Positions 1 through 64,000 are shown, counted from the stretch's first letter. The stretch: 64,000 bases of DNA from Nitrospirota bacterium (GCA_963721805.1 CAVRJY010000001.1:1424081-1488080), one strand, 5' to 3'. Translations and numbers: made by a program. The notes: generated from the letters alone by a model not told the origin.

Positions 1-954
1 GCCGAGGCTGACCTCGAAGCCCCAGAAGTTGATCGCATAAGGGCCGAAGATGAAGGAATTAAGCGTTGCGACCTTCCCGGCGCCACCCGCATAGCCGGTG
101 ATGATCTTCCAGGTGGTGAAGAACATTACCACAGCGATCAAAATGGCGGTGACCTTTGCCACAGCCGCCATGGAGCGGAGCATCTCGGGTTCCATCTTCT
201 TGTGGTTGAACTTGTAGGACAGCCATGTAAAGAGGATTATCGCCGCGCCGCCGGACATCGCCGCCGAGGCGATGAAGTAGATCGGCATGTAGGGGCCGTA
301 CCAGAACTCGCGGCCGTGGAGCATCCCGAAGATCGCGCCGAGGTTCGAATGGGCCGCGACACCGGTTAAAAGGCCCGAAAACCCGGCGATGGTCGCCCAC
401 TTGTGCCAGTTCAGGAGCATGAAACCGTACTCGAAGATCATGAACATCATGTAAGCGCCGTACAGTGTGCCCATCCACCAGATGTTGGAGCGGAGGTTGG
501 GCGTGAGCATGTTGTAGAGGATCATCCTGAACGGGTTTTCGACCTCAAGCAGTATCACCGCGAAGCCGCAGACGATCGCGACGATCGAGAGGAACACGGC
601 CCGCTTGGCGATGGGCTGGAAGCTCTCGACACCGAAGACGTGGCCTATAGAGGAGACAATGCAGAGGCCGGTCGAGGTCACGACGAAGAAGATATAGGTC
701 GAGATCAGGATGCCCCACGGGATCTCGCGCGTTGTGGAGTATGCCTCGTGGTAGCCGGTCCTGATCGCGTCCAGGGCTATGAAGGCGAAGGCGTATATGC
801 CCAGCCAGAATAACACGAGGAGCGCATGATAGCCCCTCGTCCCGGTCAGCCCCATCAGGGCCTCCCTCATCCCCTCGCGCAGGTCAGAGGGGTTGGCCGT
901 CTTCAGGCCTTCCGCTATGACCGCCGCCGGGTTTATCTTGCCTTTCTCATCCAT
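1..954 (-). CDS. NrfD/PsrC-family polytopic membrane subunit of a quinone-linked oxidoreductase (partial; C-terminus beyond window edge)
   Basis: Minus-strand frame is open from ATG 952-954 (AAAGGAG RBS just upstream) to position 1. It is absent from the ORF track because there is no stop in the window. My translation MDEKGKINPAAVIAEGL...TTREIPWGILISTYIFFVVTSTGLCIVSS...WWMGTLYGAYMMFMIFEYG is multi-TM and NrfD-like. Confidence 0.6.
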   Translation of the reverse strand, partial: MDEKGKINPAAVIAEGLKTANPSDLREGMREALMGLTGTRGYHALLVLFWLGIYAFAFIALDAIRTGYHEAYSTTREIPWGILISTYIFFVVTSTGLCIVSSIGHVFGVESFQPIAKRAVFLSIVAIVCGFAVILLEVENPFRMILYNMLTPNLRSNIWWMGTLYGAYMMFMIFEYGFMLLNWHKWATIAGFSGLLTGVAAHSNLGAIFGMLHGREFWYGPYMPIYFIASAAMSGGAAIILFTWLSYKFNHKKMEPEMLRSMAAVAKVTAILIAVVMFFTTWKIITGYAGGAGKVATLNSFIFGPYAINFWGFEVSLG

Positions 955-1011
955 TTTTGCGCTGCTCCTTTCGGGATAGTGAGCTGCCTTTTCCTGTTTG
1001 GCGACGGCGCC

Positions 1012-1344
1012 CTAGCGGGTGCCGGCCTTTCCTGCCTCGGCCTCGTGCGAACCGGCCGCTGCCCTTACAGCCGCGTCTACCACGGAACCAACCGCCCAGC
1101 CGGCCATCGCGGAGCCTATCGTGAACATCAGGGCCGCGCCCAGCATCCCGCCCAGCATCGAGACCGCGAGGAATACGCTCGCGAGTATCCCTGCATGCAG
1201 CGGCCCGCCGGTTACGAGGGTTGCGATCTTAAGCCCTATGGCCCCGCCCGCGAGCGAGCCGCCCAGTATCCCTACCAGTACGAACAGCACGATCCCGATT
1301 CCCGTCCCGATGTAAGTCCCCTTCTTCGCATAGTTCGTGTTCAT
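1012..1344 (-). CDS. small glycine-rich multi-TM membrane protein, paralog of 1411..1737
   Basis: 110-aa ORF with YIGTGIGIVLFVLVG...GGMLGAALMFTIGSAMAGW. It aligns along its whole length with the neighbouring 108-aa ORF. Confidence 0.6.
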   Translation of the reverse strand: MNTNYAKKGTYIGTGIGIVLFVLVGILGGSLAGGAIGLKIATLVTGGPLHAGILASVFLAVSMLGGMLGAALMFTIGSAMAGWAVGSVVDAAVRAAAGSHEAEAGKAGTR

Positions 1345-1410
1345 CTTTCTACCCCTTTCGTACCTTCTTTAGAGATTGTTGCGGCAGTTGCCGCATATGT
1401 TTCCAGCGTA

Positions 1411-1737
1411 TTAGTGCTTGACTGCCTTCTGGTGGGCCAGATCCTTCGCACCCGCATGCCTTACGGCCTCGACCGCGTTGCCGCAGAGCCACCCTATAGC
1501 CGCGCCGCCCAGGCTGAACATCAGGCAGGCCACCATGACCCCGGAGAGCATCCCGACGCCGACCAGCAGGCGCATCCCGATAGTAGGCACTATCGGTGAG
1601 CCGACGATGGTCTTGGCGAGGCTCATCCCGAATATGCCGCCTATCAGCGCCCCGTATGTAAGGCCGAAGACCACGAAAAGCGCTATGCCAATTCCCGCTC
1701 CGATGTAAGCCATCTTCTCTGCCAGTCCGGTCTTCAT
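1411..1737 (-). CDS. small glycine-rich multi-TM membrane protein, paralog of 1012..1344
   Basis: 108-aa ORF with YIGAGIGIALFVVFG...SGVMVACLMFSLGGAAIGW. AAGGAGGA RBS and a sigma-54 type promoter lie upstream. Confidence 0.65.
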   Translation of the reverse strand: MKTGLAEKMAYIGAGIGIALFVVFGLTYGALIGGIFGMSLAKTIVGSPIVPTIGMRLLVGVGMLSGVMVACLMFSLGGAAIGWLCGNAVEAVRHAGAKDLAHQKAVKH

Positions 1738-1773
1738 TTTCTCATCCTCCTTGTTCCGTTCTTGCCAATATCA

Positions 1774-1790
1774 AAGCATCTTTCGTGCCA
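1774..1790 (-). promoter_or_regulatory. sigma-54 (-24/-12) promoter
   Basis: Minus strand reads TGGCACGaaagATGCTT with exact GG-N10-GC spacing. The predicted start is about 27 nt upstream of ATG 1737. Confidence 0.55.
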
Positions 1791-1933
1791 TGCAGACGTT
1801 TCTTTATTTATCAACAGGTTAGGCGATAGTTGGGCCAGCTTTACGTCGCATAACAGCGAATCTCATTCGCAGGATTGCAAAAAACAAGGCGAGATTAAGA
1901 CCACCGTGGCGCTTAAAGAAAGGAAGGGACAAC

Positions 1934-1971
1934 AAAAAGCCGCACCGGAGGGAAGGGCGGTGCGGCTTTCT
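1934..1971 (-). terminator. Rho-independent terminator after 1993..3072
   Basis: Perfect 12-bp stem AAAGCCGCACCG / CGGTGCGGCTTT (1936-1947 / 1958-1969) with a 10-nt loop. It runs into TTTTTGTTG on the minus strand, about 20 nt after the stop codon. Confidence 0.7.
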
Positions 1972-1992
1972 TAAAGGCGATATCCGATAAGC

Positions 1993-3072
1993 TTATGCGA
2001 AGAGGTTCACCTGCTGCACGGTGCCGGCTGTGCCGTTATCATTGAGGAACACGCCGGCGCTCACGGCCTCGCCAGCGGAATTTCCGGAGTCATCCTTATA
2101 AGTGAAGGGCGTGTCTATGCTCCCGAGGTATATCGCACCCACGCCGGTATCCCTGAGCGACTTCAGGATATCCGCACCGGCGGAGTCCTTGGACCATACC
2201 TGCAGGTCGCTGTACGCCTTGTCGTTTTCGTCTATCCAGCCGTTGCCGTCAGTGTCGAGCGCCTTGAGATCACTAAACCCGTTGCCGGAGGACGGGCCGA
2301 AGAGTTCGGAGCCGTTGTCTATCGTGCCGTTGCCATTTTTGTCGAGAGCGAGGAAGCCGCTTCCGGGCGCGACGAACGAGACCTGCTCGCCGGTGCCGTC
2401 GGAGTTCAGGTCGAACGTGAATTTGGTGTCGGTCAGCTCCGCGGCCGAGCCTGAGTAATTAATCACGAGCGGGTCGGTTTTCTTCACGGCGTCGCCGGCC
2501 CTGATGCTCACGTCAGAGGTCGAGACCTGGTCGCGGCTCATGTTGAGCGAGACCGTGAAATCGATCTCCTTGCCGTCGGCGGTCTTTACGACGCCCTGTG
2601 CACTGAAGCTCGTCTGCTCGCTCTCGGCGTCGACGGTCTGGGAGTCGTACTCGACCCCCCAGCCCTGCTGCTGAGGGGCGGCCTGGGCCTGCTGGCCGGA
2701 CTGCGAAGTGTCCTGCGGGGCGCTATCCTGCTCAGTGGCGTCAGATGCGGACATGATATGGATTTTCTTGCCGGTGAACGCCTCGATGATCGCCTTGATA
2801 AGCGCGATGCGCGGGTCTAGCTCGCTGTCATCGCCCGTCGCGGCCGGTTTCTTAGGCTTGCTCGCAGCGTCGCTTGCCTGCTTCAATGAGTTCTTGGCCG
2901 CATTTGAGATTGAGACCTGCGATCGGCTCTGAGCCAGTTGCGCCGCCGCGCCCCGGCCCTCGAAGTCCGGCCTCCGGTCGCCAACCCAGGCCTTGAGGGA
3001 AATGGTGCTCTGGTGTGTCTCGGCATACGCGTGCTCTGAAGACATGGATATAGCGGAGCTGCTGATGATCAT
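1993..3072 (-). CDS. hypothetical protein with Ser/Gln-rich N-terminal half and three DxDxDG-type calcium-binding loops
   Basis: 359-aa ORF with DLNSDGTGEQ, DKNGNGTIDNGSELFG and DTDGNGWIDENDKAY. No signal peptide is visible. GAGGAGG RBS. Confidence 0.6.
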   Translation of the reverse strand: MIISSSAISMSSEHAYAETHQSTISLKAWVGDRRPDFEGRGAAAQLAQSRSQVSISNAAKNSLKQASDAASKPKKPAATGDDSELDPRIALIKAIIEAFTGKKIHIMSASDATEQDSAPQDTSQSGQQAQAAPQQQGWGVEYDSQTVDAESEQTSFSAQGVVKTADGKEIDFTVSLNMSRDQVSTSDVSIRAGDAVKKTDPLVINYSGSAAELTDTKFTFDLNSDGTGEQVSFVAPGSGFLALDKNGNGTIDNGSELFGPSSGNGFSDLKALDTDGNGWIDENDKAYSDLQVWSKDSAGADILKSLRDTGVGAIYLGSIDTPFTYKDDSGNSAGEAVSAGVFLNDNGTAGTVQQVNLFA

Positions 3073-3126
3073 GTTACAACCTCCTCACCCTTAATGAAAA
3101 GTTTGTAATTCTCCCGCCTCGGATCT

Positions 3127-3154
3127 CTTATCGGAATGCTTGAGGGAAAACTTG
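3127..3154 (-). promoter_or_regulatory. possible sigma-28 (FliA)-type promoter
   Basis: Minus strand reads TCAAGTTT-N12-TCCGATAA, versus the remembered consensus TAAAGTTT-N11-GCCGATAA. It lies about 55 nt upstream of ATG 3072. Confidence 0.35.
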
Positions 3155-3254
3155 AATGAGGACCTATGTAAAATTTACTTTTCGAAACCGTTACGGGCGG
3201 GACAAGGGGCTGCCCCCGTAAGGAAGAGGTACCCGTGGCACCAGGCGAGGGCGG

Positions 3255-3596
3255 TTAAACAGGGCGGTTGGACGTGTCGACCTTGATGATGCGCGGGGCG
3301 AAACCGGATGCCTCTGAATCAGGCAGCAGGCACCAGGAAAACACGATCACGATATCGCCGGGCATGCCCTTGCGCGCGGTCGGGCCGTTGAGGCAGACCT
3401 CGCCGGGCTTGCCGGGGATGGCGTATGTCTCGAAGCGTTCACCGTTGTTTAGGTTGCTGACCGAGACCTGCTCGTAGGGGTGGATATCGGCCAGCTTCAT
3501 AAGTTCGACGTCGATCGTGATGCTGCCCTCGTAATAGAGGCTGGCGTCGGTGACGGTCGCGCGGTGTATCTTGGATTTGAGCATCGTGCGCATCAT
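3255..3596 (-). CDS. panD: aspartate 1-decarboxylase
   Basis: [25 protein letters not shown], including the G-S self-cleavage site. Confidence 0.95.
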
Positions 3597-3601
3597 GGGG
3601 G

Positions 3602-3889
3602 CTACTCTATGATCTTCGGCACGCGGTAGAACTTATCGGTGTGGTCGGGTGCGTTTTTGAGCGCCTCATCGACCGCAAGCGAGGGCCGCTCGGCGTCATC
3701 GCGCATGACGTCCGAGATATCGAGCACGTGCGAGGTGGGCGCGACCTTGGAGGTATCGAGTTCATCGAGCTTGCGGACGTGCTCCAGGATGTTGCTCAGC
3801 TGGGAGCCGAAGAGTTCCCTCTCCTGGTCGTCGATATCGAGGCGCGCGAGCTTTGCGATATGCGCCACCTGCCCGGCGTCAATAGCCAT
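3602..3889 (-). CDS. gatC: Asp-tRNA(Asn)/Glu-tRNA(Gln) amidotransferase subunit C
   Basis: 95 aa with [16 protein letters not shown]...[12 protein letters not shown]. Confidence 0.9.
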
Positions 3890-5998
3890 CTATCGGATGC
3901 GCTCCAGGTTTGCGAACTTAAGCGCGAGGCGCTTGATCCCGATGACAGGGAAGTTGACCGTGATCTTCTGCTCCTCGCCTTCGCCATAGCAGTCGCGCAC
4001 GACCCCGACGCCCCACTTGGGGTGCTTGACGCGCGTGCCGACGGCATACGCGGCGGCGGGCTTGAAGGTCTTCAGCTTCTTGGACGAGCACGCGCTCGCC
4101 CCGGCCGGGACGGCCTTCAGCAGCTTCTCGATCGTAAGGCAGCTCTCCTCGGGTATGTGGGCGAGGAACCGCGAGGGCTCCTGCTCCTGGAGGCGCGCGT
4201 AGAGGCGGCGTTTCTTGGCACCCGTGAGCCACAGGAGGTCCTTTGCGCGGGTCATCCCGACGTACAGGAGCCTGCGCTCCTCGTCGATCTCGGCCTCGCT
4301 CTCGGCCTTGAAGTAAGGCAGCACTCCCTCCTCGACGCCCGCTATGAACACGGCCGGGAACTCGAGGCCCTTGGCGCTGTGCAGCGTCATCAGAGTCACT
4401 GCCTGCACGCTGTTGTCTTCCTCTATGGCGCTCAGCAGCGAGATCGAGTCGATGTAGTCTTTTATGTCCCTGCCCGAGGCGGCCTCGATCAGGAAGCGGA
4501 CGTTTTCGGCGCGGTCGTCCTCTGCGTAGTTTGAGTATCCGCTCTTGATGAACACGTCGCGGAGCATCTCGGCCGCGTCGGTGTATTTCTCCTTGCGCAG
4601 GGCCTCGACGAGCTTGACGAACTCCTCGAGCTTCTCCTTCGCCACCGCGGTGATCGAGCCGCTCTTTATGACCTCTTTAAGCGCGTCATAGAGGCTCGTG
4701 CCCTTCTTCTTGGCCTCCTGCTCGACCTTCGAGAGCGTCGATGCGCCGATGCCCCTCGGGGGGGTGTTGATGACGCGGCGCAGGCTGACGTTGTCGCTTG
4801 CGTTGAGGGCAAGGCGCATGTATGCGGTTATGTCCTTGATCTCCTTGCGGTGGTAGAAATTCGTGCCCCCCAGGATGCGGTAGGGTATGCGCTCGTGGCG
4901 CATGGCGTCCTCGATCGGGCGCGACTGGATGTTGATGCGGTACAGGATGGCCGCCTGCGAATAGTCGTATATGCCCTTGAGGTAAAGCTCCTTGATCATC
5001 TTTACGATATACTTGGCCTCTTCGCCCTCGGTGTCGAACCAGCAGCGGCAGATCTTCTCTCCGGCGCCGCGGTCTGACCAGAGCTTCTTGGGCTTGCGCT
5101 TCAGGTTGTTGCTGATTATATGGTCCGAGGCGTCGAGGATCGACTGCGTGGAGCGGTAGTTCTGCTCCAGCTTTATCAGTTTGGCCTTGGGGAAGTCCTT
5201 CTCGAAGTTCAGTATGTTCTGGACGTTGGCGCCCCTGAAGCCGTATATGCTCTGGTCGTCGTCGCCCACCACGCAGAGCTGGCTACCGGACTTTTCGGCC
5301 AGGAGCTTCAGCAGGCGGTACTGGGCAATATTCGTGTCCTGAAACTCATCGACCAGGACGTGCTCGAACTGGTTGCGGTATTTTTTGAGCACCTGAGGGT
5401 GCGACTCGAAGAGGTTGACCGTGACCATGATGAGGTCGTCGAAGTCCAGGGCGTTGCAGCGTTTGAGCTCGTCCTGGTACCGCACGTAGACCCGCGCGAG
5501 CTTCTCCTCGAACCCGAAGCCGTTTCCGTTCGTGAGGAATTCCTGCGGCGTTATGAACGCGGATTTAAGCGCGCTGATGCGCGAGAGGATGCCCTTGTAG
5601 AGCGCCTCGTGGATCTTGAACTCGGTCAGGATGTGGCGGATCAGGCTGCACTGGTCGTCGTCGTCGTAGATGGAGAAATCGCGCCTGTAACCCATCGTCT
5701 CGATCTCGGCCCTCAGCAGCCTCATGCACTGCGAGTGGAACGTCCCGATCCAGCTGCCCTTGAGGTCTTTTTTCAGAAGGCTCGAGATGCGCTCGCGCAT
5801 CTCACCGGCGGCCTTGTTCGTGAACGTCACGCTCAGGATCGATTTTGGCGACGATTTCCTGGCCAGGTGGGCGTAGCGGTGCGTTATGACGCGCGTCTTG
5901 CCGCTTCCGGCCCCGGCGAGTATCAACAACGGGCTTCCGTTATGAAGCACGGCCTCTTTTTGCTGCGGGTTCAGGTTTTCCGACGTTGGGTGTGCCAT
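3890..5998 (-). CDS. pcrA: UvrD/PcrA-family ATP-dependent DNA helicase
   Basis: 702 aa with LNPQQKEAV, the AGAGSGKT Walker A and VDEFQDTN. Confidence 0.9.
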   Translation of the reverse strand: MAHPTSENLNPQQKEAVLHNGSPLLILAGAGSGKTRVITHRYAHLARKSSPKSILSVTFTNKAAGEMRERISSLLKKDLKGSWIGTFHSQCMRLLRAEIETMGYRRDFSIYDDDDQCSLIRHILTEFKIHEALYKGILSRISALKSAFITPQEFLTNGNGFGFEEKLARVYVRYQDELKRCNALDFDDLIMVTVNLFESHPQVLKKYRNQFEHVLVDEFQDTNIAQYRLLKLLAEKSGSQLCVVGDDDQSIYGFRGANVQNILNFEKDFPKAKLIKLEQNYRSTQSILDASDHIISNNLKRKPKKLWSDRGAGEKICRCWFDTEGEEAKYIVKMIKELYLKGIYDYSQAAILYRINIQSRPIEDAMRHERIPYRILGGTNFYHRKEIKDITAYMRLALNASDNVSLRRVINTPPRGIGASTLSKVEQEAKKKGTSLYDALKEVIKSGSITAVAKEKLEEFVKLVEALRKEKYTDAAEMLRDVFIKSGYSNYAEDDRAENVRFLIEAASGRDIKDYIDSISLLSAIEEDNSVQAVTLMTLHSAKGLEFPAVFIAGVEEGVLPYFKAESEAEIDEERRLLYVGMTRAKDLLWLTGAKKRRLYARLQEQEPSRFLAHIPEESCLTIEKLLKAVPAGASACSSKKLKTFKPAAAYAVGTRVKHPKWGVGVVRDCYGEGEEQKITVNFPVIGIKRLALKFANLERIR

Positions 5999-6036
5999 CT
6001 ATTCGTAATTATAACACAGGCGGTGTTTTCAATGTA

Positions 6037-7869
<1,833 letters not shown>

Positions 7870-7873
7870 GGCC

Positions 7874-9268
7874 TCAGACCTTCTTCTTTTTCTTGGCCCA
7901 GCCGGGTACAATGCGCTGCCGGATGCGGCTTATCACAAGCGCCTCGGCCGGGACCTCAGAGGTGACGGTCGTTCCTGCGCCGACGTATGCTCCCCGGCCG
8001 ACCTTCACTGGCGCCACGAGCTGAGTGTCGCTGCCGATGAAGACGCCGTCGCCGATCTCGGTGCGGTGCTTGCGGGCGCCGTCGTAGTTGCAGGTGATCG
8101 TGCCGGCGCCGACGTTGACGCCCTTGCCGATAGTGGCGTCGCCCAGGTAGCTCAGGTGCATGGCCTTGGTGCCCTCGCCGATCACGGACTTCTTGACCTC
8201 GACGAAGTTGCCTATGCGCACGTCGCGCTTTAGCACCGCTCCGGGCCTGAGATGAGCATAGGGGCCGACCTGCGTCCCTGCGCCGACGCTCGCCTCCTCG
8301 ATCACCGAGCCGTCCTTGATCGTCGCGCCCTCGGCAATCGTGCTTTGGCTGATGCGCGCGTTGGGCATGATCGTGCAGCGCGGGCCGATTACAGTATTGC
8401 CCTCTATATGCACGTTTGGGTATATGACCGTATCCGGGCCGATCCTGGCCTCGGGGGATATGAATGTCGATATCGGGTCCAGGAGCGTCACGCCCGAGTC
8501 GAGCAGCCGAGCGTTCGTCCTCCACTGCATGGCCTTTGTGGCCTCGACGAGGTCGATGCGCGTGTTGATGCCCAGGAATTCGTACTCGTCCGGGGCCATG
8601 AACGCCCCGGCCTTGAGGCCATTGCCCTGCGAAAGCTCGATGATGTCGGTGAGGTATAATTCCTTCTTTTTCGGGTTAGGCTTGATGGACTTAAGAAGTG
8701 CGAGCGCCTCGGGCTCGATGGCGTAAAGCCCGCTGTTGACCTCGCGCACCGCGAGTTCGTCCTCGGTGGCGTCGGCGGCCTCGACTATGCGGATGCGGCC
8801 CCCGGGCTCGCGGATGAGCCTGCCGTATGCAGCCGGATCGGACGAGTTAAACGTCGCGACCGAGACCGCGTTGCAGGCCCTGCGATGGCGGCCGAGAAAT
8901 GCCCTGAGGGTAGGGGAGCCAATAAGCGGCGTATCACCGTTTAAGACCACGACCGTGCCCTTGAACTTCGCAATCGCCGAAAGCCCGGCCATGAGCGCGT
9001 GAGCGGTGCCGTTTTGCTCTTCCTGAAGCGCAATCCGCACCGAGGGATACCCGTCGCAGATCGATCCGGCCACCAGCTCGGCGCTGTGCGCCCCGGCCAC
9101 GACGACCGTCTCGGTAAACCCGAGCGCACGGACCGCATCGAGGATGTAATGCAGCATCGGCCGGCCGAATACCGGATGGAGCACCTTCGGGATGCGCGAG
9201 CGCATGCGCGTGCCGAGCCCTGCCGCCAGCACCACGCACGATGCCGGTTCTTTTTTACTTGCAGCCAT
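7874..9268 (-). CDS. glmU: bifunctional GlcNAc-1-P uridyltransferase / GlcN-1-P acetyltransferase
   Basis: LAAGLGTRMRS N-terminus and hexapeptide-repeat C-terminal half. Confidence 0.9.
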   Translation of the reverse strand: MAASKKEPASCVVLAAGLGTRMRSRIPKVLHPVFGRPMLHYILDAVRALGFTETVVVAGAHSAELVAGSICDGYPSVRIALQEEQNGTAHALMAGLSAIAKFKGTVVVLNGDTPLIGSPTLRAFLGRHRRACNAVSVATFNSSDPAAYGRLIREPGGRIRIVEAADATEDELAVREVNSGLYAIEPEALALLKSIKPNPKKKELYLTDIIELSQGNGLKAGAFMAPDEYEFLGINTRIDLVEATKAMQWRTNARLLDSGVTLLDPISTFISPEARIGPDTVIYPNVHIEGNTVIGPRCTIMPNARISQSTIAEGATIKDGSVIEEASVGAGTQVGPYAHLRPGAVLKRDVRIGNFVEVKKSVIGEGTKAMHLSYLGDATIGKGVNVGAGTITCNYDGARKHRTEIGDGVFIGSDTQLVAPVKVGRGAYVGAGTTVTSEVPAEALVISRIRQRIVPGWAKKKKKV

Positions 9269-10011
9269 TAAACCTCGACATCATCCGGGAAGTCGGCGTT
9301 CGTATAGACGTTTTGTACGTCGTCGTGCTCGTCGATGGCCTCGATCAGGTTAGCTAACTTCTGGCCGGTCTTGGCGTCCACGGGGATGTAGTTTTTTGGG
9401 AGCATTGTGATCTCCGCGTCCGATATCTCTATGCCCGCGGCAGCGACCGCGTCGCGCACCTTCTGCATATCGGAGGGCTCGGTGATGATCTCGAAGCTGT
9501 CCTCGTCGGGGTCGTTCTTCATATCGAGCGCCCCGGCGTCGAGCGCGACGCCCATGAGCGCGTCCTCTGTTGTCTTGGTCTTGTCCACAAGGATGTAGCC
9601 GCGGTTTTCGAATATCCAGGCCACGCTGCCGGCCTCGCCCATGTTGCCGCCGTGCTTGGAGATTATGCTGCGGAGGTCCGAGACCGAGCGGTTCTTGTTG
9701 TCCGAGAGGACGTCGATCAGCACCGCGACGCCGCCGGGCCCGTAGCCCTCGTATCTCATCTCTTCGTATATGACGCCGGGAAGCTCTCCTGTGCCCTTCA
9801 TGACCGCACGCTTGATGTTATCCTGCGGCATGTTGACTTCCTTGGCCTTGTCTATCGCGAGCCTCAGGCGCGGGTTGCCGTCGGGGTCTCCGCCGCCCAT
9901 CCTCGCGGCCACCGCGATCTCCTTGACGAGTTTTGTGAAGGCCTTGCCCTTCTTGGCGTCGGTGTTGGCCTTCTTATGTTTAATCTGCGACCATTTTGAA
10001 TGCCCTGACAT
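9268..10011 (-). CDS. YebC/PmpR-family DNA-binding regulator
   Basis: [28 protein letters not shown]. Confidence 0.9.
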
Positions 10012-10701
10012 CTATTTTTTGTCCCCTTCCATAGCCTTTTCCGCCTTCTCCAGATCTACGAGCCGCTTGCTGGCAAATTTAGCCTCCGCAGAGTCCGGAA
10101 ACAGGTTTATCACCGTCTGATAACCCTTGCGCGCCTCATCGAATTCTTTTTTGCCGAACTTGGCTTCGCTGTAATAGTACATGAAATAAGCAGGCTCGGC
10201 GTTGCCGGTCTCGACGTATTTCTTGATATACGGCTGGAGGAACCTGATGAGGCGGTCCCACTGTTTGTATTGATCGTACGACCGCACCATGAAATCGTTA
10301 ATCGTAACCATCATGCGGGGCTTGGGATAGTTCTTCGAGTATTCGGCGTAGTACCGCTCCGCGTCGTCAAAGTCCGGCGGCCAGGGGTCTCGGATGCTGC
10401 TCTTTATCAGCCTGTAATAGCTCTCCTCGGCATAATACGAATCCGGGTAGTCCTTTATGATCCGTTTATACTTTTCGTTAAGCTGGGCGGCGACCTCATG
10501 CGCCGGAACATTGGTGATCATGTCCAGGATCGCAGTGTAACTTTCAAGCGAGCGCTTGTCCTGCTCCTGGATCGGCATCGGGGACAGCTGCCCGGACGCA
10601 GGCGCCTGCTTGGGCGGCGCGGGCGCGGTTGCGCATGACGCGAGCACCGACAAACCCAGCACTGCCAGCGCAAGCCTCTTTAAGCTGAGAGCGATATCCA
10701 T
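10012..10701 (-). CDS. TPR-like lipoprotein
   Basis: Start taken at MDIALSLKRLALAVLGLSVLASC (lipobox LASC). Its ATG overlaps the stop of the upstream gene (TAATG). The longer ORF-track N-terminus is Arg/Pro-rich shadow sequence. Confidence 0.6.
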   Translation of the reverse strand: MDIALSLKRLALAVLGLSVLASCATAPAPPKQAPASGQLSPMPIQEQDKRSLESYTAILDMITNVPAHEVAAQLNEKYKRIIKDYPDSYYAEESYYRLIKSSIRDPWPPDFDDAERYYAEYSKNYPKPRMMVTINDFMVRSYDQYKQWDRLIRFLQPYIKKYVETGNAEPAYFMYYYSEAKFGKKEFDEARKGYQTVINLFPDSAEAKFASKRLVDLEKAEKAMEGDKK

Positions 10702-11600
10702 TATTTGTTCTCCTTGGCTGCGGTATTGGCGTCCTGTACGCAGCGGAACCCCACGGCGTCGTTCAGGGCCGTCGGGATGCTGAAGTTGCGGATCGCGACC
10801 CTCAGGGTGTAAGGGCTGTTGAACCACGAACCGCCGCGCAGGACCTTCGCGGTCCCGCTCGCCGGGCCCTTCGGGTTATCCGCTGGCGAGCCGCTGTAGT
10901 AGCCCTTGTCATACCAGTCAGAGCACCACTCCCATACGTTCCCGGCCGTGTCATAAAGCCCGTAGCCGTTGTCGTGGTAGTTGCCGACGCGCTCGGTGGG
11001 GGCCGGCCTCTGGTTGTCCCGCCAGGTTCGGCCGAAGATCACGCCGCCTGTGGGTATCTCGTTACCCCACGGGTACGCCTTGCCATCGAGCCCCCCGCGC
11101 GCGGCCTTCTCCCATTCGGCCTCGGTCGGCAGCCGCTTGCCTGCCCATTCGCAGTATGCCTTCGCCCCCTCCCAGCTTACGGTCATGACAGGCATGTTCT
11201 CGAAGCCTTCGAAGGCGCGGTATTTGCCGTCCTCGATGATAATCTCGGTCGGCCACCAGCCGGCACGCTGCGGGTCGTCGAGGTCGCTCCTCAACACAAC
11301 CCATTTAAGGCGCTTGCCGTCAGGGCCCTCGCCGGGCTTGACGTCGTTTAGGAAAGCCGAGTAAAGCTTGTTCGTGACCTCGTAGCGGTCCGCATAGAAT
11401 GCGCCGGTGCTGACCTTGTGCGCTGGCGCTATAACCTTGAGGTCGGCGTCGTCGCTGCCCATCATGAAGGGGCCCTCGGGTATGTAGCGCATCTCGGCCC
11501 CGTCCTTGCCGGTGTAAGCCTTCGGCGCGTCCCCGCCCATGCAGGTGGAGGATGCCGCAAGCGCGGCCATTAAGACGCTTATCAGTATAAAGTGTTTCAT
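10701..11600 (-). CDS. formylglycine-generating-enzyme (SUMF1/FGE-sulfatase) domain protein, secreted
   Basis: Signal peptide, then RLPTEAEWEKAARGG...NVWEWCSDWY...RGGSW. Confidence 0.8.
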   Translation of the reverse strand: MKHFILISVLMAALAASSTCMGGDAPKAYTGKDGAEMRYIPEGPFMMGSDDADLKVIAPAHKVSTGAFYADRYEVTNKLYSAFLNDVKPGEGPDGKRLKWVVLRSDLDDPQRAGWWPTEIIIEDGKYRAFEGFENMPVMTVSWEGAKAYCEWAGKRLPTEAEWEKAARGGLDGKAYPWGNEIPTGGVIFGRTWRDNQRPAPTERVGNYHDNGYGLYDTAGNVWEWCSDWYDKGYYSGSPADNPKGPASGTAKVLRGGSWFNSPYTLRVAIRNFSIPTALNDAVGFRCVQDANTAAKENK

Positions 11601-11608
11601 AATCTCCG

Positions 11609-12973
11609 TTAGGACGTGATGCCGTAGTCCCTTATCTTGGTAAGCAAAGTCTTGTAGCTGACGGACAGCGCCTCGGCGGCGCGCGTCCTGTTCCAGCCGG
11701 TCTCTTGCAGCGCCTTGCGTATGCGGGCGCTCTCGGCGGCCGTGACGGCCTCGCGGGCGACCTCTTCGAGCGTGCCGGCGAGGTTGTCCCAGTGCCGCCG
11801 CCCCCCCGCGGAGGTCTCCGGGGCGATATGCGCCGGCATTATCATATCCCCGTCACATAATATTACTGCACGCTCTATGGCGTTTTCAAGCTCGCGGACA
11901 TTGCCTTTCCATACATGGCGTCCGAGGAGTTTGACGGCCTCGGGGTCGAGTTTCTTCGGCCTCACGCCGAGGCGGCGAGAGTATTTTTCGGTGAAGTGCA
12001 TGGCCAGAAGGGGTATGTCCTCCGGCCGTTCCCTCAGCGGAGGGATCCGCAGCGGGAAGACGTTGAGCCTGTAATAGAGGTCTTCCCTGAAGGTCCTGGC
12101 AGCTATGGCCTGGGTCAGGTCGCGGTTGCTCGCGGCGATAACGCGTATGTCCACCTTGACCGCGCGAGTGCCCCCGACTCGCTCGACCTCGCCCTCCTGT
12201 ATGGCCCGCAGCAGCTTGGCTTGAAGTGTCACGTCCATCTCGCCGACCTCGTCGAGGAAGACGGTGCCCATGTGCGCCAGCTCGAATTTGCCGGGCTTTC
12301 TGGCCTCGGCCCCCGAAAACGCGCCCTTCTCGTATCCGAACAGCTCGCTTTCGAGCAGGTCGCGAGGTATCGCTGCGCAGTTGATCGGTACGAATGGATA
12401 GTCGCGGCGCAGGCTCAGGTTGTGAATCGCACGCGCGAACAGCTCCTTGCCCGTTCCGCTCTCTCCAAGCAGCAGCACGGTGGTCTTGGCGGGCGCGACG
12501 CGCTGGCACTGCCGTGCAAGCTCGAGCACGCCCTCGCTGCGGCCGATTATGTCCGGCAGGCCCACCGCCCTGGAGAGCTCGTCCTTTAACAGCAGGTTCT
12601 CGGCCTGGAGCCTCCGGGTGTCGAGCGCGCGCCTTACGAGCATCAGCAGATGGTCGATGTCAAACGGCTTGGTGATGAAGTCAAACGCGCCTTCCTTCAT
12701 CGCGCTAACGGCGGCGTTGACCGAGCCGTGCGCGGTCATCACTATCACGGGCCTCAGCGGGGAGTCCTCCTTCGAGGCGCGCAGCACCTCGATCCCGTCC
12801 CGTCCCGGGAGCCGAAGGTCGGTAATCACCATATCGGCGTTGCACTTTTTTACGGCGTTTACGGCCTCGCTGCCGTCGGATGCGATTATGGCCTCATACC
12901 CCTCGCCTTGCAGGGCCTCGCGGAGCATCAGGGCCATGGATTCCTTGTCCTCGGCTATGAGGATAGTTTGCAT
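11609..12973 (-). CDS. sigma-54-dependent response regulator (NtrC family)
   Basis: Receiver domain, [11 protein letters not shown]+ core with GAFSGA, and a C-terminal HTH. Confidence 0.9.
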
Positions 12974-13013
12974 AATTTAGTTTACCATACGCCTTTTGTT
13001 ATAAAATAACGCT

Positions 13014-13946
13014 ATGCCATACGCGGTGCTCGATCTAGGCTCGAATTCCGTAAGGCTCCTGATAGGGGAGGTCATACGCGGGCGCATTGCGCCGAAACTC
13101 TACGAGCGCGCGGTCACGCGCATCTCGGCCGGAATGGCATCTACGGGGATGCTGGGCGAGGGGCCGATGCACAGGACGCTGGAGGTCCTGCGCGGCTTCA
13201 GGCGCATAATCGAGGCCGAGGGCGCGACCCTCTCTGATGCGGCCGGGACCAGCGCGCTTCGGGAGGCCGGAAACTCAGCCGAATTCCTTGAGCGGGCGAG
13301 AGCCGAGACAGGCATCGCCATCAGGGTGATCAGCGGCGAAGAGGAGGCCAGGCTCACCGCGCTGGGCGTCGTCTCTTCGCTTGAGCCGATGCCCTCGGCC
13401 ATGATCGCTGATATAGGCGGCGGCAGCACAGAGATGGCGCTCATGAGGGGCCGCGAACTCATTGCCTCGATCTCCGAGCCTGTGGGCGCCGTGGGTCTGA
13501 TAGAGCGGCATATCAAGTCCGACCCTCCTGCGCGGGCCGAGCTTGACTCGCTTCGCGCGGAATGCGAGGCCGCGGCGACACGGTTCCGCGCCGCACTGGG
13601 TGCCCCGGAGCCGGGCATGAGGCTGGTCGGCACCGCCGGGACGATGTCGACGATCGCGGCTATGGACCTCGGGCTCGGCCGCTACGAGCGCGACCGCGTG
13701 CACGGCCATACGGTTGCGCTCGGCAGGATCAGGGAAATGTTCGGCCGCACCACGGCCATGCCGCTTCGAGAGAGGCTCCTGATTAAGGGCCTCGAACCCG
13801 GCAGGACGGACTTGATTATGGCCGGATTAACACTTACAATATGCCTGATGGAGACATTCGGCTTTAAGGATCTGCTTATAAGCGATTCCGGACTGCTCGA
13901 GGGGCTTCTGACCAATTCGACTCCGGGGGGTGGAATATCAGCCTGA
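13014..13946 (+). CDS. Ppx/GppA-family phosphatase
   Basis: AVLDLGSNSVRLLIGEV and DIGGGSTE motifs. Confidence 0.8.
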   Translation: MPYAVLDLGSNSVRLLIGEVIRGRIAPKLYERAVTRISAGMASTGMLGEGPMHRTLEVLRGFRRIIEAEGATLSDAAGTSALREAGNSAEFLERARAETGIAIRVISGEEEARLTALGVVSSLEPMPSAMIADIGGGSTEMALMRGRELIASISEPVGAVGLIERHIKSDPPARAELDSLRAECEAAATRFRAALGAPEPGMRLVGTAGTMSTIAAMDLGLGRYERDRVHGHTVALGRIREMFGRTTAMPLRERLLIKGLEPGRTDLIMAGLTLTICLMETFGFKDLLISDSGLLEGLLTNSTPGGGISA

Positions 13947-13969
13947 TCGGCAAGCTTTTCGGGGGCAAG

Positions 13970-15304
13970 GTGACCGTCCCTTTTCTGGATTACCTGGACG
14001 ACCCGGTCGCGCTGCTCTCCAGGGACGGACAGGTCGCGGACGCCAACAGCGCCTTTATCTCGCTGTGCAAGCTGCCGAGGTCGCAGGCGATCGGCAGCGA
14101 CAGCCGGGGCGTCGAGCCGCTGAGCCTCTGCTGGCCCCTGATAACCTCCGCGCTCCTGCACCGCAAGGAGCAGCGCGACAGGCTGAAGTTCGAAGACGCG
14201 GTGCTCGACATTACCGTAAAACCGGTCCTTGACGGGGAGATCACGCAGTACGTGCTCGTGCTCATACACGACGTCACGGACGCGGTGCGCCTCGACGAGG
14301 ACCTCAGGAAACGCAACCAGGAACTGATCGTCATGAACACGCTCTCGACGGCATTCATCGGGGCCGACAACATCGAGGCGGTCTTCGGCGACCTGCTCGA
14401 GAAGGTCCTCCTCGTCTCCGGCATGGAGATGGGCTGGATAACCGTGCTGGACTCCGAAGGGAAATATGCGGTCAAGGGGATCGCTGGATTCCCGGACTCC
14501 TTCGGCGCGACGATCGAGGACGAGACCTTCGGGCCGATCTACGAAAACGCCTCGCGCTCCGCCAAGCCCATCCACGTCCTCGAAAAAGACGACATAAGGA
14601 ACATCCCCTTTCTCGAACGCGAAGGCGTCGCGATGATCGCGATGATCCCGCTGCGGGCGGGGGGCGGGGGGACCATTGGGTTCATGGGGCTGGCGACAAG
14701 GAACGAAAAATCTTTCGACTACGACATCGCGGCCACCTTTTCGAGCATCGGAAACCATATCTCGCTGATAGCCGAAAAGATCATGCTCTTTCAGGAGACT
14801 CAGCGGCTCTCGGTCACGGACGCCCTGACAGGGCTCTTTAACTCGAGGTATTTTTACCACTGCCTCGATTCCGAGATATCGCGCTCCAAGCGGTACCACG
14901 AGCGGTTCTCCGTGGTGCTCTTTGACGTCGATAACTTCAAGGCCTTCAACGACCGTTACGGCCACCAGAGCGGCGACGAGGTGCTCGTCGAGATCGCGGC
15001 GCACATGCGCACGATATCGCGCAACTCCGACGTGCTCTCAAGGTACGGCGGCGAGGAGTTCATCATGCTCCTGCCGCACACCGCGAAGGACGAGGCCGTG
15101 ACGCTTGCCAACAGGCTTATGCAGGCCATCGGTAGCCGCAAGTTCCTTGGCTCGCGCGCCATGCAGGTGACGATCAGCGGCGGCGTCTCGACATATCCCG
15201 AGGACGCCGAGGAGGCCAAGGCGCTGCTGTATGCGTCGGACATGGCGATGTACGAGGCCAAGGAGAAAGGGAAGAAGCAGATATGCGCTTACAAGGCGAA
15301 ATGA
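13970..15304 (+). CDS. PAS/GAF-GGDEF diguanylate cyclase
   Basis: 444 aa with DALTGLFNSRYF and RYGGEEF. Confidence 0.85.
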   Translation: MTVPFLDYLDDPVALLSRDGQVADANSAFISLCKLPRSQAIGSDSRGVEPLSLCWPLITSALLHRKEQRDRLKFEDAVLDITVKPVLDGEITQYVLVLIHDVTDAVRLDEDLRKRNQELIVMNTLSTAFIGADNIEAVFGDLLEKVLLVSGMEMGWITVLDSEGKYAVKGIAGFPDSFGATIEDETFGPIYENASRSAKPIHVLEKDDIRNIPFLEREGVAMIAMIPLRAGGGGTIGFMGLATRNEKSFDYDIAATFSSIGNHISLIAEKIMLFQETQRLSVTDALTGLFNSRYFYHCLDSEISRSKRYHERFSVVLFDVDNFKAFNDRYGHQSGDEVLVEIAAHMRTISRNSDVLSRYGGEEFIMLLPHTAKDEAVTLANRLMQAIGSRKFLGSRAMQVTISGGVSTYPEDAEEAKALLYASDMAMYEAKEKGKKQICAYKAK

Positions 15305-16056
15305 ACCTCAAGAAGGTCTTCGGGAGGCCGGCCTCGCTGAAGCCCGCGCCGTTTCGGTTCTGCCCCGGCTGCGGCCACAGCATCGCGCACCGCCTGGTCG
15401 CCGAGTGCGTCGACGAGCTGGGCATCCGCGAGCGTACGATAGGCATCGCACCGGTCGGCTGTGCGGTCTTCGCTTACGACTATTTCGATTTCGACATGAT
15501 CGAGGTCGCGCACGGCCGCCCGCCGGCGGCAGCGACCGGGATGAAGCGCATGCTGCCGGACAACGTAATCTTCTCATACCAGGGCGACGGGGACCTCGCG
15601 GCAATAGGGATGGGCGAGATCATACATGCCGCCGCACGCGGCGAGAACATATCGTTTTTCTTCATCAACAACGCGACATACGGCATGACCGGCGGGCAGA
15701 TGGCCCCAACCACCTTGCAGGGCCAGGTGACGACCACCACCCCCCGGGGGCGCGACTCGGGCTTTCCGCTTCGGATCTCGGAGCTGCTGAGCGTCATAGA
15801 GGGCGCATCATACATAGAACGCGTATCGCTTGACTCGGCGGCGAACATCAAGGCCGCGCGCCGGGCGGTGGAGAAGTCCTTCCGCTATCAGCTCGCGGGC
15901 CGCGGCTTCTCGCTCGTCGAGATGCTCTCCCCGTGCCCTACCGACTGGTGGATGACCCCGGCGGAATCGCTCGCATGGATCAGGGCCGAGATGATGAAGG
16001 CCTTCCCGCTGGGCGTATACAAAGACAAGTTCGCGGACGAAGCAAAGACATGCTGA
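15301..16056 (+). CDS. korB: 2-oxoacid:ferredoxin oxidoreductase beta (TPP-binding) subunit
   Basis: MNLKK start overlaps the upstream stop (ATGA). Motifs FCPGCGH and GDGD...NNATYGMTGGQ. Confidence 0.8.
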   Translation: MNLKKVFGRPASLKPAPFRFCPGCGHSIAHRLVAECVDELGIRERTIGIAPVGCAVFAYDYFDFDMIEVAHGRPPAAATGMKRMLPDNVIFSYQGDGDLAAIGMGEIIHAAARGENISFFFINNATYGMTGGQMAPTTLQGQVTTTTPRGRDSGFPLRISELLSVIEGASYIERVSLDSAANIKAARRAVEKSFRYQLAGRGFSLVEMLSPCPTDWWMTPAESLAWIRAEMMKAFPLGVYKDKFADEAKTC

Positions 16057-16604
16057 GCGGAACGCTGGTGGCGGGCTCGGGCGGGCAGGGCGTATTGTTT
16101 TTGAGCAAGCTCCTTGCCCAGGCCGCGATGACCGCCGGAAAGAACGTGACGTTCTTCCCGTCATACGGGGCCGAGATGCGCGGCGGCACGGCCAACTGCA
16201 CGGTGGTAATTTCCGACGGCATAATAGGCTCGCCCGTCGTGCGCACGCCCGACGTGGTGGTCGCGATGAACGCGGCATCCATGGCCCGTTTCGAGCCGAA
16301 GCTCAGGCCCGGCGGGCTGTTCATCTACGACTGCTCGCTGGTCAAGGCCCCCCTGGGGCGCACCGACCTCGAGGTGGTCGCGGTCCCGGCAAGCGACGTC
16401 GCGGCCGGGCTGGGCGACAACAAGGCCGCGAACATGGTCCTCCTGGGCGCGCTTATCGCCCGCGAGCCGATCCTGGGCATCGACGAAGCGCTCTCGGCGC
16501 TCGAACGCATCACCCCGGCGCACAGGCGCGCAGGGCTTGGGCTTAACGCCGAGGCACTGAGAAAAGGTTTCCACTGTGGTGAAAATACGAAAAGCGCTGG
16601 TTAA
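16050..16604 (+). CDS. 2-oxoacid:ferredoxin oxidoreductase gamma subunit
   Basis: MLSGTLVAGSGGQGVLFLSKLLAQAAM...SYGAEMRGG. The start overlaps the korB stop. Confidence 0.8.
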   Translation: MLSGTLVAGSGGQGVLFLSKLLAQAAMTAGKNVTFFPSYGAEMRGGTANCTVVISDGIIGSPVVRTPDVVVAMNAASMARFEPKLRPGGLFIYDCSLVKAPLGRTDLEVVAVPASDVAAGLGDNKAANMVLLGALIAREPILGIDEALSALERITPAHRRAGLGLNAEALRKGFHCGENTKSAG

Positions 16605-17034
16605 GGACGTCCCGCAGATACACAAGATAGTCAACGAGTTCGCCAGCGCCAACTCGATGCTCCCGCGTTCCCTCAACGACCTTTACGACAACATCAGGGA
16701 CATGTTCGTGGCCGAGGACCGGGGCGCGCTCATCGCGGTTTGCGGCATGCACGTGCTCTGGGATGACCTCGCCGAGGTCCGCTCGCTCGCGGTAAAGAAA
16801 AACCGCCAGGGCGAGGGCATAGGCAAGACGCTCGTGCGCCGCGCCCTCAAGGACGCGAAGACCCTGGGCATCAAGCGCGTCTTCGCCCTTACGTACGTGC
16901 CCGGATATTTCAGCTCCACGTTCGGTTTCAGGGTCATCGAGAAGTCCGAGCTGCCGCACAAGATATGGGGCGAGTGCCTGCACTGCCCGAAGTTCCCGGA
17001 CTGCGACGAGGTCGCGGTCATCAAGGAAATATAA
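16576..17034 (+). CDS. GNAT N-acetyltransferase (short amino-acid acetyltransferase type with C-terminal Cys cluster)
   Basis: RSLAVKKNRQGEGIGKTLV acetyl-CoA motif and C-terminal WGECLHCPKFPDCDE. GTG start. Confidence 0.75.
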   Translation: MVKIRKALVKDVPQIHKIVNEFASANSMLPRSLNDLYDNIRDMFVAEDRGALIAVCGMHVLWDDLAEVRSLAVKKNRQGEGIGKTLVRRALKDAKTLGIKRVFALTYVPGYFSSTFGFRVIEKSELPHKIWGECLHCPKFPDCDEVAVIKEI

Positions 17035-17690
17035 TGCTCAAGCTCGGGTTTCTGGCATCGGGCAGGGGCTCGAACTTCCAGTCGATTGTCGATGCGTGCA
17101 AGGCCGGGAGGATCGAGGCCAGCCCCGCGCTGCTCATATCTGACGTGTCAGACGCTTATGCGCTTGACAGGGCCGAGCGCCAAGGCATACCCCATAAGTT
17201 CATCGACCCCAAAGGCTTCGGCACCCCGGACGAATACTTCGCCCTCATAGCCTCGGAGATGAAGGCGGCGGACGTGGGGCTCGTGGTGCTCGCGGGGTTC
17301 ATGCGCATCGTGCGCAGGCCGCTGCTCGACGCGTTCCCGATGCGGGTGATGAACATCCACCCCGCGCTGCTGCCCTCGTTTGCCGGGCTGCACGGGCAGG
17401 CCCAGGCAGCGGATTACGGGGTGCGCATAGCGGGCTGCACGGTGCATTTCGTGGACGAGGGCATGGACACCGGGCCGGTCATCATACAGGCGGCGGTCCC
17501 TGCGCTTCCGGGCGATACCGAAGATTCGCTTGGCGCACGAATCCTCAGGGCCGAGCACAGGATATTCCCGGAGGCCATCCGGCTGTTCGCGGCCGGGAGG
17601 CTGCAAGTGCGGGGGCGCAAGGTGATGGTAGAGGGCTATGACGCGGCCCGCGAGGACGCGGTGCTCTACAGCCCGCCGCTTGGAAGTTGA
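17034..17690 (+). CDS. purN: phosphoribosylglycinamide formyltransferase
   Basis: MLKLGFLASGRGSNFQ...NIHPALLPSF. The ATG overlaps the upstream TAA. Confidence 0.9.
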   Translation: MLKLGFLASGRGSNFQSIVDACKAGRIEASPALLISDVSDAYALDRAERQGIPHKFIDPKGFGTPDEYFALIASEMKAADVGLVVLAGFMRIVRRPLLDAFPMRVMNIHPALLPSFAGLHGQAQAADYGVRIAGCTVHFVDEGMDTGPVIIQAAVPALPGDTEDSLGARILRAEHRIFPEAIRLFAAGRLQVRGRKVMVEGYDAAREDAVLYSPPLGS

Positions 17691-17738
17691 GCTTGCGCGC
17701 GGTTTCCGTTAAGATAGACAACTAGGAGGGCACGAGCG

Positions 17739-18260
17739 ATGGTAACCACAAAACCGTTTTTGGCAACGGCTCAGATACAGGCCAAGGTCAAGGAGCTGGG
17801 GGCCAGGATATCGGCCGACTATGAGGGGAAAAACCTCCTCGTGGTCCCGATCCTGAAAGGCGCATTCATGTTCGCCTCCGACCTGGTGCGGGCGATATCC
17901 ATACCGCTTTCGGTGGACTTCGTGATGGCCTCGAGCTATGAGCACACGGACTCCACGGGCGAGGTCAAGCTGCACTGCGACCTCAGAGACAGCATCAAGG
18001 GGCGGGACGTCCTGCTCGTCGAGGACATCGTGGATACCGGCCTGACGCTCAACTACATCAGGGAGACCTTCATGCAGCGCGAGCCCGCGAGCATAAAGAT
18101 ATGCGGCCTGCTGAACAAGCAGGAGCGCCGGGTCATGGACATCAAGATCGATTACGCGGGCTTCGAGATACCTAATCTTTTCGTGGTCGGCTACGGGCTG
18201 GACTATGAAAACAGGTACCGCAACCTGCCCTACATTGCTATATTCAAGAAATCGACATAA
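17739..18260 (+). CDS. hpt: hypoxanthine phosphoribosyltransferase
   Basis: LLVEDIVDTGLTL PRPP motif; 173 aa. Confidence 0.9.
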   Translation: MVTTKPFLATAQIQAKVKELGARISADYEGKNLLVVPILKGAFMFASDLVRAISIPLSVDFVMASSYEHTDSTGEVKLHCDLRDSIKGRDVLLVEDIVDTGLTLNYIRETFMQREPASIKICGLLNKQERRVMDIKIDYAGFEIPNLFVVGYGLDYENRYRNLPYIAIFKKST

Positions 18261-18278
18261 CACAAGGAGCATGAAAGA

Positions 18279-18650
18279 GTGTACGAGCTTACCATAGAGA
18301 CTACGTTCGCGGCGGCCCATCAGCTCAGGGGCTACGACGGCAAGTGCGAGAACCTCCACGGACACAACTGGAAAGTTCAGGTGCACGTGATCGCCGAATC
18401 GCTCAACGACATAGACATCGCCATAGATTTCCATGACTTAAAACGCATGGCCAACGAGATCGTCGCACCCCTGGACCATTCGTTCCTGAACGACAAGTTT
18501 CCGTTTACTGAGAAGAACCCCTCATCGGAGAACATCGCCCGCTTCGTATACGACGGGATGAAGAAAAAGGTCAACGACGAATACGTGAGGCTCACGGCCG
18601 TGACGGTCTGGGAGTCCGAAAACGCATCCGCGACCTACTATGAGGACTGA
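18279..18650 (+). CDS. queD: 6-carboxytetrahydropterin synthase
   Basis: FAAAHQLRGYDGKCENLHGHNW. Confidence 0.9.
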   Translation: MYELTIETTFAAAHQLRGYDGKCENLHGHNWKVQVHVIAESLNDIDIAIDFHDLKRMANEIVAPLDHSFLNDKFPFTEKNPSSENIARFVYDGMKKKVNDEYVRLTAVTVWESENASATYYED

Positions 18651-19968
18651 CGAGGCCCTGGCCGGGGCCGCCCTGCGCCTCGCAAAGGCGGGCGGGGCCT
18701 CTGACGCCGAGGTATACCAGCGCGCCACACGGACGCTCTCGGCCGACGCACGGAGGGCCTCGATGGAGGCCATCGAAAGCTCGCTCACGTTCGGCTACTG
18801 CCTCCGCGTCATAAAGGACGGCCGTGCCGGGTTCTCATATTCCAACAACCCCTCGGACATGGAAAGCGTGGTCAACGACGCCCTCGTCTCGGCAGGGTAC
18901 ACCGAGCCGGACGAGCACCTAAACATTATAGATCCCGAGCCGCCGGTAACCGGGCTTGCCACATACGACCCGGACGTCGAGGCGATGACCTCCGAGCACG
19001 CGCTGGAGCTCGCGTGCCGCACAGAGGCCGCATGCATGGGGGCCGACCCCCGCATGACGAAGATACGCAAGGCCTCGGCCTCGTTCTCGTCATCCGAGAC
19101 GCGCATAGCGAACTCCAGAGGCCTGACGGTCTCTTACCGCGCGACCGCTGCGAGCGCATCTATCATGGCCGTGGCGGAGGAGGCAGGGGAGGGGCAGGTG
19201 GGCTGGGAATACGCGCTCTCAAGGCGGCTTTCGGAGGTAGACTTCGGTGCGGTCGGGAGGGACGCGGCCAAGCGCGCGCTTGAGCTTCTGGGCGCGCGGA
19301 GGATGACCGCGTGCAAAGCTCCGGTATTGCTCGACCGCTCGGTTGCGGTGGATTTCCTCGGCGTCTTCGCCTCGATGCTATCGTCCGAGGCGGTGCAGAA
19401 GGGAAAGTCGCTGCTTAAGGGCAGGCTCGGCCAGCGCGTGGCAAGCCGGTCCATCAATATAGTCGACGACGCGCTCCTGGCCTCGTCACCCGGCTTGAGG
19501 CCGTTCGACGACGAAGGGGCGCCCGCGAGGGCAACCGTGCTCGTACGCGAGGGCGTGCTAGAGGGATATATGTATAACGCGCATACCGCAGCGAAGGAAG
19601 GCCGGCGCACGACCGGCAACGCCGTAAGGGGAGGCTACATGTCGCCCCCGAGCGTAGGGCCCCTCAGCCTTTACATCGAGCCCTCATCCGCGGCCTCAGA
19701 CCTTTTCGGAGAAATGGGCACCGGCCTATACGTCACGGACGTGATGGGCATGCACACGGCCGACGCGATCTCGGGAGACTTCTCGGTAGGCGCATCCGGG
19801 CTGTGGATAGAGGGGGGCAGGGCGGCCTATCCGGTGAAGGAGGCCGTGATCTCGGGCAACATGCTCGGGTTTTTCAGCGGGGCCCTCGCGCTTGGGGACG
19901 ACCTGAGGTTTTACGGACGGATGGGTTCGCCCTCGATACTGTTCGGCCAGACGGACATCAGCGCATAG
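18640..19968 (+). CDS. TldD/PmbA-family metalloprotease
   Basis: 442 aa with the C-terminal GDFSVGASGLWIEGG pattern. Confidence 0.8.
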   Translation: MRTDEALAGAALRLAKAGGASDAEVYQRATRTLSADARRASMEAIESSLTFGYCLRVIKDGRAGFSYSNNPSDMESVVNDALVSAGYTEPDEHLNIIDPEPPVTGLATYDPDVEAMTSEHALELACRTEAACMGADPRMTKIRKASASFSSSETRIANSRGLTVSYRATAASASIMAVAEEAGEGQVGWEYALSRRLSEVDFGAVGRDAAKRALELLGARRMTACKAPVLLDRSVAVDFLGVFASMLSSEAVQKGKSLLKGRLGQRVASRSINIVDDALLASSPGLRPFDDEGAPARATVLVREGVLEGYMYNAHTAAKEGRRTTGNAVRGGYMSPPSVGPLSLYIEPSSAASDLFGEMGTGLYVTDVMGMHTADAISGDFSVGASGLWIEGGRAAYPVKEAVISGNMLGFFSGALALGDDLRFYGRMGSPSILFGQTDISA

Positions 19969-21306
19969 ATGAAAAAAGTCTTCATCATAGACGACGAGCC
20001 GGAGATCCTCGCATCCCTTGGGATGATCTTCACCGTGGCGGGCATGGAGGCCGTGACCGCGTCTTCGGGCCGCGAGGCCATGGAGAAGTTCTCGGTCGAG
20101 CCGGTGCCTGTCGTCATATGCGACAACGCCCTCCCGGACGTCCGGGGGCTCGAGCTCCTGGGCGAGCTCCGGGGCATACTCCCGGACGTCCAGATGATCA
20201 TGTTCACCGGCAAGGGCACGATAGACATCGCGGTGGCCGCCATGAAGGCCGGGATGTACGACTTCGTGACCAAGCCCGTCGAGCCGGAACATTTAATCCA
20301 CCTCGCGCGCAAGGCCCACGAGCTCTATGACGCGCTCTCCGCCAACAGGGCCCTGCGGGCCGAGGTAATGACCGTCTCGGACGAGGACTACGTCGGCAGG
20401 TCAGCCGCTGTGCACAAGCTAAAGCGCATGGTCCACGCCGTGGCCCCCACCGACAGCACCGTGCTCATCCAGGGCGAAAGCGGCACCGGCAAGGAGCTGG
20501 TCGCCCGGATGATACACAAGTACAGCGAACGCAGGCGCGGCCCGTTTATCGCCGTCGACTGCGGCGCGATCCCGGAGGGGCTCGTCGAGAGCGAGCTGTT
20601 CGGACACGAAAAGGGGGCCTTCACCGGCGCCCACGGCATGAAAGAGGGTAAGTTCGAGCGCGCGAGCCATGGGACGCTGTTCCTCGACGAGATATCCAAC
20701 CTGCCGCTGGCCGCTCAGGCCAAGCTCCTGCGCGCCTTGCAGGAGCGCGTGATCGAACGCGTAGGCGGCACCAGGAGCGTACCGGTCGATATCAGGCTTA
20801 TAGCCGCGACAAACTCCGACCTGCAGGACGGGGTCGCTTCAAAGAATTTCAGGGAGGACCTTTACTACCGCCTCAATATAGTCAAGCTCAGGCTCCCGCC
20901 CCTGAGGGAGCGCAAGAGCGACATCATGATGCTCGCGAACCATTTTATAGAGAAGCACCGCGAGAGGGCGCGCTCCGAGGTGCGCGGCATATCCAAGGAG
21001 GCGCTGAGGGCGCTGATGGAGTATTCGTGGCCCGGCAACGTCCGGGAGCTCGAAAACGCGGTCGAGCACGCGATGATAGTCGCAACGACGCCCGAGATCA
21101 TGCCCCACGACCTGCCCATGGCCGCGGAGGCCGCGCCCGGCGCGCCTCTGCGCGAGGAGGCCTCCGGAAGCATAAAGGACGCCGAAAAAAAGATGCTGGT
21201 CGAGGCCCTGATGCAGCACGGAGGCAACAAGATACAGACCGCCAGGGCGCTGGGCATACAGAGGTCAAGCCTCTATAGCAAGCTCCGAAAGCACGGGCTG
21301 ATATAG
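19969..21306 (+). CDS. sigma-54-dependent response regulator (NtrC family)
   Basis: Receiver domain, [14 protein letters not shown] and a C-terminal HTH. Confidence 0.9.
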   Translation: MKKVFIIDDEPEILASLGMIFTVAGMEAVTASSGREAMEKFSVEPVPVVICDNALPDVRGLELLGELRGILPDVQMIMFTGKGTIDIAVAAMKAGMYDFVTKPVEPEHLIHLARKAHELYDALSANRALRAEVMTVSDEDYVGRSAAVHKLKRMVHAVAPTDSTVLIQGESGTGKELVARMIHKYSERRRGPFIAVDCGAIPEGLVESELFGHEKGAFTGAHGMKEGKFERASHGTLFLDEISNLPLAAQAKLLRALQERVIERVGGTRSVPVDIRLIAATNSDLQDGVASKNFREDLYYRLNIVKLRLPPLRERKSDIMMLANHFIEKHRERARSEVRGISKEALRALMEYSWPGNVRELENAVEHAMIVATTPEIMPHDLPMAAEAAPGAPLREEASGSIKDAEKKMLVEALMQHGGNKIQTARALGIQRSSLYSKLRKHGLI

Positions 21307-21309
21307 GAT

Positions 21310-21990
21310 ATGCGCGCGCGCGAAAGCGAGATAACTTACCGGCCCTCCGAGCACCGTGACAAGTACGAGGCCATCGCCCGCATATCTTCCCTCCTCGCCC
21401 ACAAGATAAACAACCCCCTTACCGTCATGACCAACTACCTGTTCCTGCTGAAGCAGTCCTCGCAAGGCGATAATAATGCCCTGGGCATGCTAGGCAACAT
21501 AGAGGAGGGCGTACACCGCACGCGCGACATAATGCACGAATTCGTCGACGCCTCGAGGCCGTGCACCGGGCGCAGGGAGAAGATTCCCATAGATGACCTG
21601 ATCAGCGAGGCGATCAGTTGCCTCCGGGCCGGGATCGGGGGGGTCGCGTTCAGCCTCGAACTGCCCGAGGGTCAGCGGATCAGAGCCGAGCGCGAAGGGC
21701 TCGTCTCGGCGCTCTCGATCATAATTACAAACGCCGTAGAATCCGGCACGGGGAAGGTCATAATCTCATCCGAACAGGACCAGCGGCGCAGCGTTATAAG
21801 GGTCAGGGATTTCGGCCGGGGCATACCTCCTGAGAACATCAGCCATGTCTTCGAGCCTTTTTTCACCACGCTCGAAGCCCACCTTGGCCTCGGCCTTTAC
21901 AGGGCATACCATATAGTGCAGTCACTCGGCGGGTCCATATGGTGCAGGTCCTGGGATTCGGGCTCTGAGTTCGTCATCGAGCTCCTATAG
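21310..21990 (+). CDS. cytoplasmic histidine kinase (HisKA + HATPase_c, no sensor or TM domain)
   Basis: H-box SSLLAHKINNPL, plus DFGRGIP and GLGLY boxes. Confidence 0.8.
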   Translation: MRARESEITYRPSEHRDKYEAIARISSLLAHKINNPLTVMTNYLFLLKQSSQGDNNALGMLGNIEEGVHRTRDIMHEFVDASRPCTGRREKIPIDDLISEAISCLRAGIGGVAFSLELPEGQRIRAEREGLVSALSIIITNAVESGTGKVIISSEQDQRRSVIRVRDFGRGIPPENISHVFEPFFTTLEAHLGLGLYRAYHIVQSLGGSIWCRSWDSGSEFVIELL

Positions 21991-22096
21991 AATCAAATCT
22001 CAGGGAAAACTCCGCCTGTCCACCTCTGTCTGTCCATAAAACGCACAACTGTACAATTAGTGGTCGCCACTGATCTCATGAATCCCTTGATTAATA

Positions 22097-22125
22097 TGGC
22101 ATTAGACTTGGCAGGCGAATTGCAT
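22097..22125 (+). promoter_or_regulatory. sigma-54 (-24/-12) promoter, two overlapping candidates
   Basis: TGGCAGgcgaaTTGCAT at 22109-22125 has perfect spacing. A weaker TGGCATtagacTTGG starts at 22097. Both lie immediately upstream of GTG 22137. Confidence 0.5.
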
Positions 22126-22136
22126 TATCAAGGTTA

Positions 22137-22523
22137 GTGAAAAAGATACTGGTAGTAGATGACGAACGGGAAGTCAGGGAATCACTGGAGCGCGTGCTTG
22201 TGACGGCGGGTTACGAGGTCAAGACCCTGGCGTCAGCGCGCGAGGCTCTGAGCTACATTAAAGATAACCCTGTGGGGCTGCTTCTGGTAGACCTCTCAAT
22301 GCCGGGCATGAGCGGAGAGGATCTGCTAAAGCAGCTCCATAAAGAAGGAAACCTGCCCCCCTCGCTGGTTATAACTGCCATGGCGCCCTGGCAGACGCTG
22401 GGGGTAATAGAATACGGCATCGGGTATATCAGGAAGCCAATAGACAACGACATTTTGTTCCCCATCATAGAGAGCATGATGCGAAAGGAGTCTAAGAATG
22501 AAGAAGTTTCGTGTGCTGGCTGA
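22137..22523 (+). CDS. single-domain response regulator (receiver only)
   Basis: VKKILVVDDEREV...LLLVDLSMPGMSG. Confidence 0.85.
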   Translation: MKKILVVDDEREVRESLERVLVTAGYEVKTLASAREALSYIKDNPVGLLLVDLSMPGMSGEDLLKQLHKEGNLPPSLVITAMAPWQTLGVIEYGIGYIRKPIDNDILFPIIESMMRKESKNEEVSCAG

Positions 22524-22782
22524 GATGATAATCCTACAGGCACTGGAAGACCTCACGCATCCCAGGCGCAGCGCAGAGGCCGTTGAGTTTTTCTCCGGCA
22601 ACGATTTCATAAAGGTCGCGCGCGCGGCCGGCATGGACCAGGACCAGACGCTCAAGATGCTCGAGTACGTCTGCAAGGTATACCAGGACCTGAAATCGAT
22701 AAAACAAAGGCATGATTCGCAAAAGGCAGACAGGGTCAGAACCTCCCCTCGGGCCCTGTCTGCTCCCTCCCTCGCATATTAG
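22498..22782 (+). CDS. hypothetical protein
   Basis: 94-aa ORF that overlaps the end of the receiver gene. No motif recognised. Confidence 0.4.
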   Translation: MKKFRVLAEMIILQALEDLTHPRRSAEAVEFFSGNDFIKVARAAGMDQDQTLKMLEYVCKVYQDLKSIKQRHDSQKADRVRTSPRALSAPSLAY

Positions 22783-22868
22783 GAAACAGGGCGGATAGCA
22801 TGGGCCAGGCGCCCGGCTATCCGCCCTTTCCTTGATGTTTTCCGGTGTTGCTGATATGATACCCACTG

Positions 22869-24059
22869 ATGCCCGACCCATTATCTTTATTACGCAAAGA
22901 CCGCCTCGTCCGCAAGGTATTCTCGCTATCAGGCCCTGAGGAGATCTACCTGGTCGGCGGATACCTCCGAGACGTGCTCGCAAGCGGCAGGCGCTCAAAC
23001 GACCTCGATTTCACGGTAAAGGCGGACTATCACGGCGTCGCGTGCGACGTCGCCGCGAAGATCAACGGGAAGGCCATCGCGCTCAAAAAAGAATCCCTGA
23101 CCCGCGTGGTCACGGAGGGGCGGGAGATCCTGGACTTCACCCCCATGCAGGGCGGGAGCATCGAGGCTGACCTCCGGGCTCGCGACTTCAGGATGAACGC
23201 GGTCGCGTGGTCCCCCTCCAGCGGTCTCGTGGACGTCACCGGCGGCGCCGACGATATCCGGTTAGGCCGGATCTCAGCGATATCAAAGGAAAACCTGATC
23301 TCGGACCCCTTGCGGGTGCTCAGGGCATACAGGTTCCACTCGGAACTCGGGTGGGCAATCGTGCCCGCCACCCGCAGGATGCTCAAGGAGCTGGCACCGC
23401 TGCTGGCCCAACCGGCAAGTGAAAGAATCACCTTAGAGTTGATCAAGACCGCATGCTCGGCAGGCACCCTTAAGACGCTTAAAATCGCCCATAAGGATGG
23501 CGTCATAAGGGAGTTAATATTCAATGGTAACAGCCAGTTAGACAATAACCTTAAACTGATTTCGAGAATTTACGAAAGACTTAGTGAGATTCCTCAACAG
23601 GACATTAATTTTATCTACCCTCAGGGGCTGACATATCCAGGATTACTCGTGATCGAGGCGCTCATGCTCGGCTCCACCGGGCACCGTCTGGCCCTGAGCC
23701 GGGAGGTCAGCGAAAGGCTTCGAACCGTGAGCACGATGTACCCGGAATATAGGGCGCTGGGAAGACGCCCGGAACCGGATCGGCTGTTTGAGCTGTTCAG
23801 GGGTGCGAGGGACACCGCGCTCGACCTATTGATACTTTCTGAAAACCAGGGGTTGATACCCGAGTTATTGAGGTATCGGAAAATTGACAAAAAACCGGTA
23901 ATCAGCCCAGTTAGGATTATGACGGCCACCGGACTTGAGCCCGACAGGGAGCTCGGAAGGGTGATCCTGGAGCTCAAGCTCCTTGAATTTAAAGGAGAAA
24001 TCACCTCGTTGCGAGACGCGCTGCGATACCTCAAGCCGGTTTATCTCGATTTAACATAA
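22869..24059 (+). CDS. class II tRNA nucleotidyltransferase / poly(A) polymerase family protein (CCA-adding type, no HD domain)
   Basis: LVGGYLRD, NDLDF, RDFRMNA and DPLRVLRAYRF. The motif D glutamate is replaced (SDPLR). Confidence 0.75.
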   Translation: MPDPLSLLRKDRLVRKVFSLSGPEEIYLVGGYLRDVLASGRRSNDLDFTVKADYHGVACDVAAKINGKAIALKKESLTRVVTEGREILDFTPMQGGSIEADLRARDFRMNAVAWSPSSGLVDVTGGADDIRLGRISAISKENLISDPLRVLRAYRFHSELGWAIVPATRRMLKELAPLLAQPASERITLELIKTACSAGTLKTLKIAHKDGVIRELIFNGNSQLDNNLKLISRIYERLSEIPQQDINFIYPQGLTYPGLLVIEALMLGSTGHRLALSREVSERLRTVSTMYPEYRALGRRPEPDRLFELFRGARDTALDLLILSENQGLIPELLRYRKIDKKPVISPVRIMTATGLEPDRELGRVILELKLLEFKGEITSLRDALRYLKPVYLDLT

Positions 24060-24205
24060 TATATCTTATCGGACATTGGCTGTAAACCGGTAATGTTAAG
24101 AATGTGTTAATCCGCGTGCCCAGCGCATACCCTTACTGGCCTATTCATTGGTCAGCCGCCCTGTACAATGATTATGCACAGCGTTATCTCTTATATATCA
24201 CTAGG

Positions 24206-25438
24206 TTACGAGCTATTTAAGGGGTCTGCAACGAGCATTCCCCCATCGAGGCCGACAATCGCTGCCGTGACCACGCGGCCGCGGCAATAATCCCCGCCCG
24301 CAACCCGGACTTTCAAGTAATTGTCCGATGTTCCGGTGGAGGCGCCGCGCCCGTCGGCTCTCTCTATAAGAATGGCAAGCGTTTGGCCGAGTTGCAACTT
24401 GCGATAACCCTGTTTCTTGGCATCAGATATCGCTCTGAGCTCGGAGGTCCTGCGGTTTCTCATTGCGCCGCCTACGGAATCCTTGATCTTAGCGGCATCT
24501 GTGCCGGCCCGTGGGGAGAACGGAAAGACGTGCATATAGGTAAATGGCAAATCCTTCAACAGTTTCACGGTGTTACGGTGCATCTCCTCGTCCTCGGACG
24601 GGAACCCGGCTATCACGTCCGTCCCCAGCGCGATCGCGCCGAGCCTCCCGGTGACCCGCTCGACGGTCTGTCTGAACTGACGAGTGTCATACCGCCGCCG
24701 CATCTGGCGCAAGATTTCATCGTCCCCGGCCTGAAGCGGGAGGTGCAGGTGCCTGCATATCCGGGGATCGGCTAGCAACTCAAGGAGCCGGTCGTCGATC
24801 TCCGTAACCTCTAGCGAGCTGAGTCTGAACCTTGCCCCGCTGGTGCCCTTGAGCAGCGTCTCGATCAGGTCGGCTAATTTCACTTTATAATCAAGCCCAT
24901 ACTGGCCGAGGTGGATGCCCGTGAGCACGATCTCCTCAAACCCGGCCTCTATTGCCCGCGATGCCTCGGCTACCACGGCCTCGAGCGCAACGCTCCTGGA
25001 GCGGCCCCTGGCGGCCGGGATCACGCAGTAGCTGCATGAGTTGTTGCAGCCGTCCTGGACCTTGAGCGCATACCTGCTACGGTCGCCAATAGATAAAGTG
25101 TTACATTTATCATTATCGATAAACTCAGCGATAGATAGCATTTTATCCTTATTGCTGACGATCCGCTCAACCCCGCCGATACGAAGGATCTCATCGGGGT
25201 TGAGCTCGGCGTAGCAGCCGGTCGCGATCACGCGACCGCCCGAGCGCGTGGCGCGCCTGATCAGCTGCCGGGACTGGTAATCCGCCTTGTTCGTGACGGT
25301 GCAGGTGTTGACGATGCAGAAGTCGGGGTGCTCGTGGATATCGACGATCTCGTGGCCCGAGGCAGAGAGTTCGGCACGCATGCGGCTCACCTCGGCCTGA
25401 TTGACCTTGCATCCGAGGGTGAGGAGCGCGAACCTCAT
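24206..25438 (-). CDS. mtaB: tRNA t6A37 methylthiotransferase (radical SAM)
   Basis: Start taken at MRFALLTLGCKVNQAE (ATG 25436-25438). CNNSCSYC radical-SAM motif. The ORF-track N-terminal extension overlaps miaB. Confidence 0.85.
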   Translation of the reverse strand: MRFALLTLGCKVNQAEVSRMRAELSASGHEIVDIHEHPDFCIVNTCTVTNKADYQSRQLIRRATRSGGRVIATGCYAELNPDEILRIGGVERIVSNKDKMLSIAEFIDNDKCNTLSIGDRSRYALKVQDGCNNSCSYCVIPAARGRSRSVALEAVVAEASRAIEAGFEEIVLTGIHLGQYGLDYKVKLADLIETLLKGTSGARFRLSSLEVTEIDDRLLELLADPRICRHLHLPLQAGDDEILRQMRRRYDTRQFRQTVERVTGRLGAIALGTDVIAGFPSEDEEMHRNTVKLLKDLPFTYMHVFPFSPRAGTDAAKIKDSVGGAMRNRRTSELRAISDAKKQGYRKLQLGQTLAILIERADGRGASTGTSDNYLKVRVAGGDYCRGRVVTAAIVGLDGGMLVADPLNSS

Positions 25439-25439
25439 C

Positions 25440-26740
25440 TCAGAGAGGCAACCTGCCGTCCAGGGAGTGACGCCTGGCGCGGACGATCTCGACGTGGACG
25501 GTCTGGTTGATAAGCGCGGGGTCGCCCGGGAGGTTGACGACCTTGTTGGTGCGGGTGCGGCCGGTAAGCATAGCGGGGTCGGTCTCGCTCGGGCCCTCGA
25601 CGAGCACTTCGAGCACCGAGCCGACGAGCGGGATGTTAATCTCGAGCGTGATAGCATCCTGAAGCTCGAGTATCTCGCCCAGCCTCGCGGACGAGACCGC
25701 CTCGTCGAGCTGGCCATCCATAGTGGCGGCCTTGGTGCCCGGCCGGGGTGAGTACTTGAATGCGAATATGCCGTCGTACCGGACCTCGCGGAGCATACGC
25801 ACGGTGTCTTGGTGGTCCGCGTCCGTCTCGCCGGGGAACCCGGCTATGATGTCGGTCGTGAGGGCGATACTCGGCACCCTGGCCCGGAGTCGCCTGACCT
25901 TGTCGAGGTATGCCTCGGCGGTATACCCCCGGTTCATTAACCGCAGTATGCGGGTCGAGCCGGACTGCATCGGCAGGTGCAGGTGCTCGCAGAGCTTCGG
26001 AAGCTCGGCTATCGCGTCGATGAGCGCATCCGAGAGGTCGCGGGGGTGAGAGGTTACGAACCTCACGCGCTCGATCCCCCCTACCCGGTCTATCGCCCTG
26101 AGCAGGGAAGGGAAGTCCAGGTCGCTCTTGTATGAGTTGACGTTCTGTCCGAGCAGCGTCACCTCTTTGCATCCGTCGCGACCCAGGGCCTCGATCTCGA
26201 CGATGATGCTCCGCAGACGGGCGGCTGCGCTCGCGGCCGCGCGTGTATGGCACTATGCAGTAGCTAGCAGAAGTTGTTGCAGCCGTACATGATCGAGACC
26301 CATGCGCGCGCCCTATCCTTCCGGCTGACCGGAAGCTCCATCAGCGCGATCTCGGGATTGTCCTCGACCGCTATGCCGGTCGTGGCCGCAAGCAGCCCCG
26401 GCAGGGTATGGAGGTTCTGGGGGCCGATCACGTAGTCCACGACGCCCTCGACCGACTGAAACAGCTTGTCGCCCATCTGCTGGGCTATGCAGCCGGCGGC
26501 GACGACCTTGAGATCGGGGCGCTGCTTCTTGATGGCCTTGAGGCGGCCCAGTTCGCTCATGAACTTCTGTTCGGCCTTCTGGCGGATGGAGCAGGTATTG
26601 AAGACTATAATGTCGGCATCCTCGTATGAGCCGGTCTCGGTGTGGCCCTCGTTCATTAGCAACCCGGCCATCTTTTCGGAATCGTGGACGTTCATTTGGC
26701 AGCCGAAGGTATGGATGTGAAATCGTTTCCCGTTACTCAT
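25440..26740 (-). pseudogene. miaB: tRNA i6A37 methylthiotransferase MiaB, needs two 1-nt frame corrections (near 26263 and 26208)
   Basis: 26264..26740 ends ...IMYGCNNFC*. A second frame reads SYCIVPYTRGRERSRPSAE. A third frame reads IIVEIEALGRDGCKEVTLLGQNVNSYK and runs to the stop at 25440. Confidence 0.85.
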
Positions 26741-26792
26741 AACCAGATATTATCTCAAATGGGGGCTGGGTATCGCAATTGAAGCCCTTTCT

Positions 26793-26916
26793 GAAAGCGC
26801 GCGAAACTCGCGTGATACGTTGTCACGGCTCGAAAGCCGCTCCCTCGGAGTACATCACGGTACACCTGCGGTCGGCTTTCTCGCCGTTCCTAGTCTGACA
26901 CGATTTCTCGCGCTTT
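26793..26916. repeat. ~124-nt imperfect palindromic element, copy 1 (inverted relative to 32378..32500)
   Basis: The reverse complement aligns by hand with 32378..32500, with about 10 mismatches and 3 one-nt gaps. The termini AAAGCGCG..CGCGCTTT are self-complementary. Confidence 0.8.
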
Positions 26917-27008
26917 GCGGGGTTAGACGCGGCACAGCCGCTGGACCCCGCACCCCAAGGTCAACGGCTTTAATTGGATAGCCATGGTGTAGAGAGTTAT
27001 ACTAAGCC

Positions 27009-27805
27009 ATGATCCACTGGATACGAGACCACAGGCGCGCGGAACTAAGAAAGCGGCCGTTCCCGGCTGAATGGGAGGCGATAGTGCGCCGAAACGTGGC
27101 GCACTACTGCGTGCTGGACGACGCGGAGCGCGCCGAACTTCAGGCGATGATGCAGGTATTCATCGAGGAGAAGCACTGGGAGGGCTGTGGCGGCCTTGAA
27201 CTCACCGAGGAGATGAGGTGATCATCGCGGCGCAGGCCTGCCTGTTGCAGCTCGGGCTAGCGCATGACTATTACCGCAATGTGCAGTCGATCCTTGTCTA
27301 TCCCTCGACCGTGGTGCCGCCGGAGTATCACCCCGGGGTGTTCGAGCGGGTGGACGGCCCGGTGGCCTCTCCGGTTCCCTTATTAGGTCAGGCATTCAGC
27401 CAGGGGCCGGTGATACTGGTCTGGGACGCGGTCTTGCGCGGTGCGCGCCACCCGGAACAGGGGCATAATCTTGTCTATCATGAGTTCAGCCACAAGCTCG
27501 ACATGCTGGACGGTGCCGCTGACGGCACGCCGCCGATAGCGGACAAGGCCCAGTTCGCGGAGTGGGTGGTGGTGTGCTCCAGAGAGTTCCTGCGGCTTAG
27601 GGGCCTTGCCGCCAAGGGACATAAGACGTTCCTCGACTCATACGGCGCTACAAACGAGGCCGAGTTCTTCGCGGTCGCGACTGAGGAGTTCTTCGACAGG
27701 CCGCTTGCACTTAAAGAACATGCCCCGGCGCTATACCATGTCCTGAGCGCCTACTACCGCCAAGACCCGGCGGGACGCGTCAACCGCACCTGTCCCATTA
27801 AGTAG
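27009..27805 (+). pseudogene. mtfA: MtfA-like zinc metallopeptidase (M90), 1-nt frameshift near 27218
   Basis: 27009..27221 ends LELTEEMR*, and 27218..27805 continues VIIAAQACLL...YHEFSHKLD...NEAEFFAVATEEFF. One missing G in AGG(G)TG would join them. Confidence 0.8.
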
Positions 27806-27822
27806 TTGGTGATGTTAATACG

Positions 27823-27952
27823 CTAACTCAAAAAATCTTCAACATTTTTTTCGAGCCAAGACATGCAAGCTCGGAAATGTGCTAGATCATCATCAGATAT
27901 ATTCTTAGCGTGTGCGTCAATCCTATGTTTATTTATAACCTTCATCTTTAAC
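27823..27952 (-). pseudogene. detached 3-prime fragment of the AT-rich NTPase gene (HEPN-like motif region)
   Basis: My translation is WFSLKMKVINKHRIDAHAKNISDDDLAHFRACMSWLEKNVEDFLS*. It is AT-rich like 28545..30422 and is separated from that gene only by the IS200/IS605 element. Confidence 0.6.
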
Positions 27953-27970
27953 GAAAACCATGCCAGTATG

Positions 27971-27990
27971 CCCCGTGGCTTGCCACGGGG
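27971..27990. repeat. IS200/IS605 left-end hairpin CCCCGTGGCTTGCCACGGGG
   Basis: Perfect palindrome, identical to 28521..28540. Confidence 0.8.
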
Positions 27991-28074
27991 ATGAATGGCA
28001 TCCCTGCCGGGGGGATGTAAGGGGGGCTGGAAGTCCCCCTTTCCCGCCGAGGCAATTGCGGGCTATCATGAGGC

Positions 28075-28506
28075 ATGGGGTTACGCAGGACGAGTCACGC
28101 TGTATATGACACCGGGTACCATCTGGTATGGTGTCCTAAGTATCGCAAGAGACTGTTCGCGCAAAGTTACATGCGCGAGCGGTGCGCGGAACTTTTCAGG
28201 GAGATAGCTGAAGAGTATGAATATGAGATAGTGGAGATGGAAGTGGCGGAGGACCATGTGCATATATTTCTATCGTTCCCGCCACGGTACTCGATAGGGG
28301 TGGTGGTCAGAACCCTGAAAAGTATCAGCGCCCGTGAGCTGTTCAAGCAATACCCATCGCTGAGGCAAAGACTATGGAAGGGTGAGCTGTGGGAGGATGG
28401 GTACTTTGCGCGGACAGTCGGGGACAGCTTGACCTCGGAAATGATCCGCAAATACATACGCGGCCACAGAGCAGAGAAGCAATTGCCTGCGCAGCTGGAC
28501 TTATAG
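28075..28506 (+). CDS. tnpA: IS200/IS605-family Y1 (HUH) transposase TnpA
   Basis: YHLVWCPKYRKRLF, HVHIFLSFPP (HUH) and a C-terminal MIRKYIRGH tyrosine. Confidence 0.9.
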   Translation: MGLRRTSHAVYDTGYHLVWCPKYRKRLFAQSYMRERCAELFREIAEEYEYEIVEMEVAEDHVHIFLSFPPRYSIGVVVRTLKSISARELFKQYPSLRQRLWKGELWEDGYFARTVGDSLTSEMIRKYIRGHRAEKQLPAQLDL

Positions 28507-28520
28507 CTGCGCCACGGATG

Positions 28521-28540
28521 CCCCGTGGCTTGCCACGGGG
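28521..28540. repeat. IS200/IS605 right-end hairpin CCCCGTGGCTTGCCACGGGG
   Basis: Identical to 27971..27990. Confidence 0.8.
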
Positions 28541-28544
28541 AGCT

Positions 28545-30422
28545 TCACTCAAAATCGCTAAGATCTTTGCCGAATATGTTTTTGAAGGTCGGCCATTCTT
28601 TTGAAATAATATTTGTCAAATCTCGAAAGTAAATTTCACAAATATTGGGGTCGAATAAATCCTTATAAGAAATTGCTTGATATTTCTTTGATCTAGGTTC
28701 GGCATATATTTTTAAGACATTTGCTTTTGCTTTATTTTGACCTAATTGTGCTAAGAGTTGTGATTTGATTATTTTCCTGATTTTGGGTTCAATAAGATTT
28801 CTTCTCTCGGAAATCTCACTAATTTTTTCTTCTTTTGTTAGTTTCATTTTTTTAAATTTATTTTTCTTAAGGAGGTATTTGTTAATTGCATCAATTCTAA
28901 AATCATATTGTCCGCGCTGATTCTTCTCAATAATGCCATATCCTATTAAGTGATTAGTATATTCAGGTGAATTTTCAGCTAAGGTATGGAAGAAATCAAT
29001 GTCGCCCAGAGCTAGTTGTTTTAACATTTCGTATTCGTCAGGATAATTCCTTTCTAACACGTCTAAAACCATTTCAAAGTAGTCAGAGTGTCTATCCTCG
29101 AATTCTTGTTTGCAATTGTTGTATAAAATTCTGTCAATATTAGTTGGGCGATCTCCATTACTATTCAGATGGATATAACTGCATAGTTGTCTAATTAAGA
29201 ATGGATGTCCGCCATAGTCCTCTGTTAATTTTGCAAATAATACATCATCAAATCTCAAGCCCATAAAGTTACCAAGTTTGGAAACCATATCTTGAGTTTG
29301 AGATACACCGAATCTTTCAATATAATAAAATGGAACTGAGTTATAGATTGGGTTGTCTTTTCCATTAATACTTGATTTTTCGACACACATAGGATTGGTT
29401 CCTACTATGCAATATGAAAAGATATTATCCAGCGCTTGAAAAGATGATCGAATAGACTGCCAGAAGAAAATAAAGTCGTTGTCGTGAGCCCAATGAGTTG
29501 ATGCTGAAATGTTGAAGGTTATATTCTCAATCTCATCGAAAAAAATCAGTATTTGTTTATCGCCAAGTTTTCTATGTAACTTCTGAATATCTTCTCTAAA
29601 GAGTATCGCAGCGTTTTTTTCTGTATATTCATTTTCTGGTCTTATTTCGGTTGACAGATGAAAAGTATCTTTCAATTTGTTAACAATAAAATGCAACGCT
29701 TCATTCCATCGTCTCCTATTAAAAGACGTGTCCTGACAATCAATAACAATTGAAACATCTTCATCTCTAGCAAGCGCTCGCTGGACGCCATAAATTACAG
29801 ATGTTTTACCTGATTTTCTTAAGCCAAATAATCCAGAGTTTTCATTGGAGTGATGTCGACTAATTATGTCATGCACAATATCTCTTCTGCCAAAGAAATA
29901 TAAATCCTTTTTTAGGGCTGATTGGAAGGAAAATAGATCGCGCGAAAAAAAATGTTTCTTAAATCTATTAATTAGAAAGAACGAGTCGTCATTGCTTTGA
30001 AGCTCATCATAAGAAAAAGGCACAACAATCTGGAGTTCTTTGTCTTGCATCAATAGGTCAGAGATTTTTGATCCTATATTGTTGTCCTTGCTAATGAAAA
30101 CACTACAGATTCTTTCAATGCGCAAAGTCTGATGCATCTTTACTACTTCATCAATTGAATCTAATGCCCTTGGCTCAAAATCAGGATATGCGCTAAAAAT
30201 AACAATGATTTCCCTTTCGATATTAAACATTTCGCTATAATGTTGAGTCGCCTTCATTAGTAGGTAGTTATAGCTGCTTTTTATTTTGTTTCCCATCGTA
30301 ACTGTACCACTTCTTGTAACATACCATTCTTTAGAAAGCTTACCTATCACTTGTTGCTCCTCTGAAGTAAATCCATACAATTTAACTTGAGGATGACGTC
30401 CCGGTACGACGACTCTATTCAC
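28545..30422 (-). CDS. AT-rich P-loop NTPase (Arch_ATPase/STAND-like) with unknown N-terminal domain; C-terminal HEPN-like region truncated by IS insertion
   Basis: FFGRRD..GLFGLRKSGKTS (Walker A) and ILIFFDEIEN (Walker B). GGGAGG RBS before GTG 30422. G+C was about 32-37% in sampled lines. Confidence 0.75.
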   Translation of the reverse strand: MNRVVVPGRHPQVKLYGFTSEEQQVIGKLSKEWYVTRSGTVTMGNKIKSSYNYLLMKATQHYSEMFNIEREIIVIFSAYPDFEPRALDSIDEVVKMHQTLRIERICSVFISKDNNIGSKISDLLMQDKELQIVVPFSYDELQSNDDSFFLINRFKKHFFSRDLFSFQSALKKDLYFFGRRDIVHDIISRHHSNENSGLFGLRKSGKTSVIYGVQRALARDEDVSIVIDCQDTSFNRRRWNEALHFIVNKLKDTFHLSTEIRPENEYTEKNAAILFREDIQKLHRKLGDKQILIFFDEIENITFNISASTHWAHDNDFIFFWQSIRSSFQALDNIFSYCIVGTNPMCVEKSSINGKDNPIYNSVPFYYIERFGVSQTQDMVSKLGNFMGLRFDDVLFAKLTEDYGGHPFLIRQLCSYIHLNSNGDRPTNIDRILYNNCKQEFEDRHSDYFEMVLDVLERNYPDEYEMLKQLALGDIDFFHTLAENSPEYTNHLIGYGIIEKNQRGQYDFRIDAINKYLLKKNKFKKMKLTKEEKISEISERRNLIEPKIRKIIKSQLLAQLGQNKAKANVLKIYAEPRSKKYQAISYKDLFDPNICEIYFRDLTNIISKEWPTFKNIFGKDLSDFE

Positions 30423-30456
30423 TTAAAGCCTCCCTATACAAATATTAAATAACAGT

Positions 30457-30485
30457 ATAATACATAGATAATCAATTAAATTCAA
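30457..30485 (-). promoter_or_regulatory. possible sigma-70 promoter of the NTPase gene
   Basis: Minus strand reads TTGAAT-N17-TATTAT, about 35 nt upstream of GTG 30422. Such matches are easy to find in AT-rich DNA. Confidence 0.35.
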
Positions 30486-30563
30486 TATGTATATAATGTC
30501 TGAAATAATGCTATTGTTGAGCAACAAACGGTTTAGTTTCGCTATTCTCCCCATACCACACAA

Positions 30564-30571
30564 CCCCGGAA
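30564..30571. repeat. 8-bp target-site duplication CCCCGGAA (left)
   Basis: Identical 8-mer directly abuts both IS481 ends. Confidence 0.75.
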
Positions 30572-31771
30572 TGTAAAGGTTACGCTCTTACCGGACAGTA
30601 TCAGGCTGGAAAAAGCAGGCGGCAGCCAGCCCTTCCATCGGTTAGAATGTTTCACCACAAAACACAGACCGAAGGAGGAAGGGCATGACTGCCAAAGAAA
30701 AGATATCACAAGGGAGGCTTTCAATGCTTCAGCTGGCCGAGAGGCTCAGGAACGTGTCGGAGGCCTGTCGCCGCCGGGGGGTGAGCCGCAGCCAGTTTTA
30801 CGAGTACAAGCGGGCGTTTCAGGAGCAGGGGTTTGCGGGGCTCGCGGACCTTCCGCCGATAGCGCGTAGCTGTCCCCACAAGACGCCTGAGGAGGCCCGC
30901 AAGCGAGTGATCGAGATGAGCCTTGCTCACCCCCGGTGGGGGAAGCAGCGCATCTTCGAGCACCTGCTTCTGGAGGGCATATTGGTGCGTCCCTCAACTG
31001 TGTATCGCATCCAGGTTCGCGAGGGGCTGGAGTCGAAGGCCAAGCGCATCCTCCGGCTTGAGCAGGAGGCTAACGGCAAGGAGATCGAGCTAACGGAGGA
31101 GCAGGTCAAGCTCATCGAGCGGGCCAATCCGTGCTTCAGGGAAAGGCATGTGGAGAGCGCATATCCGGGCTATCTGCTCAGCCAGGACACCTTCACGGTG
31201 GGCAAGCTCAAGGGCATCGGGACCGTGTATCTGCAGGCCGTGGTGGACACGTACGGCTCTTATGCCTTCGGCAAGCTGTACACGTCGAAGAGGCCCGAGA
31301 CGGCGGCCGACGTGCTCTACGACCGCGTGCTGCCGTTTTACGAGGACCATGGCATCAGGGTCCAGCATGTCCTGACGGACAACGGCTCGGAGTACTGCGG
31401 CAAGCTGCTGCGGCATCCGTACGAGCTGTTTCTGGCGCTTCACGACATCGCGCATCGAAGGACGAAGGTGGCGACACCGAGGACAAACGGATTCGTGGAG
31501 CGGTTTAATCGCACCATCCTGGACGAGTTCTTCTCGGAGACGTTCAGGTACCGGTTCTACGCATCGCTCGATGAGCTGCAGTATGACCTCGACCGGTGGC
31601 TGCACCACTACAACAACGAGCGCCCTCACAAGGGCTATCGCAACATGGGCAGACGGCCAATAGAAACTATCGAGCTGGGCAAAAAGCTAAGACAGAAAGC
31701 TGAGGAGGAGGCCGCCTGATCAGTGCGACCGATGAGATGGAAAACTGTCCGGAGAGCACTGGACTTTTACA
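30572..31771 (+). mobile_element. IS481-family insertion sequence (1200 bp)
   Basis: 28-bp imperfect terminal inverted repeats TGTAAAGGTTACGCTCTTACCGGACAGT / TGTAAAAGTCCAGTGCTCTCCGGACAGT (20 of 28 identical), flanked by the 8-bp direct repeat. Confidence 0.85.
30685..31719 (+). CDS. IS481-family DDE transposase
   Basis: N-terminal HTH, then an rve core with SQDTF, LTDNGSEY and TNGFVERFNRT. Confidence 0.9.
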   Translation: MTAKEKISQGRLSMLQLAERLRNVSEACRRRGVSRSQFYEYKRAFQEQGFAGLADLPPIARSCPHKTPEEARKRVIEMSLAHPRWGKQRIFEHLLLEGILVRPSTVYRIQVREGLESKAKRILRLEQEANGKEIELTEEQVKLIERANPCFRERHVESAYPGYLLSQDTFTVGKLKGIGTVYLQAVVDTYGSYAFGKLYTSKRPETAADVLYDRVLPFYEDHGIRVQHVLTDNGSEYCGKLLRHPYELFLALHDIAHRRTKVATPRTNGFVERFNRTILDEFFSETFRYRFYASLDELQYDLDRWLHHYNNERPHKGYRNMGRRPIETIELGKKLRQKAEEEAA

Positions 31772-31779
31772 CCCCGGAA
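31772..31779. repeat. 8-bp target-site duplication CCCCGGAA (right)
   Basis: Identical to 30564..30571. Confidence 0.75.
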
Positions 31780-31789
31780 CCAGTCAATA

Positions 31790-31829
31790 GGAACTGGTTC
31801 CATGGAACCAGTTCCTAGGAACCAGTTCC
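31790..31829. repeat. three tandem 12-bp GGAAC-NN-GTTCC sites at 14-bp period (a fourth, degenerate copy is split by the IS481)
   Basis: GGAACTGGTTCC at GGAACCAGTTCC ta GGAACCAGTTCC. With the IS removed, GGAACCAGTCAA precedes them at the same 14-bp spacing. Confidence 0.8.
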
Positions 31830-31866
31830 CATGGACGCGTTCCGCCCTGCCGTTCTATCATCGCGC

Positions 31867-31995
31867 ATGAAAAAGACAGATGCAGTAAAGAGAGACATGG
31901 CAAGGGCGATGGTTGAGGCGGGACTGACGTACCGCGAGGTAGCGGACAAGCTCGATATAAGCATCGGGACGGTGCACAGCATCGTCGTCGAATAA
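31867..31995 (+). CDS. small helix-turn-helix protein (42 aa; may be the first piece of a longer frame-disrupted gene)
   Basis: My translation is MKKTDAVKRDMARAMVEAGLTYREVADKLDISIGTVHSIVVE*. It is below the ORF-track size cutoff. Protein-like continuation appears in other frames up to about 32298. Confidence 0.4.
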   Translation: MKKTDAVKRDMARAMVEAGLTYREVADKLDISIGTVHSIVVE

Positions 31996-32377
31996 GGCGG
32001 ACGACCCTACACCGCTCGCGCGGGACATCCGCAGCAGGTTCAGTGCGCGGTGCATGATGATGGCGGACGAGATGCTTGGAGGATATCGGAGGCTCAGATA
32101 TCGCAGCGTCACCGCTAGCAGCAGGTGATCATCTCGATGGCGATACTGCTGGACAAGGCCGCCGTGCTCGAGAAGGAACAGGCACCCGAGAAAGGCCGCA
32201 GCGGCAAACATCCGAACTCCAAACACGGAGGAGCAGAAATAAATGATGATTTCCAGAGGGTTGAGTCTGCGTCCTTCCCGTTCATCCGAACGCACTAAAA
32301 AAATACGCGCGGCGGTATGCGGTAGGTATGTTCTAACTATGCCGTTGACCGCTCGCACGATTATGCAGGGGAAGGTT

Positions 32378-32500
32378 AAAGCGCGAGAAATCGACTTCAG
32401 ACTAGGAACGGCGAGAAGACCGACCGCAGGTGTACTGTGATGTACTCCGAGGGCGAGGCTTCGAGCCGTGACGACGTATCAAGCGATTTGGCGCGCTTTG
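32378..32500. repeat. ~124-nt imperfect palindromic element, copy 2
   Basis: See 26793..26916. It lies 16 nt downstream of the zapA stop. Confidence 0.8.
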
Positions 32501-32515
32501 CGCTAATCGAACAGG

Positions 32516-32773
32516 CTAGTCAAGTATCGCCGCCTTCTTCTCAATCCCTCTCGCCAGCTCTTCCTGGCCTTTGCAAAGCTGATGCACATCATCCGCCATG
32601 CTGAAGAGCGTGAGTACGAGGGCCTGTATGGTCGTCACATTTGCCGGGGCGACAGAGCATACGTCCCTGACCTTGCCCTCGATCAGGGTCGCGAGGTCGC
32701 GCAGGTGTTCCTCGGAGGCCTCGGCCTTGACCGTATATTTCTGCCCGAGTATGTAGACTTCGGCTGATGCCAT
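32516..32773 (-). CDS. zapA: cell division protein ZapA
   Basis: Start taken at MASAEVYILGQKYTVKAEASEEHL. Confidence 0.8.
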   Translation of the reverse strand: MASAEVYILGQKYTVKAEASEEHLRDLATLIEGKVRDVCSVAPANVTTIQALVLTLFSMADDVHQLCKGQEELARGIEKKAAILD

Positions 32774-32783
32774 ACCGCCCGCC

Positions 32784-33092
32784 TCAGTTGGATTCGATGG
32801 ATTCAAGCTCGCCCAGCAGGTCTTCGATCTGGTCCTTGATGCTGAGTTTCTCGGACGAGAGGGCGCGGATCTCCTCGTCCTTCTCGGCGAGGCGGGACTC
32901 CATCTCGCGGAGCTTGAGTTCGAGCGCGGCCGTCTTTGATTCGAGAGCGGCCTTTTCTTCCTTGAGCTGCTTGACCTTATTTATGGCTGCGGTTATCTTG
33001 CTGTCGAGTTCTTTCAGGCGTTCCACGGGGGCGGTATCCTCCTTTTTTGGGCGCATCGGCGCCGCGTCTGATTCACCGAACAGGGAGTTCAT
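32784..33092 (-). CDS. coiled-coil protein, ZapB-like
   Basis: Start taken at MNSLFGESD. Heptad-rich KEEKAALESKTAALELKLREMESRLAEKDEEI. The ORF-track N-terminal extension is Arg-rich shadow sequence. Confidence 0.5.
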   Translation of the reverse strand: MNSLFGESDAAPMRPKKEDTAPVERLKELDSKITAAINKVKQLKEEKAALESKTAALELKLREMESRLAEKDEEIRALSSEKLSIKDQIEDLLGELESIESN

Positions 33093-33142
33093 GACGTAAT
33101 AGGATACCACATCGCGGGGCGCAATTTCATAGCCGCGGGGCC

Positions 33143-33655
33143 CTACAGGAGGCGCTCGATTTTGCCCATCATCTCGGGGCCGGTCCAGTCCTGCCCGCTG
33201 AAGAAGACCTCGATTATATCGCCTCGCTTGTCTATCAGAAACGTGGTCGGGGTGGAGAAGACATGGTACTTGTGCGAGACGGTCAGACCGTCGTCCTGCA
33301 GCACGATGAAGCCGAGCGGGTGGTCTTCGAGGAAGCCCTTGAGCCTGCGCGTGGAACTGTCGGCCGAGACCGCGATTATCCTGAGCCCGCGCGGCGAGAG
33401 CTTGTTGTACAGGGCGTTTAACTTCGGCATGTCGTCCACGCAATTCGGGCAGAAAGTGGCCCAGAAATTAAGGAGCACGACCTTGCCCCTGAAAGACGAG
33501 AGCGAGAGCGTACCTCCGTCGAGCGTGTCGAGCGTGAACTCCGGGGCCGGTCCCACGCCGCCAGGCGCATCGTCCTCCGCGAGCGCCGGGCAGGCCAGCG
33601 CCAGCACGCAGAGTGCAACAATAAGCATTCGGGTCGCCATATGCGTCAGTGCCAT
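33143..33655 (-). CDS. secreted TlpA/ResA-like thiol-disulfide oxidoreductase
   Basis: Signal peptide and WATFCPNC thioredoxin motif. Confidence 0.85.
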   Translation of the reverse strand: MALTHMATRMLIVALCVLALACPALAEDDAPGGVGPAPEFTLDTLDGGTLSLSSFRGKVVLLNFWATFCPNCVDDMPKLNALYNKLSPRGLRIIAVSADSSTRRLKGFLEDHPLGFIVLQDDGLTVSHKYHVFSTPTTFLIDKRGDIIEVFFSGQDWTGPEMMGKIERLL

Positions 33656-33748
33656 CGAATCCCCCCCATCAGAACGAAATGAACGGCTATTAATTAACTT
33701 ATCGAAGCTGGGGGGTGGGAAGTCAAGTTGGGCGCTAAAGCTCTAACT

Positions 33749-35668
33749 TTAAAGTGAGCCGAGGGTCCCGATGTACTGCGGGTAAATCCTGTAGTGGTAG
33801 TATGACGATAGGATGCGCTTGACGTAATCGCGCGTCTCCTGATAGGGGATGTCCTCGATGAACTCGTCGGGGTCGCGCAGGCGCTTTGCGTGGTCCATCC
33901 ACGAGTGGACCTTGTCGGCCCCGGCGTTGTAAGCGGCCAGGGCGCGCGGCACCGAGTTGAACTCCCTGATCAGCGTGGCGAGATAGTGCACGCCCATGCG
34001 GATGTTGTTGTCGGCGTCCATGATCGAGACCCGGTCCGAGACGCCCTTGATGTTCAGGCTCGATGCCATGCGGTGCGCGGTCTGGGGCATGAGCTGCATG
34101 AGCCCTATCGCACCGGCAGGGGAGTACGCCTCGGGGTCATACCTGCTCTCCTCGCGGATCACCGAGAGGACGAGGAACGGGTCGATGCCGTTATGCAGGG
34201 CCGCGTCCGAGATCACCGGCCAGTAGGCCATGGGATAGAGTATGTCGTCAGGGCGCGGCTCGTCCTTGATCCTGTATATCGCGGCGAGCGCGTCGTGGTA
34301 GCGGCCGAGGTCCTTAAGCCGGTAGGCGGCCTCGGTTACCCGGCGGTCGTCGTGCGCGGTCTCGGCCCTGGCGAGCAGCTCGCGCCCGGCCTCCTCGCCG
34401 AGCCCGACCGCCACGAGCGCGTCTATGCGCTCGTCAGGGGTGATGCAGGGCGCGGCCGACTGTACGGGAGGTGGCGGGGCCGGGGCCTTTTTGTATACGT
34501 GAGCCATGAGGCCGTAGAAGCCGTTATCGTCGATCTTTGCATATATATGTCCCGCGCCCTTGCCAGCGCGCTCAGTGGCGCGGCCCTCCCAGTAGAGGTA
34601 CCGCGGGGATTTGTACGTGTCGTAGAGCGAGGAGAAGACGCTGGCGGCGCTGTTGTAATTGCCCACGGCATACAGCGTCCAGCCCATGCGCCATACCGCC
34701 TCCTCGCGCAGGGACGCAGAGACGTCCGAGACCTTCACGAATATGCCGAGCGCCTCGGCCGCATGGCCCTCGCGGCGCTTCTCCTCGCCCATCGCGATCA
34801 GGAGCTCGCCGGCCTTGGGCTCGCGCGCCGCGACGAGCGCCTGCATCACGGCCTCGAACTTCGCGATCTTCCCGGCCCTCAGGTAAGAGCGCGCGGCGAG
34901 GTAGCCCTGCCCCACCCCCTCGCAGACCGGCCCGGCCTCGGCGTACCGCTTCTGCCTGAAGAGGCAGTATGCGAGCTTCTCGGTCGCGGCGTTACTGATC
35001 GCCGGGGGCAGAGACATCTGCATAGCCTTCTTGATAGTCGCCTCGGCCTCGGCGTACTCCATCGCGTCTATCAGGTTAGCCGAGCGGGTGAGCAGATCAT
35101 CCGCGCTGAGGGCCGAGGTGTCGATCTCCAGCGCGGCGGCCTTCGCATTGCGGCCCGCGCGGATGTAGATATCCTTGAACAATTTTCGCGCGCGGCCGGT
35201 ATCCCCCGAGCGCTTGAGCACCGTAGCAAGCAGGAACTCAGCATCGGCGTCGGCCGGGTGCTGCGCAGTGTACTTATCAAGTTCGGCGAGCAGGCGGGCG
35301 TCTTGGCCCGAGTCCTTCAGCACCTGTATGAGCAGGGCCTCGCGCCTGGCAGGGGAATCCGGGTATGCGCGGGCCATTTCATTGAGCGCGTCCTCTGCCA
35401 TGCCATAGGACTTGAGCCCGTCGAGCGCCTTGGCGCGGAAGTAGAGCGCGAAGTCTCCGAGCACGGGCAGCGAGGATCGGGCGGAGGTAAACTTCTCGGC
35501 AGCCGAGGCATAGTCGCCGGAGCGGTAGCGTTGCAACGCATCCCTGAAGACCCTTATGCCGTCTTCGTTTGCGGCGATTGCTAATGAAGGGACGATGAGG
35601 ATGACAACGAGGACTAACGCTAAGAAGGAGGGAGTATGGAGGCGGCGAGCGGACTTGAACCGCTGCAT
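33749..35668 (-). CDS. soluble lytic murein transglycosylase (Slt70-like)
   Basis: IREESRYDPEAYSPAGAIGLMQLMP SLT motif. The only start that keeps the signal peptide (MQRFKSARRLHTPSFLALVLVVILIVPSLAIA) is ATG 35666-35668, which lies inside tRNA-Cys. Confidence 0.75.
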   Translation of the reverse strand: MQRFKSARRLHTPSFLALVLVVILIVPSLAIAANEDGIRVFRDALQRYRSGDYASAAEKFTSARSSLPVLGDFALYFRAKALDGLKSYGMAEDALNEMARAYPDSPARREALLIQVLKDSGQDARLLAELDKYTAQHPADADAEFLLATVLKRSGDTGRARKLFKDIYIRAGRNAKAAALEIDTSALSADDLLTRSANLIDAMEYAEAEATIKKAMQMSLPPAISNAATEKLAYCLFRQKRYAEAGPVCEGVGQGYLAARSYLRAGKIAKFEAVMQALVAAREPKAGELLIAMGEEKRREGHAAEALGIFVKVSDVSASLREEAVWRMGWTLYAVGNYNSAASVFSSLYDTYKSPRYLYWEGRATERAGKGAGHIYAKIDDNGFYGLMAHVYKKAPAPPPPVQSAAPCITPDERIDALVAVGLGEEAGRELLARAETAHDDRRVTEAAYRLKDLGRYHDALAAIYRIKDEPRPDDILYPMAYWPVISDAALHNGIDPFLVLSVIREESRYDPEAYSPAGAIGLMQLMPQTAHRMASSLNIKGVSDRVSIMDADNNIRMGVHYLATLIREFNSVPRALAAYNAGADKVHSWMDHAKRLRDPDEFIEDIPYQETRDYVKRILSSYYHYRIYPQYIGTLGSL

Positions 35669-35712
35669 GAAGGTTTTGCAGACCTCTCCCTTAGCCACTT
35701 GGGTACGCCGCC
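35637..35712 (-). tRNA. tRNA-Cys (GCA), CCA encoded
   Basis: Hand fold gives a 7-bp acceptor GGCGGCG/CGCCGCC, anticodon loop CTGCAAA, T-loop TTCAAGT and discriminator U73. Confidence 0.9.
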
Positions 35713-35727
35713 GATCAGACTTAAATT

Positions 35728-35802
35728 TGGAGCGGGAGACGGGATTCGAACCCGCGACCCCAACCTTGGCAAGGTTGTGCTCTACCACTGAGCTACTCCC
35801 GC
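35728..35802 (-). tRNA. tRNA-Gly (GCC), CCA encoded
   Basis: GCGGGAGTAGCTCAGTGGTAGAGC..., anticodon loop TTGCCAA and T-arm GCGGGTTCGAATCCCGT. Confidence 0.9.
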
Positions 35803-35888
35803 TTTCACTTCGACTGCACAGACGGAGTTTTGTCTGGGCACCGCAGCATAGTATATAATACTAAAGAAAGAAGTTTAGGTTTGTCAAC

Positions 35889-37367
35889 ATGCTATACCCG
35901 GACATAGAAAGCTTTAGACAATACGCCACCGAAGGCAACCTTATCCCCGTATACCGGGAGATACTCGCTGACCTGCACACGCCCGTATCGGCGTTCATCA
36001 GGCTCGGGGAGGCCCCCGCGTTTTTGCTCGAGAGCGTCGAGGGCGGCGAGAAGTGGGCGCGGTATTCGTTCATCGGCCTGCGCCCCTCGAAGGTCATCAA
36101 GGGCCGCGGCCGCACGCTCGAAATCCAGACCGCAGAAGGTGTTGAGGGCATCGAGACCGATAACCCGTTTGAGTACCTGAAGGCTATGATGGCCAAGTAT
36201 AAGGCGATTCACCTGCCCGGCCTGCCGCGCTTCTGCGGCGGCCTCGTGGGGTATATAGGATACGACACGGTCAGGTTCGTCGAGGACATCCCGGACACTA
36301 ACCCCGACCTGCTCGGCATGCCTGACATATTTCTCATGCTCACCGATACGATGCTGATATTCGACAACCTCCGCCAGAAGATCGCGGTGCTCTCCGCCGT
36401 GCACACCGACGGCACTGACGTCGACGCGGCTTATAATGACGCGGTCGATAAGATCGACGGCGTGATCAGCATGCTCATGGAGCCGGCCGAGCTGCCGATA
36501 GGCTCCGGTCCGACAGAGGCCACGCCTCCTGAGTTCGTCTCGACTTTCGGGCCAGCCGAGGCATTTGAGTCCGCGGTGGTCAAGGCCAAGGAATACATTA
36601 AGGCCGGGGATATCTTCCAGATCGTTCTCTCGCAGCGGTTTGAGAGGCCGACGACCGCGCATCCGATCAACGTATACCGCGCGCTGCGCACGATCAACCC
36701 CTCCCCTTACATGTACTACCTCCACACCGGCGAGGGCGATGTCATAGGCTCTTCGCCCGAGATACTGGTCAGGCTCGAAGACGGCAAGGTGATTCTGAGG
36801 CCGATCGCGGGCACCAGACGGCGCGGTGCGACCGAGGCCGAGGACAGTGCTCTGGCCGCGGAGATGGAGGCAGATCCCAAGGAGTGCGCCGAGCATATCA
36901 TGCTCGTGGACCTCGGCAGAAACGACGTGGGGCGCGTATCAAGCATGGGCAGCGTCAAGGTCACTGACATGATGAGAGTGGAGCGTTACAGCCACGTGAT
37001 GCACATGGTCTCTGACGTCGAGGGCGACCTCCGCGAGGGGCTCGACGCTTTTGACGTGCTTCAGGCCTGCTTCCCGGCCGGGACGGTATCGGGCGCTCCA
37101 AAGGTGCGCGCGATGCAGATCATAGAGGAGCTCGAGACCGTGCGGCGAGGGCCGTATGCCGGGGCGGTCGGGTATTTCAGCTACTCCGGCAACATGGACA
37201 TGTGCATAACGATCCGCACGCTTTTGTATAAGGACGGGAAGATCTCGGTGCAGGCCGGGGCCGGGCTGGTCGCGGACTCCGTGCCGAGCCTTGAGTACAA
37301 AGAGACCGTCAATAAGGCCACCGGCATGATGCGCGCGGTCGACATGGCCGAGCGCGAGCTGGGCTAA
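35889..37367 (+). CDS. trpE: anthranilate synthase component I
   Basis: 492 aa with [15 protein letters not shown] and [13 protein letters not shown]. Confidence 0.9.
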
Positions 37368-37378
37368 AGGATAAACAC

Positions 37379-37957
37379 ATGCTACTGATGATCGACAACT
37401 ACGACTCCTTCACATACAACCTCGTCCAGTACCTGGGCGAACTGGGGCAGGACGTGCGCGTATACCGCAACGACAAGATCACGCTCGACGAGATCGCCTC
37501 GCTCGCCCCGGAGGAGATCGTGATATCCCCCGGCCCATGCACTCCCAACGAGGCCGGGATCTCGATGGACGTAATCCGCCGGTTCAGCGGCAGGATACCG
37601 ATACTGGGCGTATGCCTCGGCCACCAGTCCATAGGCGCTGTCTTCGGCGGCGAGGTCATCCGCGCCCCGAGGCTGATGCACGGCAAGACCTCGCCCATCC
37701 ACCACGACGGAAAGACAATCTTCGAGGGGCTCCCAAACCCGTTTATAGCCACGCGTTACCACTCTCTGATAGTCAGGCGGGAGAACCTGCCCGACTGCCT
37801 CGAGATCAGCGCATGGACCGAGGAGGGCGAGATCATGGGCCTAAGGCATAGAGATATGCTTGTCGAGGGCGTGCAGTTTCACCCAGAATCTATACTCACC
37901 TCCGACGGCAAGCGCCTGCTCGGTAATTTCCTCAGGCTTGCGAAGGCCAAGCGTTGA
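37379..37957 (+). CDS. trpG: anthranilate synthase component II (glutamine amidotransferase)
   Basis: [23 protein letters not shown] and FHPES. Confidence 0.9.
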
Positions 37958-38965
37958 TACACGAGGCGCTCAAGATGGTCGTAGGCGGGATGGACCTCTC
38001 GGAGGCCGAGATGTCCGGCTGCATGTCCGAGATCATGGAAGGCCGCGCCTCGGACCTGCATATGGCGGCGTTTCTCACGGCCCTTCGGATGAAGGGCGAG
38101 ACGGTCGACGAGATCACCGGCGCGGCGCGCATCATGCGTGAGAAGGCCGCGCGCATTAAATCGCCCGAGGGCACCTTAGACACATGCGGCACGGGCGGCG
38201 ACATGGCCGGTACCTTCAACATATCCACTACCGCTGCGCTCGTCGTCGCGGCATGCGGCGTGCCGGTCGCCAAGCACGGCAACCGTTCGGTATCGAGCAG
38301 GTCAGGCAGCGCGGACGTGCTCGAGGCTCTCGGGGTGAAGATAGACCTTACGCCCGATAAGGTCGAGCGGTCGCTGTTCGAAACCGGCTTCGGGTTTCTG
38401 TTCGCCCCGCTCTTTCACCCGGCGATGAAATACGCCATCGGCGCGCGCAAGGAGCTCGGGTTCAGGACGATATTCAATATCTTGGGGCCGATCACCAACC
38501 CGGCGGGCGCGAAGCGCCAGTTGCTGGGCGTCTTCGCGGACGGCCTGACCGAGACGATATGCCGCGTGCTCGGCAACCTCGGGGCAGAGGACGCGATGGT
38601 CGTCCACGGCGAGGATGGGTTAGACGAGATCACTATCACGGACTCCACGCGCGTCTCGCGCCTGGTCAATGGCAAGGTCGAAAATTCGCTCATCTCGCCC
38701 GAGGACTTCGGGATGAACCGCGCCCCGATCAAGCGAGATCGCCGGAGAGGGCAAGGAACGAAACGCCGAGATCGCGTTAGAGGTATTAAGTGGCGTCAAG
38801 GGACCGAGGCGCGACATAGTCGTGATGAACACCGCGGCCGCGCTCGTGGTCGCGGGACTGACGCCCTACCTCGCCGATGCCGCAACGATGGCCGCCGAGG
38901 CGATAGACAGTGGCCGCGCTTCGGCCAAGCTCGAAGAAATCAGAAAATTCACGAATTCCTTTTAA
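37954..38965 (+). pseudogene. trpD: anthranilate phosphoribosyltransferase, 1-nt frameshift near 38734
   Basis: DTCGTGGD and KHGNRSVSS are in one frame up to ...NRAPIK. The proper tail EIAGEGKERNAEIALEVLSGVKGPRRDIVVMNTAAALVVAG...KFTNSF* is in another frame and ends at TAA 38963-38965. Confidence 0.85.
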
Positions 38966-39612
38966 TGCACCTGCTTAGCAATTTCGTAGACATCTTCCTG
39001 CACCTCGACGTGCACTTAAGCGCGGTGATAACGCAGTACGGGATATGGACTTACCTCATATTGTTCGTCATAATATTTTGCGAGACCGGGCTCGTGGTGA
39101 CGCCGTTTCTGCCGGGCGACTCGCTGCTATTCGCTGCCGGGACTTTCGCTGCACTGGGCTCGCTCGACGTATGGATGCTCACGGCCCTGCTCGCGGCCTC
39201 GGCGATACTCGGAAACATGACGAACTACCAGATCGGCCGCATCATCGGCCCGAAGGCCCTTTGCAGGCCCAATTCGCGCATCTTCCGGCGGGAATACCTC
39301 CAGAAGACCGAGCTGTACTTCGAGCGGTACGGGGCGATGACGATCGCGCTGAGCCGCTTCGCGCCGATAGTGCGCACGTTCGCGCCTTTCATGGCAGGGG
39401 TCGGGCGGATGCGGTACATGAAGTTCGCGGCCTACAACTTCGCGGGCGGGCTCTCGTGGGTATTGCTTTTCATCTTTGGGGGGTATTTCTTCGGCAACAT
39501 CCCGTTCGTGCGGAAGAACTTCACGCTGGTCATTATGGCCATCGTCCTCGTCTCGATCCTGCCGACGGTGATCGAGGTCGTCAGACACCGCCGTACCGGG
39601 CAACAGTCTTAA
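38965..39612 (+). CDS. DedA-family membrane protein
   Basis: MHLLSNFVDIF...ETGLVVTPFLPGDSLLFAAG. The ATG overlaps the corrected trpD stop (TAATG). Confidence 0.8.
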   Translation: MHLLSNFVDIFLHLDVHLSAVITQYGIWTYLILFVIIFCETGLVVTPFLPGDSLLFAAGTFAALGSLDVWMLTALLAASAILGNMTNYQIGRIIGPKALCRPNSRIFRREYLQKTELYFERYGAMTIALSRFAPIVRTFAPFMAGVGRMRYMKFAAYNFAGGLSWVLLFIFGGYFFGNIPFVRKNFTLVIMAIVLVSILPTVIEVVRHRRTGQQS

Positions 39613-39619
39613 TCCGATT

Positions 39620-41407
39620 CTAATTACGCGTCTTGGCCGTGGCTGTGTTCGAGAAGTCCGAGAGCCCGTAGGTCGGGCTGTAGGCCGCCATCCTGAAGTA
39701 GTACCTCTTATGCCTCTTAAGATGGATCGCGGATACGGACGTAGAGCTGCCGTCCAGCAGCCCGAGGTACTTAAACGTGACGCCGTTTGTGCTGTACTCG
39801 AAATAATACTCAAGGTCGCTGACGCCGCTGTTGTACCCATTGGCCGACCAGTTTAGTAGTATCTTCGAGGACGAGACCGTGGCAGCGGTCAGCGGGCCGG
39901 GCGCATACGGCGCGACCTCATAAGAAGCGGTCATCCAGTCCGAATCCCCCACGCCACTTGTGGCCCGCGACTCGACGTTCAAGGTCGAGCCCACGGCCGG
40001 GACGTTGGCCAGGCTGAAGGTCGCAGAGTTCACGACCCCTAAGCCCTGCGTGGTCCAGTCCAGCGTGTCAGGGTCCTGTATATGCACGGTATACGAGGTC
40101 GCGGTCGTAGAGTTTCGGACCCAGTTGACGGTCAAGGTTGAGCCATCCCCGCTTACGTGCCCGGTCATGTTCGACGGCGGAAGCGGGCTGTAATCGGCGG
40201 CGTTCAGGACGAGCGAGTTATAGACGTTCAGGCGGCCCCCGCTTACGGTGCTGCCGGCCAGCACCGGATCGACGCCCAGCAGCAGGGCCTCGCGGGCCTG
40301 CTTGTAGTCGTACTCCGGGTGTTTGGCCTCGATCAGGGCGAGCGCGCCGGCCGAGATCGGGGACGAGAACGAGGTCCCGTCCATGTAGACATACTGGCTG
40401 TTGAAATACGTGCTCAGGATGTCGACGCCGGGCGCACCGAGGTGCACGGTGCCGTGGCCGTAGTTGGTAAACCATGCAAGGCCGTCGGTCTGGTCCGTCG
40501 CCCCGGCCGAGATGACGTTGTCGAGGTCGTGCGAGGCCGGATACGTCGGGGTCTCGTCGTTGTCGCAGCCGAAGTTTCCGGCGGCCGCGACGAGGAGCAC
40601 GCCATGCTCGCCCGCGTATTGGATCGCGTCGCGTTCGGCCTCCGAGGGCTCGACGACATAACAGCCTGACGGGTATGCGTAGCTCGCGTTAAGGACGCGC
40701 GCGCCGTGGTCCACGGCGTACCGGATGGCGCGGGCTGCGGTGGCGATGTCGCCCGAGCCGGTGCTGTCGAGGACCTTGACCGACATTATCCGCACGCTGT
40801 TGGCGATGCCCGCGACCCCGATAGCGTTATTGCCCACCGCCCCGATGACGCCGGCGACGAACGTGCCATGGCCGTTGTTGTCCTCCGGGGGCTTGTCAGT
40901 GTTGACGAAGTTCTTTCCATGCTTGCCCCTCTTGTTGGTCCACATGTCTGCCTTGAGATCCGGGTGATTGGACTGCACCCCGGTGTCAAGCACCGCCACC
41001 ACTATGCCCGTCGCGCTGGGCTGGACCTCCCAGGCCGCCGTGGCGTTAACCATCGGAAGGCTCCACTGGGAGGAGTAGTACGAGTCGTTGGGGGGCGTGC
41101 CCACGGCATGGATGATGTAGTTCGGCTCTGCATACTGCACGTTGGGGTCGGCCCTGAAGCTCGCCACCGCGTCCTCGACGCTCATGCCCGCCGAGAGTCT
41201 GACGCGGTGGGTGCGCTTGTGCCCAATCCGTTCGGAGGATATCCCGCCGTGCGCGCGCATGTCCGTTAGGCTGACAGTATCCGGTACATTGTTTTTGTAC
41301 TTGACTATGACCTCGCCCGCGACGTAAGGGGCATACAGGGCCGCGCAGAGCGCCGACGCCCAGCCCATCACGAGCACCAGGGCCAATATCCGGATTGTCG
41401 TTTTCAT
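39620..41407 (-). CDS. secreted S8 subtilisin-like serine protease with C-terminal Ig/FN3-like repeats
   Basis: VAVLDTGV (Asp), HGTFVAGVIG (His) and GTSFSSPISAG (Ser), plus a signal peptide. Confidence 0.85.
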   Translation of the reverse strand: MKTTIRILALVLVMGWASALCAALYAPYVAGEVIVKYKNNVPDTVSLTDMRAHGGISSERIGHKRTHRVRLSAGMSVEDAVASFRADPNVQYAEPNYIIHAVGTPPNDSYYSSQWSLPMVNATAAWEVQPSATGIVVAVLDTGVQSNHPDLKADMWTNKRGKHGKNFVNTDKPPEDNNGHGTFVAGVIGAVGNNAIGVAGIANSVRIMSVKVLDSTGSGDIATAARAIRYAVDHGARVLNASYAYPSGCYVVEPSEAERDAIQYAGEHGVLLVAAAGNFGCDNDETPTYPASHDLDNVISAGATDQTDGLAWFTNYGHGTVHLGAPGVDILSTYFNSQYVYMDGTSFSSPISAGALALIEAKHPEYDYKQAREALLLGVDPVLAGSTVSGGRLNVYNSLVLNAADYSPLPPSNMTGHVSGDGSTLTVNWVRNSTTATSYTVHIQDPDTLDWTTQGLGVVNSATFSLANVPAVGSTLNVESRATSGVGDSDWMTASYEVAPYAPGPLTAATVSSSKILLNWSANGYNSGVSDLEYYFEYSTNGVTFKYLGLLDGSSTSVSAIHLKRHKRYYFRMAAYSPTYGLSDFSNTATAKTRN

Positions 41408-41447
41408 GGCCTACATTTTATCAGAATCGGCGCAGCTTTGCCGGGGC

Positions 41448-42281
41448 CTATTGCCGCTTATAGAACATGCCGCCGCCGAGGATCTCGAGCATCTCTTCAG
41501 TGACCTCCTCCTGCCGGACGTAGTTCTGCGCGGACTCGAGCGCCGAGATATGCTTTTCTAAGTTTTTCGACGCGCCCTCCATGCTCCTGAGGCGGTACCA
41601 GTTCTCGCTGCGCAGGGACTCGGCGCAGCACCTGTATAGGCTGATGTACAGAAACTCATCGAGCAGTCCCTCAAAGACCGCCTGCGGCGCGAGGTACATA
41701 AGCGGCGGGAATCCGGGGGAGGCCGCCGCGGCCTCGGGCGGCAGCACGCGCTCGACCGAGAGGCCGGCCTGGTTGTCCGCCACCGAGGTAAAGACCATCG
41801 CCAGGCTGTCGTATTCGCTCGCCCCGTAGATCCCGGTTATATTGGAGGCCAGGGTCCTGAGCATATCGTGGATGCCCTCGACGCTCACGGCCGATTCCAT
41901 GAACCCACCGTACCGGATTCCAGCGCCTTCGAGGACGCCCCTTAGCCTGCCGCCCACGACGAAGAGCGTATCGCTCGCGGTGACGGCATCGCGCACGGCC
42001 TCGGCGGCCTTCTCGTTAAACGCCCCGCAAAGCCCCTGCGTCGAGCCGAACGCAACCAGGAGCCGTCTGCCGCCGCCTTTGCTTTCCCTGGGTGAGGGCG
42101 GGACATGCGCCGTCAGGTCGCGGATCGCACCAAGCAATTCCCGCTCGTACTCGCGCGAGGTCAGCACGGATTGCTCTGTCTTCCTTAGCGCCACGCCGGC
42201 ATATGCCTTCATCGCGCCCACGATGTCCTGCATCGCGCGAAACGTGCCTATCTGCTTGCCTATGTCCGCGGCGCTGGCCAC
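41448..42281 (-). CDS. atpG: N-type ATPase gamma subunit
   Basis: 277 aa; the last gene of the atpDC-Q-BEFAG order. Confidence 0.8.
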   Translation of the reverse strand: MASAADIGKQIGTFRAMQDIVGAMKAYAGVALRKTEQSVLTSREYERELLGAIRDLTAHVPPSPRESKGGGRRLLVAFGSTQGLCGAFNEKAAEAVRDAVTASDTLFVVGGRLRGVLEGAGIRYGGFMESAVSVEGIHDMLRTLASNITGIYGASEYDSLAMVFTSVADNQAGLSVERVLPPEAAAASPGFPPLMYLAPQAVFEGLLDEFLYISLYRCCAESLRSENWYRLRSMEGASKNLEKHISALESAQNYVRQEEVTEEMLEILGGGMFYKRQ

Positions 42282-42284
42282 GCC

Positions 42285-43781
42285 TCAGCCCCCCGGTCTC
42301 GCGATCAGCCCGCCAAGCCTCGCGGTGTCCTTCTCGGTAAGGGTGGCTCCGTTTCTGAGCCGCTGCATGGCCTCGGGCATCTCGGACTTTACGAGATCGA
42401 GCATCTCGCGGCAGGTCTTGTCCACCGCCGCAAGCTCGATCCCGTCGAGCGCCCCGGTGCCGAGTATCGTCATGCGCATGATCTGGTCCTCCACGGGCAG
42501 GGGGTGCAAGGGCGGCTGCTTCAGGAGTTCGCGCATGCGCTCGCCGCGGCGGATGAGCTTCGCGGTCTCTTCCTCCACGCGGGCCCCGAACTTCGTGAAT
42601 ACCTCGACCTCCATGAAGCGCGAGTAGTCGATCTTGAACCCCGCGGCCACCTTCTTCATAGCCTCGGACTGGGCCTTGCCCCCTATCCTCGAGACCGACC
42701 TCGCCACGTCCACCGCGGGGCGGAGCCCCTTGTTAAACAGGCTCGTATCGAGGTATATCTGGCCATCGGTTATGGATATCAGGTTCGTCGGGATATAGGC
42801 CGATATCCTGCCCTGCTGCGTCTCGACTATCGGGAGCGCCGTGATCGAGCCGCCGCCGTACGAGCGGTCGAGCTTCGCCGAGCGCTCCAAAAGCCTCGCG
42901 TGCAGAAAGAAGATATCGCCCGGGTATGCCTCGCGCCCCGGGGGCCTCCTCAGCAGGAGGCTCAGCGAGCGGTACGCCTCGGCGTGCTTCGTCAGGTCGT
43001 CATATACGATCAGGACGTCGCGGCCCCTGTCGAGGAAATACTCAGCTATAGCAGTGGCGCTGTAAGGCGCGATGTACTGGATGCCGACGGAATCCGACGC
43101 GCTGGCCGCCACGCACACGGCGTGCGAGAACTCGCCGTATTTCTTGATCTCCTCTATAGTCTTGAGTATCCGCGAGTTCTTCTGGCCTATGGCCGCGTAG
43201 ACGCAGATCACGCCCGTGTCCTTCTGGTTTATGATCGTATCGACCGCTATCGCGGTCTTTCCGGTCGAGGGGTCGCCGAGGATGAGCTCGCGCTGTCCCC
43301 GGCCTATCGCGAGCATCGAATCTATGGCCGTGATGCCGGTATACAGCGGGGCGTTAACGAAATCCCTCTGGATCAGCGGAGGCGCGGTACGCTCGACCGG
43401 ATAGGTGGCTGCGGATTCCGGCACCGGGCCGCCGTCAAGCGGGTTGCCCATCGGGTCGACGACGCGGCCCAGCAACCCCTCCCCCACTCCAATGGATGCG
43501 AGGCGTTCGGTCTTGCTCGCGCGCATGCCCGCCCTGACGTCGAGACACGGCGTGAGCAGCACGATGCCGATGCTGTCGGCCGAGATATCGAGCACTATGC
43601 CCTGGTCGCAGCCCTCAAGCTGTATGAGTTCGTACAGCTTCGCGTCCCTGAGCCCGGCGATCCGCGCTATCCCGTCCCCGACCGAGAGCACCCGCCCTTC
43701 CTGCGATACCCTGAGCGAGAGCCCGCTCTGCCTTACGGTCTCGTTGATCTGCTGGAACACCCCGGCGAGCGCGGCCTCCAT
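42285..43781 (-). CDS. atpA: N-type ATPase alpha subunit
   Basis: GDPSTGKT Walker A; 498 aa. Confidence 0.9.
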   Translation of the reverse strand: MEAALAGVFQQINETVRQSGLSLRVSQEGRVLSVGDGIARIAGLRDAKLYELIQLEGCDQGIVLDISADSIGIVLLTPCLDVRAGMRASKTERLASIGVGEGLLGRVVDPMGNPLDGGPVPESAATYPVERTAPPLIQRDFVNAPLYTGITAIDSMLAIGRGQRELILGDPSTGKTAIAVDTIINQKDTGVICVYAAIGQKNSRILKTIEEIKKYGEFSHAVCVAASASDSVGIQYIAPYSATAIAEYFLDRGRDVLIVYDDLTKHAEAYRSLSLLLRRPPGREAYPGDIFFLHARLLERSAKLDRSYGGGSITALPIVETQQGRISAYIPTNLISITDGQIYLDTSLFNKGLRPAVDVARSVSRIGGKAQSEAMKKVAAGFKIDYSRFMEVEVFTKFGARVEEETAKLIRRGERMRELLKQPPLHPLPVEDQIMRMTILGTGALDGIELAAVDKTCREMLDLVKSEMPEAMQRLRNGATLTEKDTARLGGLIARPGG

Positions 43782-43782
43782 A

Positions 43783-44523
43783 TCAGACTACCTTCTCCCG
43801 AAGCCCCATGCTCAAGGCCTTAAGCTGTCCGGCCAAAGACATGTCGAACACGAGGTCGTTAGCCCTCACCACCACGCCTGCTATCAGTTCAGGCTCGACG
43901 GTCACGTCCATAGAGGCCGACGGCATCGGCGCGATTGCCGACCTCAGCCCATCGGCCAATGCCTGCGCCATGGGGAATGCGCTTGCGAGTTGCACCTGCA
44001 CGGGGCTGCCGTCCTTCGGGGCGGCCCCGCTTATCTCGGCCGATATCCGGCCCGCCTCGGCCATTAACCTGCGGACGAGGGCGGCATGCAGTTCCGCGTC
44101 CGCGGCGTCCTTCAGGAGCAGCCCGGCGTATGACGCTACGGCCTCGATGGCCATGCCCTTGACTGCCTCCCCGGCCTTCGCCCTTTCGGCCTCAAGGAGC
44201 GCCTTCTCCTTTTCAGCGACCTTTCGGGCCTCGGCCTCGGCCTCGGAGATGAGGCGCGCCTTCTCGGCGGCGGCCTGGTCCTTCGCCTCGTCCATCATGC
44301 GCGCGCTCGATGCCCGGAGTTCGCCCAACTCCTTCGTGCGCGCGTCTTTAAGGGCCTCGGCCTCGCGCTTCGTCCTCTCGGCATCCTCCATCAGCGCCGC
44401 GGAAGCGGCCCTGCGCTTTTCCATTATCTCGCGGACCGGTTTGAAGAGCACGCGCCTGAGGATAAGCACCAGTACGGTGAAGTTGATTATCTGAAACGCG
44501 AATGTCCAGAAATCGAACTTCAT
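43783..44523 (-). CDS. atpF: ATPase b subunit with delta/OSCP-like C-terminal extension
   Basis: N-terminal TM helix, charged coiled coil, and C-terminal ELIAGVVVRANDLVFDMSLAGQL. Confidence 0.75.
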   Translation of the reverse strand: MKFDFWTFAFQIINFTVLVLILRRVLFKPVREIMEKRRAASAALMEDAERTKREAEALKDARTKELGELRASSARMMDEAKDQAAAEKARLISEAEAEARKVAEKEKALLEAERAKAGEAVKGMAIEAVASYAGLLLKDAADAELHAALVRRLMAEAGRISAEISGAAPKDGSPVQVQLASAFPMAQALADGLRSAIAPMPSASMDVTVEPELIAGVVVRANDLVFDMSLAGQLKALSMGLREKVV

Positions 44524-44786
44524 TTTGCGAGCTGTCCGATCAGCGGATTGGCGAAAAGCACAATCAGCGCGATTACGAACGAATAGATCGCTATAGATTC
44601 GATCAGCGCCATCCCGACGAACAGCGTCCTCATGATCTGGGCCGAGCTCTCAGGCTGGCGCGCTATCGCCTCTAGGGCCTTGGCGAGCGCCTCCCCGAGC
44701 CCCCTCGCCGGGCCGTACCCGCCGATGGCTATCGCCAGCCCCGCCGCCGCTATCGAGACAGAGACCACTATTGCCATGGAATCCAT
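44520..44786 (-). CDS. atpE: ATPase c subunit
   Basis: Start taken at MDSMAIVV, after an AAGGAGG RBS. ARQPE loop and LIESIAIYSFVIAL ion-binding helix. Confidence 0.85.
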   Translation of the reverse strand: MDSMAIVVSVSIAAAGLAIAIGGYGPARGLGEALAKALEAIARQPESSAQIMRTLFVGMALIESIAIYSFVIALIVLFANPLIGQLAK

Positions 44787-44802
44787 TATCAAGCGCCTCC
44801 TT

Positions 44803-45468
44803 TTATTTTTGATCCCCAATGCCGCCCGCGATGAAGACGAGCGTCAGGATACCGAATATATACGCCTGTATCAGGCTGATGATGAAGTGCAACAGGTCAA
44901 ACGGCACCGGCACCAGAAACCCTACGATCCCCAGGAGTATCAGCGCTATCAGCTCTCCGCTGAGCATGTTGCCGAAGAGCCTGACCGCGAGCGCGATAGT
45001 GCGCGTGGCCTCTGCAATCAGATTAAACGGCAGCAGAAACCACGTGGGCTCGGTGTAATGCCTGAGGTATCCCTTGAACCCCCTCGCCCACAGGCCGAAG
45101 ATGTGAGTCATCGAAAACGAGAGCACCGCGAACGCGAAGGTGGTGTTCAGGTCCGCGGTCGGGGTCGTAAAGCCCGGCAGCAGCCCTATGAGGTTTGAGG
45201 CTCCGATCAGCAGCCAAAGGGTGCCGATGATCGGCACCACCGGGGCCGACAGCGCGGGGAGGATGTCCTTCACCGTATTGTCGACGGCCTCATACGACGC
45301 CTCGAGGACCTCCTGCATGACCGTTGGCCTCGTCGAGAGACGCCGGGTCAGGACGTATGAGCCCGCGGTGAGCGCGAGCATCACGACCCATGTCGTGATC
45401 ACCGAGCCGGTGATGTCGACCGGGCCCAGGGTGATTACCGCCTGAGGGAATATCTCGGGGGGCTTCAT
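44803..45468 (-). CDS. atpB: ATPase a subunit
   Basis: AVRLFGNMLSGE with the conserved Arg. Confidence 0.85.
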   Translation of the reverse strand: MKPPEIFPQAVITLGPVDITGSVITTWVVMLALTAGSYVLTRRLSTRPTVMQEVLEASYEAVDNTVKDILPALSAPVVPIIGTLWLLIGASNLIGLLPGFTTPTADLNTTFAFAVLSFSMTHIFGLWARGFKGYLRHYTEPTWFLLPFNLIAEATRTIALAVRLFGNMLSGELIALILLGIVGFLVPVPFDLLHFIISLIQAYIFGILTLVFIAGGIGDQK

Positions 45469-45742
45469 TTCGTCCTCCTCATCAGGAAAAACCAGACGTT
45501 ATAGATCCCGGCAGCGATGCCCAGTATTATCAGCGTCAGGGTCCACGAGATATGCCCTCCCGCTGCAATGGTACGGTCGAGATATTTGCCGAGATATGCC
45601 CCTGCGACCACCGGGATGACGAAGAGCCATCCGCCCGCGCCTATGACCGAGGCGTAATTCCAGAACGTCCGGCGCTCGTCCTTCCACCTCCGGAGGCCCC
45701 TTGCCGACCGCTCTATCTCCTTTAAGAATCCCTCGTCCTTCT

Positions 45743-45746
<4 letters not shown>
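45465..45746 (-). CDS. AtpQ/AtpZ (AtpI-like) small membrane protein of N-ATPase operons
   Basis: 93 aa with two TM helices, positioned between atpC and atpB. Confidence 0.6.
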
Positions 45747-47532
<1,786 letters not shown>

Positions 47533-47619
47533 CTACCCATGAGCAAAGGATATCACCTATGAATGTGCGGCGCAATAAACATCGGTATACAGGCCGCCAC
47601 TAATGCGATATAATCGGGC

Positions 47620-47739
47620 ATGGAGCATGAAACACTAAGCAGGCGCATAAGTTTCCTGAGGCCGCTTTGGTGGCTCATTCACCTGATCGCTATCGGCACG
47701 GCCTATACCCTCGGGCACCTGAGCCGGGGATTGTTCTGA
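47620..47739 (+). CDS. 39-aa single-TM micro-protein (PLWW motif), paralog of the next ORF
   Basis: My translation is MEHETLSRRISFLRPLWWLIHLIAIGTAYTLGHLSRGLF*. The stop overlaps the next ATG (TGATG). TATAAT lies 5 nt upstream of the ATG. Confidence 0.4.
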   Translation: MEHETLSRRISFLRPLWWLIHLIAIGTAYTLGHLSRGLF

Positions 47740-47843
47740 TGCTCGCGCGGTTCATGCGATACAAGCCGCTATGGTGGGTCCTGCATGCGGTCACTATTAC
47801 GGCGGCCTTCCTGCTGGGGCGGTTCGTACACTTCGAGTTCTAG
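47739..47843 (+). CDS. 34-aa single-TM micro-protein (PLWW motif)
   Basis: My translation is MLARFMRYKPLWWVLHAVTITAAFLLGRFVHFEF*. The TAG abuts ATG 47844. Confidence 0.4.
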   Translation: MLARFMRYKPLWWVLHAVTITAAFLLGRFVHFEF

Positions 47844-48275
47844 ATGGTACGCCGGCACCTGCTGATGGCCCTCGTGATGCTCGCGCTCGTGGGGCTCGTG
47901 ATCCACTACATAGCTCACCTTTTTTTCGTTCCCGACAGGGTCACGAAAGCCCTGACGTTTGACGGCTCGAAGTTCATGGCGTCATTATTGGGATTCGTCG
48001 ACGTGTTCGTCGTCACGGGACTTTTTCTGTCGCGCAGGACAGCGGTCTACGGGTATCTCCTAAACGGGATGATCGTCATACTCGGAACTATCCTCATGAG
48101 CCATTTCGCTATCGCGTCATTCATCGCCAAGGGCATCCCGCCCGAAGGCGTCATCCTCGGCTCCAACGCGATAGACATTACCCTGGCATGGGCGGATTTC
48201 TTAGTGGGGCGCGCACTGTATGAGGTTATCATGCAGGGTGAACGGGCAGCGGCATATGGGCAGGGGCGCGGCTAA
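47844..48275 (+). CDS. hypothetical 4-TM membrane protein
   Basis: 143-aa hydrophobic ORF, translationally coupled to the two micro-ORFs. Confidence 0.6.
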   Translation: MVRRHLLMALVMLALVGLVIHYIAHLFFVPDRVTKALTFDGSKFMASLLGFVDVFVVTGLFLSRRTAVYGYLLNGMIVILGTILMSHFAIASFIAKGIPPEGVILGSNAIDITLAWADFLVGRALYEVIMQGERAAAYGQGRG

Positions 48276-48277
48276 AT

Positions 48278-48374
48278 GGCGAGAGCGTGTGGGAATCGAA
48301 CCCACCCTGCCCCGATTAGGGGGCAACACTGGATTTGAAGTCCAGGAGGGACACCAGAGCCCTATACGCTCCCA
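48278..48374 (-). tRNA. selC: tRNA-Sec (UCA), CCA encoded
   Basis: Hand fold gives an 8-bp acceptor GGGAGCGT/ACGCTCTC, a 5-bp T stem GTGGG/CCCAC, anticodon loop CTTCAAA, a long variable arm TGCCCC..GGGGCA and discriminator G. Length is 97 nt. Confidence 0.9.
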
Positions 48375-48475
48375 ACTGAAGAAAGCCCCTTAAGTTTACT
48401 GGATATTCAGGCTGAATGCAAAGCTTGGCCAAAGGGCTTGCATGCACGAGCCTTATTAAAGCGGAGGTGTCCACC

Positions 48476-49411
48476 ATGCCTGACAGAGTCCTGTTCGTGG
48501 AGGATGAGCCCGGAGCACTGGGCGCGCTTAAGCGGCTGTTTTCGGGCGAGCCGGTCGAGGTGTCGGCCGCATCGAGCGCGGCCGGGGCCGAAGAGGCGAT
48601 CAGCCGCGAGGAGGTCGCGGTCATCGTCTCTGACAACCTCGTCTCCGGCCTGACGGGCATCGAACTCCTGCAGCGCGTCAGGCACATATCCCCCCGGACG
48701 GTGCGCATACTAATGACCGCACATACGGACGCCCAGGCGGCCATCGACGCGATCAACAAGGGCGAGGTCTTCAGGATCCTGACAAAACCCTGGGACGAAA
48801 AGGAGCTTAGAAAAACCGTGCTTGAGGCCGTTGGCCGCTACAGGGTCTCGAAGACCCTCGCCTCGGCCGACGAGCACACGACGCTCGCCATCGCGCAGGC
48901 GATCGAGCTGAAGGACCCGTACACTAAGGGCCACTGCGACAGGGTTGCCGGCTACGCCCTTGCCCTCGCAAAAGAAGCGGGGCTGGACGAGGACACCCAA
49001 AGGTTAGTGAAGCTCGGGAGCTGGCTGCACGACTGCGGCAAGATAGGGGTCCCTGAGGCGATACTGAACCATACCGGCCCTCTGTCGAAGGCTGAATGGA
49101 ATCTCGTGAGGAAGCACTCCGAATGGGGTGCGGACGTGGCGAGGGCCGCCGGGATGGACCCGCGCATCATCTCGATCATCCTGCACCACCACGAGAGATA
49201 CGACGGCTCGGGCTATCCGTACGGGCTCAAGGGCAAGGACCTCCCCGTCGAGGAGAGCGTCGTGGGCATAGCGGATATCTTCGATGCGCTCATGACGAAC
49301 CGTCCGTACAGGCAAAGCTGGCCTCAGGAGCAGGTCATCTCGCACATGAAGCGCGGCAGCGGCACCCTTTTCGACCCCGTGCTGATCGAGATTTTAATCA
49401 GGCTTCTCTAG
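48476..49411 (+). CDS. response regulator with HD-GYP c-di-GMP phosphodiesterase domain
   Basis: Start taken at MPDRVLFVEDEPG. Motifs HDCGKIGVP and HHERYDGSGYP. Confidence 0.85.
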   Translation: MPDRVLFVEDEPGALGALKRLFSGEPVEVSAASSAAGAEEAISREEVAVIVSDNLVSGLTGIELLQRVRHISPRTVRILMTAHTDAQAAIDAINKGEVFRILTKPWDEKELRKTVLEAVGRYRVSKTLASADEHTTLAIAQAIELKDPYTKGHCDRVAGYALALAKEAGLDEDTQRLVKLGSWLHDCGKIGVPEAILNHTGPLSKAEWNLVRKHSEWGADVARAAGMDPRIISIILHHHERYDGSGYPYGLKGKDLPVEESVVGIADIFDALMTNRPYRQSWPQEQVISHMKRGSGTLFDPVLIEILIRLL

Positions 49412-49490
49412 AGCTATTTAACTTTATTTTTAGGTATGTTTACTGATCTTATCTAAAGCGTTACTTAAACAATAGGGCTTTCTGATGCGA

Positions 49491-50492
49491 TCATGACTGC
49501 GGGTGTATGAATTCCGAGACATGGGGCAGAAGCTCCTTAAATTCCTGATAGGTCACGTTGCCCTGCCAGTGGCCAGAGAGCTTCGCGGCCAGTATGATCC
49601 CGAAAAACACCGCTATGACGATCAGCCCGAAAGCCACGGGGTTGATCTTGCGCCCGGGCAGGCCCACGTCTAGCGCGCCCTTGGCCGGGCATACGCTCAC
49701 GCAGCTCAGGCATCCGGTGCACTCCGGCGAGCGCACGACCTTGAACTTATCTACCGGCAGGTTCGCGGGGCAGGTTTTCGCGCACTTCTGGCAATTGATG
49801 CACGCGGCCTCGTCACGCCTGATCTTGACGGGGCTAAGCATGCTGATGAGGCCCACTAGCGCGCCGTACGGGCAGAGGTACCGGCACCAAAAGTTCTTGA
49901 CAGGCAGCGAGACCGCGACCAATGCCAGAAGCACTACAGCGGTAGTCATGCTCATCTTCGTAAAGAAAAACAACATCTTGGCGTCCGCGACCTTCCAGTA
50001 CGGGGTGCCCATAAATGCGAGCACCGAGTCCGGCGTCATCTTGATAAACACGATATACAGAAATATGCCCATCAGTATGTACTTTAGCGACCTAAGCGCG
50101 ATGTCCGCCCTCGGCCCGAGCTGGTAGTTGCGGCCGAATGCACGCGCCCCCAGCTTGTGCACGGCCTCGGAGAGCGTCCCGACCGGGCATATCCATCCGC
50201 AGAACGATTTCTTGAGCCAGAGCGATATCAAGATCGCGGCCGCGAAGATCACGAGCCCTGCCGGGTGTATCCAGTCGAAGACGCCGCGCGTGATCCAGAG
50301 CTTCAGCGCCATGAGCGACCCGATCGGCAGGAACCCCTCGACCATCGGTGGCCGGTCGACCTGAGGCCCGCCGCTCAGGAAGTGCTCCGTGAACTCGTAG
50401 AACCTGAAGCCGCCCCACGCGATGAGCAGGAATATCGCCCACTGCACGGCATAGCGGAAGCTGCGGACGTATGTGCGGTCGATCTTTACCAT
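49491..50492 (-). CDS. NapH/MauN-like membrane-bound 4Fe-4S ferredoxin
   Basis: Several TM helices, then CINCQKCAKTCP and CTGCLSCVSVCP. Confidence 0.75.
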   Translation of the reverse strand: MVKIDRTYVRSFRYAVQWAIFLLIAWGGFRFYEFTEHFLSGGPQVDRPPMVEGFLPIGSLMALKLWITRGVFDWIHPAGLVIFAAAILISLWLKKSFCGWICPVGTLSEAVHKLGARAFGRNYQLGPRADIALRSLKYILMGIFLYIVFIKMTPDSVLAFMGTPYWKVADAKMLFFFTKMSMTTAVVLLALVAVSLPVKNFWCRYLCPYGALVGLISMLSPVKIRRDEAACINCQKCAKTCPANLPVDKFKVVRSPECTGCLSCVSVCPAKGALDVGLPGRKINPVAFGLIVIAVFFGIILAAKLSGHWQGNVTYQEFKELLPHVSEFIHPQS

Positions 50493-50536
50493 ACCGTATT
50501 GTAACGGATGGGACGTTCGAGAGGGTATGATCTACG

Positions 50537-51803
50537 TCAGGCTTTCGAGCAACGCATCTCTACCGCGCACTGGAAGCGCTTGCGGAAATCGTCCACGCTC
50601 AAACAAGCGGCCTTTGCGAGGTGATGGACCTCTTCGCCCTCCAGGTCGCCGGGCAGCAGGCGGATCATGTACTCAAGCGCGACCTGATAGGTCTCGCTCG
50701 TGATATCGACGAGCCTCAGGCGGGTCTTCCCTGTCACGGGGTCCGCGAGCTCGACGAACGGCACTGCCTTCAACCTGCCCTCGTAGAACACCACCATCGA
50801 GCCGGTGCCGCCAAGCAGTAGGAACCTCACCGCGCCGTATCCCAGGTTGCGCGTGTATTCGAGGTCATAGGGGATCGGGTCGGCCGCGCGGAGCTCGTAG
50901 CCTATGGTCTTATGGACTATCGTGCAGGCGACGCCGCGCTCATGCATCTCCTTTTTAAGCTGGTCCTTCATGAGGCCGCCCGAGGTTGATCTCGGAGAGC
51001 CTGACGCGGCCTGCCTCGTCCTTCTCGAGGTGGGCATGGCTCTTGAGCTCCTCCGGGTCGAACTTGCTCGATATGCCCTCGGCGAGCACAGCGACGCCGA
51101 AGTTCTTTCCGGCCGCGAGCCGCTTGATGATCGAGCCTTCGAGGATCGTCGAGACGGTCTTGAACGATACGTGCTCGGGCAGCTCCTCGGGTATCAGCGT
51201 GATCGTGGCCCCGGCCGCCTTGCCGATGCCGAGCGCGAGGTGGCCGGTATAGCGGCCCATCGTCGTGATGAAGTACCACCGCCCGGTCGAGCGCGCGTCC
51301 TCAATCAGATTGCTCACGATCTCCACGCCCCAGTGGCGCGCGGTCTCGTAGCCGAACGTGGGCACGCCGCCCGGAAGCGGGATGTCGTTGTCTATCGTCT
51401 TGGGTACGTGGATGACCGCTATCGAGCCCTTGGCCTCGCGCTCTATCCATCGCGCCATGAAAAGCGTCCCGTCGCCGCCGATCGTGAGCAGGTATCGCAC
51501 CTTCAGGGAGCGGAGCGTCTTCATCAGAATGCCGAACTCCTCTTGCAGCCGCTCGGGGAAGTCGCGGGAGGTGGTCAGGATCGAGCCCCCGGTGTCGTGG
51601 ATGCGGGCGACGTCATCGATGGTCAGGCGCACGGCGGCCTTTCGGTCGCCGTTAAACAGGCTCTTGAAACCGCCCTTTATGCCGATGACGGTCTTGCCGC
51701 TTTTTTCGGCCTCGATCACCGCGGCGCTGATCACGCCGTTGATGCCCGGTGCCGGGCCGCCGCCTACGATGATGGCCAGGACCTCGCTATTTTTCGCCGC
51801 CAC
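50537..51803 (-). pseudogene. 6-phosphofructokinase, 1-nt frameshift near 50978
   Basis: 50955..51803 (GGGPAPGINGV, IGGDGT, PKTIDNDI, MGRYTGHLAL) ends SEINLG.., and the sequence continues as GLMKDQLKKEM...IGYELRAADP in 50537..51037. Confidence 0.85.
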
Positions 51804-51874
51804 TAACCCCCCGATCTAAATCGTAGGGGGACGCCCCGTTATAGAGGCGTCCCCCTACGGATACATTCCTGATG

Positions 51875-53232
51875 CTAGGCCAGGAGCGCCTTTGCCTCTG
51901 CGGGCAGCTCCTTCGCGACCACGACGGGCTTCACGTTTTTGTTGACCATCACGGTCGTGCCGTTGACCTTGAGTTTCGTAAACAGGAACTCGAACTTCGC
52001 CCCGAGCTCTTCCATCAGCTTGGCGCGGACGTCGGCCGGGAGGGTCCACCAGTCTTTCTTCTTTGTGCCGAAGCCCTTCTTGCGGGTCTTGTATATGAAC
52101 TGCTCCTCGGTCTCGCCCTCTTTCTTTTCCTTGGCGAACTCGACCAGTATGTAGTCGTAAATCTTCTTCTTGAAATCCCCGGGCAGTGGCCGGGCTGTCG
52201 TAGATGATGTTCTGAAACCCGGTCGCGAGGTGGACCTCCGAGGTCCCTGGTCTGCGGGAACATATGGAATGCGTCGTCCGGCAGGGTCGACGCGCCGTGC
52301 TGCACGCAGCCGGAGAGCCCGAACTCCTTGCGCGCGATCTCGGAAAGTTCGCGCAGGGCCTCGAAGTCGATCTTGACCTTGGCCAGAGTGCCGTCCGGCA
52401 GTACGACGCCGCCGTGCGCGGTGCCGGTCTGGATGCTGAGCTTGCTCAGGCCGGTGCCGCCCTTAAATGATTCCTTGAACCCGGCGAGGTATGCGCGCAG
52501 CTCGTTTGCGTTGGAGTTCTTGCCGCCGATCTCGCCGATCTCGCCGCCAATGGATATGGTAACTCCCTTGGGCTCGCTCTCGCGCACGACTCCGGCAAGC
52601 TCCGCCGCGAGCGAGAAGTTCGGCCTCTGCTGCTCCTTGACGTCCGCGGGCGTCAGGTCCACGAGCGTGGAGGTGTCGATGTCTATGTTATAGAACTCCG
52701 CGTCGATGGCCTCCTTGATGAGGCCCTTGAGGTAGTTGGTCTCGGCCGCAGGGTCTGATTTCATGTTTTTAAGCGTTGCCTGGAAGTGGTCGCCCTGTAT
52801 GAAGACCGGCCCGACGTAGCCTTCCTTGACAGCGGCCGCGAGCACGACGGTCGAGTACTCAAGCGGGCGCTGCTTCGTGTAGCCGATCTCGGAGCGCGCG
52901 ATCTCGAAGATCATCGCGTTGACGTCGAGCTTGCGCGCGGCGCGGAACACGGCCTTCGAGGAGTCGTACGCGAGGCCGCGTATGTTCATAGCGGGCACGG
53001 TGAAGCCCGGATAGGACTTGCCCATCGCCTCGTAAAGCCCCTGTATCGACGCGGGCACCGCCCCGGCAGCCTTGCATGCCTCTTTGATCAGGATCAGCTT
53101 GGCCTTCCGCTTCGCGTCGTCGGCCTCGAAGACCGCGTCGAAGATCAGCTCGTCCATCGATTCGCGGAGCTTCCCAAGGTCCTTGACCTTCACGGCCCCG
53201 TTTTCCAGCGCGAGAATCTGCTTCAAATCCAT
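51875..53232 (-). pseudogene. fba: class II fructose-bisphosphate aldolase (long form), two 1-nt frameshifts near 52248 and 52187
   Basis: Frame 1 runs to ...AFHMFPQT. Frame 2 reads GTSEVHLATGFQNIIYDSPA. Frame 3 reads LPGDFKKKIYDYILVEFAKEKKEG...AKALLA* and stops at 51875-51877. Confidence 0.85.
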
Positions 53233-53426
53233 CTAACTTCCTCCTTGTAAGATATATTGTTCATTAGTACTTCGGTAAAAACCGGAAATGGTAAATATAT
53301 ACCGTCACCGGAACGACAGCATGATTATACTTCCTAACGCGGAAAATGTGAAGTTGCATTTGCGCGCTCCGGTGCAATGCCCGGCCCGCCGCCCCGCCTA
53401 ATTTTTTTCCCCGGCTATCGTATAAT

Positions 53427-55087
53427 ATGCCGATGAGCGATCCCGACGTGAAGACCGCGGCGCAAAAGCATGACATACTGGCCGAAAAAAGCACCTGGCT
53501 CTTCACGCTGAAGCGCAAGATCACGGTCTCGCTCTTCGCGCTCATGTCGGTCTCGATGGCCGTGACCGTGGCCATCATCGCGGTCTTCGTCTGGAGGTCG
53601 CTGATCGACGACGACAGGGCCAAGACCCAGGAACTCGCCAATACCATGCAGGCCGGGCTCCGAAACCTGATGATCATGCGCGCCCCGGCCCTGATCGACA
53701 ACTCCATCGACGCCGCGGTCAAGGGCGGCGGCTCGTTAAGAAGCGTCATGATCCTCGACTCCCGAGGCAGGATCGCCTATTCGACCCATCCCGCCGACGA
53801 GGGCAAGGTTATCGACCGGTTCAGCGAGCCGAGCTGCGTTGGTTGCCACAAGCTCCAGGGCTCGAGCCCGACGCACAGTGACCTGGTAGTGAGCATAGGC
53901 GGCGCGAAGGTCCACAGGGTGGTCCTCCCGCTGCTGAACGAGCCGGTCTGCAACGCCTGCCACGACCCCTCGCGCCCGATCATCGGAAAGCTGATCATAG
54001 ACAGGTCGCTCGAGCCCACATATTCCCTGCTGCGCGGCATCATATACGTGATGGCCGGGATCGGCGCTCTCTGCCTCGGCGGGGTGTTCCTGCTGCTTTC
54101 GCGCGGCGTCGACAGGTACATCGACGAGGTCGTAAGCAAGAGCACCGAACTCAACGTGCTGTACTCCATGGTCGACCGCCTGAGCAAGACCATCGACATC
54201 GACGGCCTCAAGCGCGTCGTGGCCGAGATACTCTCCGACACCGTCGGCTCGGCCGAGATATGCATTGTCGAGCGCAAGAACGAGACCTCGTTCAGGGTGA
54301 CGGAGTGGAAGCGCGAGACCGGACGGCTCGAGCGAAAACGGATCGACAGGGAGGACAGGCTCAACTTCGTGGCCGGCGAATGGCTCGCCGGGAGGCTCAC
54401 CTACGCGCGCCCTCGGGCGACGGCTCCGAGATATACATGCCGCTGGTCGGGATGACCGTGCCCCTCGGGCTGGTCGTGATAAAGAAAGACGAGGCCGTCT
54501 CGCCAGTCAACATGGAGCTGATCGCGGCGATGGCCAAGCACATAGCCATCGCGTTTGAAAACGCGCGGCTCTATAACATCGCGATAACCGACGAGCTCAC
54601 GATGCTGTTCACGCAGAGGCACTTCAGGCACGTCCTCGAGAGGGAATTTGACAATTTCGAGCGCTACGGCGAGAGCCTGAGCCTCCTGATGATCGACGTC
54701 GACGACTTCAAGCCGGTCAACGACACCTACGGGCACATCATCGGCGACGCCGTCCTGAGGGGCATCGCCGACTGCGTCAAGGACTCGATCCGCGCAACGG
54801 ACATCGCATTCCGGTACGGGGGGGAGGAACTGGCCGTGATACTTCCGGCCACCGGGGTGAAGGGCGCGATGGAGGTCTCCGAGAGGATCAGGACCGCGGT
54901 CAAGAGTTCCGTGTTCGACGAGATGCGCCACCGGGTCAGGGTCACGGTGAGCATAGGGGTCTCGGTCTGCCCCCTGAACGCCTCGTCAATGTACGGGCTG
55001 AAGGTCACGGCCGACGAGGCGCTCTACGAAGCGAAGAAGGCAGGCAAGGACCGCACAGTCCAGTACGAAGGCTGCTGGGAAGGCTGA
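53427..55087 (+). pseudogene. membrane sensor diguanylate cyclase (periplasmic domain with two CXXCH motifs, then GAF-GGDEF), 1-nt frameshift near 54400-54412
   Basis: CVGCH at 53835-53849 and CNACH at 53949-53963 lie between two TM helices. 53427..54455 and 54260..55087 join at ...GEWLAGRLTYA / APSGDGSEIYMPLV. The GGDEF motif is RYGGEEL. Confidence 0.8.
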
Positions 55088-55134
55088 GTTTCAAGGCAGG
55101 GGTTCGCGCGGGCGGATGCACGCGGCGATGAATG

Positions 55135-55590
55135 CTACTGCTGTTCCTCGAGTTTTTCCATGGCCTCTTCCTGCTCTTTCAGTTCCTGACAGTCGCGGCA
55201 GCGGATGGCGAAAGGCAGGACCTTGAGGCGCTCGGTGCTGATCTGGTCGCCGCAGTCCTCGCATATGCCGTAGGTGCCCTCGTCGAGCTTGCGCAGGGAT
55301 TCGTCGATCTTCAGGAGGGCGTCGCGGTGCGCCCCGAGCACCTGCAGCGCAACGGTCTCGTTGTGGTCTATGACGGCGAGGTCTCCGTCGTCGAGGGCCG
55401 AGTCCACGGTGTCGCGGTTTTCGCCGGTGACATATTTTGATATCTCGGTGCGCGACTCCGAGAGCAGCTCGTCGCGCCTGCCCTGGAGCAGCTCGCGGAG
55501 CTGCCTGTTGCGGACGGTATCGGGGCTCTCGGCGCCGTCGCCGCTTGCGGCCTTGACGGTCTTGCGCTTTACTTTTTTCGCATCTGCCAT
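55135..55590 (-). CDS. dksA: DksA/TraR-family C4 zinc-finger regulator
   Basis: CEDCGDQISTERLKVLPFAIRCRDC. Confidence 0.85.
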   Translation of the reverse strand: MADAKKVKRKTVKAASGDGAESPDTVRNRQLRELLQGRRDELLSESRTEISKYVTGENRDTVDSALDDGDLAVIDHNETVALQVLGAHRDALLKIDESLRKLDEGTYGICEDCGDQISTERLKVLPFAIRCRDCQELKEQEEAMEKLEEQQ

Positions 55591-55597
55591 AGGCGGC

Positions 55598-55738
55598 CTA
55601 TTTCTCTGCCTTAGCCGCAGCCTCTTCGACCTTGTGGACTTCCTGAATCCCGCGGACGTTTATGCCCGCGTCCTTGAGCGCCTTCTGTATATCGACCGGC
55701 TTCGCGTCGACGACCTTCAGTATATAGTTGATGTTCAT
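55598..55738 (-). CDS. possible 46-aa protein
   Basis: My translation is MNINYILKVVDAKPVDIQKALKDAGINVRGIQEVHKVEEAAAKAEK*. It fills the frr-dksA gap. The RBS is weak. Confidence 0.3.
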   Translation of the reverse strand: MNINYILKVVDAKPVDIQKALKDAGINVRGIQEVHKVEEAAAKAEK

Positions 55739-55745
55739 AGCCCTG

Positions 55746-57668
<1,923 letters not shown>

Positions 57669-57669
<1 letters not shown>

Positions 57670-58470
57670 TACTGCGCAACCTCCTCGGTGGTCTTCGCTG
57701 CCTCGGCCGGGGCCGGGGCCGCTGCCGCTGCCGCCGCTTCGGCCGCTGCCGCTGCTGCCTCGGCCGCCTCGGCCATCTGCTTCTCGATCGTCTGCCTGCC
57801 CTCGCGCATCGCGGCGCCCATCTTTGAGGTCATCAGCGCGATGGCGCGGATGGCGTCGTCGTTGCCGGGGATGACGTAGTCGATCAGGTCCGGGTCGCAG
57901 TTGGTATCGACGAGCGCGACGATCGGGATCTTGAGCTTGCGGGCTTCCTGCACCGCGATGTCTTCCTTCTTGGGGTCGATGATGAAGATGATGTCCGGCA
58001 GGCCGGGCATGTCCTTGATGCCGCTCATGTACTTCTCAAGCCTGGTGCGGATCTTCTCGAGCCCGGCGATCTCTTTCTTGGTGAGCTTCGCGTACGTGCC
58101 GTCAGCCCTCATCATGGTCGATCTTCTTGAGCTTGTCGATGCTCTTTCTGATGGTCGCGAAGTTCGTGAGCATCCCGCCGAGCCAGCGCTGGTTGATGTA
58201 GTAAGCGCCGCACTTGTGCGCCTCCTCGACGATCGAGTCCTGGGCCTGCTTCTTGGTGCCGACGAAGAGCACCCTTGCGTTGCGGGTCGAGGAGTCGCGC
58301 ACGAAATTGTATGCGACCTCGAGGCCCTTCATCGTCTTTTGGAGGTCGATGATGTAGATGTCGTTACGTTCGCCGAAGATGTATTTCTTCATCTTCGGGT
58401 TCCAGCGCTTGACCTGATGGCCGAAGTGCACTCCAGCTTCGAGGAGTTCCTTCATCGTGATGACGCTCAT
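57669..58470 (-). pseudogene. rpsB: 30S ribosomal protein S2 with Ala-rich tail, 1-nt frameshift near 58116
   Basis: [27 protein letters not shown]...KLKKID in 58102..58470 continues as [15 protein letters not shown]...[13 protein letters not shown] in 57669..58115. Confidence 0.85.
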
Positions 58471-58659
58471 TGCTGATTCTCCTTGTGCTGCGCGGTTTTT
58501 CCTCCGCCCGAACCCTTCGTCTCCCCGCAATGCGGGGACCGGACGGGGGCATGCTCAGCCGGGCGTGTGTTATTAGTAAGGCAGAGGAGTTTAGCATATG
58601 CCACGGTTTGATATCAAGGCAATGACGTACATATAGTGATGTATAATTAAGCAGATGCT

Positions 58660-59808
58660 ATGCAAAACAAGGAGATACGCCACTTGGAGCAGATAGTCGT
58701 CAACGTGGCCGAAGCGCCGCTTCTCGAGCGCGCCTTAAGCAGGCAGATGCGCCCCCCTGACATCAGGGCCGCGGTGGACCTGGCCGAGGTGCTCAAAGAG
58801 ATACTCTCGTGGGCGAACCGGTTTGTCCCCTCGCACTCCGGCTCGGTGCTTATCGACGACCCCGTGGCCCCGCCCGGCCCGGGCGGGCTGCGCGAGCTGT
58901 ATTTCCTGGCCTGCTTCGGGCCCGGATCGGAGAATATCGCCGGCACGCGCCTCGACGAGAGCAAGGGGATCGCCGGAGAGACCTACCTCAAGGGCTGCCC
59001 TTACATCAGCAGGGACGTAGTGCACGACAGCAAGTTCTTCCCCGACATCGACGCGATGACCGAGCACAAGAGCCTCTCGATCATCTGCGCCCCGGTCGTC
59101 GTCCAGGGCCGCATAATCGGGGTCATCGAGCTGATCAACCGGATCGGGCGGGAGAGCTTCGACGGGAGCGACCTGGTCCTGCTGGAGATCTTCGCCGGAT
59201 ACACCGGCACGCTGATAGAAAACGCCCTCTCGGCGCGCGCCTTCAAGGAGATGTCGAGGCGCGACAATCTCACGGACCTCTACAACGACCGATACTTCTT
59301 CCACGCCCTTAAGTTTGAGATCGTGCGCGCGCTCGAGACCGGCGGCGACGTCTCGCTCGTGTTTTTCGACCTCGACCACTTCAAGACGGTCAACGACACG
59401 TTCGGCCACATGGCCGGAAGCCGCGTTCTGAAGGAGGTGGCGGACGTCCTGCGCGGGGTCTTCACGCGGGGCGACGAGGTCATGGCCCGCTACGGGGGCG
59501 ACGAGTACGTCGTGGTGCTTCCGGGCTCGGGCATCCGCGATGCGGCCGCGATGGCAGAGCGCATGAGGGCCGCGATATCCGGCTTCACCTTCATAAAGCA
59601 GCCGGGCGGCCACGGCGAGTTCCCGCTCGACATATCTGACCTGATAACGTGCAGCGCGGGCGTGGCATCGCTGCGCCACAACCTCTCGGCCTCCTGGACC
59701 CCTGAACAGATGGTCGACGACCTCATAAGAAAGGCGGACCGCGCGATGTACGAATCGAAGGAAAACGGCAAGGACCGCGTCACGGTCTCGGGCGAGCATA
59801 CCCTATGA
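58660..59808 (+). CDS. GAF-GGDEF diguanylate cyclase (GGDEY variant)
   Basis: RRDNLTDLYNDRYF and RYGGDEYVVVL. Confidence 0.8.
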   Translation: MQNKEIRHLEQIVVNVAEAPLLERALSRQMRPPDIRAAVDLAEVLKEILSWANRFVPSHSGSVLIDDPVAPPGPGGLRELYFLACFGPGSENIAGTRLDESKGIAGETYLKGCPYISRDVVHDSKFFPDIDAMTEHKSLSIICAPVVVQGRIIGVIELINRIGRESFDGSDLVLLEIFAGYTGTLIENALSARAFKEMSRRDNLTDLYNDRYFFHALKFEIVRALETGGDVSLVFFDLDHFKTVNDTFGHMAGSRVLKEVADVLRGVFTRGDEVMARYGGDEYVVVLPGSGIRDAAAMAERMRAAISGFTFIKQPGGHGEFPLDISDLITCSAGVASLRHNLSASWTPEQMVDDLIRKADRAMYESKENGKDRVTVSGEHTL

Positions 59809-60779
59809 GCCATATGAGGGCGCTGCTGTTCGATGGCGTGCTGAACGTAAAGTCCGGCTATCCTGTGCCTGTGCCGGCGGCCGGCGAGGCGCTCGTGAGG
59901 GTGAGGGTAGCTGGCATCTGCAACACCGACCTCGAGATCACGCGAGGCTACATGGACTTCAAGGGCGTGCTCGGCCACGAGTTCGTGGGGGTGGTGGAGC
60001 GCGGCGAGGGCCGCGCCTCTGCTCTCGCGGGCCGCCGCGTGGTCGGCGAGATCAACATCGGCTGCGGGAGCTGCCACGCCTGCCTTGCCGGGTTCGCAAC
60101 GCACTGCGCACGGCGCGATGTCCTGGGCATCCTCGCCAAGGACGGGGCGATGGCCGATTACCTCACCCTGCCCGCCGGCAACCTGATCGAGGTCCCCGAG
60201 GGCGTGAGCGACGAGGAGGCGGTCTTCACCGAGCCGCTCGCGGCCGCGTTCGAGATCATCGAGCAGGTGCACGTCAGGCCCACCGCGCGCGTGCTCGTGA
60301 TGGGCGACGGCAAACTCGGCCTGCTGTGCGCGATGGCGCTCGCAACTACAAGGGCCGAGGTATCGGTGCTAGGCCACCATGCGCACAAGCTCGCTATCGC
60401 GAGCCGTCTCGGCATGGCTACCTATACCCTGCCTGAGGACGCAGGCGGACGGTCATATGATATAGTTATCGAAGCGACCGGCTCGGCCGGAGGGCTGGGC
60501 ACCGCGCTCGGGCTCGTGAGGCCGCGCGGCACCGTCGTTTTAAAGAGCACGGTCGCCGCATCGGCCGATATGAACCTCGCCCCGATAGTGATAGACGAGA
60601 TCACGGTAGTGGGCTCGCGCTGCGGCCCGTTTCAGCCCGCACTGAGGGCGATAGCATCGGGCGCCGTGGACGTGATGCCGCTTTTGGGCGGCATATACAG
60701 GATCGAAGATTCGCTTGAGGCGTTCAGCGCCGCATCCGGTCGCGACGCGCTCAAGATCCTGATCGACCTTCGAGGATAA
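59805..60779 (+). CDS. zinc-dependent medium-chain alcohol dehydrogenase family oxidoreductase
   Basis: GICNTDLE, GHEFVGVV and a CGSCHAC structural zinc site. Confidence 0.8.
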   Translation: MSHMRALLFDGVLNVKSGYPVPVPAAGEALVRVRVAGICNTDLEITRGYMDFKGVLGHEFVGVVERGEGRASALAGRRVVGEINIGCGSCHACLAGFATHCARRDVLGILAKDGAMADYLTLPAGNLIEVPEGVSDEEAVFTEPLAAAFEIIEQVHVRPTARVLVMGDGKLGLLCAMALATTRAEVSVLGHHAHKLAIASRLGMATYTLPEDAGGRSYDIVIEATGSAGGLGTALGLVRPRGTVVLKSTVAASADMNLAPIVIDEITVVGSRCGPFQPALRAIASGAVDVMPLLGGIYRIEDSLEAFSAASGRDALKILIDLRG

Positions 60780-60791
60780 GGAGGCTGCACC

Positions 60792-61838
60792 ATGAGCGTA
60801 AAACTCACACAGCTCGCGAGCTGCTCCGGCTGAGCGGCCAAATACAGTCCTCGCGACCTGTACCACGTGCTGGCACAGCTTCCAAAATTCTCCGACCCAA
60901 ACATCCTCGTCGGCTCGGCCAACGCCGACGACGCGGGCGTCTATCGCCTCTCGGATGACCTCGCGCTGGTGTTGACCGCCGACTTCTTCACCCCGATAGT
61001 GGACGACCCTTACGCCTTCGGCGCCATAGCCGCCGCAAACGCGCTCTCCGACGTTTGGGCGATGGGCGGCCGGGCGATCACCGCCCTGAACGTCGCGATG
61101 TTCCCGGCCGGGCCGGTCTACGCCCCGATACTTATAGAGGTCATGCGCGGGGGCATCGAGAAGATGGCCGAGGCCGGAGTCGGCATCATCGGCGGCCACA
61201 CGATCAAGGACAAGGAGCCCAAGTTCGGCTTCGCCGTGACGGGCCTCATTCATCCAAAAAATATACACGACAACACGATGGCGAGGCCCGGCGACGCGAT
61301 GATACTCACCAAGAAGATCGGAACCGGCATCGTGGCCACCGGGATCAAGAGCGACAAGGCCCGCCCCGAAGCTATCGCCGAGGCCATAGGCTCGATGAGC
61401 AGCCTTAACAAACGGGCGAGCGAGATCATGGTCGAGGTTGGCGTGAGCACCGCGACCGACATAACCGGCTTCGGCCTGATCGGGCACATGCACGAGGTGC
61501 TCGCCGCAAGCGGCCGCACGGCGCGCGTATACAGCCGGAGCGTCCCGTATTTCGATGAAGCGTTAAGGCTCCTGGCGATGGGCATCGCGCCGGGCGGCAC
61601 GAAGGAAAACGTCACGACGTTCGAGAAGTACGTCCAGTGGGGCCATGGGGTCACCGAACAGGACATGCTGCTGCTTTGCGACGCGCAGACCTCGGGCGGG
61701 CTGCTGATATTCGTCCCGCAGGGCAGGAAGAACGAGCTCGTCTCGGCCCTGCAGTCCGAGGGCATCCTCGCAGCACACGTCGGGGACGTCCTGGACGCCC
61801 CGGCCAGTGGCGACAGGAAGATCTTCGTCGAGACCTAG
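60792..61838 (+). CDS. selD: selenide, water dikinase (selenophosphate synthetase) with in-frame TGA = selenocysteine at codon 14
   Basis: An AAGGAGG RBS precedes ATG 60792. My translation is MSVKLTQLASCSG-U-AAKYSPRDLYHVLAQLPKF, with TGA at 60831-60833. The ORF track began only at 60867. Confidence 0.85.
60843..60862 (+). promoter_or_regulatory. candidate bacterial SECIS stem-loop
   Basis: TACAGTC-CTCGC-GA(C)CTGTA forms a 7-bp stem with one bulge and starts 9 nt after the TGA. Hand fold only. Confidence 0.3.
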
Positions 61839-62006
61839 CAGCCCTACCCCGCTTCGCGGTTTAGCGTTCGCCTCGCCCCGCCACAGCCCCATAGCCAATC
61901 CGCATCTTAATCATGCGCATCAACTGGTTTGAATAATCATTGTATATAGACTTATCATAATATCAAGCGCCAGAAGCCGGTCCGTATGCCGGCAATGAGG
62001 GATAAT

Positions 62007-62771
62007 ATGAAGGCATATCTTATATCTATGATCGCAATAATTGTTTTATTGAGCTGCAAGGCGGCTGAACAGCCATCTTTCATCGACCCCGCCACCGGCA
62101 TGGAGTTCGTGAAGGTCAGTGGCGGATGTTATCAGATGGGGGACACATTCGGAGACGGCGAGCTTGACGAGCGCCCCGTCCACAAGGTCTGCGTTGGAGA
62201 TTTCGATCTCGGCAAGTTCGAGGTGACCCAGAAGCAGTGGCGGGATGTGATGGGAGAAAACCCCTCCGAGTTCAGTCAGTGCGGCGGGGATTGTCCGGTG
62301 GAAAACGTAAGCTGGGACGATGCGCAGGATTTTATAGCCGCGATCAACAGGAAATACGGCGTGCGATACCGGCTCCCGACAGAGGCCGAATGGGAGTATG
62401 CGGCCCGCAGCGGCGGCAGGCGTGACAGGTACTCAGGGACTAGCAAAGAAGCCGCGGTCGAAGACTATGCCTGGGTCGCGAGCAATTCCGAAGGCCATAC
62501 GCATCCGGTGGGGGCCAAGAAACCTAACGGGCTGGGATTATATGACATGAGCGGTAACGTCTGGGAGTGGACCGGGGATTGCTATGATGACGGCTACTAT
62601 CAGCATAGCCCGGTGGATAACCCGGCGGGTCCGCCCACATGCCTCAGACGGGTGTTTCGGGGGGGCTCGTGGTTTCGGTATCCTGCGGATGTACGCGCGT
62701 CTCTGCGCAGCAACTATGCGCCAGATGTCAGACGCAGCAGTTTCGGGCTCCGCATGCTGAGAATGAAGTGA
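62007..62771 (+). CDS. formylglycine-generating-enzyme (SUMF1) domain lipoprotein
   Basis: Start taken at MKAYLISMIAIIVLLSC (lipobox). Motifs RLPTEAEWEYAARSGG, NVWEWTGDCY and RGGSW. Confidence 0.8.
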   Translation: MKAYLISMIAIIVLLSCKAAEQPSFIDPATGMEFVKVSGGCYQMGDTFGDGELDERPVHKVCVGDFDLGKFEVTQKQWRDVMGENPSEFSQCGGDCPVENVSWDDAQDFIAAINRKYGVRYRLPTEAEWEYAARSGGRRDRYSGTSKEAAVEDYAWVASNSEGHTHPVGAKKPNGLGLYDMSGNVWEWTGDCYDDGYYQHSPVDNPAGPPTCLRRVFRGGSWFRYPADVRASLRSNYAPDVRRSSFGLRMLRMK

Positions 62772-62866
62772 TCCTCTGGGTCACGGCCACGGTCAGCATC
62801 GGGCTCACCGTCTACTCCCTGCTTATATGAAGCCATACAGCCAATAATACGCGCTATAATAATCAC

Positions 62867-63316
62867 ATGAGCATCGTCCTCGTCAGCGCCTGTCTCGCCG
62901 GCTATCCGTGCAGGTATGACCGCACCCACCGCTTAAACGAAAAGGTCCGCGCCATGGTGCGCGAGGGCCTCGCGGTGCCGATATGCCCCGAGCAGCTGGC
63001 CGGGCTCGGCGCCCCCCGGATGAAGATCGAGTTCGACTCGGAGGGCGGCGGCGCGGCCGTGCTGGACGGCCTCGGAGGAGCGCATTTCGAGGACGGCACG
63101 GACTGCACGGTCGTGCTTATGAGGGCCGCCGATGAGGTGCTGCGCCTGGCTAAGTTATACGGGGCCACCGGGGCCGTGCTTAAGGACGGCAGCCCGTCGT
63201 GCGGGGTGACATACGTCTATACCGGCGGCAGGCGGGTGCCTGGCCGGGGCACGGCTGCCGAGCGCCTCAGGCGGGAAGGCATAGAGGTGCGGGGCGTTGA
63301 TACCCTTCAGGAGTGA
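62867..63316 (+). CDS. DUF523 (YbbK/TudS-like) protein
   Basis: LVSACLAGYPCRYD...ICPEQLAGL...DGSPSCG. Confidence 0.7.
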   Translation: MSIVLVSACLAGYPCRYDRTHRLNEKVRAMVREGLAVPICPEQLAGLGAPRMKIEFDSEGGGAAVLDGLGGAHFEDGTDCTVVLMRAADEVLRLAKLYGATGAVLKDGSPSCGVTYVYTGGRRVPGRGTAAERLRREGIEVRGVDTLQE

Positions 63317-63968
63317 CGTCCGCTCGCGTACGTTTCCGTATTTCACAATCGGGATAATCGCGCTAAACGTGGCTGTGTTCGTGTTTTCGCTATATGCCGG
63401 GATCGAGCCGGTGACGATGCTGTTCGGCGCGGTCCCGCTGGCCCTCATGTCCCACGTGAGCCCCCAGCCGATAAGCCCCCTGGCGACCGTCTTCACCTCC
63501 ATGTTCCTGCACGCGGGGTTTCTGCACATCGGGGGCAACATGCTCTATCTGTGGATTTTCGGCGGCAATGTCGAAGACAGGATGGGCCACATGAGGTTCC
63601 TCGCCTTTTACCTCAGCGGCGGGATAGCGGCTGCGTATTCGCACGCGATCTTAAACGCGACCTCCACGATGCCGATGGTAGGCGCGAGCGGGGCGATATC
63701 GGCGGTGCTCGGGGCTTACATTTATCTATATCCCCGCGCCCGCATAGACACGCTGGTATTCCTGGGGTTCTTCTTCCAGATCATACGGCTGCCCGCCTTG
63801 ATAGTTATCGGGGTTTGGTTTATTATACAGGTCATCAGCGGGATGCTCTCTAGCGCGGCTAGTGAAGGCAGCATGGGCGGCGTTGCCTGGTTCGCCCACA
63901 TAGGGGGCTTTCTCTACGGCCTGATCACCGTATTTATCTTCGTGCCTGGAAGGAGGCGCTTGGCGTGA
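63297..63968 (+). CDS. rhomboid-family intramembrane serine protease
   Basis: HAGFLHIGGNM, GASGAISAVLGAY and AHIGGFLYG. Confidence 0.85.
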   Translation: MIPFRSDVRSRTFPYFTIGIIALNVAVFVFSLYAGIEPVTMLFGAVPLALMSHVSPQPISPLATVFTSMFLHAGFLHIGGNMLYLWIFGGNVEDRMGHMRFLAFYLSGGIAAAYSHAILNATSTMPMVGASGAISAVLGAYIYLYPRARIDTLVFLGFFFQIIRLPALIVIGVWFIIQVISGMLSSAASEGSMGGVAWFAHIGGFLYGLITVFIFVPGRRRLA

Positions 63969-64000
63969 TTATTGTCTGCCCTCGGTGCCAGACCAAACTC
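63965..64000 (+). CDS. zinc-ribbon (MJ0042-like) protein, N-terminal fragment at window edge
   Basis: The GTG overlaps the rhomboid stop. It begins VIIVCPRCQTKL. Confidence 0.4.
   Translation, partial: MIIVCPRCQTKL

What the first reader, a model, noticed from the sequence alone, without database searches (positions are those of the whole stretch)
27823..30422. AT-rich, IS-flanked P-loop NTPase with an unrecognised N-terminal domain and a HEPN-like tail: candidate single-gene defence or abortive-infection module
Seen in the sequence:
- 28545..30422(-) has about 32-37% G+C in the 60-nt lines I counted, against about 65% in neighbouring genes. It is therefore foreign DNA.
- It has its own GGGAGG RBS and a TTGAAT-N17-TATTAT promoter-like site.
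- The 625-aa product carries YFFGRRD, then GLFGLRKSGKTS (Walker A) and KQILIFFDEIEN (Walker B). This is the layout I associate with Arch_ATPase/ORC-like STAND NTPases.
- Residues 1-175 match nothing I recognise.
- The last ~110 aa (ISERRNLIEPKIRKIIKSQLL...YFRDLTNIISKEWPTFKNIFG), together with the detached fragment 27823..27952 (LKMKVINKHRIDAHAKNISDDDLAHF...), follow the pattern I remember for Swt1/Abi-type HEPN domains.

Established knowledge: NTPase-HEPN fusions recur in abortive-infection and other conflict systems and sit in mobile, compositionally atypical DNA.

Inference: this is an NTP-gated RNase-type defence gene whose exact family, and especially its N-terminal domain, may be undescribed.

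Caveat: the motif here is R-x3-H, one residue shorter than the canonical R-x4-6-H.
Basis: partly seen in the sequence, partly recalled or inferred. Interest (0 to 1): 0.8.

Follow-up and report, generated by a model that had tools for sequence, protein, structure and literature searches.

The report
IS-broken NTPase–HEPN candidate phage-defence gene
An AT-rich, horizontally acquired gene for a three-part ATPase protein of an unnamed but widespread family has been cut near its 3' end by a small insertion sequence. Relatives of this gene sit in known anti-phage hotspots, which makes the family a good untested candidate for a single-gene phage-defence system.

Summary
Window 28548..30422(-) plus 27823..27951(-) are two pieces of one 667-codon gene. 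It has 34% G+C in a 60% G+C genome. A 596-bp IS200-type element (27952..28547) splits it and removes the last 42 codons, which hold the invariant N-x2-R-x3-H motif. An IS481-like element lies 143 bp upstream.

The restored protein aligns end to end with a large unnamed family: more than 1,500 clusters, 413 of 185,579 species representatives and more than 20 phyla, at 40-55% identity. Members are always a lone gene and are almost always more AT-rich than the host.

The protein has three parts:
- An N-terminal α/β domain with no sequence family, which weakly resembles the restriction-endonuclease-like Rpb5 N-domain.
- A P-loop NTPase of the AAA_35/ATPase_2/nSTAND neighbourhood with a GGHP helical module.
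- A C-terminal helical domain that hits only Pfam HEPN_Swt1, just below threshold (E 1.3e-5, 25.9 vs 27.5 bits).

Context supports a defence role. In E. coli the gene sits between int and psu of P4-like satellites, a validated anti-phage hotspot. Elsewhere it is integrase-adjacent cargo, on Klebsiella IncF plasmids, or next to toxin-antitoxin (TA), restriction-modification (RM) and AbiV genes.

The family is not in PADLOC v2, NCBIfam or the PDB. RNase activity and defence are untested, and the window copy is inactivated.

The parts
28548..30422 (-). 5' part of the disrupted gene (codons 1-625). The TGA at 28545..28547 that ends the ORF belongs to the IS end.
27823..27951 (-). 3' part of the same gene (codons 626-667 plus stop), detached by the IS.
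   Evidence: The in-frame join aligns without a gap to 40 relatives.
27952..28547 (+). IS200/IS605-family insertion sequence, 596 bp (boundary ambiguous by 1 nt). tnpA is at 28075..28506. Identical hairpins CCCCGTGGCTTGCCACGGGG lie at 27971-27990 and 28521-28540. There is no target duplication.
   Evidence: Pfam Y1_Tnp E 6.7e-42; repeats D4/I7; junction
29907..30422 (-). N-terminal α/β domain (residues 1-172) with no sequence family. Invariant or ≥97% conserved residues: E22, T36, F66, N67, E71, R85, R101, S111, E129.
   Evidence: AF2 pLDDT 88.8. Foldseek best matches are Rpb5 N-domains and restriction-endonuclease-like proteins, all weak. No Pfam hit.
29388..29906 (-). P-loop NTPase core (residues 173-345): YFFGR motif, Walker A at 29799..29834, Walker B at 29523..29558, T342-N343.
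28860..29387 (-). Helical module after the NTPase (residues 346-521) with invariant G404-G405-H406-P407 and R411.
   Evidence: AAA_35 profile coverage extends to about residue 420-518 in relatives. This module was not modelled.
28548..28859 (-). First 104 residues of the C-terminal HEPN-like domain (residues 522-625) with E536, R540, R541, N542, E545 and R549 on helix 1.
27910..27933 (-). Codons for the conserved N632-x2-R635-x3-H639 motif, now separated from the rest of the gene.
30429..30434 (-). GGGAGG Shine-Dalgarno-like sequence, 6 nt before the GTG start.
30572..31771 (+). IS481-like insertion sequence with transposase at 30685..31719. It has imperfect terminal inverted repeats and an 8-bp duplication CCCCGGAA at 30564-30571 and 31772-31779. 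It lies 143 bp upstream of the gene.
   Evidence: Pfam rve_3/HTH_32/rve; I4

Best explanation
The locus is a recently inactivated copy of a horizontally acquired, single-gene conflict system.

Shown:
- One 667-codon AT-rich gene was cut 42 codons before its end by an IS200-type element.
- Apart from that, the gene is undecayed.
- It belongs to a large, patchily distributed, strongly conserved family. Members have an N-terminal novel α/β domain, a P-loop NTPase of the AAA_35/STAND neighbourhood with a GGHP helical module, and a C-terminal helical domain most like Swt1-type HEPN.
- The gene travels alone as cargo of satellites, integrative elements and plasmids.

Inferred mechanism:
- The protein rests as an inactive monomer.
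- An infection-associated cue is sensed by the N-terminal domain and/or the helical module. The whole protein is uniformly conserved and some relatives carry extra cold-shock-type nucleic-acid-binding domains. The cue is therefore probably a nucleic acid or another invariant feature, not a fast-evolving phage protein.
- NTP binding then drives oligomerisation.
- Oligomerisation pairs the C-terminal domains, so their invariant Arg/His (with the ERRN..E..R helix) form a composite RNase site.
- The site cleaves cellular and/or phage RNA and aborts the infection.
- In this window the IS has removed the R/H motif, so the copy cannot act this way.
For: Gene structure and IS:
-.
- No decay: the restored protein departs from the family at 3 of 137 columns that are ≥90% conserved, which equals the family median.

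Family size and spread:
- 1,549 clusters.
- 413 species representatives in more than 20 phyla.
- 448 representatives of 50%-identity clusters carry the N-domain.
- 76 of 80 loci hold an intact ORF of at least 600 aa, mostly 650-700 aa.

Foreign composition everywhere: gene G+C is a median 14 points below the flanks.

Domains:
- NTPase motifs are ≥97% conserved, with Pfam hits.
- HEPN_Swt1 is the only recurrent hit for the tail (13/34 members, best 6.2e-5, consensus 1.3e-5).
- The HEPN proteins 4nqf and 2hsb are the top Foldseek hits, although not significant.
- R635 and H639 are ≥97% conserved.
- Relatives with the same chassis carry RNNDLH or RNNDGYH at the same place.
- Some relatives have cold-shock-like N-terminal fusions.

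No partner gene: no family occurs in more than 3 of 144 immediate neighbours. The recurrent ones are RM methylases, a PDDEXK nuclease, RT and TerB.

Defence and mobile context:
- E. coli copies lie between int and psu of P4-like satellites at tRNA-Sec. This is the hotspot shown to be a reservoir of anti-phage systems (PMC9122126), and WP_021563882 is listed there as 'AAA_35'.
- In Bacteroides the gene is cargo next to two integrases.
- It is on Klebsiella IncF plasmids beside VapBC.
- It lies beside ParE/PIN, MmeI-like RM and AbiV genes.
- It is absent from phage genomes.
Against: - No experiment exists for any member.
- The HEPN assignment is below Pfam's gathering score.
- Foldseek matches are not significant (E 0.25-0.46, TM 0.31-0.38).
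- The motif is Rx3H, not Rx4-6H.
- hhalign between this tail and the Ralstonia-type tail with a canonical motif found nothing.
- PADLOC v2 gives only a weak hit to the candidate PDC-M34B.
- Many immediate neighbours are ordinary housekeeping genes. I could not compute a quantitative defence-island enrichment.
- Uniform conservation is unusual for an arms-race sensor.
- Oligomerisation, the trigger and the RNA target are pure inference by analogy.
Confidence: 0.6

Rival explanations
1. The N-terminal restriction-endonuclease-like domain is the effector (a DNase or other nuclease), as in Avs proteins with N-terminal nuclease effectors. The C-terminal HEPN-like domain would then be a non-catalytic RNA/ligand sensor or dimerisation module.
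For: - The position of the N-domain mirrors the effector position of Avs/STAND proteins.
- Weak but recurrent fold matches to Rpb5 N-domain, Nt.BspD6I, VC1899, Dna2, Cap4 and 'restriction endonuclease' or PD-(D/E)XK viral proteins.
- Invariant charged residues E22, E71, R85, R101 and E129.
- The N-domain plus NTPase chassis is retained in Ralstonia and Deinococcus relatives while the tail diverges.
- Rx3H is outside the canonical catalytic spacing.
Against: - No PD-(D/E)xK motif can be placed on the predicted strands.
- All fold matches have TM about 0.35 or less, and the best E-value is 1.5e-3.
- R635 and H639 are ≥97% conserved, which is hard to explain for a non-catalytic module.
Confidence: 0.15
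2. The gene is a maintenance or competition factor of mobile elements (an addiction-type or exclusion-type ATPase acting on rival elements or on the host) and not an anti-phage system.
For: - It is repeatedly adjacent to tyrosine integrases or recombinases at the edge of integrative elements and on plasmids near replication, partition and TA genes.
- It has no partner gene.
Against: - Many copies sit between housekeeping genes with no element visible.
- The int-psu slot of P4 satellites is occupied by validated anti-phage systems.
- A single toxic gene without an antitoxin is not a classical addiction module.
Confidence: 0.12
3. It is a housekeeping or regulatory NTPase of the host that happens to be AT-rich. 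The IS insertion would be irrelevant.
For: Strong conservation of sequence along the whole protein.
Against: - Present in only about 0.2% of species representatives, with a patchy spread over more than 20 phyla.
- Composition is foreign in nearly every host.
- 5 of 5,426 E. coli genomes carry it, all three inspected copies in a satellite.
- No conserved operon partner.
- It is dispensable here, since it is disrupted.
Confidence: 0.03

Closest known systems
Swt1-like HEPN fusions to STAND/AAA+ NTPases (Anantharaman et al. 2013, PMC3710099; e.g. Npun_F6454-type STAND-TPR-S1 proteins and Ava_2192 HEPN+DUF499 ATPase)
   Same: - One polypeptide combines a Swt1-type HEPN-like domain with a P-loop NTPase.
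- Some relatives also carry cold-shock/S1-like OB folds.
- The predicted role is in conflict systems.
   Different: - Here the HEPN-like domain is C-terminal, where the paper describes N-terminal HEPN in the STAND fusions.
- There are no TPR repeats.
- An additional novel N-terminal α/β domain is present.
- The motif is Rx3H.
- The score is below the PF18731 threshold.
- I could not check whether this exact family was in that paper's supplementary lists.
Avs / AVAST and Rst_TIR-NLR antiviral STAND NTPases
   Same: - Single-gene architecture with a central STAND-type NTPase. The TIR-NLR NTPase also matches AAA_35 in the HHpred table of Rousset et al..
- Occupancy of the P4 int-psu hotspot.
- Expected activation by oligomerisation.
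   Different: - No C-terminal repeat sensor of 400 aa or more. The tail is a 145-aa HEPN-like domain.
- The protein is only 667 aa.
- No PADLOC AVAST/Avs model is matched.
- The polarity of effector and sensor is uncertain.
PrrC / RloC anticodon nucleases
   Same: - One protein has an N-terminal regulatory NTPase and a C-terminal HEPN-class RNase.
- It stays latent until infection, and the outcome is abortive infection.
- This is the best mechanistic analogy.
   Different: - PrrC/RloC use ABC/Rad50-type ATPases and are coupled to a type I RM system.
- There is no sequence match (PADLOC).
- Here the NTPase is of AAA_35/STAND type and the gene is solitary.
PADLOC candidate PDC-M34B
   Same: It is the only PADLOC model touched by the C-terminal domain (E 5e-4 to 4e-3, profile positions about 42-190 of 192).
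   Different: - The match is weak and occurs in only 3 of 6 full-length proteins scanned.
- PDC-M34 is itself an unvalidated candidate.
- I found no description of it in the paper library.
IS200/IS605 family (for the inserted element)
   Same: - Y1 transposase.
- About 600 bp, carrying tnpA only.
- Identical subterminal hairpins.
- Insertion without target duplication. The left-end hairpin starts 19 nt from the junction.
   Different: Nothing unusual. No other copy was found in the window or in the plasmid collection.

Membership tests
HEPN superfamily, Swt1-like (Pfam PF18731) | Score at or above Pfam's gathering threshold (27.5 bits) | tested here: not met
   - Window ORF: no hit, because it is truncated.
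- 13 of 34 relatives hit below threshold, best E 6.2e-5.
- Family consensus: 25.9 bits, E 1.3e-5, covering profile positions 6-101 of 115.
HEPN superfamily, Swt1-like (Pfam PF18731) | R-x4-6-H catalytic motif | tested here: not met
   - The window has R635-I-D-A-H639 (Rx3H).
- The same spacing is found in nearly all of 194 relatives, and R and H are ≥97% conserved.
- Canonical spacing occurs only in a few relatives: RKPDAH, Ralstonia-type RNNDLH and P0242 RNNDGYH.
- The source paper lists HEPN families with a partly conserved or absent motif, so this lowers the membership claim but does not exclude it.
HEPN superfamily, Swt1-like (Pfam PF18731) | All-α four-helix-bundle fold similar to solved HEPN domains | tested here: inconclusive
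   - The AF2 model of a relative's tail has pLDDT 90 and is all helical.
- Foldseek PDB ranks 1-3 are the HEPN proteins 4nqf and 2hsb, but with E 0.25-0.46 and TM 0.31-0.38.
STAND / AAA_35-type P-loop NTPases | Walker A and Walker B motifs, with the GR-x-[DE] motif just upstream of the P-loop | tested here: met
   YFFGRRD, G200-x4-G205-K-T-S208 and D296-E297 are all ≥97% conserved.
STAND / AAA_35-type P-loop NTPases | Pfam model above gathering score | tested here: inconclusive
   - Window protein: only sub-threshold nSTAND1, AAA_14, AAA_22 and AAA_16.
- Consensus: AAA_14 24.6, ATPase_2 24.2 and AAA_35 22.7 bits, all below threshold.
- The E. coli/Klebsiella member passes AAA_35 (30.5 vs 27 bits).
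STAND / AAA_35-type P-loop NTPases | Helical GxP module and winged helix after the NTPase | tested here: inconclusive
   An invariant GGHP(F/Y)L(I/M)R motif lies at 404-411.
Avs / AVAST antiviral STANDs | Large C-terminal repeat sensor (TPR, WD40 and similar, typically ≥400 aa) and a match to Avs models | tested here: not met
   The C-terminal region is 145 aa and HEPN-like. No PADLOC AVAST/Avs hit at E ≤ 1.
PrrC/RloC anticodon nucleases | ABC/Rad50-type ATPase plus a C-terminal ACNase, and linkage to type I RM | tested here: not met
   No PADLOC or Pfam match. The NTPase is of a different class, and there is no conserved neighbour.
PD-(D/E)xK restriction-endonuclease-like fold (N-terminal domain) | αβββαβ core with catalytic D...(D/E)xK | tested here: inconclusive
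   - AF2 pLDDT 88.8, topology α-β-β-α-β-α-β-α-β.
- The best Foldseek matches are Rpb5 N-domains (BFVD E 1.5e-3, probability 0.94; PDB probability 0.84) and a few nucleases, with TM about 0.35 or less.
- No canonical motif could be assigned from the conserved residues.
IS200/IS605 insertion sequences | Y1 (HUH) transposase, subterminal hairpins, no target-site duplication | tested here: met
   Y1_Tnp E 6.7e-42. Identical 20-nt hairpins at both ends. Exact removal restores the reading frame with no duplicated bases.
Occupant of the P4-satellite int-psu anti-phage hotspot (Rousset et al. 2022) | Gene lies between the integrase and psu of a P4-like element | tested here: met
   - This holds for the E. 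coli relative (38% identical to the window protein), not for the window copy.
- Strains KL53, HH107 and C5.
- WP_021563882 is listed in that paper's Table S1A as 'AAA_35'.

The most novel reading that the evidence does not exclude
The family is a new type of single-chain immune sensor. Its N-terminal domain would be a previously unseen fold variant that recognises an invariant infection cue, a nucleic-acid species and not a phage protein. That would explain about 50% identity over the whole length across more than 20 phyla. Through an AAA_35/STAND switch, this domain would license a HEPN RNase with a non-canonical Rx3H active site. Possibly the N-domain also acts as a second, DNA-directed nuclease.
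Probability: 0.2. Interest if true: 0.75.

Novelty: new variant of a known kind. Interest (0 to 1): 0.55.

Why it matters
NTPase-HEPN fusions are a known theme in prokaryotic conflict systems. This particular family is large, strongly conserved and spread over more than 20 phyla. It has no name, no Pfam, NCBIfam or PADLOC model, no solved structure and no experiment.

It has a close-at-hand test case. An intact E. coli copy sits in the P4 int-psu hotspot, where other occupants were validated as anti-phage systems with simple plaque assays.

If it protects, it would add:
- a compact (667 aa) STAND-like system with an uncharacterised N-terminal domain;
- an atypical HEPN motif;
- a probably conserved trigger, which bears on how bacterial STAND-type sensors recognise infection without large repeat sensors.

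For annotating this genome, the practical result is that 27823..30422 is one IS-disrupted pseudogene and not an intact defence gene.

Tried and rejected
- NCBIfam gave no meaningful hit.
- PADLOC v2 gave only the weak PDC-M34B match.
- PDB sequence-profile searches with the whole family and with the tail found nothing. The best match was DNMT1 RFTS at E 1.4.
- A weak DNMT1-RFD Pfam hit in 6 of 34 N-domains (best 0.0056) disappeared with the family consensus. I treat it as chance.
- Foldseek of both domain models against PDB, and of the N-domain against BFVD, gave no match at E ≤ 0.001.
- A profile search of the 5.8-billion-protein set with the tail returned only fragments of the same family.
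- A search with the Ralstonia-type tail returned only fragments without Pfam domains. Its profile did not align significantly with this family's tail and had no Pfam HEPN hit. The 'canonical Rx4H in relatives' argument therefore rests on position in homologous proteins, not on demonstrated domain homology.
- The promoter-like site is no more than chance, and no terminator-like site was found.
- There is no match in phage genomes.
- There is no conserved partner gene, so a two-gene system was rejected.
- The Rfam search of the 125-nt inverted-repeat arms was negative.
- Literature searches for PDC-M34 and AAA_35 were unproductive. The 2026 STAND survey (PMC13581612) has no supplement held as text, so I could not check whether this clade is among its 589.
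Full report
**1. What is in the sequence**

The ORF list shows a 625-aa ORF at 28545..30422(-) and a 40-aa ORF at 27823..27945(-). Between them lies a 143-aa ORF at 28075..28506(+).

Composition:
- Gene: 0.336 G+C.
- Fragment 27823..27951: 0.341.
- The 141 bp upstream of the gene: 0.284.
- Both flanks: 0.60. Whole window: 0.602.

The intervening ORF is an IS200-type Y1 transposase (Pfam Y1_Tnp, E 6.7e-42). An identical 24-nt segment holding the hairpin CCCCGTGGCTTGCCACGGGG occurs at 27968-27991 and 28518-28541. This is the subterminal-hairpin arrangement of IS200/IS605 elements.

Relatives of the protein are 661-680 aa long and end with ...F-[ND]-x-x-M-x-x-I-N-K-Y-R-x-D-A-H-A-K.... This fixes the junction. 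Joining 30422..28548 to 27951..27823 gives an in-frame 667-aa product. It aligns with 40 relatives without any gap at the junction.

The IS is therefore 27952..28547 (596 bp, boundary ambiguous by one C). It inserted without target duplication, and the TGA that ends the 625-aa ORF belongs to the IS.

The idea was right but the coordinates were not.

A second IS lies upstream:
- Its rve/HTH transposase is at 30685..31719.
- Imperfect terminal repeats were found.
- Its TG...CA ends are at 30572 and 31771.
- An 8-bp duplication CCCCGGAA is at 30564-30571 and 31772-31779.
- It starts 143 bp upstream of the GTG start.

Both ISs have host-like G+C (0.56 and 0.59).

Expression signals:
- The GGGAGG Shine-Dalgarno-like sequence is real.
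- The TTGAAT-N17-TATTAT site is real but not above chance for this AT-rich stretch: 8 sites against 8.6±3.0 in shuffles.

**2. State of the gene**

The IS removes the last 42 codons. These include N632, R635, H639, R652 and E659, which are invariant in the 41-sequence alignment. N632, R635 and H639 are also ≥97% conserved among 194 relatives.

Otherwise the gene is undecayed. At the 137 columns that are ≥90% conserved, the restored protein differs at 3, which is exactly the family median.

The insertion is therefore recent, or else the truncated product is still under selection, which I consider less likely.

This contrasts with the neighbouring housekeeping genes. miaB and the mtfA-like gene carry one-base frameshifts. 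These may be assembly indels.

**3. The family**

A search of 5.8 billion proteins returned 1,549 clusters. The top 120 are 49-55% identical over the full length. All are named 'hypothetical' or 'ATP-binding'.

Among 185,579 species-representative genomes, 413 encode a relative. They span Chloroflexota, Cyanobacteria, Bacteroidota, Desulfuromonadota, Spirochaetota, Acidobacteriota, Alpha-, Beta-, Gamma- and Zetaproteobacteria, Campylobacterota, Firmicutes, Verrucomicrobiota, Planctomycetota, Omnitrophota and others.

- 76 of the 80 fetched loci hold an intact ORF of at least 600 aa, mostly 650-700 aa.
- In 75 loci with enough flank, the gene is a median 14 G+C points below its surroundings.
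- An exhaustive HMMER scan with the N-domain profile found 448 representatives of 50%-identity clusters.

So the family is sparse, patchy, strongly conserved and compositionally foreign almost everywhere. This is the signature of a horizontally mobile accessory gene.

**4. Domain anatomy**

(a) Residues 1-172
- No Pfam, NCBIfam, PADLOC or PDB sequence match, either for single members or for the family consensus.
- The AF2 model is confident (pLDDT 88.8) with topology α-β-β-α-β-α-β-α-β-α.
- Foldseek gives nothing at E ≤ 0.001.
- The best-probability matches in both libraries are the N-terminal domain of RNA-polymerase subunit Rpb5. From my own knowledge, this domain is classed as restriction-endonuclease-like. 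The scores are probability 0.84 against PDB, and E 1.5e-3 with probability 0.94 against BFVD.
- Nt.BspD6I, VC1899, Dna2, Cap4 and viral 'restriction endonuclease' or PD-(D/E)XK proteins also appear further down the lists.
- TM-scores are about 0.35 or less, and I could not place a D...(D/E)xK triad on the conserved residues (E22, E71, R85, R101, E129; K57 and D88 are invariant only in the 41-sequence set). I call it 'restriction-endonuclease-like fold, function open'.

(b) Residues 173-345
- A P-loop NTPase with YFFGR-x-D, Walker A G200-x4-GKTS, Walker B D296-E297 and T342-N343.

(c) Residues 346-521
- A helical module with invariant GGHP(F/Y)L(I/M)R.
- For (b) and (c) together, Pfam hits are all just below threshold for the consensus: AAA_14 2.6e-5, ATPase_2 3.3e-5, AAA_35 5.1e-5, nSTAND6 5.7e-4 and nSTAND1 3e-3.
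- The E. coli/Klebsiella member passes AAA_35 (30.5 vs 27 bits). That is why NCBI calls it 'AAA-like domain-containing protein'.
- AAA_35 is also what the STAND module of the validated TIR-NLR system matches in the HHpred table of Rousset et al..

(d) Residues 522-667
- The AF2 model of a relative's tail is all helical with pLDDT 90.
- Scanning 34 tails one by one, 13 hit HEPN_Swt1 (best 6.2e-5). No other family is hit by more than two.
- The family consensus scores 25.9 bits, E 1.3e-5, over profile positions 6-101 of 115. The gathering score is 27.5.
- Foldseek PDB ranks 1-3 are the HEPN-domain proteins 4nqf and 2hsb, but they are not significant.
- The conserved residues form two clusters: E536-x3-R540-R541-N542-x2-E545-x3-R549 on the long first helix, and N632-x2-R635-x3-H639 before the last helix.
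- The Arg-His spacing is one residue shorter than Rx4-6H in nearly all members.
- Relatives with the same chassis have RNNDLH (Ralstonia-type) or RNNDGYH (P0242) at the corresponding place.
- However, profile-profile comparison of the two tail types was not significant.

My reading is a divergent Swt1-like HEPN domain, with probability about 0.8. I do not file it as a PF18731 member.

**5. Variants**

Some family members carry N-terminal extensions of about 70-90 aa or about 350-425 aa.

The long ones (P0214, P0242, P0211) begin with two segments carrying the KGFGFI-type cold-shock signature. Their only PDB sequence matches are cold-shock proteins, and these are weak (E 0.048 and 0.13).

This matches the remark by Anantharaman et al. 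that HEPN-STAND proteins sometimes add cold-shock-like OB folds. It points to nucleic-acid, probably RNA, substrates or cues.

**6. Context**

There is no partner gene. Among 144 immediately adjacent ORFs in 78 loci, no Pfam or PADLOC family occurs more than three times. The families that recur at all are RM methylases, a YhcG PDDEXK nuclease, reverse transcriptases, TerB and HTH_3. The rest are assorted housekeeping genes.

Individual loci:
- Bacteroides: the gene follows two tyrosine integrases in an integrative mobilisable element that splits a MatE gene.
- Nostoc: it lies between ParE and FitA/PIN modules.
- Paenibacillus: it lies just after smpB.
- Sphingobacterium: it is near DUF4238, an M78/HTH pair and an MmeI-like RM gene.
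- One MAG: it is next to HEPN_AbiV.
- Sixteen Klebsiella IncF conjugative plasmids: it is beside a tyrosine recombinase and VapBC.
- Phage genomes: none.

The E. coli result is the most telling. Five of 5,426 complete E. coli genomes carry the gene. In all three that I inspected, it lies between the integrase and psu of a P4-like satellite at tRNA-Sec.

Rousset et al. 2022 showed this slot to be a hotspot that holds known and newly validated anti-phage systems. Their Table S1A lists this very protein, WP_021563882, as 'AAA_35'. It is rare there. As far as the held text shows, it was neither analysed further nor tested.

**7. Mechanism**

Shown: the architecture, the conservation, the solitary mobile lifestyle and the hotspot residence.

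Inferred by analogy with STAND sensors and with HEPN RNases, which need two Rx4-6H motifs brought together (for example PrrC/RloC):
- A cue is sensed.
- NTP-dependent oligomerisation follows.
- The tails pair and an RNase site forms.
- RNA cleavage aborts the infection.

The whole protein is about equally conserved: mean majority-residue frequency is 0.60, 0.64, 0.65 and 0.56 for the four parts. I therefore favour an invariant cue, a nucleic acid, over a fast-evolving phage protein.

The main rival reverses the polarity, with the N-domain as nuclease effector and the tail as sensor. I give the main model 0.6 and the reversed polarity 0.15. I give a mobile-element maintenance role 0.12 and a housekeeping role 0.03.

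**8. Novelty and verdict**

The kind is known: NTPase plus HEPN conflict proteins. This family's architecture, N-domain and Rx3H motif are not described in the libraries or papers I could reach.

The window copy itself is a pseudogene. The value of the finding is the family, and the fact that an intact E. coli hotspot copy makes it directly testable.

Interest is 0.55. Novelty is 'new variant of a known kind'.

Noticed in passing
window 26795-26925 and 32370-32500: - Two copies of a structured element of about 125 nt, 92% identical, lie in inverted orientation 5.5 kb apart.
- They bracket the mtfA-like gene, the AT-rich gene, both ISs and the small ORFs at 31831-32358.
- Each copy has complementary ends (AAAGCGCGCGAAA...TTTCTCGCGCTTT) and folds at -50 kcal/mol (z = -2.3).
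- No Rfam match, and no further copy in the window.
- It could be a small RNA gene, a MITE-like repeat or recombination sites for an inversion.
   Followed up: partly
window 26100-26300 (-) and about 27215 (+): - The miaB-like radical-SAM gene needs two one-base frame changes within about 80 nt to read through (GCNNFC | SYCIVPYTRGRERSR | ...IIVEIEAL).
- The mtfA-like M90 peptidase gene needs one (ORFs 27009..27221 and 27218..27805; a G appears to be missing in AGGGTG).
- These are either assembly indel errors or decay of this region. The foreign gene next door has none.
   Followed up: partly
window 31775-31995: - Directly beyond the IS481-like element there is a cluster of overlapping palindromes built on GGAACCAGTTCC (31775-31844).
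- It is followed by a 54-aa ORF with a Hin/resolvase-type helix-turn-helix look (31831..31995).
- This may be a remnant of the recombinase module of the element that delivered the AT-rich gene.
   Followed up: no
proteins P0214 (1050 aa), P0242 (1039 aa), P0211 (857 aa): - These family members have long N-terminal extensions carrying two cold-shock-like segments (KGFGFI motif; weak PDB matches to cold-shock proteins).
- By eye, these are followed by two OST-HTH/LOTUS-like segments. The LOTUS reading is untested.
- P0242 has a canonical-spacing RNNDGYH motif.
   Followed up: partly
L095 (Ralstonia megaplasmid, 5833..7911) and alignment A6: - A sister family of about 690 aa is 29% identical over the N-domain, NTPase and helical module.
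- Its C-terminal domain is different and unannotated, with an invariant Y-R-[NH]-x3-H-L motif.
- This suggests that the chassis exchanges C-terminal modules.
   Followed up: partly
L098 (E. coli C5) and hit H29: In two of the five E. coli genomes the gene is annotated as two ORFs, so it is split. In strain C5 the satellite's integrase and psu are themselves interrupted by IS621 and ISEc12. The family is repeatedly found inactivated by IS activity or frameshifts.
   Followed up: no
window 35637-35802 (-) and 48277-48373 (-): tRNA-Cys(GCA) and tRNA-Gly(GCC) lie in tandem, and there is a tRNA-Sec(TCA). None is adjacent to the island, so the island did not use them as an integration site here.
   Followed up: no
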